Assembly: GCF_009914755.1 (NCBI RefSeq)
Contig: NC_060927.1
From: the human T2T-CHM13v2.0 reference genome, Homo sapiens
Direction: 5' to 3' (one strand)
DNA: 64,000 nt
In this document: positions 1 through 64,000 of the stretch, one piece after another
How the letters are laid out: each line of letters begins with the position of its first letter
Position numbering within the stretch: the first letter of the stretch is position 1
Position numbers and translations under genes: made by a program
Notes under the pieces: model-generated
Databases searched by the model: none
Told to the model about the DNA's origin: nothing
Seen by the model: only the letters and a program-made list of their open reading frames with translations

Positions 1-1218
1 ATTACAGTACAAAGCACTCATTACAGATCATAGGATTTTAGCCTGAAAAGGTGCTATGATGAGTCATTGCAATAGTAATACTTCTCCATTTTGATGTCTT
101 CTTGAATAAGGATCTTGCCGTGTGGAATTAATGCTGCTCGTTGTAATGCTGATTGTCTAGTAGGCTGACTATATTTTAGTGAAGAATATTCATTCCCAAT
201 ATTCTTGCTGGAATATCTGAGATTGGGAGCAGGGAATACTATCCATTAGCAGGCATTCTATCCGTTAGACACATGCGTTCCTATGCTAAGTCTCCACCTT
301 CCTGAAAGATGATTATTTCTTTGAAACTTGTCAAAAGCCATAGGTTTTTATTTAAAAATAAATCCCCAAACAAGAACATTCAGAATTTCTCTATCCACCA
401 GCCACCTGAAAATACCTCCCTAGGTTTATGGATATTTTCTTTTTGTGATTTTAGACACACAAGTACTGATTACACAGGGTACAAGGAAGTGTAGCTTCTG
501 AGAGAGAAATTGATTTTTCTTTTCTAACAGAAGATGAAGATCATATTCATTTATCATGACCTTGGCTGATCATAAGACATAGGTGATCATGAATCTTGAC
601 CACTTGCTATTTTTTATAAAATTAAAGTAACCACTCATATAAACATGGTATTTCAGAAAATGGCATCTTGAGTGAGAAGGAAGAAGTTGAATCAATGACA
701 CAAATGTATATTTTTAAGAACACCAAACCATGGTTTCATTTTAATTTATCTATCTCTGCCCTGATGTTCCTCATAGCACATGAGAGGGAGATTCAAGGTC
801 TTGACTCTATTACTGGCTTTATTCAGCAGTGCCAGACCAATAATAGGTGTTTATCTACCAGCGTGTGCTGCTCCTGATAGAGTAGCTTATTGTAATTCTC
901 CCCTCCAGTTTTCCTTCCCCAAGGAAATACCTACATCTCAGATCTGTCTAATTAACCAATATTTGAAGAATAGAAAATTACGAGCAATCCCTATGCTCAT
1001 CATTGATGGGCTTTAAAAAGCTCGATAAAGTTTCTAGGTACATTTTCTTGTTTACACGATGAAGCAAAATGGATCAAACAAGCAAAGATTTGTGGCAACA
1101 GAGATGGTGCCTTTGTATAATATAACACATACTGTGTATCAAAGAAATATTGTGCCACTTCTTCGAAGCTGACATTGGAACGACATTGTAATCCTGACCA
1201 TCTGTCTTCCTCCTCTAG

Positions 1219-1341
1219 ATGTCGATGAACGTGCAGTGGTGAATGGAGGCTGCCAGCAGCGCTGTATTAACACTCTGGGCACCTTCCACTGTGAATGTGA
1301 TACGGGATAGAGACTGCATGCTGATGAACGCACCTGCATAA
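1219..1341 (+). pseudogene. EGFEM1P: Disabled coding exon for a calcium-binding EGF-like domain, likely EGF-like and EMI domain containing 1 pseudogene
   Basis: Translates as (D)[39 protein letters not shown]. This is the cbEGF pattern with the first Cys read as Arg (CGT 1230-1232) and TAG at 1308-1310 where Tyr is expected. Splice signals: branch-like CTGAC 1194-1198, pyrimidine tract, AG 1217-1218, donor GTGAGT 1342-1347. The 123-nt phase 1-1 structure is typical of EGF exons. Gene name rests on my recollection of mouse Egfem1 ([31 protein letters not shown]); MEGF6 is the paralogue to exclude. Confidence 0.88.
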
Positions 1342-1733
1342 GTGAGTAAATATTAGAACCAGCTTGAAGCTGTTTTCAATGAAAATCGACCTGCCCATGT
1401 AGAGGCAGGAAGGAAAGGTTGTTCTATTGTGAAAATATCTATAGAAGCTGACAGTTTTGAGTACAATTCTATCCCTTAGGATTTTTTTAAAAAATATATT
1501 TTGCTATTAAAAGACTACCAGACAAAAAGTGGGGAAGGAGATATAGAAATTAACATTCAGAAGCAAACCTTGAATCCCCAAATATGTAAATATTTCTGTA
1601 GCATGTAATTTCTGCCATATACAGTAGAGTACACATTTGTTAGTTGTTGCTTATATACAAGCACAGCACAGAACTACAATAAAGTGAAGATACTGGGCCA
1701 TTATAATTACTAGCAACAATGTCACTCATTTTA

Positions 1734-1800
1734 GACTAGAAAGAACTGGACTCAGAACCCCCTGACTAGAAAGAACTGGACTCAGAACCCCCGATTAGAA
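1734..1800. repeat. 30-bp-period tandem duplication
   Basis: GACTAGAAAGAACTGGACTCAGAACCCCC at 1734-1762 and 1764-1792, followed by partial GATTAGAA. Confidence 0.95.
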
Positions 1801-3243
1801 TTCAAGCCCCAGCAAAATTATAGCAGATTATATGCCAAATATATTAGGACTGTTCAAGCTCAGTTAAAACTACACATGTGAAATCTGAAATTCTGTATGT
1901 TCATTGTGCATCAAAATTTCTTAATACTATTTGTGGGTAGTAGGATTATTATTTTTTGTGTTTGTATGTTTCTGAATTTTCTAAATTTCTTAAAATGAGC
2001 ATATGGGACTTTCATAAACAGAAAAAAAACTTTAAAAATGCTATGTTTCCTGTATGACTTGTAAATGCTCCTTGTTGTTTTAACTGAAGTAATTTACATA
2101 AATATTCTTTTTTCATTAAGTGATGATTCTCAGATCACATAAAATTGCATTCTAACTTCCTCTCCAGGTCCCTTTTGAAAATATTTATATTAAAAAAGGA
2201 GCACATTGTACAGCACAATTTAATTACTGGCTTTTTGTTTATAGAGTTTGTTAACTAGTTCATCCATACAAAATTGTCAGTATCTTACAATGTAGGCGAT
2301 AATTATGAAACTTGGAATCGAAATCAGCCAATTTCAACTAGCTTTATAACATATACCCCTCCTTCTTCTTCTTAGCCTATCTTTTAAGAAATTAAAAAAA
2401 AAAAGGCAATGCAAACAGGTAAAGAAGTCCTATTTGTAGGTCTGATTTTGATATGAGAAAACAGGTTCTGAGAGAAAAAGAAAAAAAATTCTTGAAGTCA
2501 AGTGAAGATACAAACTAAAGTCATATCCTAGGCTTCAAGGAGCTCAATATCATAATGATTGTATCGACAGCAAGCACAGGTTGGGGGACATTAATACACG
2601 CATGTTTAAATCAAAACAACCCTTTCTTTTTGTGGGATTACTGGTTTTAGCTGGAAGAATCCCTTTCCATCCTCATTTCCAATCTGTAAAGTCTCCAGCT
2701 AGTAACATCTTTAAACTGCCACCATAATGTCTCTCAATCACAAAATACATAAGAGCAGCAGGATTATTGATACATGCAGATGGGATATTTATCAGTAAAA
2801 GTTGACCTGGTAAATTTTTGTTTCTGATTTAAAAATTTTTTGCCAAATAGTGATTTATATGAATCTACAATATCTGGTCTTTGTGATAAGGCAAAATAAA
2901 CACTCTAGTCACCAACTAAATTGTATTTATAGGTATAATTAATTTGGCAGTTCCTAGTTATTTCTTAGTAAAATCATTAAGCTCTTCCCTTATTCCTTTC
3001 CATCACTGTCCTTGAATTTTCAAAAATTTTTAAGGACATCAGGTCAAAAGTGGAGTTTGACAAGGATATTGTAGGTTATCTTTTCTCTTTCTATTCCTTT
3101 AAAGCTAATTATTATTGTACATATACATGGGCACTATGATAATAGCTTACTTGCAGCTCCATATGCTGATCTCCTTATGCAGAATCTTAACATAGGGAAA
3201 AATTAAATTTATATATGCATACTGATAACACATATAAATCTCC

Positions 3244-3248
<5 letters not shown>

Positions 3249-3295
<47 letters not shown>
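3249..3295. repeat. (TA)n microsatellite, about 23 units
   Basis: Uninterrupted TA run. Confidence 0.98.
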
Positions 3296-3298
<3 letters not shown>

Positions 3299-3699
3299 GA
3301 GTGAATTAAGCTATTAAGAAATGTAGAGTTAATGATTGCCGTCATTTAAAGTGTTTAACCCCTTGATACCATTCTACAGAAGTTACTGAACTAAAAGCCC
3401 AGCACTTGACCCTTGCAAAAATTTTGATGCCTTTTCCACTTAATACACTGAAGTTTTGGTTTCAAAGGGTGGTCTTAAGAATTTCAGCTGATACAGCTTA
3501 CATTTACAGCAGTCTTTTTAAAAGGAGCCCAAGAATAACTTAAGCACTTTGTATTGAAACATAAATAATGTGTAAGATTAAGAACAATAACTATTTGCTT
3601 ATTTGTTCTGAAAGAAAGGGTTTATTGCAGAGAATTGACTTTCAGGCTGGTCTGTATTCCAGGCTATCTTGTAAACAGGGTAAGTTTTTTTTTTACATT

Positions 3700-4297
3700 A
3701 ATTTATTTATCTATTTTTGAAATTTCAGCTTTTATTTTAGATTCATGGGGTATGTGCAGGTTTGTTACATGGGAATACTGTGTGATGCTGAGGTTTGGGG
3801 TGCAATTGATCCCATCACTTAGGCAGTGACCATAGTACTCAACAGGTAGTTTTTCAACTCTTCCCCTCAACAATTAGTTCCCCATGTCTATTGTTCCCAT
3901 CTTTATGTCCAAGTGCATCCAATGTTTAGCTCCCACTTATAAGTGAAAAGTATGTGGTATTTAGTTCTCTGTTTCTGTATTAATTCACTTAGGATAATGG
4001 CCTCCAACTACATCCATGTTACTGCAAAGGATATGGTTTTGTTCTTGTACATGGCTGCATAGTACTCCATGGTGTATATGTACCACATTTTCTTTATGCA
4101 GTCCACCACTGATGGGCATCTGGGTTGATTTCACGTCTTTGCTATTGTGAGTACTGCTGCAATGAACATTCGAGTGAACATATCTTTTTGGTTGGAGAAT
4201 TTAGTTTCCTTTGGGTGTATACCCAGTAATGGGATTACTAGGTCGAATGATAGTCCTACTTTTAGTTCTTTGAGATATCTCCAAACTGCTCTCCACT
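3700..4297 (-). mobile_element. L1 3' fragment, L1PA15/16-like
   Basis: Antisense L1 3' UTR (GTGCAGGTTTGTTACATGGG...GATGCTGAGGTTTGGGG) continuing into the ORF2 end. Confidence 0.85.
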
Positions 4298-6195
4298 AAT
4301 AGTGATTTAAAAAAAAAAAAAAAAAAACCATTGAATTATCTCACATTTCCGTTGAGATTTTTTACCTGGTAGAAAGCTGAATATGGTGGTTGGTGTTTAA
4401 TGGGAGATTGTAGTAGATGGAAGTTTATTATGATTCACGGTAGAGTCACAGAGAAGAAGATAAAGTTATGAAATGTTGTGATTTCATACATTAGACTACT
4501 TGAAATTAAGTGCCTCCATTTCTTCCTTCCTCCTTTCCTTCTTTTCTTTCCTTTTCCCCATTCTGCTTATTAGTCATAGGATAAGACTAGTGTGACTTTT
4601 TGAGTTAGAGCCTCTGGTGCTTTTTGTACTTTATCTTCATCAAAGCTACAATAAAGTAAACTCCCCACACACAGACACTTACAGAGTTTCAGATGACTTC
4701 ATTTCAAAAGGGTCTCCTTTCTCAGGGCTGTGCTCTTGTAGTGGTGTGTGTGCAGTGCAGAACAGTCAGCCTCCGTCAGAACAATCAAGCAGCATAGAGT
4801 GGTGTAAGGGAAGGAGTCCATGGCAGCTGGCTAAGGTGGCAGGAAGTATGAGTGCATGGGGCATGTGGCTCACCATACAAGTTGCTTGGACTGCTGATAC
4901 AATGGGATTGCAATAAATCTGGGGATCTTTGTTTAGTGGACCACAGTTTGAACCCATGGATTTGTCAGCAAATTTTTGGAATGTGTCATTGCTTTGGAGG
5001 CCAGGGCCTTTGCTCAGATTCTTTAAGATGTCTATGGCACCCCCAAAATACCCCACATATATTTTTGTCATTATGATGTCACTTCTTAAAAAGTATGTAG
5101 GAGAAGGATCTCATGACATTGTTATATCATGTTATTGTCTCATGATACTGTCATATAGTCTGATGCAAAGTTGTGCAGTGAATGCTTCTCTCAACAGCTT
5201 TCTTTATAATGGGATTTGAGGCTAGGAACCTCAGTCCCTGTCCTTGAGAAGCATGACTCCTGACCCACTGTCATTTCTCCTGAAAGAACATCAGGAAAAC
5301 CAGCCTGAAAGCATGCCCCACGTATAAGGAGCATCACAGCAAGTGAAAGTAGCTGCATTTTGTTGATGGAAGGGTGCAGACACAGCATGGGGAAGCAAAC
5401 AAAAGTGGAATTCTTGCCACATTTGCTTTGCTATTGGTGTTCTCCCTTAACATGCATATTATGGAATAATTTTTATATTTTTAAATTTTCTTTTATGTGG
5501 AGACCAACAGTTTAAAAGATGGAAAATAGATTTTAGCAATCATCAGAAAGACAGAGAAATTTATATTCAGATTAGTGAACACTGAATCTCATCTATGTGG
5601 TCTCGGGACTGTGGCACAATAAAATTCAAGTTGGCATGTGAGCTTAAGCAAGTCATTTAATCTCTCTACACCCTGGCTGCCTCCTGTGCAAAACAGAAAT
5701 TGGACAATTGGGCTTAAAATTACTTCATCACTAAGGTATTATAATTTTACAGTTTCTAAAATTACTAGTTCATTATAAATAATCTGCTAACTTGTATTTT
5801 AAAAATTCTACTGAATCAGGCATAACTATTTTATAGAGCTCTAATTTTATTTAAAAAGTGTTGAAATAACTCAGCTCTATAGAGTACAAGCATAAAAGCA
5901 GTGTGAGAATTTTGTGATCTAGTTTAATAAAAATGAATGAGTAACTTGCATTTCTTCTTGAAAAAAAAAAAAAAACTTCGGTGCTTTTGTGACAATACTG
6001 TTTTCCATATCACAGAATAATATCTGGAGGGGACCCAAGGATTATGATAGTCCAATTTCCTATCTTAGAGATAGAAAGTCTGAGAGAGAAAGAGATCAAG
6101 TAAGTAAATTACTGTGAGAAAGAAAAATTTAGTCTTCAGGAAATCCTGGCTAATCTCACTCCTGATCCTATGACCTCAAATAACTTCTGTTCAAT

Positions 6196-6446
6196 TTTGT
6201 TTTGTTTTATTTTGAGAGAGTCTCTGTCTGTCACCCAAGTTGGAGTGCAATGATGTGATCTTTGCTCACGGCAGCCTCCGCTTCCTGGGCTCAAGTGATT
6301 CTCCTGCCTCAGCCTCCCAAGCACTTTTTCTACAGGTGCGCACCACCACGCCTGGCTAATTTTTTGTATTTTTAGTAGAGATGAGGTTTCACCATGTTGG
6401 CCAGGCTGGTCTGGAACTCCTGGCCTCATGTGATCTGCCTGTCTCG
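6196..6446 (-). mobile_element. 5'-truncated Alu, AluJb-like
   Basis: Antisense Alu body; TSD TCTGTTCAAT at 6186-6195 and 6447-6456. Confidence 0.92.
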
Positions 6447-6589
6447 TCTGTTCAATATGTTTTAAAAGACTAAGATAAATCATGAAAGCACTGCTAAAAG
6501 AAATTCTTACATTACATTTTAGTAAACACAGCTAAGGGTTAAAACAATGTATTTTTAAGGTAGCTACTGAAGAAATAAATCTACTTTAT

Positions 6590-7170
6590 ATCATCTCTTG
6601 TCAGTTCAATCTTATCACTTCTCTCCTACATTTCTGTGATATGCTCCAACAAAACCTGGCTACTCTCAGTTCTCTAAGTAAGCCATGCCCTTTTCTGCTT
6701 CTGCACTTTGCTTTACTCTTAGCCTAAAAATTAGCTCACCCCCAAGTCTTTGCCTATCAAAACTACACTTACTATGTTCCATGTCAAATGACCTGTAATG
6801 CTTTCTCTGGTTACAACAGCCAAAGGCATTCTCTCTTATCTGAAATATCAAGCAATTTTATTTGTGTTGGTTTAATAATACATCATAATATATAGACTTA
6901 TGAATGTATAATTGGGTTTCAGACTAAATGAAAGACACTGATGACCTTTTAATTGTCAACTTCAAGTGGAATCTTTTCCGTTCTCTTCTTGATAGCTGTT
7001 AACCACTAATTTTTCTAAATCTTCCTTTTGAGTTCATGACAGTGCAATTTTCACTTTCAATTGCTGCTTCTCTGTTACTTTCACTCTGGGTACCAGGGTT
7101 CTGACTTGGAGTTATCATCTGTGTCTCTCCTCTGTTCTCCTTTATTCACCCTTCCTCTAGTCTATCTTCA
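6590..7170 (+). mobile_element. Degenerate L2 fragments
   Basis: Pyrimidine-rich L2-like motifs; boundaries approximate. Confidence 0.45.
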
Positions 7171-8899
7171 TTTTGCTCTTCTATTTTTATACATAGTACT
7201 TGCAAAATAGTTAGAATATTCCCTTGCACATTGTATTACTTAAATATAACCTATTAGAATATAAAAAATATAAGGACTTCACCCAGATGGATTTGCTTGT
7301 TAGGGAAAACAAAGTTGTTCCAGTATTTCTAGCTTTTGGAACGTTGCTGATATTCTCTTTTATAAAGTACATTGTCTTTCGATAGCTGTTAAATGGTGGT
7401 TTTTTTCCATGGTTGAGAGGCAGGGGCTAGTAGATATAGCTAAATATGAGAAGTAATGGTAATGTAGACTAAACTGCTTTTATTATTAGAGGATGTTTTT
7501 TAAGAGCCAGGGGCTACATGCCAAAATAATTTATATTACCCGTATTTTCAGTATTTAACTGTGTAATTTACATTTTAAGTAACTTGTAAGGCTATAATTT
7601 GATATACCTCACAAAATCTTTCTTGAATTTTTATTTTTAATAACAACCTTATGAAACATGCTCAGCTCAGATCTCCATTCATAATCATGTTCTTCCCTTG
7701 ATGTATTTGCTGAAATTGGCCTTCCCAGAGGGAAGAAATAATTAAATGATTCAAAGTTTTAATGCTTGCATAGTTCTCTTACTGCTTTCATGCTTTCAGT
7801 ACATAGGTTTATTAACATCTGCATTCATAAATAAACAAATGGAATCTGATGTCTGCATAGAGAAACCTTAGATAAAGAACATTTTAATTACTTCAGTCTC
7901 TGATGCAAGAATTCTTTATTTCCAGTTGCAGGGAATGATCAGGATCTGTTTTTGTTCAATGGTCTCTTTTTAGAAGTCCAATGTGATATTCATTGCACAA
8001 TGGAACCCAGTGACCCCTTTTTAGTCTCACTAAATGAAAAAAAAAAAAGAAGAAAGATGACCTAGAAAATATAATCTAAAGATTTTAGATATTTTGTTTG
8101 TGGTCAAGTGTGTGACATGGTGCAGTCAATGGTGATACTTTAATGATAATTAAGCAGAAGTTGTGTGGCAAGGAGAGGGTAGGTGTACCAGCAAGAGCTT
8201 GATTAAAATAAAGATGTCCTTACTAAAACTTTGAGCTTGAATAAATTTTCTTATATCAGATTTTTATGAGTTTGACATGTTAAAATAATGCTAATTTTAA
8301 AAAAAGATTGAGAAAACTATTAGATGTGGTGGTCTTCACAATGAGTTCTTTTGTTTTTGATCTCAGTGTTCTGATCACTGATGTCTAAGTTTTATTTGAT
8401 AAGAGGAAGGATTCTTTCCAGGGAATGCAAAGAGATTGCCCTCAAATAGGATATGAAAGAGGTTAAAGACTTTCATTGTAACTACCTTTCAATTAGTTGC
8501 ATTATTTATGAAGACAAATTAGAAACAGAATTCATTTCAGATGACAGCTGATGTCTTGAACAGGGCCATGTCAGGTTAAAAAAATTGTTTAGTTTGTCAG
8601 ATTGATGGCATCTCTCCATCATTATCAGATTCATCACCCTCTCAAGATTAAGCACTTTTGTGTGGCAGATGATAAACTTAATTCCCAAAAGTTAAATTTA
8701 AGGAACACTTTTTCTCTGCCCGTCTCATTCTCAATCTGTGGCCTTAGGGAAAAATCATGAACTTAAGTTTTTCATCCAGAGCATCGACTGTTAACCCAGT
8801 TTAGTAACTTTTTACAACTATTTGAGTTTCAGGAACACATTAAGAAATCTTCCCTTTTTTTTCTGTAGTTTTTGTACAGTTTGCAGACTCAGGAAGGTA

Positions 8900-9140
8900 A
8901 GACTGACAATTTTAGATAAAGACAGATTGAGGTTTGAATCTGACTGTATCACGTAAGAGTTGTGTGATCTTAGCCCAGTTACGGGGTGTCCCTGATTTTC
9001 AGAGTCCATATCATCTCTATGTCTATGTGAATACCTATATCTACTAAAATCAGGATAATAATTCACAAAAATCATGTTGTACATCGTGAAAGAGCACATA
9101 CCTTATAAAGAAGAATGTATGTAACATACTATAATGATCA
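8900..9140 (+). mobile_element. MIR relic
   Basis: GGTTTGAATCTGACT...TGTGTGATCTTAG, resembling the MIR core. Confidence 0.55.
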
Positions 9141-9863
9141 TCCATGGGAAATTGGGAAGATTGAGAGTGGGCTCTGGGGTTAAAAGTGAACAAATAAGAG
9201 AGGCTCTTAAAAGGACAAGGGAGTGATAAGGAATGTCCTTGTGGTGTGATGAACTCCACCTTCTGTACTGGAGATTACAACAAAACAAAATAATGAAATG
9301 TTTGCGTAGTGGTCTTCACATTTGGTAATTGGCTTTTTGTACTTCTTTCTCTTTATGTGGCAAGTATCTTTACATGTCTTCCTTCAGAATAATTTTTAAG
9401 TTATTTTTCTAGTTCCTTTTATAAAATATATGGCATTAAATGATAAAACCCTAATATTAAGCAATATTTAATTTTGTTTTCTTGTGTTCCCTAAGTAATC
9501 TCATAGTGCATTATAGAATACCCACCATATAGCATAAACTTACATGTGAAGAGATTAAAGTCGTAACTGACACACAGTGAATGCTCAATAAATGGTGGCT
9601 TAGATTAATGATTTATGTATCTACTCCTACATTATTTTCTCACAACCTGAACACCCATTCAATACAGAGATACTGAGAATGGGAGATTCTTCATTGTGTG
9701 CCACTGGAAATCCAAGACTTTAGCTTTAAATTATTCATTCATGAAAATATACCATGGAATTTAGGATCGAGAGAAAAATGATACTAATCTGAAAACAGTA
9801 TATCTTGGGAAAAAAGTTCCTCCCCTTTCAGAGTAACAATGTTAGCTTTACCACATAGTTTTT

Positions 9864-10777
9864 GTTTATTTCTTTTTAGTTTTTTTATTTTTTAATTTCG
9901 TGGGTACGTAGTAGGTGTATATATTTATGGGGTACATGAGATGTTTTGATACAGGCAAGCAATGTGAAATAAGCACATCATGGAAAATGAGGCACCCATC
10001 CTCTCAAGCATTTATCCTTTGAGTGACAAACAATCCAATTATGCTCTTTAAGTTATTTAAACATGTACAATTAGGTTATTATTGATTAGAGCCACCCTTT
10101 TGTGCTATCAAATAGTAGGTCTTATTCATTCTTTCTGTACCACCCATCGCCATCTCCCCCCATCAGCCTTGAACTACCCTTCCCAGCCTCTGGTAACCAT
10201 CCTGCTACTCTTTATGTCTGTGAGTTCAATTGTTTTGATTTGTAGATCCCACAAATAAGTGAGAACATGCAACATTTGTCTTTTTGTGCCTTGTTTATTT
10301 CACGTAACACAGTGGTCTCCAGTTCCATCCATATTGTTGCAAATGACTGGATCTCATTCTTTTTTATGGCTGAAGAGCACTTCATTGTGTATATGGAATC
10401 ACGTTTTATTTATCTATTCATCTGTTGATGGACACTTAGGTTGCTTCCAAATCGTATATATTGTAAACAGGGCTGCAACAAATATAGGAGTGCAGATAGC
10501 TCTTTGATATACTGATTTCCTTTACTTTGGGTCTATACCAGCAAGACGGATTGCTGGATCATATGGAAGTTCAATTTTTAGGTGTTTTTTGTTTTTTTTT
10601 TTTTTTTAGGAACCTCCAAACTGTTCTCCATAGTTTACACCATCAGTGTACAAGGGTTCCCTTTTCTCCACATCCTCGCCAGCATTTGTTACTGCCTGTC
10701 TTTTGAATAAAAGCCATTTTAACTAGGGTTAGATGATATCTCATTGTAGTTTTGATTTGCATTCCTCTGATGATCAA
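9864..10777 (-). mobile_element. 5'-truncated L1, L1MA2-like
   Basis: Antisense 3' UTR (GGGTACGTAGTAGGTGTATATATTTATGGGGTACATGAG); 18-bp TSD CTTTACCA(CA/TG)TAGTTTTT at 9846-9863 and 10778-10795. Confidence 0.9.
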
Positions 10778-11086
10778 CTTTACCATGTAGTTTTTATATT
10801 ACAAGGTGTTAGACGTTGAGCTAATGACATAACTGCTTAATAACTCAGCTTCTCCATATGTAAGGGGACAGTTGAGGAAAAGTAACAATGCAAGTGAAAT
10901 CTTTAGTTCAGTGCCTGACACAGAGCAAGCAAGTAAAAAATATTAGGTAATATTATTAGTATAGTTCCATACCTTGGAACTTGGCTATAGCCATAGAACT
11001 AAGTAAAATTATGAAGGGTCAGAAACCATAAGTATAAATTGGCTTTGGTGATCACATTACTTCTATTAGGCATTTTTGTTAGTAGT

Positions 11087-11439
11087 TGCTATGGTGTGAA
11101 TGTTTGTGACCCTAGTATTCATATGTTGAAATCCTAACCCCCAGGTTTATAGTATTTTGAGATGGGAACTTTTAGGAGTTGATTAAGTCACCAGGGTAGA
11201 ATCCTCATGAGTGGCTTTAGTGCCTTCATAAAAAAGAGGCCCGAGGGAGCTTGTTTACCCCTTCCACCATATGGGGATACAGCAAGAAGGTACAATCTAC
11301 AAAAAAGATGTACCCTTAGCAGACACTGAATCAGCCAGTACCTTGATCTTGGACTTCTCAGCCTCTAGAACTGTGAAAAAATATTTATAAGCTGCCCAGT
11401 CTATAGTATTTTGTTATAGCAGCCAAACAGACAAAGATA
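11087..11439 (+). mobile_element. MaLR solo LTR, MLT1A-like
   Basis: Begins TGCTATGGTGTGAATGTTTGTG and ends AAACAGACAAAGATA; flanks GTAGT/GTAGA resemble a 5-bp TSD. Confidence 0.85.
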
Positions 11440-12296
11440 GTAGATTTTAAAAGCATACATTCACTGACTGTTTCAACAATCCCCCCTTTTCTTTATATTT
11501 TTGATATTTTTTGAGTTTTAGAGCAATATTCACAACTATGTTTTGACTATATAATAACATACTCCCATTCTCATTTATCCCTAGGTTGAAGATTTATATC
11601 TCCCTTTTTCCAAAAGCACTGAAGGCAGCAAGCTACAGGAAGCTTATGCATTTTTACAGGATACAAAGTGCAGAAAGACATTAAACACAAAACAGTATTG
11701 CCTACATCTAAAAGAGGCAGAAGGAATAAGTGCTTGCAAATAGCAGATATGAGCAGAAAACTTAAATCCAAATTTAGTATCCCAATATAGCTTCTAGCTA
11801 CTGACAAGAAAAGAATAGCATGATTTCAGAGTTTGCATTTTTCTGACACAAGTCACAGAGACATCTTTTTTGGGGGGTGGGGGGAGAATTCAGTGATTTC
11901 ATAATCTGTTACTGAATACACATATTTTATTTTGCAGAGAAAATAGAAATTTTTAGCTAAGGTACCTCCCAACTTTTACTCCCACCCAGAACTTTAAAAT
12001 TAACTCTAAGCTCTGCCTACTTTGCTCTTCACTCTGAGGAAAAAGTGCTCTGCTGTAATTTCAGGCTAATCTTCCCATCTCTGGATAGGATCTCAGCTGC
12101 CCTCCTCCTTAGAACATGGCTCCATTACATGCTTCTTTTTCCTCTATCACCATCTTCTTTATCTCTATCTTAAAATAAAACTTCTCTCTAAAACTAGTTT
12201 TGCCAAGGTTATTGATAAATTATACACTGTTAAATTCAAGGAGTACTTTTCATACCTTATTTTGCTTAATATCTTGAAAGTAATGATCTTGCCTTC

Positions 12297-12653
12297 TATC
12301 ATAGTCTGTTTTCTGCTGCTATAACAACACACCAGAGATGGTGTAATTTAAAAAGAACAGAAGTTTATTTGGCTGTCAGTTCTGGAGGCTGGAAAGTCCA
12401 AGAGCATGGCACCAGCATCTGGCAATGGTCATCCCATGGCAGAAGGCAGAAGTGGGCATGTGAGGCAGAGAGTGAATGGGGGCCAAAGTTATCCTTTTAT
12501 CCAAAGCCCACTCCTGTAATAATGGCATTATTCCATTCATGAAGGCAGAGATCTTATAACCTAATCACCTCTTGAAGGTCCCATCTCCCAATACGATTAC
12601 ATTGGCAATTAAATTTCAACATGAAATTTGGCAGAGACATTCAAACCATAGCA
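12297..12653 (-). mobile_element. MaLR solo LTR, MSTB-like
   Basis: GTTCTGGAGGCTGGAAAGTCCAAGAGCATGGCACCAGCATCTGG...CAAACCATAGCA; perfect 5-bp TSD CCTTC at 12292-12296 and 12654-12658. Confidence 0.9.
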
Positions 12654-13120
12654 CCTTCCTTCTTGACATTCTCTCTTTCTTGGATTATAGAACACAACTT
12701 TCTTTTGGTCCCCTCCCATCTCTGTGATGGCGTATCTTCTTTCATGGAGTCTTTTCCCTCCACTCATCCTCAAAATCTTAATGATTTTCAGTGTTCTAAA
12801 TTTGGCTCTTTCTTTTCTCCCTCCTGTGTAATCTCTTCCACTTGCAAAGCTTTACCTGTTACAAGTAGCTAGCAGGGAATGATGTCCAAATCAAATTACT
12901 AAACCAAATCCTTCTTGTCTGTTGACCCACAGACTCAGCTACTGCCTGGGCTTCTTCTTGAGGAGGTCCCCTTAGCAAGGAAAACTTAGTGAGTCTAAAA
13001 TTCAACACGTCTTCATTCCCACATGCTCCCAACTTTTCTCTTCTCTTTTGTTCTTTTTTCTTAGTGAGTGGCAGCACCCCAGGCCAGTTATTCTCCAGGC
13101 CAGTGTAGTACACCAGGAGT

Positions 13121-13252
13121 CACTATGGTTTGAATGTCTCTGCCAAAATTCATGTTGAAATTTAATTGCCAATGTAATAGTATTGGGAGATGGGACCTTC
13201 AAGAGGTAATTAGGTCATAAGGTCTCTGCCTCCATGAATAGATTAATGTCAT
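13121..13252 (+). mobile_element. 132-bp MSTB-like LTR 5' fragment, inverted copy of 12522-12653
   Basis: Reverse complement aligns without gaps to 12522-12653 with about 11 mismatches by eye. Confidence 0.88.
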
Positions 13253-13939
13253 GGCATCTCCTTACTCTGACTTTACAAATCTAATCTCCAGTAAAACCAA
13301 TAGGCTCTTCTTCCGTCACACTCCCCAAGAGCTATCTCCACTATGACTGCTTACATTAAGGCCCTCATAATCTCTTACAGAAATGTTTTTGCAATTGCCT
13401 CTTAACCAGGGTTATCGTCCATACTTACTCCCCTTAACTCATTATCTAAACTACTTCCAGAGCCAAAGATGTAATTTAAAAATTATTTTACTATGCTTAA
13501 AACCTCTTATTGTTTTTAGAATTGCTTTTAGAATTCACCCCAAACCCTTACTATGGCTTACAAAATGATTCAGAGTCTGACTTCTGGCTACTTCTGTCGC
13601 ACGTAACAAGTTTCTGCTCCATACTTTATACTACAGGCTCAGACACCCAGAAAATTTGCAGCTCCCTAAGTGTACTCAGGGGATCCACATTCCTTACACT
13701 TTTCCTCTTAGTGTTCTATCTGCCAAACACACCTGCTTCTGCATCTGTTCATCCAGTAGTTTTGATAAACATCAACACTCCCTTCTCTTAAGTTCTCCCT
13801 TTCTCTACTTCTTTGTCCCTAACTTCTACTTGTGTTTCAAAGCTTACTGTGGACTCACCTCTCCTGAGAAGACTTCCCAGATCTATTAACATACTCAAAA
13901 CCAAATTTGCCACCTGTTTTAAAAAATTTAAATATTATT

Positions 13940-14380
13940 TTGATGGCAGAGCACAACAAAAAGACACTCAGGCAGACGAAAAGCAGGGCTTGTTGCCACT
14001 TACAGCTCCAAATGAGATAGAGCTGCCATGCAGGGCTATACATTGAGTTATACCTGGGACTAGGGTAACAGCAAGCTAGAACTGGAGGAGGCAGCTTATG
14101 TATGGTAACAAGGTAGGGGCAGGCTAAGTATCACCATCTATCTGAGGATTGGGAATAATTCCACAAGCCCAAGGATAGTGATATTATTCATGGGTGTTAG
14201 GTATCCAGGAAACTCTGGCAGTTGGGTATGTGTGTGTTGCATCCCAGGAATGTTGGATTCTCACCAAGGTAAGTAGTTGGGGTTGGGTCTAGCAAACTGC
14301 CTGTGAAGGGGAATTGAGGTTTTTAGCCATGATTCAAAACTGGATCAGGACAGCACTTGGGAAATATTATAATACATCAC
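13940..14380. mobile_element. Probable old solo LTR of unassigned family
   Basis: GC-richer ~440-bp block bounded by TG...CA within L2-like sequence. Confidence 0.35.
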
Positions 14381-14989
14381 CACATGGAGCTAGGATGTAT
14401 CTCTAACATAGAACTTTTCCCAATGGGTTATAAAGCTTTATCTTTTTGTGTGTCTCTTGCACTAGACTTTAATCTCTCCTATATTCTCAATACCTAGAAT
14501 GTGACTGAAATAAAGCATTTAACTTTATTAAATGACTATTTTTCAGTGTTCAAAATATAAAGGTCTTTGCAATTAGTTATGCTTTGTTTATAAGTAGGAG
14601 CTTATTGTCTCTCTTGTGAACTTCTCTTAATTTGATAAGAGGAATTATATAATACATGGCTTTGGCTCCTAGGAACCCTACACTAAGTTGAAGGCTTAAC
14701 TTCAGGGATTCTACTTAGTCTATATTCCTAATTTAACTATCATCTCGACCCTATTTCACAACATGGTTCTTGTTTTCTTCAATGAATATTTTTGTACTTT
14801 TCCCCCTCCTTTTAAACCTTAGCATTAGTTATTCTATTGTAGATATGTTTTAGACTGCACACTGCCTTAAATCATCTTTGGAAATAAATGGAATATAAAT
14901 GTAGTAAAAATAAATTCAAGCTTAGATTTATCACCTGGTTCCTTGCAAAAACCAACAAGTGACATCATTAACAATAGTTTAAACTTCAG

Positions 14990-15294
<305 letters not shown>

Positions 15295-15735
15295 CCTTGA
15301 GATTTACCAAAGATATAAACCTGCTATTCAGTTGGGTGGTTTGCATATTGGTCTTTTGAAATTCTGAGTCTTTCTGTCGTTGCCAGGGCACAAGAGAGAG
15401 AGAGCATGACAGGAGGACGAACCCTGGACACCACACCACAGGAATAGGAAGAATGCCTAGGGCTTCTCAGAGCCTAGAGCCTGTTGCTGAGAGGCCACTT
15501 CATAAAGAGGCTACTTCATAAAGCCTAGATCCTGGTGCCGAGAGGCCACTGTTATTAATGACAGTCAAGGGAAAAGCTGTGGTTTGAGTCCTGGATATCA
15601 TTTCCTATCAGAGAATAAGAGCAAGGAGAGGGACACACTACATACATAAAAGGACTGAGGCCACCATTCAGAAGTTCAGGCTGAACACCAAATCATAAAC
15701 CAGTATACATAAATTCAGAAAATTAGTTTGAAAGG

Positions 15736-16115
15736 TGATATGGTTAGGTGTTGTGTCCTCACCCAAATCTCACCTTGAATTATAATCTCCATAATCCCCA
15801 CCTGTCAAAGGAGAGACCAAGTGGACGTAATCGATTCATGGTGGTGGCTTCCCACATGGTGTTCTCATGATAGTGAGTGAGTTCTCACAAGATCTGATGG
15901 TTTTGCCAAGTGTTCGATAGTTACTTCTGCATCCATTCTCTTTCCTGCTGCCTTGTGAAGAAGGTGCCTTGCTTCTCCTTCACCTTCTACCATGATTGTA
16001 AATTTCTTGAGGCTTCCCCAGCCATGCTAAACTGTGAGTCCATTAAACCTCTTTCCTTTATAAATTGCCCAGTCTCGGGTAGTTCTTTCTAGCAGTGTGA
16101 AATCAGACTAATACA
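15736..16115 (+). mobile_element. THE1 solo LTR, THE1D-like
   Basis: TGATATGGTT...GACTAATACA, 380 bp; perfect TSD AAAGG at 15731-15735 and 16116-16120. Confidence 0.93.
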
Positions 16116-17199
16116 AAAGGCATGGAAGAAGTGGTGTCAACAAGTATAAAACCAAGTTAGGATTAAAAGTTGAGCCAAAGACAAGCAGGAAGCAGATTTT
16201 CATCTCTGACATTGAAAGCTTTTCAGGGAACATCTCTTCAGTAGTCGTAAATAAAAAAAATATAACCATTGACCTGACTGTCAGGACTGTATATCTCCTT
16301 CCCCTGCAGGCTTCTAGTGTGAGTGGGCAAAGACTGCTAGGATATGGAACATTCCCTGGGGAGGGCAGGTCTCCTCAAGACTCAGTCTTTGGGTTGACAT
16401 CTTAATAAGAAGCTGAACAAGCATGGTCTAAGTACTCTGCCTTGAGACTTAACTTTAATTAACCCAGAGATTCACATTCTAGCATTGAGATAACAGTAGT
16501 TTGCAGATAATTTTGGCTATGTCCATTAGCAATAATAAATTACCGTGACTTTAAAAAAATATTATCTCAAATCCTCACAACAAATAAAGGGAGAAATACT
16601 ATGATCCTCATTTTAAAGATATTGAAATGGGGTTACACAGAGGTTAATATTATAGCTGTGGAATCACAGACTTGGGTTTATAGCCCCACAGATTACTGCT
16701 CTTAAGCCAATAAACATCATAGGGAAGTGTATTCAAGTGTGTTTTATACTTTTTGAAGGGAAAAAAGAAGATGGATAGATGGTTGGGTACATCTGCCATG
16801 CAATCTTTGCTAAAATTCTTTCTTCCAGGCTATATGATATGGTAATTTAAGTCTTATTTTATCCCAAGTTTGGGAGTTTACAAAGATTCTCTCTGTTTCC
16901 TCTTGGAAAATAAAAAGTTGGCTCATTCTGTAGACTCCCCCACTGGTTTTGTCTGGACTGCAGTGGGTTGGCCTTCTGTCTGGGCAGGAATACAAGTCTG
17001 AATCTTAAGCTTTTACAATGGAATGTCAACCTTGTCTCCCCAGTGTCTGGTGTGTAAATCTTATGGCTCTCACTTCAATCAACAATATAGAAATTCTGCA
17101 CTACAGGTCTGTGTTAGAGGATTTGACTGAACTGAATGGGAGCCAGCATTCATCCAAATCTCCCTTAAGACATCCGATATACAGAGTGCATAGCGGAAA

Positions 17200-17500
17200 G
17201 ATCATGAGCCTTAGCACCAAGAAGCTCTAAGTTAGAATCCCAGCTTTGCACCTGCTAGCTGTGTGAACGTGGGGATGTTGTTAAATGATAACAATGGATA
17301 ATATTTATGGAGTACTTGTTATCTATAGGAGCACAGTGTTAAGCGCATCACATCTACTGTTTCATTTAAACTTTATGAAACCCTATGAGGTGGGAGATAT
17401 TGTTGTCACCATTTTACCATTGTGAAAAAAATGACGCTTAGAAAGTTTAAATAACTTGGCAAAGGTCACACACCTTCTAAGTGGTAGATCCTGAATATGT
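17200..17500. mobile_element. Adjacent MIR relics (plus then minus)
   Basis: AGAATCCCAGCTTTGCACCTGCTAGCTGTGTGA and AAGTTTAAATAACTTGGCAAAGGTCACAC, both MIR-core-like. Confidence 0.65.
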
Positions 17501-20500
17501 CTTGAGCAGAGATGACCAATTGAATCCAGTTGTGCTAAAACAAACAAAAGCCATAACTATGCAAAAGTAGGTTGCTTGGATTTTATTGTTAAAGCTTTTT
17601 AAGGAAGGGAAAGACACCAATTGAAATATAAAGTGTTGTGTTAAAAGTGTTGCAGTGTGTTGCAGTGTTGTGTGAAAATGAGTTTGTTATGTATAGAATC
17701 AGGGAGCCTGAGAAAGAGATTATTGCATTAAGATGGAACTAGTGAAAAATTCTGGCACTGTGGGTAATGATAATAATCAAGGACTGAATGCCAAGAAACT
17801 GCAGTGCTTTTCCTATGCATACTTAGCCATAAACATTTTATTTTACCAAAAAAAAGGTTTTATATAGACCACATAAAATTTTATAGTTAGATTTTTTCAC
17901 AAACATTTAAAATTAGCTTTATCAAAGTCAATACAATAATTTCAGTATGCATTCAAAGGGCAAGTTCTAAAACTTTGCTACATTGTTTAATAATAACCCA
18001 ATGATTAATAATAAAAAACAGGTTCCATGACTTATTTGTATTTGACATTGTTTAAAATTGGATTTGAAGGTTTTTATATTGTATGGTTTTGAATTTGCTA
18101 AAACCTTCATCATATTGGTTCTCACCAAATAAGATTCATGGATTGTAAACCAATAGCATGAAAGGTGTCTTGGCCTGTTCTGCTTGGTCATAATCCCAGT
18201 GCCCACATTCATTTATTTTAGAAGTGAATATAGTATGTTACTCAAACTTTTAATCATTGCAATGGAATGGTTTGACTGATTTCCTGCTTCTAACATTTTC
18301 ATATTGTATGTCAGGAAAATGTTCAAGATTTCAGTGTATCTCCTGGATTCAGGGGACAAATGTAAATTTATTTTTATACTGAGCCAATTAATTAGGCCTC
18401 TTTTGTCTATGGAGAATGACCTGACTTCTACAACTCACATTTTAAAAAATTATTTAAGTTTGAAAACAGTCTAATTTCAATCTGGTCTTATTTCCAAAAA
18501 AAAAGATTTAATAATATTTCTTATTTCTCATTATAACTTTTATGAGACCCTGTGGTATAAGAACTACACTATTTCATCTCTTAGTATTTCCATAAGACTA
18601 GTGAAGTTTTTGCTAAGTGCCGTATCATATACATATCAGAACAGTGTATTAAAACTAGGAGGAAAAACAGTGGATTAAAACTAGGAAGAAAAAAAAATTA
18701 GGCCTCTGCAGCCTTACTCCACAGTGTTGAAACAGCCCTGCCTTTGTTACACAGTTGATTAAGCCCATGGTATAAGGAATTTAAACTTGTATGGAATCAT
18801 TGAACTACAAAATTTAAGATGTGGAAGAATAGGCTTCCTTCATTCCAGTGACTGACATATTTGCTAACCCTTCTCCTTGTAGCAAGCATAAATTAGTAAG
18901 TGCAGAATCTCAGATTCAGTAGGATACATCTTGCATTGGAAGCAAAAATTATGAGATCAAGAATAATTGATATTCTATGTGACCCATTAAAATAGGTCTT
19001 ATTTAAGGCAATACTGTTTCAAATTGTATCTCTTTTAAGTAGGCTAACCTGAATGTAGGCACCCTTTTTTTGCACTTTACAGCAAAACTAAGCAATTCCT
19101 GCAACCATCCCGATCAGAGGACCTTGAACTGAGAGCACATGTTTAATGATGCCCAGACTAGCTATTGATTAAACACTGACAGTGTTCAGAGGAATTGAGA
19201 ATCAAAAAGCCTCCCCCATGGCCAGCTCTGCCATGCTCACTTCTTAATAGATGGCAAAGGAGGATTCTAAATGAGATCCGCTGCCCTGCGCATCCTCAGA
19301 ACTCCACAGGCAATGGGATTAATTTCTGCTTTGCAGTTTTTTGGAACTACTATGTCTAAAATGTCCATCCTTCTCCAGAATTTACTACAGATGTCCCTCC
19401 TTTTTTATTTTTTGTTCCTCTTCTTTGAAGAAAAAAAGTTTTCATATGAATTTAAGGCATAGAACAATATCCTTTCAAATGTGGAATGAATTAAAGCTCA
19501 CTGTTAATTACTCTATAAACAAATAAAAGAACAAATCCTGGAGAATAATTCAGGCTGAAATATCATTCTCTAAATCAAATAAACAACAATATAAAAAAGG
19601 CTAAAAGAAAATAAAAAGAAGAAAGGTTTCAGACAGGACTAATATTCTCATTGGCATTGCTCCATTGAGTTGGTTACTGCCCAGAGGCACAGATATTTTT
19701 AGGATATTCTTTTGTCTGGTAGGAGATTATGACCCAGAACTGTGAAGTAAGGCTGTTTCTACACTTAAAAAAATGTAATTTCCAATGGTGGAACCACCCA
19801 GCTGTTTTACCTTCAACAAACATTGATGAAACACCTAGAGGGTGTCAGGCACGTTGCTTGGTACTTTCCCTTTTAAAATTATTTAATCCCTCCAACAATC
19901 CATGAAATACTCATTATAATCCTTTTAAAGATGTGAAAACTGAAGCTCTGAGGAATTAAATAAATCCTCTATTATCAAACAATCAGTAAATAGGTGAGAG
20001 CAAAGTCACATTGTTAGAAACTGTCAGAACAAGGATTAAAATCCAGATATCTTGATTAATATTATATTGGCATAATTACTGTATAGTACCTTCCTTGGCT
20101 TAATAATACACATTTAATGAAAATAATATACGGATTTTTTAAAATCATTGTTTGCTCTTTTACTATTTTATTTCTGATTTTCTAAGGATTACATCCTTAG
20201 GGTGAATTTTTTTTTAATTACAAAAAAGGGTAAATAAGGATAGAATAAAGCAATCATAATCCCACCACTCAGGGGCAACCATTGTTAATATTGCACTTAT
20301 TTTGTTCCAGTGTTTTGTCTACATATTTCTTCATAATTGAAACTATGCTACCTTTTTATATATTCATATATACACAGAACACATATTTTACATTCACACA
20401 TGCTTCTCAATATACATTAAAACTATTTATTAAACTCACTATAATGGTGGTAAAAACCTTTTGGTATGTATTTATTTATATAGTCATGTATATCATGGTA

Positions 20501-21073
20501 TCTTTTTTATTCTCTTCTAATCAATATAGATATTAATATTAATTTGTGTATATCATTTAGATATTTTGTTTCCTTGGGATGATTTTAACCAAAGGGATTA
20601 AAGTTTAAAAGAGTTAAAAGAATGGATCTTAAAAAATGTTGATACCTATTGTCAAAATGTTTTTCCAAATTTTAAGACAATTTATTGATCCATCGTCACT
20701 ATATAATACTTCCTGTCTTATCCTTACTGGCCTCAAGTTTTTCTTTGTCCCTTTCAGTCTTTACTAATTTGATAAGTAAAATTATGTATATTCTTTTACT
20801 TGTTTCAGTAAGTTCCAATTCTAAAAATGTATTCATCATTTGTATATCCTTTTATGAGTTTGCTGCTAAGGTACTTTGCCTAATTTTTTCTTAATTGTGA
20901 ATTTCATATTTTAGAAAGTTCACATGTAAATTATATATTATATAATATGTGTAACTTTATAAAGCAAGCATAACAATCCTTTGTCATCTTTGCTACAAAC
21001 ATGTCATGGTTTGCTATTTTTTAATTGAGCTCATATTATATTTAAGCCATTTTTTTTAGCATAAAAGCAATAT

Positions 21074-24000
21074 AGGGAGTGAAGTCACCAAGATCGTGGA
21101 ATAGAAGAAAACATGCTCATGTTCCATGACAAAAGTAAGAATTCTGTACCTATCTATAGTCAAAAGTTTCTCTGCAGGAGTTTTAGGATTCAGATAGGAG
21201 TTTCTAAAACCCTGGTAAAGCCCAAGACCAAGGAGGGTCATTTTGAGAGGGCAGACCAGCACCTAGCTGGCTGATCTGCCGGCTTGCTCCCAAGTTCAAG
21301 CCCAGAAATGGCCTAGTCCCCCAAGGGGGTTTGCTACAGCCACTTTTGGCCTTGAGTCTGCCACCAAAACCATCTGCCAAGAGGTCTAGAAAGAATCGTA
21401 CATACTAGTGCCTTGGTGGGAAGGCTTGCTGATACTTGTTTTGGCAGTGAACCTGAAAGTTGCCCTGTGGCTCTGTTCCAACACTCCTTGTCTGAGGTCT
21501 CAGCTCAGAGGTCCTTGCACAAGGACCTAGAAGGGGATGCCCATATCTCACAGCCTGGAATTCTGCTGAATCTCTCTGATGGGATCTCCAACCTTTATTG
21601 CATAGCAGATCCCAAGGGGACCCAGTTGCAGCACTAGCCCCTTCCAGTGCAGTTAGGGAACTCTCCCATCTGTGCTGAGGCCTGCTAGGAGATACCTGTC
21701 TGGGCCAACAAGACAGGCTCTCCAGTGACTGTCCCACAGCAGGTCTCAAGGGGGCCCAGTCTTAGCTCTAGTGCTTCTTGCTGCAGTGGGGGAAAAAATC
21801 CCATCTGTACAGCAACCTGCTAAGTGACACACACCCCTCTGAGTCAATGATACCAGGCTCACTAGACACCCCCACAGCAGACTCCAAGGAGGCCACTCTC
21901 AGCTCCAGATTCTCTTGTTTCAGTTCAGGAATTATCTCATCTGCACTGAAACCTGCTGGGAGATGTGTGTCTGTCTAAGCCAATGAGATAGGATCTCCAG
22001 ATTGTGTCCCACATCAGATCCTGAAGCAGCCCAATCTCAGCTGTGGACCCTCCTGCTGAAGATGGGGGACTGTCCTCTCTGTACAGAAACAGGTGGGGAG
22101 GCATACACATCTGGGCCATGGAGGCAGTCTCCTGGACTCAGATCCCAGCCATGTCTACACAGCTCCAGTACTCTCCTTGGGTCTTCCCCAGCTCCACTTA
22201 GCCAGAAAGCTCCATCAAAATTGGAGCCCTCATGAGACTTGTGGCAAACTTGGGCATAGCACTTCCTCTAGCGTTGGGACAGGTGCAATGATCACAGCCT
22301 CTGGGAACATAACAGTCAGGCCGCTTAGAATTTCTAGAAGGCCTTCTGAAGAAAAACAGACACAAACAAATCCAGATTGCAAAGACTGAAATAAATACCT
22401 TATCTTTCAATGTGGAGATATTGCCACAAATTAAGAACATTTAATATGACCTTATCAACTGGACAAAATAAGGCATCAGAGGCCAACCATAAAGTAATGA
22501 AGATATGTTAACTCTCAGACAAAGAAGTCCAAATAGCTGTTTCAAGGAAATTCAGTGAACTAAAAAAGAACAAACAAACAAACAAAAAACCAATTTTTGA
22601 AAAAAATAACAGAGATATTGAAATAAGTTTAAAAGTCAAACAAATCTTGGAGGTTCAAAATACAATGAATGAAATAAAAAATACAGTGGAGGGCACCAAC
22701 AGCAGAACTGATCAAACAGGAGAAAGAATCGGTGAGCTCAAAACAGGCTATTTAAGAATACACTATAAAAGGAGAAAAGAGAATGAAAAGGAATGAAAAA
22801 AGCTTACAAGATCTATGGGACAAAATCAGAAGATAAAATACTTGGGTTATTGGAGTTAAAGAGGGAACTGAGAAAGATAAAAGGGTAGAAAGTTTATTTG
22901 AAGAAATAATAACAGAAAAATTTCCAAACCTGGAGAAAGATATAAATATCCAGGTACAGGAAAGTCAAAAGTCACCAGTCAGATTCAACCTAAATAAACA
23001 TATGCCAAGAGATATCCTAATCAGACTCTAAAAAATCAAAGACAAAGAGAAGATTCTGAAAGCATCAAGAGAAAAGAAGCAAATAATATAGAAGGGTGAT
23101 CCAGCATGCCTGGTAGCAGACTTTTCAGCAGAAATCTTACAGGCCAGGAAGGAGTTAGATAAAATATACAGAGTGCTGAAGGAAAAAAATAAAAAATAAA
23201 TAAACTGTGAATACTGTATTGAGCAAAGCTATCTTTTATAAACATAGAAGATATAAATGCTTTCCCAGACGAACAAAAACTAAGGGAATTTATCACTACC
23301 AGAACATTCTTACAAGAAGTGCTAAAGGGAGTTCTTTAAACTGAAAGAAAAGGATGCTAACATGATTGTTACACTAATATTGTAATTATGGTATGTAAAC
23401 CACTTACATCCTTCATAAGAAGACTAAAAGACAAAACTCTTAAGATAATAGTAACTACAACAATTTTTAAAGAAATGGGCAATACAAAAATGTAAATGGT
23501 GACGCCAAAAATTTAAAATATGAGAAGACAAAGAAGTTAAACCGTACAGGGTTTGTTTGTATCTTTTTTGCAATCAATAAGTTAAGTTGGTATCAGTTTT
23601 AAATAACTTCTTATAACTACAGAATGTTTTTTCTAATTCTCATAATAGCGTTTTTTTCTAATTCTCATAATAATTACAAAGCAAAAACCTGTAATACATA
23701 CACTAAAAAAAAAAATTAAAACATATTACCAGAGAAAATCACTTAGCCACAATGGAAAGTAGTAAGAAAGAAAGGAGTTAAAAAAAACAACTATAAAATA
23801 AGAAACAAAATGGTAGTAGTAAACCTTTACCAACCCCTAATAACACTGAATGTAGAAGAACTGAATGCTCTAATTAAAAAAATAGAGTGACTGAATTCAT
23901 TAAAAAACAAGTCTCAACTATACACTGTCTACAAGAAACTCACTTGACCTCTAAAGACACACATAGACTGAAAGTGAAGGGACGGGAAAAAGTATTCCAT

Positions 24001-27000
24001 GTAAATTAAAATCAAAAAAGAGCAAGACTAGCTACATTTATATCAGCTAAAATAAATTTTAACTCAAAAACTAAAAAGAGGCAAAGAATGTCATTATAGA
24101 ATGAAAAAGGAGTCAATTCAGCAGGAGTACATCACAATATATATACACCCAACACTGGAGCACCCAAATATATACAGCAATAATAGATCTAATGGGGAGA
24201 GAAAGACTGCAACACAATAATAGTAGGGGACTTCAACACTTGACTTTCATCAATGTACAGATCACCCAGGCAGAATACCATCAAGAAACATTGAAGTTAA
24301 ATTATACTCTAAACCAAATGAACCCAAAAGACATTTACAAAACATTTTATCCAACTATTGCAGAATACATTCTTCTTATTAGCACCTGAATCATTCTCCA
24401 AGATAGAACATATGTTAGGCCACAAAACAAGTCTCCACACAAAATCATATCAAACATTTTTATAGACACATCCAAAACTAGAAATCAATAACAAGAGGAA
24501 ATTTGGAAATTGTAAAAGTATATAAAAATTAGCACCTTCCTGAATGATCAATGATTCAATGGAGAAAATAAAAAGAAAATTTAAAAATTTCTTGAAACAA
24601 ATGAAAATGGAAACACAATATATCAGAGCCCATGGGATCCAGCAAAAGCAGTACTATGAGAAAAGTTTATAGCAATAAATGCCTATACTGAAAAATATAA
24701 AGATTTCACATAAACAACCTACCTACACCTCAGAAGCCTAGAAAAGTAATGATAAACCAAACCCAAAATTAGTAGAAGAAAAGAAATAATAAAGATAAAA
24801 GCAGATATAAAAAATTGAGAATAGAAAACAATATAAAATCTCTATGAAACTAAGTTCATTTTTATGAAAAGATCAAACAAAACTGACAAAATTTTAGCTA
24901 TCCTAATTTTAAAAAGAGAAGATATCAATAATTAAATCAGAAACAAAAAAGGAGATATATCAACTGATACCACAGAAATACAAAGAATTATTAAAAACTG
25001 TTATGAACAAATACATGCCAACAAATTAGAAAACTTAAATGAAAAGGATACATTTCTGGACACTTATAATCTACTAAGATTGAACCATGAAGAAATAGAA
25101 AACCTGAACAGACCAACAGTGGCTAACAATATCAAAACAGTAATAAAAAGTCTCCCCTCAACGAAAAGCCCAGGACCAAATGGATTCACTGCTAAAGTCT
25201 AAAATCATTTAAATAAAACTAACACCAATTTGATAAAGGCCATATATGATTAATTCACCACTCAAACTATTTTACAAAATTGAAGAGGAGGGAAGACTTC
25301 CAAACTTACTCTATAAGACCAGCATTCCCCTGATAACTAAAAACAGACAAGGTCGCAACAACAACAACAAAATTAATGGGCAATATCCTTGATAAACATA
25401 GATTCCCAACAAAATACCAGCAAACCAAACTCAACAACACACTAAAAAGATCGTTACTGTGATCAAGTGAGATTCATCCCAGGGATGCATGGATGGTTCA
25501 ACATACAAAAATCAATAAATGCAATACATCACATCAACAAAATCAAAGATAAAACCATATTATCATTTCACTAGATGCTGCAAAAGCATTTGATAAAATT
25601 CAACATCCTTCATGATAAAAGTTAACAAATTGGGTACAAAAAGCAAAAAGAAAATATTGCAGCACAGTAAAGGCCATATATGACAAAGCCACTGCCAATG
25701 TTATACTGAATGGGAAAAATTGAAAACCTTTCACTAAGTTCTGCAACAAATAAGAATACCCACTTTCACCACTTTTATTTAACATAGTACTGGAACTCCT
25801 AGCCAGAGAAATTATGCAATAGAATGAAATAAAAGGCATCCAAATAAGCAAAGAGGAAGTCAAATTATTCTAGTTTGCAGATGACATGATTTTTTATGTA
25901 GAAAAATCTAAATACTCCAGCAAAAAAGCTCTTAGGACTGATAAATGAATTCAGGAAACTAACAGGATATAAAATCAATGTACAAAACAACTAGTAGTAT
26001 TCTACACACTAAGAGCAATCAGTATGTAAAATAAATCAAGAAAGTAATCCCATTTACAATAGCTACAAAAACTAAAATCTCTAAGAATAAATTTAACCAA
26101 AGAAATAAAAGATCTCTACAAGGAAAACTATAAAACACTGATGAAATAAATTGAAGAAGACACAAAAAAATTGGAAAGACATCCCATGTTCATGGCTTGA
26201 AATAATTAGTATTGTTAAAATCTCTGTACTACCCAAAGTGATCTAGAGATTTAATTCAGTCTCTATCAAAATTCCCCTGACATTCTTCACAGAAATAAGA
26301 AAAATAATCATAAAATTCACAAGTAACCAGAAAAGACCCTGAATAGCTAAAGCAATTCTGAGAAAAACAGAGCAAAACCAAAAGCTGGAGGCAGCACATT
26401 ACCTGATTTTAAAGTATACTACAAAGCTATAATAGCCAAAACAGCATGGTACTATCATAAAAACAGACATACAGAACAATGGAACAGAATAGAGAACTCA
26501 GAAATAAATCCACACTTAGAGTCAACTGATTTGCAAGAAAGGTGCATTTGGGAAAGGAGAGCCTGTTTAATAAACGGTGCTGGGAAACTGGATATCCATA
26601 TGCAGAAAAATGAAACTAGATCCTCATCTTTTGCCATTTACAAAAATCAACCCCAAATGGATTAAGGACTTAAATCTAAGACCTGAAACTTGATACTACT
26701 AGAAGAAAACATTGGGGTAATGCTACAGGTCATTGGCCAGGGCAAAGATTTTCGGGGACAGACCTCAAAAACACAGACAACACAAACCAAAATTCACAAA
26801 TTGGATTACATCAAACTAAAAACCATCTGCAGAGCAAAGGAAGCAATGAACATAGGAAAGCAACAACCTACTGAATGGGGAAAAATTGCAAACTACCCAA
26901 AAATAGATTAATAATCAGAATATATAATGTATTAAAACAACTCAATAGCAAACACCAAATAATATGATTAAAATATGGTCAAAAGACTTGAATAGACATT

Positions 27001-27920
27001 TCTCAAAAGACATACAAATGGCCAACAAATTTATGAGGAAATGCTAAACATTAAGAAAAGGAGATATCATCTCACCCCAGTTAGAAAAGCTATTATCAAA
27101 AAGACAACAACAACAAAAATATCAGATGCTGGCAAGGATATGGAGAAGGGGAACATTTATACAGTGTTGTTGGCAATATAAAGAAGTATAGCCATCATGG
27201 AAAACACTAGGGAGGTTCCTCAAGAAATGAGAAATAGAACTACTGTATGATCCAGTAATTCCACTACTGAGTACTTCCAAAAAAAGGAAATTGGTATATT
27301 GAAGAGATATTTGTATTCTCATGTTTACTGCAGCACTATTCACAATAGTCAAGATATAGAATCAGCCTCAGTGCCACTCGATGAATAAATAGATAAAAAA
27401 TGTGGTATGCATAGACAATGGAATATCATTCAGCCACAAAAAAGAATAGAATCCTGTCATTTGCAGCAGCATGGAAGGAACTTATTTCATTCTGTTAAGT
27501 GAAATAAGCCAGGCATAGAGAGACATATATTGCATTCTCTCACTCATTTCTGGAAGCTAAAGAAAAGTGGATCTCATGAAAGTAGAGACTAAAATGGTGG
27601 TTACCAGAAGCTGGGAGGGGAAAGGTGTTGGACAGATGAAGACAAGTTGGTTAAAATTGGATACAAATATACAGTCAGATAGAAGGAATAAGTTCTCATA
27701 TTTAATAGTACAACTGGGAAATTATAGTTAATGATAATTTATTGTAAATTAAAATAGAAGGGAATAACTGTAATGTTCCTAACACAAAGAAAAGATAAAT
27801 GTTTGAGGTGAATGATATCTCAGTTACCCTGGTTTGATCATTATACATTGTATACATGTATCAAAATATTGCATGTGTCCCTAAAATATGTACTACTATT
27901 ATATATCAGTAAAAAATTAA
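21074..27920 (+). mobile_element. Apparently full-length (~6.85 kb) decayed L1, L1MA4-like
   Basis: 5' end GGGAGTGAAGTCACCAAGATCGTGG; GC-rich 5' UTR to ~22400; ORF1 remnants ~22420-23350; ORF2 remnants ~23810-27500 with EN, RT and C-terminal motifs broken by stops; L1MA-type 3' UTR. Degenerate TSD TAAAAGCAATAT / TAAAACACAATAT. Confidence 0.88.
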
Positions 27921-28171
27921 AACACAATATGTATGTATGTGTGTTTATATGTGTACATGTGTTTGTGTATGTTTATATATATGTATGACAGTTTAGAATA
28001 TATAAATTAAAAAAAATTAAACAGGGGAAAAATCATCAACACCACCACTCAGAGTTAACCATTATTTTTTCATTATACTAGGTGGCAATTAAGGTACTTG
28101 GGCCTGGATAGATCTATGGGCCAGAACTACAAACAAATCTAATAAAGATACCATGTGCTTCCAGCACTTTT

Positions 28172-28575
28172 GCTGTCAATCAAAAGAAAACATTGAGACA
28201 AAACAAGAATCAACAGTTCATTTGGGTAAAGAACAATTCATGAATTGGGAAGCACCAAATTGAAATGAGATTATGGTCTCCACTCTAGTGGCTTAAGCAG
28301 CAAGCTTTTATAGGCTGACCACAGAAGCAAAGCAAAGAAGTCGGTTGGTTTATTAGCTACAGCGAGGTGTTTACCTGATTTGGCTATGGTTCAATGGGAG
28401 GTCACAGTTAACATATCAGCTAGTTGATTGTTGCGGTAAGCTGAGGCTTGGTTCAGCTTTTTCTTTGATCAGTTACAAGAAATGTCTCCAAGTTTACTTA
28501 TGATTTGCTTACATAAGAACTCTGGGTACAGAGACAACCTCAAGCTAATGGTCTCTTTCTTATTTGCTTTACTAC
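28172..28575 (-). mobile_element. ERV1 solo LTR, MER31/MER67-family-like
   Basis: GAACAATTCATGAATTGGGAAGCAC...TTTTATAGGC...CAAGCTAATGGTCTC motifs. Confidence 0.6.
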
Positions 28576-29421
28576 TATCTGTCTATCATCACCGTATCAC
28601 TATAGGATTGTAAGAGCTTTCGAACTAGGGCTGCATTTCCTCCCTTCTCAGAAGATGACATTGTACCTCAGTCTTCTAGATTGTAATGAAATGTAAAGCA
28701 GGTGACTCCAAGGAAAAGAGATGCATCAAAATATTCCACTTCTCTCTATTCTCTAATCCTAAGAATGCCACATTTCACAGTCCCTGACATAAACATTACC
28801 TGACAGTGGGATTTTTCTCAGGGTCCCAGAGCTGGTATAGAAGTTCTTTGGCAGCTGGGCTGGTAAACACAGAAGTTTTCTAGCAAGGACGTCCAAAGAA
28901 CTGTTCAAATAAAGATAAAATTCTGACTTTTTATCTGGTTTTATTCAGGGCAAACAAATTAAGGACCCATGGTGACATCAACTTAATGTATTTTTAAACT
29001 TTGGGACATTTGTAAATAATAATTTCCCTGATATTATGTAGAAATGCATACATTTTTTAAAGAGTCCTAAAAGTATCAATCTCAAAGAGAAAATTCTGAA
29101 AATAATACTTAGACCAGAATGATTATCAATTTTCAAAAAGGACCACTCAGATTATACAGAATTCCCTATGTTTACTGTACATCTAACAATTTCTTTTTAC
29201 ATGTACAAGCTTCTTAAATTTCTTAAGCATTTTCTCAAGCAATACACATAAGCCTTGAGGAGACAGTGTCCTCAGTCTGTTAATCTCATTTGCTTCCCAC
29301 AAGGAAGAAAAATGTCAGAGTTGAAGCGTTTTGGATGTGAGTTAACATATCCTTTTTCTTTTCCAACAGAAACGAAATCAGACTTCACAGGATTTTTAGA
29401 AACTCTTTTTAAAATTTAATA

Positions 29422-29768
29422 CATTAGTCCCTCTGTATCCTCAGGGGATTGGTTCTAGGATCCAATACCTAGATTATGGACAGATAATCCATAGATATTG
29501 ATATCCCTAGATTATGGATCCTGGAGTCCCTTATATAAAATGATGCCGTATTTGCATATAACCTATGCAATCCTCCCGTGTACTTTAAATCACCTCCAGA
29601 TTACTTATAATATGATGTAAATGCTATGTAAATAGTTGTTCTACTGTATTGCTCAGGGAATAATGGCAAGAACAAAGGTCTGTACATGTTCAGTACAAAT
29701 ATAATCATCCATTTAAAAAATGTTTTTTCCATTGGATGCAGAACCCAAGGATATAGAAAACTGGCTAT
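29422..29768. mobile_element. MER2 (TcMar-Tigger) DNA transposon fossil
   Basis: CCCTCTGTATCCTCAGGGGATTGGTTC...AGTCCCTTATATAAAATG...TTTGCATATAACCTA...GGATGCAGAACCCAAGGATA. Confidence 0.88.
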
Positions 29769-30161
29769 ATATGTTCTCTTCCTGCCATTATATATTTTAT
29801 AAAATCATTTTTAATGACATATTCTACTTTATATCATTTTACTGATGATTGACCTGTTTGTGGACTGTTTTGTCTGTTTTCTCTCAGTCTTTTGTATAAT
29901 GAACAGTCACTTATAAGCACATTTAGAGCCAAATCTTTGAATATCTTCAGGGTTATTTCCATAGGATCAATCAGCACACATAGGATTGTGTTTATTGTGA
30001 TTATTTACATCAGAAATAATCCTGTTACAAATTGTCCTCCAGAAAGTATGTATTTAAATTTTCATCATCAATATGTTAGAAAAATCTATTTTTTTTCATA
30101 GAGACATGATCTATGTTGCCTTTTTTATGTTCTTCACGCAAAACCTATACATTGCCTATTA

Positions 30162-30404
30162 TACTTGTTCCTCAACTTGAGACGGGACTATGTCTGGATA
30201 AACCCATTGTAAATTGAAAATACTGTAAGTTGAAGATATATTTTCACAGTCCCTGTACATTTTTGACTATTTCTGTATGTTTTCAACTTATGATGGGTTT
30301 ATCCAGATGTAGTCCCATCATAAGTCAAGGAGTGTGCTGAAGGTGTATCACCTTGTCAAGCCAAAAGATTGTAAATCAAACCATGTAAGTCAGGGACTTC
30401 CTGT
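30162..30404. mobile_element. MER47-like (TcMar-Tigger) fossil with internal inverted repeat
   Basis: GATAAACCCATTGTAAATTGAAAA pairs with TTTTCAACTTATGATGGGTTTATC. Confidence 0.75.
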
Positions 30405-30436
30405 CTTTTATTTTATCATTTTCCCCAATACGATAG

Positions 30437-30860
30437 GTGTCATAGGTTGGATTTCCTAGAAAACAGACTCTAAAATTTTTGTACAAGAGGTTTACTGGGA
30501 ATAACACAAGTGAGGGGTTAGAGAAGCAGGACAAGGCAGGGGGAGAAATAAAACTGCAGCACGATTTCAACAAGGGCTCTGTTGATCTTTATAAAAACTC
30601 GAGAGCTGGGATGTTCCTTCAAAATCATCCTGCCTTGAATAAAAGGGGGTAGGACTTGATATGCTTGTAACACCCTGCAAGCTGCCCTAGGATGGGTGTG
30701 ACCTTGGATGAGGAGGCTGTTTTCAGCTGAAGGCAACTCTTGGAGAAACATTTAGCCATAAGCTGCGTGCTGCCAACAGGACCAGCACTTGAGGAATGAA
30801 TGCTCTTCTGAAAAGAGAAATTGAGTGGTGTGCTAGCGCCTCTTCTCCAAGAGATCCACT
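30437..30860 (-). mobile_element. ERVL LTR, LTR16-like
   Basis: GAAAACAGACTCT...GAGGTTTACTGGGA...GAAGCAGGACAAGGCAGGGGGAGAA...GAGCTGGGATG. Confidence 0.65.
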
Positions 30861-31058
30861 TACTTTGTATAATAATTAGTGGGAACAGCACCTCTCGGAT
30901 TCTGGTTGGTTTAGTTTTCAGGAAAATTTACAAGAGGAAGGTTAGTGAAGTGAACTACATACAATCCCAGCCAGCGCATCTGGTCTTGAGGCTGCAACTG
31001 ACACCAAACATATCTCATTACAAGTCTGTATTTCTCTTACCCTACTTCTATTACTGAC

Positions 31059-31485
31059 TGTTCAGATAGGGCTCACTGGGAAACAGACTGAGATGTGCAT
31101 ACAGGATGTTTACTGAAGCATGTGTGCTTTTGCGAACAACACATGTGAGGGGGCAGGGAAGCAGAATTGGGCAGAGAGAGGAGCTGAATTGAAATGCAGT
31201 TGCAACAGACCTCATTCAATTTTGTGAGAACTTCAGAGCTGCAACAGCTTTTCAGATTGACCCCACCATGGCACAATGTAGCTGGACTATATACTCTTGC
31301 ACTGGATCAGTCATTAGACACAGGCTCTTCTAATGTAAGGGATATTGTGGCTCTCTTTAGTTAATGGCATTTCCTAGAGAGAGAAACTAAGCTGAAATCT
31401 GTCAGGTGTCATACCATAGCAGCTGAGGGAATGAGCATTTCAGTCCTGAAATGGAATCTGAGCAACACATCATGATATCTATTAC
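31059..31485 (-). mobile_element. Second ERVL LTR, LTR16-like
   Basis: GGGAAACAGACTGAGA...GGAAGCAGAATTGGGCAGAG...ATGCAGTTGCAACAGA; same motif order as 30437-30860. Confidence 0.65.
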
Positions 31486-31506
31486 AGTAGTTAAAAATGG
31501 CATCTC

Positions 31507-31823
<317 letters not shown>

Positions 31824-31954
31824 TTATTTGATATGTCATTGAACCACATGACTTCTTTTTGAATTCCCTGAATATTTCTTTCATTTTTCTGTGTTAATAA
31901 TGTTTTCTTATCATGTATGTTGAAGATATTTGCTCTGTTTTTCAATTGTCATTC

Positions 31955-32075
31955 TTTCTTTTATTTTTTAATTTTTATGGGTACCTAGTAGGTGCATATA
32001 CTTATGGGGTACATGAGATATTTTGATACAGGCTTGCAGTGTATAACAGTCACATCATGGTCAGTGGGGTATCTT
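31955..32075 (-). mobile_element. Short L1MA 3' end fragment
   Basis: GGGTACCTAGTAGGTGCATATACTTATGGGGTACATGAGATATTTTGATACAGGC. Confidence 0.75.
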
Positions 32076-33209
32076 CGTTTCGTTGATACATCCATGTTTA
32101 TATTTTGTATGGTATATTTCCTTCCCTTTTGCATTTCTTTCTACCATTTGAGCTTTAAGAATTCTTTATCCTGATTATAAGTAAATACAGATTATTTTAT
32201 TTAGTAATTCGATAGTGTTACTTTATTTAAATATTTTCTATTATTTGGAATTTATTTTAGTTCATGGTATAAGGCAAGAATGTAAATTATGTGTGTGTGT
32301 ATGTTTTCTGGATAGTTCAACAATTATCTCAGCACCATTCTTGAATGATCCATCTCATCTTTAGTGATTTTATGCTTCCAATATAATATATTCAGTTCTT
32401 TATATGCCAGATTTTGTCTATGCAATAGTCTATTTATCAATTAACCTGTTTATACATATGTCAAAAACACATTACCTGAATTATTATAGTTTTATAGTAT
32501 TGCTTACTGTCCAGTTGAACTAAGTAAGCCACAGTGTGATCAGCTTATAGATACAGGAGTATGTCATTATTATCTTAGATGCCTAAATTTTCATGCCTTT
32601 TTCGCTTATGTGGAAACATCCATTTTTCTTCACTTCTGACCATCTGTTCTATGCATTTTGCCTTTTAACAAATGTTTAAATGATGTTTGAAAGTGTCATA
32701 TTCTTGTCTTCTTTCTTCTCCTCACTACCTTGTTCCCTTGCAGATTGGCAACTTTTTAAAACAACCATTGAGCTGCATGTTTCTTTTTAAATTCCTTATC
32801 TCTTCTATCCCAGGCCTGAGCACATGGTACAACATAAACAAATATTTTTGAATGTTGAATGAATAAGATTATAATTTCATTTCTGTGTTATCTCTTTGGT
32901 TCTTGATTTCTCTACATTAAAAGTCATATCTAGAATACCTCACAAAGTGGTAGGAAAGTATGAAAAAAATACATTGAAATACACTGAAATAGCATATGGA
33001 TATGTACTTTTCATTCTTTTTTTTTCTAAAGAGAGGTCATTGATGAGACTTTCAATATTTAGGCTAGATTGACTTTCAGGGACATTATAGAGCCTAACTT
33101 TGAAGAGCTCAAAATATGATTGAAAATTTTGGAGCTCATAGTGAAAAATCTAGATAATCACTGCTTTTGTTAATTAGCTTTTTATTCTTTCCACACAGGT
33201 ACTAAGTGA

Positions 33210-33370
33210 GGAACCAGCTATATAATTTATAGGGACAAGTACAAAAATGAAATGGTTGGGTCCCTTGTTCAAAATTTATTAAGAATTTCAAGATGGTGAT
33301 AGCAAAGCATTTAACCAAGTGTGAGTCCTTTTGCAACTGCATAGTTTGAGCACCCGCAAACCTGGCCCAT
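33210..33370. mobile_element. MER45A-like (hAT-Tip100) fossil
   Basis: CCCTTGTTCAAAATTTATTAAGAATTTCAAGATGGTGATAGCAAAGCATT. Confidence 0.75.
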
Positions 33371-35040
33371 GACTAAATACAACCCATATACACTATGACA
33401 GGTATTAGCGCTGTAGTGGGGAGGAAACAAATATGGTTACTTCCCTTGTGGAACTCACAGATTCAATGTAGACAAAAGCAGAACAGTGACAATTTATTTC
33501 CTTAATAGTGCCTTACTAGCTTCACTAATTCAAAATTGGTTTTAGAAATTTCACTACTTTGTACTTATTCCCAATCGCCAACGTAGTTTTTGAACTGCCA
33601 TGTCTTTGGATAATCATATAGCAGAATTTAATAAATGACAACTGTTTGCAGGAAACTATGAACTCGGTGAAAATAAAATTAGAAACTTATTTTTATCATG
33701 AATATTATTTCTAATAAAGCAGTATAAAAGCCCTTTGTGAAGGGTGTTTTCATATCTGTAGTGGGCATATATGTGCTACAATGTGTAGCAGCAGCTGGAA
33801 ATTTTTTCTGTCATTACTGAGTTTTGAAAAGATATTTTTCTCAAAATGTAAGAAACACTGTCACTAAGGAAGAAATGCATCTTATTAGAATGAGAATGTT
33901 GTAGATAATGATTATATGGTTTGTCCTGAGATTGAGATTACTATATATGTGATGGTTCTCTTTTTGGGAGGGAGATAATGTCAAAATATATTAGCCAAAG
34001 ACCTTCAGAAGTAGGTGGGAAATAGGCAGAAATGTATACCCATTAGCAATTGATTCCTCAGCATGCTAGTCAAGCCCATTTTTTGACATCTGTTTTATTT
34101 TGGTTCTTGCCTCTTCCAGCATTCAAGCTGTCAGCTCTTGCTCTGTTAACAATGGGGGCTATGAGCTGAAGTATATTCAGATCACTCATGAACACTACAG
34201 GCACTGGTTCCTTCCATACCACCAGCTGACATGAGATGGCAAACACTGAGAAAGGAAGGCACAGTAAGCTCATATTACCTGCTGCAAAGGAACAACATGT
34301 TGAGAGCAATAAAACTTTTGCCAACACTGTGTACCATTTTGTAAGATTGTGGGTTTGAAAGAATATTTTTTCCCCTGCAGTCTACTTCATGGATTGCTTT
34401 TGATTAACAGCTCTTTCCTTTTTTTCTCTGAATCCATTGGTGGCTGTAAGTTTGTATCCATTCTCTTTGGAGGGAGGACACCCAACTATAGCAATATGAT
34501 TCATGGTGGTGAACTATGGCAGAATTCAAGAATTTAAAGTGATTTTAAGTATCTCACTGAGTTTATAAAAAATCCCAAACAAAGATTTCTGGAAAATGCG
34601 TAAATGCACAAACTAAGCAGGATGGGTGAGGGCTTTTATTCTTCACTATCAAAATGATTCTTCAGCATCAGTATGTATTTTGATACTGAAGACTCATTAG
34701 AAACACTGTATATATTCATGGTAGTGTTTTGGATTAAAAATATGTCTTCTCTCTTTTATTTTTATTTAATTAATTAAAATTCTCTGAAAAGACTTGGAAG
34801 GCTAAATTCATATCCCCAGTAGAGGCGGCAAGGTGGGGAAGCTTTAGACCTCCTCCCATAATCTTCGTTTGCTCCCCAGTGGCATCCACCAAATGATAAA
34901 TACATTTATTAGTATGGAAAATAAATTTTTCTCAGTCCTAAGTAAAATGTAATTAAAATAGTTTTTTAAAATGTTGATATCTTTATTAATCTGTAGCATA
35001 CATTCAAAATATAAACTGTGCTTGCTAGAAAAATGCATCT

Positions 35041-35382
<342 letters not shown>

Positions 35383-37292
35383 TCAGATATTTACAACTTT
35401 CTATCTCAAATTACTTCTATTCTCCCAATCAGTGTGTCTCCACCCTGGCAACAAAGCTCTCCTTTATAAATCCCCATTGGGACTGTAGTTCAGTATCACT
35501 GCTCCCCCTTTTCATGCCTTCTTACTATCAAAGATATGGTCTACATACCCTAGAGTTTCCTTGACTAGGCATCATTCTTATGCCACTTGTAGTTATACAA
35601 AAGAAGGATAGTTTTCATGAAGTGACGTTTCATTCCACCAGGATTGTAAAAGTATCTTCTTATTCTCAGACCCACCAGTTTAACAGGCTCAAATATACCT
35701 GCTTATTGTTCTTATTTACCTCTTGTTTTTTATGCATGAGATTGAAATTTGTTTATATATTTCTTGACCATATGAACACTTTCTGTATTTTATTGCCCCT
35801 TTATGTCATTTTGCCATTTTTTATGGACGTGCTTTTTGTTAATATACAGAAGCTTGTTATATATTCTAAACATTAATGAACCCCTTAAATGTTAATATAT
35901 TCAAATATTTTCCCCAATTTAATATTAGATTTTTTTACATAGTTGATGGAAGTTTTTCTTGCCATTCTAAAGTTTTTTTCTTTTGTGTAATGTCTTTTCC
36001 TTCACATTTTTCTCCAAATAGAATTTTTACTTTAAAATACTTCATATTCACCAAAATATGAATTTTAAAATTAATTAAAATGCAGAAATCTTTAATCATA
36101 AATTTCAAATATTTAAAACTTCTACTATGTAAAGATGAAACTATAAAGTTTTATTTCAATGTTTTATGTATATATAGTGTTCCATTGTATAGATTGCCAT
36201 CATTTATTTGACCAATATCAGTTAATGAAAACTTAAATCAATGTCCTAGTACATATTCCTCAAATAATGGTCAGATATTTCCTTAGAATAAATTTCTAAA
36301 TGTGGAATTATTGAGTAGAAAACATGTAATTTCTCAGGCTTCTGATATTATTTACTAGTCTGTCCTCAGGAAAAGATGACCCATTTATAGTTCCACAGTC
36401 ATGTAAGAGGGCTAGATTTTTCATATCTACCAGCACAGAGTACTTTTATTCTTATTTATTTTGCAAATATATATAATAATTTATAAAAATTGTAATTTAT
36501 AAATGCAAAGGTATGATGGGGAGAGTAGAAAAACCAAAGTTTAGGAAGCCTTGGAAGTCAGTTTGAGTTTGGACTGGATGTGGAAGAAAAAATGTTAGAG
36601 AAGCTTATCTCTGTTGTCAGGTTGGAAGTGAAACAGTAAAGTTGGCATTTTATGAAAATTGATTGATGATTAAGGAATCTGTTGCAATGTTTCAGTTATG
36701 ATTAAATAAGTTTCAGCAAAGATGTAACAGGATTAATTATAACTAAGTTTAGGAAGAAACTAGAAGATATAGTGAGAGATTAAAAGCAAAGATGAGAGAT
36801 TTTAAGGGTTTCCCATTTGGGAGTGCGGAATGACAAAAGTATCATTGTGATGACTAGGAAGTTGATAAAGAGAAGTTTTTTGGACTGATTAGTTAAGATG
36901 ATAGTGGTGAGGGAAGTGAAGGTAGGAGCCAAGTGGAGGGCCCATTACAAGTTAAATAATGGACAGGTGTGTAAGGCTCAAGAATATTTTCATGTTGTCC
37001 CCAGGAAATCATCAAGAAATATCAGGCTTCCACTTCTGGCATTAGAAAAACCAAGGTATAAGATAAATGAGCTAATGAGCTGAATATTGAAAGAATTAGA
37101 ATGTCAGATCATGGTAACTGGTTGAGAGTTGGAGAGTAGAAAGGAGAACAGCTGGACAACCTTTGTTGAGAGACCCAGAATCATAGAATTTTAAAGATTG
37201 TCTAGTTCAGTTATCAAATTAAGTGTTCTCTGGAAGTTAATTGGATTTAACAGGCCAAAGAGGTTAAAGAAGGTACATTAGGGAAGACAGTC

Positions 37293-37378
37293 TGTGTATA
37301 TGTGTGTGTGGGTACTCCTGTATGTGTGTGTGCATGTGTGTGTGTGTGCATGCGTGCCCACACACACATGCACACACG
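37293..37378. repeat. (TG)n/(CA)n purine-pyrimidine tract containing a 19-bp perfect stem
   Basis: 37326-37344 is the exact reverse complement of 37359-37377. Confidence 0.85.
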
Positions 37379-37666
37379 TCTGGGGAGGGGAGGGTATAGA
37401 TGTTGTCTTAGTCACTTCAGGCTACTCTAACAAAATACTATGGAATGAGTAGTTTAAACAACATACATTTATTTCTTACAATTCTGGAGGCTAAATAGTT
37501 AAGGTTAAGTCGCTGGCAGATAGGGTTCCTGGTAAGAAGACTTCTCTTACCTTGCAGACAGCCACCTTCTCCCTGTGTCCTCACATGGTGGAAGGAGAGA
37601 GTGCTGTCATTTCTTCCTCTTCTTATAAGGACATTAATCTCATCATGGGGGCCCAACCTCATGATC

Positions 37667-37960
37667 ACTTTTTTTTTTTTGAGACGGAGTCTCGCTCTGT
37701 TGCCCAGGCTGGAATGCAGTGGCGCGATCTCGGCTCACTGCAAGCTCCGCCTCCAGGGTTCACGCCATTCTCCTGCCTCAGCCTCCTGAGTAGCTGGGAC
37801 TACAGGCGCCTGCAACCACACCCAGCTAATTTTTTGTATTTTTAGTAGAGAAAGGTTTCACCATGTTAGCCAGGACGGTCTCAATCTCCTGACCTCGTGA
37901 TCTGCCCACCTCGGCCTCCCAAAGTGCTGGGATTACAGGCGTGAGCCACCACGCCCAGCC
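37667..37960 (-). mobile_element. Full-length AluY
   Basis: CAAGCTCCGCC and TTCACGCCATTC diagnostics; TSD CCAACCTCATGATC at 37653-37666 and 37961-37974. Confidence 0.95.
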
Positions 37961-37975
37961 CCAACCTCATGATCT

Positions 37976-38425
37976 TGAGAGGTGAAGCCAGCTGGACGTT
38001 GGGTCGGGTGGGGACTTGGAGAAATTTTTTGTCTTACAAGAGGATTGTAAAATGCACCAATCAGCGCTCTGTAAAATGCACCAATCAACACTCTGTAAAA
38101 TGCACCAATCAGCAGGATCTTAAAAGTAGCCAATCGCAGGAAGGATTGAAAAAAGGGCACTCTGATAGGACAAAAATAGAACATGGGTGGGGACAAGTAA
38201 GGAAATAAAAGCTGGCCACCCCAGCCATCAGCCTCAATCCGCTCTGGTCCCCTTCCACGCTGTGGAAGCTTTGTTCTTTCGCTCTTCACAACAAACCTTG
38301 CTACCGCTCACTCTTTGGGGTTGTGCCATCTTTAAGAGCTGTCACACTTACCGCAAAGGTCCAAGGCTGCATTCTTGAAGTCTGTGAGACCATGAACTCA
38401 CTGGCTGGAACTAACTCCAGACACA
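37976..38425 (+). mobile_element. ERV9 solo LTR, LTR12F-like
   Basis: TGAGAGGTGAAGCCAGCTGG...CTCCAGACACA; 4-bp TSD ATCT at 37972-37975 and 38426-38429. Confidence 0.92.
38046..38210 (+). promoter_or_regulatory. LTR12 U3 CCAAT (NF-Y) repeat array and promoter motifs
   Basis: TGTAAAATGCACCAATCA at 38046, 38070 and 38094 (24-bp period); a further CCAAT at ~38130; TGATAG at ~38163; AATAAAA at ~38204. Activity not shown by sequence. Confidence 0.6.
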
Positions 38426-39369
38426 ATCTCATCTAAACCTTATTACCTCCCCAAGGCCCCACTTTCAAATACCGTTACATTAAGGGTTAGGGTTTCAACC
38501 TGTGAATTTTCAATGGACATGCAGTTCATAACTGAAGTGATCCTAGACCTATAGCAATTTGGCTTAAAGATTCTCCCAGAATTGTGTCCTTCTGCCTTCC
38601 ACAATGGGAATGAACCTATCCAGACCTTGAAATGACCTCTAAAACAACTAAAGTGAAGATAACCCCAAGGAAGCATCGAAAATTAATAAATTTATTTAGG
38701 ACTTTACATATTGCACTCAAGGTAAAGGCACTGTATTTTCAAAGCATTAAAAACAATCATTCTCTACTTCAATGGCAATGGCCTTAAAAGTTGAAATTGT
38801 ACCTTTTGTATTTTCAGTAGAAATGGATTTTTTGGTCCTAATGTCATCAACCTCAAATTCCATTACTTTATATTGAATACACTGAGTTCCCCTCCACACC
38901 TCTCCTTCTCCCAGTGGTATTTTTGCTGTCATTAGCATCTCTTGCCTTGGAAACCATTGACATACTGATAGCAGCAACTTCTGCTGAGGTCCTTTTAACT
39001 TTGGCACTGATCAATATATGCCATGCAATTTATTTTATTTTCATCTCTTTAGACTTTGTTATAAAAGTAATAAGTATTCACTGAAGGAAATTTGAGGTAA
39101 ATTAGATAATAAAATAACACAAATGAAACATAATAAGACCACCCATAATCTCATCACACAGAAGTAATAATTGTTAACATATTGGTGTATATTTTTTCAA
39201 GTATTTTATTTGTATAAACACTTTTATGGAATAAGATTATACTATATCTTTTGTTTTACAACTTGATTTATTAAAATGTTTTTAAAACATTTTGTGATGT
39301 CATTATTTAATTTTCCATTATAATTTTCTATTTTATGATGCTTAAAATGATGGCATTAAAATAATAGCT

Positions 39370-39590
39370 TAAATTTATTTAGAAATTTTTGTGCTAGTCA
39401 CCACTGAAAGTACATATATATGCATTGTATCACTGAAATTTCACAGCGACCATAGGAGATTGATACTGTTACTGTCCCTAATTTATAAAAAGGGAAATGG
39501 AACACAGTACAGGTTTGATAATTGGCCCAGGGTTTCATGCCGTGGAAGTTACAGACCAGGACTTGAAGCCAGGGACTTTTAACTCTAGAA
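39370..39590 (-). mobile_element. MIR relic
   Basis: TAATTGGCCCAGGGTTTCA...CCAGGACTTGAAGCCAGG. Confidence 0.6.
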
Positions 39591-41004
39591 CCCAAGATTT
39601 TTCAAGCTGACTGTATAAATATATAGCATGCCACTGTTTTTGCAATTGCACTATAACAATTTTCTAATGTTGGGTACTTAAAATTTATACCTTTTATTGC
39701 TTTAAAGAAACAATGAAAATTCTTCCAGTGAAATCTTTGGTTCCATATACACTATTTTCCTAATGACAAATGCCAGTGATTAAAATTGTATGGTCCAACA
39801 GTTATGTGCATAATTTATGCATCAATATTTTTTGCAAAAATCTAAAAGCAGCCAAGTCGAGCCAGCATAGACTAGAAACTGGAAGTAATAGAATACTAAA
39901 TTCAAATTCTTTTATGATTTCCAGCAGATCTCAGCACCGTTGTGTATATTGTGGGAAGTAAGCCTAATAATCCTTTTTTAACCTTAGAGTTATGTAATAT
40001 TTTGAAAGTCTAAAAGACGATTCTTATGAACTTAGATTTGACAAAATCTTTAAGAAGTAACTTTTAGAAAGTGTTTTAAGGTAAAACCTTCTACCTAGAA
40101 ATGTGCTTTGAATATATATAATGGACTCTCAGTAGAGGTTTGATGACCCATTAATCCAGATCTGGAAACAATCCTGTGTTTTCTATTTTTGTGATATTTC
40201 ACCTAAGGAAATGTTCACCTGAATCCTTTGATAATTACAGAAATTATCTGGAAGCAGAATAAATGACATATTGGAGAATTAAGGTCAAATGGTCTTTGGT
40301 GACCTACTGTACTTTTGCAAATACATCAACCATTTATATCTACCATTGCCCTAATAGAATTTCCTGGCATGCATGTTTTCAATATTAGTATGTCTGCAAA
40401 TGCTTTAATACATGGAAATTATTGATGGCAGATATTAAGCTATGGTAACACATTGAAAACAATTTGAACATTTTACAGTTTAACATTTTCCAAGCCAAAA
40501 ATTAAAAATCTGACATCTATATATGTACCTGAAAATTTGACTTTTCTAGAAAAGTCTAGTTCCTAAGTTGCAAACCAGTACTCCACCATTCCTCCTGCAC
40601 TATTGAAAGAACAACTCTTGTAAAATAATATCCATATTTAGGAAAGACTAAACAATAAAGACTTATTTCCATTTTTTTTCTCATTTTTGAAATAAACTGT
40701 TATCAAATTCTCTCCAGATTATTTCTGTTACAAAACCACCACCCATTATGCCTCCTCCTTAAAAACATTGTGCACAATGCTGGAAATGGGTTTTCCCTAG
40801 CCAGCACTCCAACTGGGTACTGAAGGTTGGGGCTGCACACATAGCCAGTTTCAAATAACTGACCCCCTATTGTCCCTGCTGCTATTGTTCTCAACCTCCT
40901 TTCTTCCTGTATGAATGCTCCATAATTGTAGGTTGAGTACAAAATTCTAAAATCTGTTTTTTCTCATTGGTAATATTGGATTATTTAAAAAAAAAAAAAA
41001 ACTA

Positions 41005-41230
41005 TTATGGACATAGTGGTATGAAGAACTGTGGAATCAGATCTGGTTGGAATCCCAGATTCCCCACTCACTGTCATGGTAAGCAGCTATTTCAACTCAT
41101 TGATCCTTTATTTCTTTATCTGTGATTTTGGAGATATTAATGATACATATGTCATAAGGTTGTGAATGAAGCTTGAGTAGGACAATGCATGTAAAGAGCT
41201 TAGTAAGTTGCTTGACTCAAGATAAATTGC
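41005..41230 (+). mobile_element. MIR relic
   Basis: TGGAATCAGATCTGGTTGGAATCCCAG...AATGCATGTAAAGAGCTTAG. Confidence 0.65.
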
Positions 41231-41669
41231 TTGAAACCTAAAGCACAGAGTAGTGTATTTTCTGCTACAGTGTTACAAAGATGTTTCTTGACAAAGTCAG
41301 AATTGGAATGCAAACATATCCATAACACCAAATCTGATGTTCAAAATTCATATACCCTATCCAGTACAACCTTCTCAGGATCTCCTTGCTGGCTCTCAAT
41401 GCTTGCTTACTGAGTTTTAGGAATCAAATTCTGTACAACCTCAAACATTTACTACAGTGTCATTTCTCCTATCTTCCAGGAGCAGAGCTTCATTTCCCCT
41501 TTTACATTTGTGTCCTTTTTAGTCATCACTGCCATCCCAATTTAATTCTGTCTTCTTATCACTTATCTTCTGAAGCTCTTATCAGCTGGGTACACCACCC
41601 TTTATAATCCGTCTTTTAACCATCCTATCTTTATGGGTATCATGAGAGAGCCCAGGATCCTCCTCCATT

Positions 41670-41940
41670 ATAGTGTAGGAGTTAAGAAATGGGCTCTGAA
41701 GCCATACTACTTAAGTCTGAAGTTCTCTGTTTCCACAAATCCCACTTTTTAGCTTGGGGACCTTGAATACATTTTCTGCTTTCAGTTTCTTATCTGTGAA
41801 ATGTAGATTAAAATTATACCTACCTAATTGAGTTGTTGATCAGATTAAATGAATGAATGCATGTTAAGTACTTGCAAATAGCACCTGGAACCTATCAAGC
41901 ACGATATAAATATTATCTGTTGTTATTATTATTATTATTT
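41670..41940 (+). mobile_element. MIR relic
   Basis: GTTAAGAAATGGGCTCTGAAGCCA...TTCAGTTTCTTATCTGTGAAATG...ATTATT tail. Confidence 0.7.
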
Positions 41941-42294
41941 GTTAAAGAATTCCAAACATAGCTAAGTTATCACTTCCAAATTTATCCTTTTGTTCCCTGC
42001 TACCATCCAGTAAACGGATCTTACCTAAATGATGTATTGAATAAAATGTGAAAAGCCTGAAACTGTACGGGGCACAGGGAAACACTCATAAACTGCTAGC
42101 CTCTATAGTAAATAGAGTAGAGAGGAATTAAAATAGATAAACAAATAATGAGCTAGCATTAGAAAGACAGATTTTACAATTTAAGATATTTGAAGTAAAA
42201 CAACTATGAGTGGCATGAAAATCTAAAGTGTATTCAGGTTTGTGTATAGCAAAACCTGAGTGGAGTTGAGGAAATTTAGAAATGAAATTCTTCT

Positions 42295-42650
42295 AAAAAA
42301 GGAGTTTATGTCCTTTGCAGGGGTATTGATGAAGCTGGAAACCATCATCCTCAGAAAAGTAACACAGAAACAGAAAACCAAACACTGCATGTTCTAACTC
42401 ATAAGTGGGGTTGAAAAATGAGAACACATGGACACAGGGAGGGGAACATCACACACGGGGGCCTTTCTGGGGATAGGGGGAAAGGAGAGAGAGAGTGTTA
42501 GGACAAATACCTAATGCATGCAGGACTTAAAACCTAGATGATAGGTTGATGGGTGCAGCAAACCACCATGGCACATGTATACCTATGTAACAAACCTGCA
42601 CGTTCAGCACATGTATCCCAGAACTTAAAATAAAAAATAATTAATTTAAA
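42295..42650 (+). mobile_element. L1PA8-like 3' fragment in left arm
   Basis: GGACAAATACCTAATGCATGC...AAAACCTAGATGATAGGTTGATGGGTGCAGCAAACCACCATGG. Confidence 0.85.
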
Positions 42651-43067
42651 AGAGTTAAAAAAATTAAAAAATACTAAAGTCAGAAAAGATTTACTAGATT
42701 CCTACTATGTGCAAGATACTAAGAGAAAAAAGTAAATAAGATATTCCTACTGCCCTCAAAAAGTTTACACTTTTTGATTCTCAGCCCCTCAGCACTTGAC
42801 CTAATTTGCCCTAGACTTTCTTCCTGAAAGTCCCTTTCTTTGGATTTTGAGACCCTATTCATTCCTAGTTCTGGTTCTGTTTCTAACACTTAATCTTCTT
42901 CTATATCTCTTCCTATATGAATACACTTGTTCACCTTTCCACATCGTGTAAACTTTTTGAGGGCAGTAGGAATATCTTATTTGCTTTTTTTCTCTTAGTA
43001 TCTTGCACATAGTAGGAATCTAGTAAATCTTTTCTGACTTTAGTATTTTTTAATTTTTTTAACTCTT

Positions 43068-43425
43068 AAATTAATTAATTTATTTTTTATTTTAAGTTCT
43101 GGGATACATGTGCTGAACGTGCAGGTTTGTTACATAGGTATACATGTGCCATGGTGGTTTGCTGCACCCATCAACCTATCATCTAGGTTTTAAGTCCTGC
43201 ATGCATTAGGTATTTGTCCTAACACTCTCTCTCTCCTTTCCCCCTATCCCCAGAAAGGCCCCCGTGTGTGATGTTCCCCTCCCTGTGTCCATGTGTTCTC
43301 ATTTTTCAACCCCACTTATGAGTTAGAACATGCAGTGTTTGGTTTTCTGTTTCTGTGTTACTTTTCTGAGGATGATGGTTTCCAGCTTCATCAATACCCC
43401 TGCAAAGGACATAAACTCCTTTTTT
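43068..43425 (-). mobile_element. L1PA8-like 3' fragment in right arm
   Basis: Reverse complement of 42295-42650. Confidence 0.85.
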
Positions 43426-43864
43426 AGAAGAATTTCGTTTCTAAATTTCCTCAACTCCACTCAGGTTTTGCTATACACAAACCTGAATACACTTTAGATT
43501 TTCATGCCACTCATAGTTGTTTTACTTCAAATATCTTAAATTGTAAAATCTGTCTTTCTAATGCTAGCTCATTATTTATCTATTTTAATTCCTCTCTACT
43601 CTATTTACTATACTTACACTAATAATGCCTAACATTTATTGAGTGCCTACAATATTCCAGACAATGTATTCGTTGTTTTACCTGCATTATTTCACTTAAT
43701 ATTTACATAATCCCATGAAATATTGTTATTATGTTTATTTTACAGATAAAGGACTTAAGGCCCTAGGAAGTCAAGTTATTGTCCCAAGGTCTCAGAGCTA
43801 CTGGCTTTGCCAGAATCAGGCTACAAATTCATGTTTCCTTCATCTTTTCTCTATGCCATTTTGA

Positions 43865-44224
<360 letters not shown>

Positions 44225-46030
44225 TCTAGATGGTAATTACTATAGCAATTCTGAGGAATATAATTTTTAATAATATGTCTTAACTTTTCTTTGAAAGTCT
44301 AGTTTCTATCCATTGGTTCTCTAACTGCATTTATTAATGCTTCTCAAAGCACATAGTCTCCTTGTACCTCAGAGAATGTGGCATTTGATAACCAGATTTC
44401 TTGTCTGAGCTGGCTGCAATGGTGTTGGAAATTGGCTCTGCAGCTGGGCTGGACTGCAGTTAGGAAACATGATTGTAGATGGTGAACTGTCACTGCTGGG
44501 ATGTGAACCAGACATGAATGCTAAGCAATAGTGTCCACAGTTTGCAACCCAGGAACTGCCAAATTGACAGCTAGACTAAACTGTAGCAGCATAGGAAAAT
44601 GTGGCTAGTTTCTCCAGTCAGTCAATACAAAGTCTTATATTGTACTATAATGAATACAATCTTACTGTCCCAAAAACTGAGATGCTGTCAATTATGAATC
44701 TCAGTTAGATTCTTAGCAAGTATTTCATGTGTGAACACCCGTATAAGCCTCATAATGGCCCTAACTGTAGTTGGTTTGGATTAGCTTTTACAGTGAACAT
44801 GCAGTTCATTAAGCTTACAGAAACTCCAACAGCAGCTGCACATCTCTCCATGAACTATATAGGTTTTTTGCATTTTATCTAGGACTAGATGAAAGGGATC
44901 CATAAGGCTGTGCTAGAAATAAGTCTTGATTCTCTGAGGGACTTGAATAGATATAGAGTGTGTATGAAATGAATAATATCAGTAATGAGCAAAACTTGAA
45001 AGGAAAATCTAAAGGTTTGGGGGGTTCTGTTTCCTTTTAAGGAAGTTGTGGCAAATTATTGTTTTATAATAATTTTGCTTTGAGAATTTCTTCAGGCTTG
45101 GGATATTCATTTGTTATTTCACTAGACAGAACATCTGCTTACCTTCCTCACCATTCTCTCACATATTTCTTTGTCATTCATTTCCTTCATGCCAGGGACT
45201 TCTGCAAGTTCCCATTATGTTCCAAGCACTGGGGCTGGAAATGAGTTCTTTGATACAAAAAAACAAACGTCTCTGCCCTCAAGAAGCTCATGGTCTAGTG
45301 GGGAAGACAATTGCATAAAAAGAGAATATAGCAACACAGTGGTAAAGATGTGTATATTATATTAAAGGAACCCCAGTGGGTAGCATCTATGCCACCTGAA
45401 AGGGGGTTCAGAAAAGGCTTTTAATAGAAGACACTTGAGTTGAACTTTAAGAGAAGTAGGAATCAGTCCAAAGAAGAAAAATGCCAATGTCTAGACATCC
45501 CCAATATATAGGATTACCACACAGATAGAGATCCCATTATAATTCATATATCAACAATTAAAGAAGCTATTGGGATTTTAGAGTAGATATTTTTATTTGC
45601 AATATATCCAAATATTTTTTCTTAGGACTAGAACATTTTCTCTGTCTGGTAAAATGCCACTGTATCTTTAGATATGAACATGTGCATTGTTTAAGTACAT
45701 GAAGACTTCGTTAAACATAGACACCTCAACTTTATTAGTAGAATCACTGGCTTTAGAGCATCTTTGAAGATCAAAAAGTGAGAATCTAGAGAGGTGAAAT
45801 CAAGAGACTCTGACCAGTGACACACCTTCTCAGATGCTCTGGGGCTTATGGAGGTATGCATGGAAGTTACCAGCATATGTTTTAAAGAAAGTGATTTGAA
45901 TAAAGCATTACATGAGTGTGTTGGGAGGTAGTCATGCTGAGGTCAGAATTAGCCAGATTCTTTCCATGTCATCTGCAATCCTTTCATCTAACTTCCAAAA
46001 GAGTGGTTGCTGGAAAACCTAAAGAAATGT

Positions 46031-46341
46031 TTAATTTTAATTTTTTTAATTTTTTTTTATTTAGAGACAAGGTCTCTCACTGTCCCCCAGCCTGGAGTGC
46101 AGGGGGCAATCATCACTCACTGCAGCCTGGCCCTCCTAGGCTCAAACAATCCTCCTACCTCAGCCTCGAGTAGCTGGACTACAAGTGCATGCCACCATGC
46201 CCAGCTAGTTTTTTAAAAACTTTGTAAAAATGGGGTCTCACTATATTGCCCAAGCTGGTCTCACACTACTGGCCTCAACTGCTTCTCCTGCCTTGGCCTC
46301 CCAAACTGCTGGAATTACAGGCATGAGACACTGTGCCCAGC
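46031..46341 (-). mobile_element. Alu, AluJo-like
   Basis: Diverged dimer with GGCTCAAACAATCCTCCTACC and GGTCTCACTATATTGCCCA. Confidence 0.9.
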
Positions 46342-47384
46342 GCTAAGGAAAAATGTAATATGGCATCTTTTAGGAAAAAAGTATTCTGGACTTAAGCTTG
46401 AAATTTGTGCTGCTGATTTTAATAAAATAACATTTAGCTGCCTCCAGTGTAAACCTTTCACAGATTCTAAAAGAGGTGTTTTTTGTGTTTTTTTTCTTGC
46501 AATTTCAGAAATGTAAATTGGCTATTATAGTTTACAAGGTAGGTACATGTTTTGTTATATAAATAACTCAGAAATATCTCTCTGGCTCTTCATACAATAC
46601 AATCTTTGCAAAGTAGAAATATATCATGAAGACTAAGTGAAATAAATATAATCATAGCCAAGTTTTGATTTTTTAAAAAAAGAATATTCAATGTTTTTAT
46701 TAGACTCAAAGGTCTTTACACCCCCTCCAGGCCCCAGGCTTTATTAAGGTATAATTGATAAATTAAAATTGTGTATTTTTACAGTGTACAATGTGGTTTT
46801 GATACATGTATATTTTGTGGAATTATTAAATCAAGCTAATTAACATAACTATCACCTCAAATATTTATCTTTTTTTGTGATGAGAACATTTATGATCTAT
46901 TCACTTAGCAATTTTTAAAATTTACAATATATTATTATTGACTGTAGTCAACATAACTCTCCAGAAATTATTTATCCTTTCTAACAGAAATATTGTATCT
47001 TCAACCAACATCTCATTTCTCCCTTACCTCCCTTCCCAGGCCCTGGAAACCACCATTCTGCTCTCTGCTTATACAAATTCAAATTTTTTAATTCCACATA
47101 TAAGTAAGATAATACAGTATTTCTGAACCTGACGTTCACTTAGTATAATGTCCCCCAAGTTCATCCGTGTTGCTGCTCATGACGGGATTTTCTTCTTTTA
47201 AAAGACTGAATAGTATTCTGTTGTGGGTGTCTTTTTTCTTTATTCATTTCTTTATGCATTCATCTGTCAATGGGCACTTACATTGAACATGGGAGTACAG
47301 TAATCTCTTCAACATACTGATTTAATTGTCCTTGAATATATACCCTGAAGTGTGAATAATGGATCATAAATAAATTCCTTTTTT

Positions 47385-47442
47385 AAAAATAAATCACTCA
47401 GTTTCAGGTACTCTGTTATAAGCAAGGAAAATGAACTAAGAC
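47385..47442 (+). mobile_element. MST/MLT LTR 3' tip only
   Basis: ATAAATCACTCAGTTTCAGGTACTCTGTTATAAGCAAGGAAAATGAACTAAGACA. Confidence 0.65.
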
Positions 47443-48099
47443 AGATATTAACCTTTTATCATAAGTATAATTTGCAAATATTTTCTCTCATTCCATAAGT
47501 TGTCTTTTCGTTCTGTTCATTGGTGTTTTTTTTGTTTTGTTTTGTTTTGTTGTTGTTGTTGTTGTTGTGTTGTTGTTTCTGTGCAGGAGGTTTTTAGTTT
47601 GACTCAGTCCTGTTTGTGTATTTTTGCTTTTTTGGCCGGTGCTTTTGAGGACGTATTCAAAAAATAATTGTTCAGACCAATGTCAAGAAGCTTTTCCTCT
47701 ATGTTTATTTGAATAGTTTTACAGTTCAGGTCGTATACTTAAACCTTTAATTCATTCTGGTTTGATTTTGTATATGGGGTAAGATAAGGGTTCAATTTCA
47801 TTCGTACACATGTGGATAGTTATTGAAGATACTGTCTATTCTCTATTAGGTGTTCTTGACATTTTTGTCAAGGATCAATTAACCATAAATTTGTGGATTA
47901 GTTTATTGGTTTTCTTTCTGTCCCATTGGTCTATTTGTGTATTTTATGCCAGTACCATGTTGTTTTGATTAGTGTAGATTTGTAGTATTTTTGAAATCAA
48001 TTAGTGTGATATATCCAGCTTTATTCCTTTTGATCAAAATTGCTTTGGCTATTGAAGGTCTTCTGTGGTTCTCTATGAATCTTAGGATTTCTTTCTATG

Positions 48100-48195
48100 T
48101 CCATGGTATGTATACATTTACCTATGTAACGAACCTGCACTTCCTACACATGTGTCCTTGAGCTTAAAATAAAAGTTGGAAATAAAAAAATTAAA
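48100..48195 (+). mobile_element. Short old L1PA 3' end inserted in the L1MA
   Basis: TTTACCTATGTAACGAACCTGCAC...CTTAAAATAAAAGTT followed by an A-rich tail. Confidence 0.7.
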
Positions 48196-49067
48196 AATGT
48201 GGGAAATATTTTAAAATGCAATGAGAATTTTGATAGGAACCACATTGAATCTGTAGATTTCTTTGGGTAGTAGGGGCATTTCAGTAGTATTAATTCTTTT
48301 AATCCATGAACACCGGATATCTTTCTATTTGTTTGTGTTGTCTTCAGTTTCTTTCATCAATGTTCTATAGTTTTCAGTGGACAGACCTTTCACCTCCTTG
48401 GTTACATTTCTTGCCAAGTATTTCATTTTTATTGATGCTATTATATGTGGAATTGCTAGATTGATTTATTTTTTGAATAATTTGCTGTTGGAGTATAAAA
48501 ATGCAACTGATGTTTTGTGCTGATTTTGCATCCTGCAATTTTATTTAATTTGTTTTTTAGTTCTAGCAGTTTCTGGTAGAGTCTGCAGGATTTCCTATAT
48601 ATAAGAACTTGTCATCTGCAAATAGAGACAATTTTATTTCTTCCTTTATATTTTGGATATCTTTTCTTTCTTTCTTTTTTTTTTTTTTTTTTGCCTAATT
48701 TATCTGTCTAGGAATTCCAGCACTATATTGAATAGATGTGGTGAAAGTGAACATCTTTATCATGTTTTTGATCTTAGAGGAAAAGCCTTTAGCTTTTCAT
48801 TGGTTAGTTTGATGTTAGCTGTGGGCTGGTTGTATATAGCCTGTACTTAGTCAAGATACATTTCTTCTACACATAATTTGTTGGAAGTTTTTTCATGAAA
48901 GGATATTGAATTTTTTCAGATGTTTTTACTTCATCCAATGAGGTGACCATATGGGTTTTATCCTTCACTGTGTTAATGTGGTATATCTCATTTGTTAATT
49001 TGTATATATTAAACAATTATTGCATTCCAAGGATAAATCCTACTTGACCATGGTGTATGATCCTTTT

Positions 49068-51676
<2,609 letters not shown>

Positions 51677-51734
51677 TAGTGTTATGTTGAGGAATTTGCA
51701 TCTATGTTCATCAAGAATATTAGCCTGTAATTTT

Positions 51735-51910
<176 letters not shown>

Positions 51911-54900
51911 TAATTTTCTTTCTTGAAGTGTCCTTGTCTGACTTTTCTATCAGGATGATGTTGGCTTTATAAAATGAGTTTGGAAGTGTTTCTTCCTCTT
52001 CACCTTTTTGGAAGCATTTGAGAGGAATAGGTGCCAGTTTTTAAAATATTTAATAAAATATACCAATGAAACCATCAAATATGGGACTTTTCTTTTTTGG
52101 AAAGTTTCTATTTACTGATTCAATCTCCTTCCCTGTATTGGTGTGTTCAGATCTTCTATTTCTGAGATGATCCAGTCTTGATAGATTTTGTGTTTCTAGG
52201 AATTTATCCATTTCTTCTAGGATGTTGCATTCATTGGAGTATAACTCTTCATAGTAGTGTCTCATGATCCTTTATGGTGCTGTTCTATAAATTGTAATGT
52301 CGTCTCTTTCATTTATAATTTTATGCACATATTCTTTTTTTAGTGTAGCTAAAGGTTCATCATCTTATCAAAACAGCAAATCTTAGTTTTATTAGCTTTT
52401 TCTATTGTTTTCCTAGTTTTAATTTTATTTATATCTACTCTGATCTTTCTCATTTTCCTCCTGCTGGTGAATTAGGGCTTACTTTGTTGTTCTTTTTCTA
52501 GTTCCTCGATGTATAAATTAGTTTTTTTTTTTTCTTGAGATCTTTTTTCTCTCTCAATGTACGTCTTTTTTGCTATAAACATATCTCTTAGCACTGCTTT
52601 TGCTGCATGCCATATGTTTTGGTAAGTTGTGTATCCATTTTCATTTATCTCAAGATATTTTTTGATTTCCCTTTTCATTTATTCTTGACCCATTGATTGT
52701 TGAGATAGGTGTTGTTTAATTTCCACATTTTGGTGAATTTTCTAATTTTCTTCCTGTTAGTGTTTTCAAGTTTTAAAACATTATAGTCAGGAAAGATACT
52801 GGATATGATTTCAGTCTTCTTAAATTTCTTAATACTTGTTTTATGACCTAATATGATCTACTTGGACAATGTTCCATATGCACCTGAAAAGAATGTGTGT
52901 TTTGCTGCTGTTGGATAAAGTGTTCTGTATATGTCTAATAGGTCTATTTGCTCTACAGTATTGTTCAAGCCCACTGTTTTCTTATTGACTTTCTATCTAG
53001 ATGATCTATCCATTGTTGAAAGTTGGCTATTGAAGTCTTCCATTATTGTATTACTGTCTACTTCTCCCAGCAGTCATGTTAGTATTTGCCCTATACATTT
53101 ACATGGTGCCTTTTTGGGTGCATATACACTTATAATCATTCTGTAATCTTAGTGAGTTGACTCTCGTGACCTCCTTTGTATTTCATAATAGTTTTTGTCT
53201 TAACATCTATTTTCTCTGATATAAATAGCCACCTTTCCTCTCTTTTGTTTACATAGAATGTCTTTTTCCATTCCTTCACTTTCAGTACATGTGGGTTTTA
53301 AAACTCAAGTTAATCTCTTGTAGGCAGCACATAATTTAATCTTATCTTTTTATTTATGTAGACACTTTGTGTCTTTTGATTGGAGAATTTAATCAATTTA
53401 CATCTAAAGTAATTATTGATAGGTAAAGACTTACTACTGCCATTTTGTTAATATTGTCCTGACTACTTAGTTCCATTCTGCCTCTATTATTGTCTTTCTT
53501 TGTGATATGTGATTTTCTCTAGTGGTATTATTTGTTTCCTTTTTCTTAACTTTTTGTGAATTTTGTACAGTTTTTTTTCTTGTAGTTACCATGAGGCTTA
53601 TGTAAAACATCTCATAGCTATATCAGACTATTTTAGGCTGATAACAATTTAATTTCATTGGCATTCAAAAACTACACTTTACCTTTTCCTCCTGCATGTT
53701 TTATGTTATTTATGTCTCAATTTACATTTTTTGTATTTATCCTGTCCATTAACAAATTATTGTAAATACAGTTATTTTAATACTTTTTTTGTATTTATAA
53801 ACCACCAGGTTTATTTACATACCACCATTACAGTATCAGAGTAGTCTGAATTTGACCATATTCTTACCTTATAATGAGTTATACTTTCATATTTTTCATG
53901 TTGTTGGCTGACATCCTTTTGTTTTAACTTGGAAAATTCACTTTAGCATTTCTTGTAAGACAATTCCAGCGGTAATAATCTCCCATGGCTTTTCTTTGTC
54001 TTGGAAAGTCCTTACTTATCTCTCATTCATTTCTGAAAATTAGATTTGCTGGGTATAGTATTCTTTGTTGACAGGCCTTTTTGTCTTTCTTTCTTTCATT
54101 TTAACATATTGAATATATCAGCCCACTCTCTCCTCACCTGTAATGTTTTTGCTGAAAAAACTGCTAATAATCTTATGAACTTTCCCTTGTATGTAGCAAG
54201 TTGTCTTTCTCTTGTTTTCTAACTTCTGTCTTATGTTTGACTTTTGAAAATTTCATTATTATGTGTCTTGATGAAGATCTCTCCATATTTAATCTATTTG
54301 GGTTATTTGGGCTTCATGGATATGGAGATTCATTTTCATCTCCAGATATGGGGAGTTTTTTTAATCATTATTTCTTCTGGCCCCTTTATCTTTCTCTGCC
54401 CCTTCTTGAACTACCATGATGCATACATTGTTTCACTTGATCTTTTCTCAGAATTTCTGTAGGCTTTCTTTACACCTTTTTATTCTTTTTTTCTTTTCAT
54501 TTCCCTGTCTGGGTAATTTGAAATATGCTTTCTTTGAGCTTGCTGATTCTTTCTTTGCTTGATTGAGTCCACTGTTGAAGCTTTGTATAAAATTTTCAGT
54601 TCAGTCATTGATTTGTAGTGCCACAACTTTTGTTTGGTTATTTTTTATAGCATATCTTTGTTCTACTTTTTATTCTGTACATGTATTGTTTTCCTAATTT
54701 TATTTTTTTTTTATTTATGTTCTTTTGTAGCTAAGTGGGCTTCTTTAAAATTATTTTGAATTCTTTGTCAGGAAGTTCACAGACCTCTATTTTTTAAGGA
54801 AGGGTCAGTTACTGGTGCTTTACTTTTTTTCCTTTGGTGGTATTATGTTTTCCTGATGTTTATGATTATGTGGACATAAATTAGTATGTGCACATATGAA

Positions 54901-55019
54901 AAAGTAAGCACCTATTTCAGTCTTTACAGACAGGCTTTGGAAAGAAAAGTTCCACTAGTCAGTTTATCCAAAGATTCTTGGAAGACCATCTTGCAGGGTT
55001 CATGGGTAGACTTGCTGCT

Positions 55020-55770
55020 AGAGTCTTGGGGCCTGGTGTAGGGTCAGAAGCTTGGCAGGCTTAGCACCTGGTTCCACAGGTGTAGGCTTAGTGCCTGGGT
55101 CCACAGGGTTGAGCCCAGAGCCTGAGTCCACTCTGGAGTCTGGAGCTTGAATCTGCTGCGGTGGGCTTGAATCCTGAGTCACTGGGGCTCAGCTTGTGGC
55201 TGAGATCCACTGCAGTGCGCTTGTTTACTGGGTCTGTGGGAGTGGTCATATTGGAGTTTGGATCCTCAGGGGCAGGCCTGGAAGCTATATTCACAAGTCC
55301 TGAATTTGTACGGACTATCCTGAAGCTAGAGTTACTGGGATTATAGCTTGGTACCTAGGCCCATAGGGGCAGGCCCAGGGCCTGCTTCCATGGGAACGGG
55401 CCTAGAGCCTAAGTCCATAGGGGCTGGCCTAGTTCTGGATCTAGCCTAGAGCCTGAGTTCACAGGGGTAGTTCTGGAGTCTGGGAATATAGGGGCCAGCC
55501 TGGTGCTAAGGTCTACTGGGGTGGACCTGAACCCTGATGTACTATAGCCAGAGGCCTGAAGCCTAGATTCATTAATGCTAGTCTGAGGCCTGAGACAACC
55601 ACTGGAGCTAGCCTGGCTCTAGGGTAGGCCTGAAACCTTTGGCTGTGGGGTCCAGCCTGGAGCCTGGGGCTGTAGGGTCCTGCCTGGCATTGGAGTGGGC
55701 CTGAAGGCTTTACCTGTACGTGCTGGTCTGGAACTTGGGGCTATGGCCGCCAACCTGATGCCAGGGTTCA
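55020..55770. repeat. Degenerate ~27-bp tandem array in the old L1 5' region
   Basis: Consecutive units CCTAGGCCCATAGGGGCAGGCCCAGGG, CCTGCTTCCATGGGAACGGGCCTAGAG, CCTAAGTCCATAGGGGCTGGCCTAGTT. Confidence 0.75.
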
Positions 55771-55773
55771 CAA

Positions 55774-56310
55774 TCTCACCAGCATCTGTTATTTTTTGAC
55801 TTTTTAATAATAGCCATTCTGACTGATGTGAATGTTGCCTCACTGTGGTTTTGATTTGTATTTCTCTTATGATTAGTGATATTGAACTTTTTTTCATGTG
55901 CTTTTTGGCCACGTGTATATCTTTTCTCCCATTCCATAGGTTGTCTCTTTGTTCTATTCATAGTTTTCTTTTGCTGTGCAGAAGCTCTTTAGTTGAAATA
56001 GATCCCATTTGTCAATTTTGGCTTTTCTTGCAATTGCTTTTGGTGCCTTCATCATGAAAACCTGTTCCTATGTTCAGAATGGTATTGCCTTGGTTGTCTT
56101 CCAGGGTTCTTATAGTTTTGGGTTTTACATATAAGTCTTTAATCCATCTCGAGTTGATTTTTGTATATAGTGTAAAGACAGGATCCATTTTCAATCTTCT
56201 ACATGTGGCTAGCCAGTTATCCCAGCACTATTTATTGAACAGAGGGTCCTTTCCCATGGCTTGTATTTGTCAGGTTGGTCGAAGATCAGATGGTTGTGGG
56301 TGTGTGGCCT
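55774..56310 (-). mobile_element. Internally deleted older L1P ORF2 C-terminal fragment
   Basis: Minus-strand peptides [19 protein letters not shown] and MAIIKKSKNNRCW. Confidence 0.75.
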
Positions 56311-56633
56311 AATGTGGTGCTTTTCTTCTCATGTTTATCCTCCTTGAGTTCATTGAAATTTTGGGATATGTGGTTTTAGTTATCAAATTTAGAAAATGTT
56401 TGATCATTTTTACAATTTATTTATTATTATTATACTTTAAGTTTTAGGGTACATGTGCACAATGTGCAAGTTAGTTACATATGTATACATGTGCCATGCT
56501 GGTGCGCTGCACCCACTAACTCGTCATCTAGCATTAGGTATATCTCCCAGTGCTATCCCTCCCCCCTCCCCCCACCCCACAACAGTCCCCAGAGTGTGAT
56601 GTTCCCCTTCCTGTTTCCATGTGTTCTCATTGT

Positions 56634-60454
<3,821 letters not shown>

Positions 60455-60517
60455 TATGATGTTAGCTGGTTATTTTGCTCGTTAGTTGATGCAGTTTCTT
60501 CCTAGTCTCGATGGTCT

Positions 60518-61534
60518 TTACATTTTGGCATGATTTTGCAGCGGCTGGTACCGGTTGTTCCTTTCCATGTTTAGCGCTTCCTTCAGGAGCTCTTTTAGGG
60601 CAGGCCTGGTGGTGACAAAATCTCTCAGCATTTGCTTGTCTGTAAAGTATTTTATTTCTCCTTCACTTATGAAGCTTAGTTTGGCTGGATACGAAATTCT
60701 GGGTTGAAAATTCTTTTCTTTAAGAATGTTGAATATTGGCCCCCACTCTCTTCTGGCTTGTAGAGTTTCTGCCGAGAGATCCACTGTTAGTCTGATGGGC
60801 TTCCCTTTGAGGGTAACCCGGCCTTTCTCTCTGGCTGCCCTTAACATTTTTTCCTTCATTTCAACTTTGGTGAATCTGACAATTATGTGTCTTGGAGTTG
60901 CTCTTCTCGAGGAGTATCTTTGTGGCATTCTCTGTATTTCCTGAATCTGAACGTTGGCCTGCCTTGCTAGATTGGGGAAGTTCTCCTGGATAATATCCTG
61001 CAGAGTGTTTTCCAACTTGGTTCCATTCTCCCCGTCACTTTCAGGTATACCAATCAGACGTAGATTTGGTCTTTTCACATAGTCCCACATTTCTTGGAGG
61101 CTTTGTTCATTTCTTTTTATTCTTTTTTCTCTAAACTTCCCTTCTCGCTTCATTTCATTCATTTCATCTTCCATTGCTGATACCCTTTCTTCCAGTTTAT
61201 TGCATCGGCTCCTGAGTCTTCTGCATTCTTCACATAGTTCTTGAGCCTTGGTTTTCAGCTCCATCAGCTCCTTTAAGCACTTCTCTGTATTGGTTATTCT
61301 AGTTATACATTCTTCTAAATTTTTTTCACAGTTTTCAACTTCTTTGCCTTTGGTTTGAATGTCCTCCCGTAGCTCGGAGTAATTTGATCGTCTGAAGCCT
61401 TCTTCTCTCAGCTCGTCAAAGTCATTCTCCGTCCAGCTTTGTTCCGTTGCTGGTGAGGAACTGTGTTCCTTTGGAGGAGGAGAGGCGCTCTGCTTTTTAG
61501 AGTTTCCAGTTTTTCTGCTCTGTTTTTTCCCCAT
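60518..61534 (-). CDS. L1 ORF1p, intact 338 aa
   Basis: MGKKQSRK...QNHAKM, canonical length, with REKG, ARR and YPAKLS motifs retained. Expression unknown. Confidence 0.9.
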   Translation of the reverse strand: MGKKQSRKTGNSKKQSASPPPKEHSSSPATEQSWTENDFDELREEGFRRSNYSELREDIQTKGKEVENCEKNLEECITRITNTEKCLKELMELKTKAQELCEECRRLRSRCNKLEERVSAMEDEMNEMKREGKFREKRIKRNEQSLQEMWDYVKRPNLRLIGIPESDGENGTKLENTLQDIIQENFPNLARQANVQIQEIQRMPQRYSSRRATPRHIIVRFTKVEMKEKMLRAAREKGRVTLKGKPIRLTVDLSAETLQARREWGPIFNILKEKNFQPRISYPAKLSFISEGEIKYFTDKQMLRDFVTTRPALKELLKEALNMERNNRYQPLQNHAKM

Positions 61535-62129
61535 CTTTGTGGTTTTATCTACTTTTGGTCTTTGATGATGGTGATGTACAGATGGGTTTTTGGTGTGGAT
61601 GTCCTTTCTGTTTGTTAGTTTTCCTTCTAAGAGAGAGGACCCTCAGCTGCAGGTCTGTTGGAGTACCCAGCCGTGTGAGGTGTCAGTCTGCCCCTTCTGG
61701 GGGGTGCCTCCCAGTTAGGCTGCTCGGGGGTCAGGGGTCAGGGACCCACATAAGGAGGCAGTCTGCCCGTTCTCAGATCTCCAGCTGCTTGCTGGGAGAA
61801 CCACTGCTCTCTTCAAAGCTGTCAGACAGGGACATTTAAGTCTGCAGAGGTTACTGCTGTCTTTTTGTTTGTCTGTGCCCTGCCCCCAGAGGTGGAGCCT
61901 ACAGAGTCAGGCAGGCCTCCTTGAGCTGTGTTGGGCTCCACCCAGTTCAAGCTTCCCGGCTGCTTTGTTTACCTAAGCAAACCTGGGCAATGGTGGGCGC
62001 CCCTCCCCCAGCCTCCCTGCTGCCTTGCAGTTTGATCTCAGCCTGCTATGCTAGCAATCAGCGAGACTCCGTGGGTGTAGGACCCTCTGAGCCATGTGCG
62101 GGATATAATCTCCTGGTGCACTGTTTTTT

Positions 62130-64000
<1,871 letters not shown>

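What the first reader, a model, noticed from the sequence alone, without database searches (positions are those of the whole stretch)
42104..43612. Near-perfect 1.5-kb quasi-palindrome: 667-bp arms around a 175-bp spacer
Seen: the arms are reverse complements at about 98% identity and extend beyond the L1PA8-like piece into ~190 bp of outer and ~120 bp of inner flank. The L1 bodies look identical and share private deviations from consensus. This is therefore an inverted duplication, not two insertions, and repeat masking would hide it. The spacer and the start of the right arm both read as plus-strand L2, suggesting the right arm is original. Inference: either a recent fold-back/template-switch event or an older one homogenised by arm-to-arm conversion. 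Predicted consequences are recurrent spacer inversion, cruciform fragility, and a ~660-bp near-perfect RNA duplex in the host pre-mRNA (ADAR, Dicer or MDA5 substrate).
Basis: partly seen in the sequence, partly recalled or inferred. Interest (0 to 1): 0.8.

Follow-up and report, generated by a model that had tools for sequence, protein, structure and literature searches.

The report
Young inverted duplication in EGFEM1P intron
A 667-base stretch of human chromosome 3, made of an old L1 fragment plus its unique surroundings, was copied once in reverse orientation 175 bases away; this is a real but ordinary kind of local DNA copying error whose biological effects remain untested.

Summary
Arms 42104-42770 and 42946-43612 (667 nt each) flank a 175-nt spacer. 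They differ by 2 substitutions and 5 small indels.

In the whole T2T genome the full arm occurs only at these two places. Only arm positions 191 to about 560 match other L1 3' ends, at 86-91%. Both arms share the same L1 truncation point, 23 private L1 differences in 334 columns with none between the arms, and unique flanks. So this is one L1 insertion followed much later by one inverted duplication.

Without gene conversion the arm divergence (0.30%, CI 0.04-1.09%) dates the event to about 1.5-3 Myr ago. An older event homogenised by conversion cannot be excluded without ape orthologues, which these tools do not hold.

The inner about 80-95 nt of each arm are an L2 3' end. The claim that L2 runs on into the spacer, making the right arm original, was not confirmed.

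The RNA would fold into a helix of about 660 bp. However, the site is deep intronic and the spacer is long. Published work on other systems therefore argues against strong cruciform fragility and against cytoplasmic sensing by MDA5. This is a new member of a known kind, of modest interest.

The parts
42104..42770 (+). Left arm (667 nt). It consists of unique outer flank 42104-42293, a 5'-truncated L1 3' end in + orientation with its A-rich tail (42294 to about 42663), and an inner flank that includes an L2 3' end in - orientation (about 42680-42773).
   Evidence: arm alignment; L1 part is arm positions 191 to about 560, the rest unique in the genome; L1 comparison; L2 profile hit 42773-42680, E 1.2e-4 over the window.
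42771..42945 (.). Spacer (175 nt), single copy in the genome. It would form the loop of the hairpin.
   Evidence: arm boundaries; the query 42771-43060 matches only itself over positions 1-175; no significant match to 4 de novo L2 profiles on either strand.
42946..43612 (-). Right arm (667 nt), the reverse complement of the left arm. It consists of an L2 3' end in + orientation (about 42946-43037), the L1 tail and L1 3' end in - orientation (about 43053-43421), and unique outer flank 43422-43612.
   Evidence: second and only other full-length match, 98%; outer flank unique apart from the left arm; L2 profile hit 42887-43037, E 6.8e-5.
42283..42283 (+). Substitution between the arms. The left arm has TG where the right arm (43437, read as reverse complement) has CG, so this is a CpG transition.
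42726..42733 (+). A 1-nt length difference in an A-run, with a T/C substitution 7 nt away (right-arm counterpart 42983-42991).
42639..42650 (+). Cluster of three small indels (1, 1 and 3 nt) in the low-complexity A/T-rich L1 tail (right-arm counterpart 43067-43081).
42139..42142 (+). A 4-nt indel, present in the left arm and absent from the right arm, 35 nt from the outer end.

Best explanation
An old, 5'-truncated L1 3' end inserted once beside an L2 3' end. It then accumulated about 7% private changes. Much later, a 667-bp block (L1 piece, 190 bp of unique DNA on one side and about 100 bp on the other) was copied once in inverted orientation 175 bp away. This produced a quasi-palindrome of arm, 175-nt spacer and arm.

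The most likely mechanism is a DNA-synthesis template switch. A nascent 3' end left its template, primed on the complementary strand 175 nt away (across a fork or by fold-back of a resected end), and copied 667 nt. It then returned or was end-joined, with 0-1 nt of visible junction homology. In the four-point template-switch scheme this is pattern 1-4-3-2 or 3-2-1-4, on a much larger scale than the short-range events that paper addresses.

The arms are most simply read as young: about 1.5-3 Myr, most likely after the human-chimpanzee split. The structure is probably a neutral intronic passenger.

Shown: the structure, its uniqueness in the genome, the single L1 origin, the low divergence between arms and the folding potential. 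Inferred: the mechanism, the age (which assumes no conversion) and the neutrality.
For: The arm alignment has 660 matches, 2 substitutions and 5 indels.

In the genome-wide search of the window's own assembly, 40 of 4377 candidates were scored. The full 667 nt occurs only at the two arms. The other 38 scored matches cover only arm positions 191-583, at 86-91%. The flanks and the spacer are unique.

In 334 L1 columns where at least 5 of 6 related copies agree, both arms share 23 private differences and differ from each other at 0. On those figures the duplication took place in roughly the last 2% (CI 0.3-8%) of the L1's residence time.

K is 0.30% (Poisson CI 0.04-1.09%). The probability of 2 or fewer substitutions at a divergence of 1.23% is 0.012. 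The 1.23% figure for human-chimpanzee divergence is recalled, not taken from a call.

The 175-nt spacer lies within the 100-200 nt given for the eukaryotic Okazaki initiation zone (PMC7999016, passages). The spaced-junction logic of fork template switching is described in PMC10766186 (passages). Single inverted repeats are the majority product of four-point template switches in apes (PMC7954356, passages).

The excess of indels over substitutions (5 to 2), with clustered differences, is compatible with error-prone copying at the event. That reading is an inference.
Against: No outgroup or population sequence could be examined, so the derived state, the age and the junction ancestry are untested. 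Arm-to-arm gene conversion would give the same low divergence at any age.

No junction microhomology beyond 0-1 nt is visible (read). That fits end joining as well as, or better than, microhomology-primed switching. Any microhomology used at the inner switch would be hidden inside the arms.

667 nt is far longer than the tens of nucleotides reported for short-range template switches and for fold-back insertions at breaks. The latter are described as mostly about 5-34 bp in the abstract of PMC11724301 (listing only).

Four of the 5 indels lie in A/T-rich or low-complexity runs, where slippage alone could produce them.
Confidence: 0.6

Rival explanations
1. The inverted duplication is old (before the human-chimpanzee split, possibly much older). 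The arms stay nearly identical through recurrent arm-to-arm gene conversion, as in sex-chromosome palindromes but with arms of only 667 bp.
For: The arms contain a 496-bp uninterrupted pairing block and lie only 175 bp apart, so intrachromosomal recombination is mechanistically possible. That such blocks exceed the minimal homology needed for mammalian recombination is recalled knowledge, not tested here. The remaining differences sit mostly toward the arm ends and in indel-prone runs. Low divergence alone cannot separate this reading from a young origin.
Against: This reading needs an extra process. A young origin explains 2 substitutions in 662 sites without one. There is no sign of GC enrichment in the arms (35% GC), although that test has little power. 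Conversion would be expected to erase indels as well, yet 5 persist.
Confidence: 0.3
2. Assembly artefact: a fold-back chimeric read or a mis-join created a second arm that does not exist in the DNA.
For: Nothing in the calls points this way.
Against: The arms are separated by 175 nt of unique spacer and differ at 2 substitutions and 5 indels. A missed-adapter fold-back read would give a perfect palindrome with no spacer; that property of such reads is recalled knowledge. The hub's NCBI repeat mask lists both L1 pieces in the same assembly.
Confidence: 0.03
3. Two independent L1 insertions in opposite orientation, or an L1 twin-priming inversion, or a fold-back/long-TIR transposon.
For: Each arm contains an L1 3' end, and the outer ends of the arms read TATA.
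Against: The homology extends 190 nt and about 100 nt beyond the L1 into DNA that is unique in the genome. Both arms have an identical truncation point and share 23 private differences. Twin priming joins different L1 coordinates and does not copy flanks; that description is recalled knowledge. There is no other genomic copy of the unit, so it is not a transposon family.
Confidence: 0.01

Closest known systems
Template-switch mutations under the four-point model in great-ape genomes (PMC7954356; passages read)
   Same: A reverse-complement copy of nearby sequence is inserted in cis and yields a single inverted repeat. The layout fits pattern 1-4-3-2 or 3-2-1-4, which that paper reports as the majority patterns.
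   Different: That work concerns short-range events, with templates within tens to hundreds of nucleotides. Here 667 nt were copied. The ancestral state needed to call the event is not available to me.
Fork template switching at short interrupted inverted repeats (ODIRA model, PMC10766186; passages read)
   Same: The inverted junction has a spacer of Okazaki-gap size. The model proposes that the leading strand primes on the lagging-strand template.
   Different: ODIRA yields inverted triplications of origin-containing segments of kilobases to megabases, with spacers of 40-80 nt between inverted repeats of about 5 nt. Here there is a plain duplication of 667 bp, a 175-nt spacer, no third copy and no demonstrable short inverted repeat at the junction.
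Fold-back inverted duplications and templated inverted insertions at DNA breaks (PMC3907307 and PMC11724301; abstracts in the listing only)
   Same: A resected 3' end folds back and copies its own strand, giving arms with a short disomic spacer between them.
   Different: The human disease cases are large terminal events with deletions. The yeast break insertions are mostly 5-34 bp. This event is interstitial, 667 bp long and shows no loss visible from one genome.
Long, highly paired predicted dsRNAs of the human genome (dsRNAscan preprint PMC11838218, section 10 read)
   Same: The hairpin is longer than 300 bp and more than 96% paired, and it involves inverted LINE sequence. It therefore falls in the class of 2,018 such predictions out of 5,134,754.
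   Different: 88% of that class are intergenic, whereas this one lies in an intron of a transcribed pseudogene. About 45% of each arm is not L1. I could not see their Table S5, so I do not know whether this locus is listed.
Sex-chromosome palindromes maintained by arm-to-arm gene conversion (recalled knowledge; PMC11168930 seen only in the listing)
   Same: Near-identical inverted arms surround a unique spacer.
   Different: Those arms are kilobases to megabases long and carry genes. Conversion there was shown by cross-species comparison. Here the arms are 667 bp, carry no genes, and conversion is untested.

Membership tests
Local inverted (fold-back / template-switch) duplication | Two adjacent copies of one segment in opposite orientation | tested here: met
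   arms of 667 nt, 175-nt spacer, 660 matches, 2 substitutions, 5 indels.
Local inverted (fold-back / template-switch) duplication | The copies include non-mobile flanking DNA and share one repeat-insertion history | tested here: met
   the flanks are unique to the two arms; 23 shared private L1 differences in 334 columns and 0 between the arms; identical L1 start at arm position 191-192.
Local inverted (fold-back / template-switch) duplication | Derived state: one arm absent from the ancestral or outgroup locus | not testable with these tools
   No primate or other human assemblies are held. Only G000 could be searched.
Local inverted (fold-back / template-switch) duplication | Microhomology at the switch junctions | tested here: inconclusive
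   Reading shows 0-1 nt at the outer and inner junctions under either polarity. Any inner-junction microhomology would be absorbed into the arms.
Two independent L1 insertions / L1 twin priming | Homology confined to L1. Insertions have separate truncation points and target-site duplications; twin priming joins different L1 coordinates. | tested here: not met
   the homology extends 190 nt and about 100 nt beyond L1, and both arms hold the same L1 coordinates.
Fold-back or long-TIR transposable element | Multiple dispersed copies of the whole unit in the genome | tested here: not met
   only this locus holds the full arm; the spacer is single copy.
Palindrome homogenised by arm-to-arm gene conversion | Within-species arm identity exceeds between-species identity of orthologous arms | not testable with these tools
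   No orthologues are available. Internal signals (GC content, distribution of differences) have no power.
Known structured RNA or miRNA hairpin locus | Match to a curated RNA family | tested here: not met
   of 5 Rfam matches at E up to 1 in 41000-45000, none lies in 42104-43612.
L2 3' end (inner ends of the arms) | Significant match to a profile of genomic L2 3' ends | tested here: met
   profile of 70 copies: 42887-43037 (+) at E 6.8e-5 and 42773-42680 (-) at E 1.2e-4 over the window. The profile is my own. The label L2 rests on a recalled motif that gave 428 genomic matches against 0 for the reversed control.
   the gain is only 0.8 bits (model b1) or 0.2 bits (model b2); the cleaner 30-copy model stops inside both arms; the spacer alone gives no significant match in 4 models.

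The most novel reading that the evidence does not exclude
The palindrome predates the human-chimpanzee split and is kept at about 99.7% identity by arm-to-arm gene conversion, with the 175-nt spacer flipping between orientations in the population. That would make it one of the smallest gene-free autosomal palindromes shown to be actively homogenised. It would also be a natural reporter of inverted-repeat recombination and of nuclear hyper-editing in a long intron.
Probability: 0.25. Interest if true: 0.5.

Novelty: new member of a known kind. Interest (0 to 1): 0.3.

Why it matters
Near-perfect inverted repeats of this length are scarce in the human genome. One preprint counts 2,018 predicted duplexes longer than 300 bp and more than 96% paired, and 88% of them are intergenic (PMC11838218, section 10). 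An intronic example with cleanly defined breakpoints therefore has some use.

It records how a 0.7-kb inverted duplication forms. It is also a candidate site for spacer-inversion polymorphism, which short reads and repeat masking would miss. If EGFEM1P is transcribed through it, it is a strong candidate substrate for nuclear ADAR editing.

It is not a new kind of element, and nothing found here suggests a function.

Tried and rejected

2. Rfam over 41000-45000 at E up to 1: nothing in the arms. The only hits are sub-threshold Alu-derived ones and one weak viral-pseudoknot match outside the arms.

3. Deciding which arm is original through L2 continuity.
- The genome BLAST-type search found only one diverged L2 relative, and it starts inside the arm.
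- The first profile, from 30 copies, was contaminated by Alu insertions.
- Cleaned 30-copy profiles disagreed on any extension into the spacer.
- A 70-copy profile gave only 0.2-0.8 bits in favour of the right arm.
- The spacer alone gave no match.
- Result: inconclusive. A curated L2 model (Dfam) was not available and might see more.

4. Outer-junction polarity. The outer 190 nt of the arms and the adjoining flanks hit no repeat that crosses a junction. The MIR/L2-type 3' end on the right starts about 17 nt beyond the arm.

5. A 6-nt inverted repeat brackets the right arm (GTGTAA at 42946-42951 and TTACAC at 43614-43619). I could not derive the observed layout from it under any simple switch geometry, and I treat it as chance.

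6. Literature on this locus. The search 'EGFEM1P' plus 'inverted repeat' returned 1 unrelated paper. The search 'EGFEM1P' alone returned 44 papers, of which 25 were listed; none of the listed titles or abstract starts concerns this structure. Table S5 of the dsRNAscan preprint is not held, so I cannot say whether the locus is already catalogued there.

7. The GAP-Seq palindrome paper was read in outline only. It concerns MCF-7 tumour palindromes and was not pursued.

Full report
**The observation**

The inverted repeat is in the sequence at exactly the stated coordinates. The repeat finder on 41000-45000 returns four collinear inverted blocks of 513, 82, 45 and 41 nt at 98-100%.

A gapped local alignment of the left side against the reverse complement of the right side joins them into one alignment.
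- Left arm: 42104-42770. Right arm: 43612-42946.
- 660 matches and 2 substitutions.
- 5 indel events of 4, 1, 1, 3 and 1 nt, which leave both arms at 667 nt.
- The spacer 42771-42945 is 175 nt.
- Identity is 98.2% counting gap positions and 99.7% at aligned positions.

In the whole 64-kb window, one search lists 6 inverted pairs of 150 nt or more. The other five are repeat-element pairs at 83-94% identity, lying 2.4-9.2 kb apart. Chance is not an issue.

**What the arms are made of**

I searched the window's own assembly (G000, 3.1 Gb) with the left arm. Of 4377 first-look candidates, 40 were scored.
- The full 667 nt match only the two arms.
- The other 38 scored matches cover only arm positions 191-583, at 86-91% identity. 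These are dispersed L1 3' ends.

Separate searches give the same picture.
- The spacer plus inner arm, the right outer flank and the left outer flank each match only themselves and the partner arm.
- A handful of 70-78% hits to old repeats fall outside the arm-only unique parts.

The arm therefore has three parts:
- 190 nt of unique DNA;
- a 5'-truncated L1 3' end with its A-rich tail;
- about 100 nt of further DNA.

I aligned the L1 part of both arms with the six best genomic L1 matches. In 334 columns where at least 5 of the 6 agree, both arms share a differing base at 23 columns. The arms differ from each other at 0 of those columns. All L1 matches begin at arm position 191-192.

This shows one L1 insertion that aged by about 7% and was then duplicated together with its flanks. 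It excludes three alternatives:
- two independent L1 insertions;
- L1 twin priming;
- a multi-copy fold-back element.

Divergence of 9-12% from the nearest copies fits an old primate L1.

**The inner flank and the polarity question**

It found 428 genomic matches, against 0 for the reversed control. I collected 70 of these copies, removed young insertions and built nucleotide profiles.

The 70-copy profile gave these matches over the window:
- Right arm on the + strand: 42887-43037, E 6.8e-5.
- Left arm on the - strand: 42773-42680, E 1.2e-4.
- An unrelated L2 fragment at 45217-45469: E 1e-11.
- A MIR/L2-type 3' end on the - strand at 43630-43666: only weakly, E 0.05-0.08.

My tests do not bear this out.
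- Extending into the spacer adds only 0.8 or 0.2 bits over the left-arm alignment.
- A cleaner 30-copy model stops inside both arms.
- The spacer alone gives no significant match in 4 models.

My recalled L2 consensus also seems to read across 42945/42946. That is recall, not a test. In addition, one crossover between the arms would invert the spacer and move the continuous junction to the other arm. Inner-junction continuity therefore cannot establish polarity by itself. Only the outer junctions in an outgroup can.

**Age**

Two substitutions in 662 aligned sites give K = 0.30%, with a Poisson 95% CI of 0.04-1.09%.
- At recalled rates of 0.5-1.0e-9 per site per year, this is about 3.0 or 1.5 Myr. 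The CIs are 0.4-10.9 and 0.2-5.5 Myr.
- One of the two substitutions is a CpG transition.
- At the recalled human-chimpanzee divergence of 1.23%, the probability of seeing 2 or fewer substitutions is 0.012.
- Relative to the 23/334 private L1 changes, the duplication falls in the last about 2% (CI 0.3-8%) of the L1's residence time.

All of this assumes no arm-to-arm conversion, which I cannot test.

There are 5 indels against 2 substitutions.
- Four of the indels lie in A/T-rich or low-complexity runs.
- One 4-nt indel does not.
- One 1-nt indel lies 7 nt from a substitution.

This may reflect slippage since the event or error-prone copying during it. Either reading is an inference.

**Mechanism**

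The layout is flank, arm, unique spacer, inverted arm, flank, with no third copy anywhere. This is what a template switch with return produces.

Three papers bear on this. I read passages only, except where stated.
- In the four-point scheme used for great-ape genomes, patterns 1-4-3-2 and 3-2-1-4 give single inverted repeats and are the majority classes (PMC7954356).
- A review gives 100-200 nt for the eukaryotic Okazaki initiation zone (PMC7999016). The 175-nt spacer fits that range.

Against a microhomology-primed switch, I see only 0-1 nt of homology at the junctions. Fold-back synthesis from a resected break, finished by end joining, is therefore equally possible. I could not fit a 6-nt inverted repeat bracketing the right arm to any simple geometry, and I regard it as chance.

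**Predicted consequences**

As RNA, 42104-43612 folds at -1206.8 kcal/mol, against -318 to -331 for 5 shuffles.
- 660 of the 693 predicted pairs are arm-to-arm.
- The longest uninterrupted helix is 496 bp.
- As DNA the energy is -796 kcal/mol.

The hub's gene table puts the only EGFEM1P exon in the window at 1219-1341. The hairpin is therefore deep intronic on the sense strand.
- Promiscuous ADAR editing of such a duplex in the nucleus is expected from established knowledge, if the gene is transcribed. No expression data were available here.
- Cytoplasmic MDA5 sensing is unlikely. The dsRNAscan preprint (section 10 read) finds 2,018 predicted human duplexes longer than 300 bp and more than 96% paired, 88% of them intergenic. 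It argues that intronic ones are removed by splicing.
- Cruciform or hairpin fragility is disfavoured. The review passages report that a 52-bp spacer already abolished fork stalling at inverted Alus in eukaryotic cells. They also report that a yeast pair of 6-kb repeats with a 280-bp spacer is stable unless replication is impaired.
- Spacer inversion by arm-to-arm recombination is plausible but unobserved.
- Rfam shows no known RNA family in the arms.

**Comparison and verdict**

This is a real inverted duplication, well defined and unique in the genome. It is a new instance of a known class of rearrangement and of the known, scarce class of long, highly paired inverted repeats.

No paper found by my searches mentions it. 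The supplementary table that might list it could not be read.

The choice between a young origin (my estimate 0.6) and an older origin with conversion (0.3) rests on ape orthologues and human long-read haplotypes, which these tools do not hold. Interest is modest at 0.3. It would rise to about 0.5 if conversion or spacer toggling were shown.

Noticed in passing
window 42946-42951 and 43614-43619: A 6-nt inverted repeat brackets the right arm. GTGTAA forms the first 6 nt of the arm, and TTACAC starts 2 nt beyond its end. No counterpart precedes the left arm. I could not fit it to any simple template-switch geometry.
   Followed up: partly
window 50424-51662 and 57916-59154: Two long repeat bodies in opposite orientation: 1239 nt at 94% complementarity, 6.25 kb apart. 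Further collinear blocks lie at 49907-50423 and 59154-59664. They fall inside stretches the hub lists as masked repeats and are probably two L1 elements of similar age.
   Followed up: no
window 45217-45469 (- strand): The best match in the window to my de novo L2 3'-end profile (E 1e-11 to 3.5e-13). It is an independent L2 fragment and served as a positive control for the profile.
   Followed up: partly
window 43624-43761: A stretch just right of the right arm matches four dispersed genomic places at 70-78%. Its left end matches the shared MIR/L2 3' end on the - strand (43630-43666). It looks like a MIR in minus orientation; that label is recalled. It starts about 12-17 nt beyond the arm boundary.
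   Followed up: partly
window 43929-44223: An Alu-like element gives sub-threshold Rfam hits to Metazoa_SRP, mir-1268 and mir-3135. This is the usual Alu cross-match.
   Followed up: no
window 41843-41940: A piece of the left flank matches one other place on the same chromosome (G000:C3:4071829-4071928) at 75%. It is presumably an old interspersed repeat. By eye and from recall, an L2-like 3' end may lie at about 41975-42050, but my profiles did not report it.
   Followed up: no
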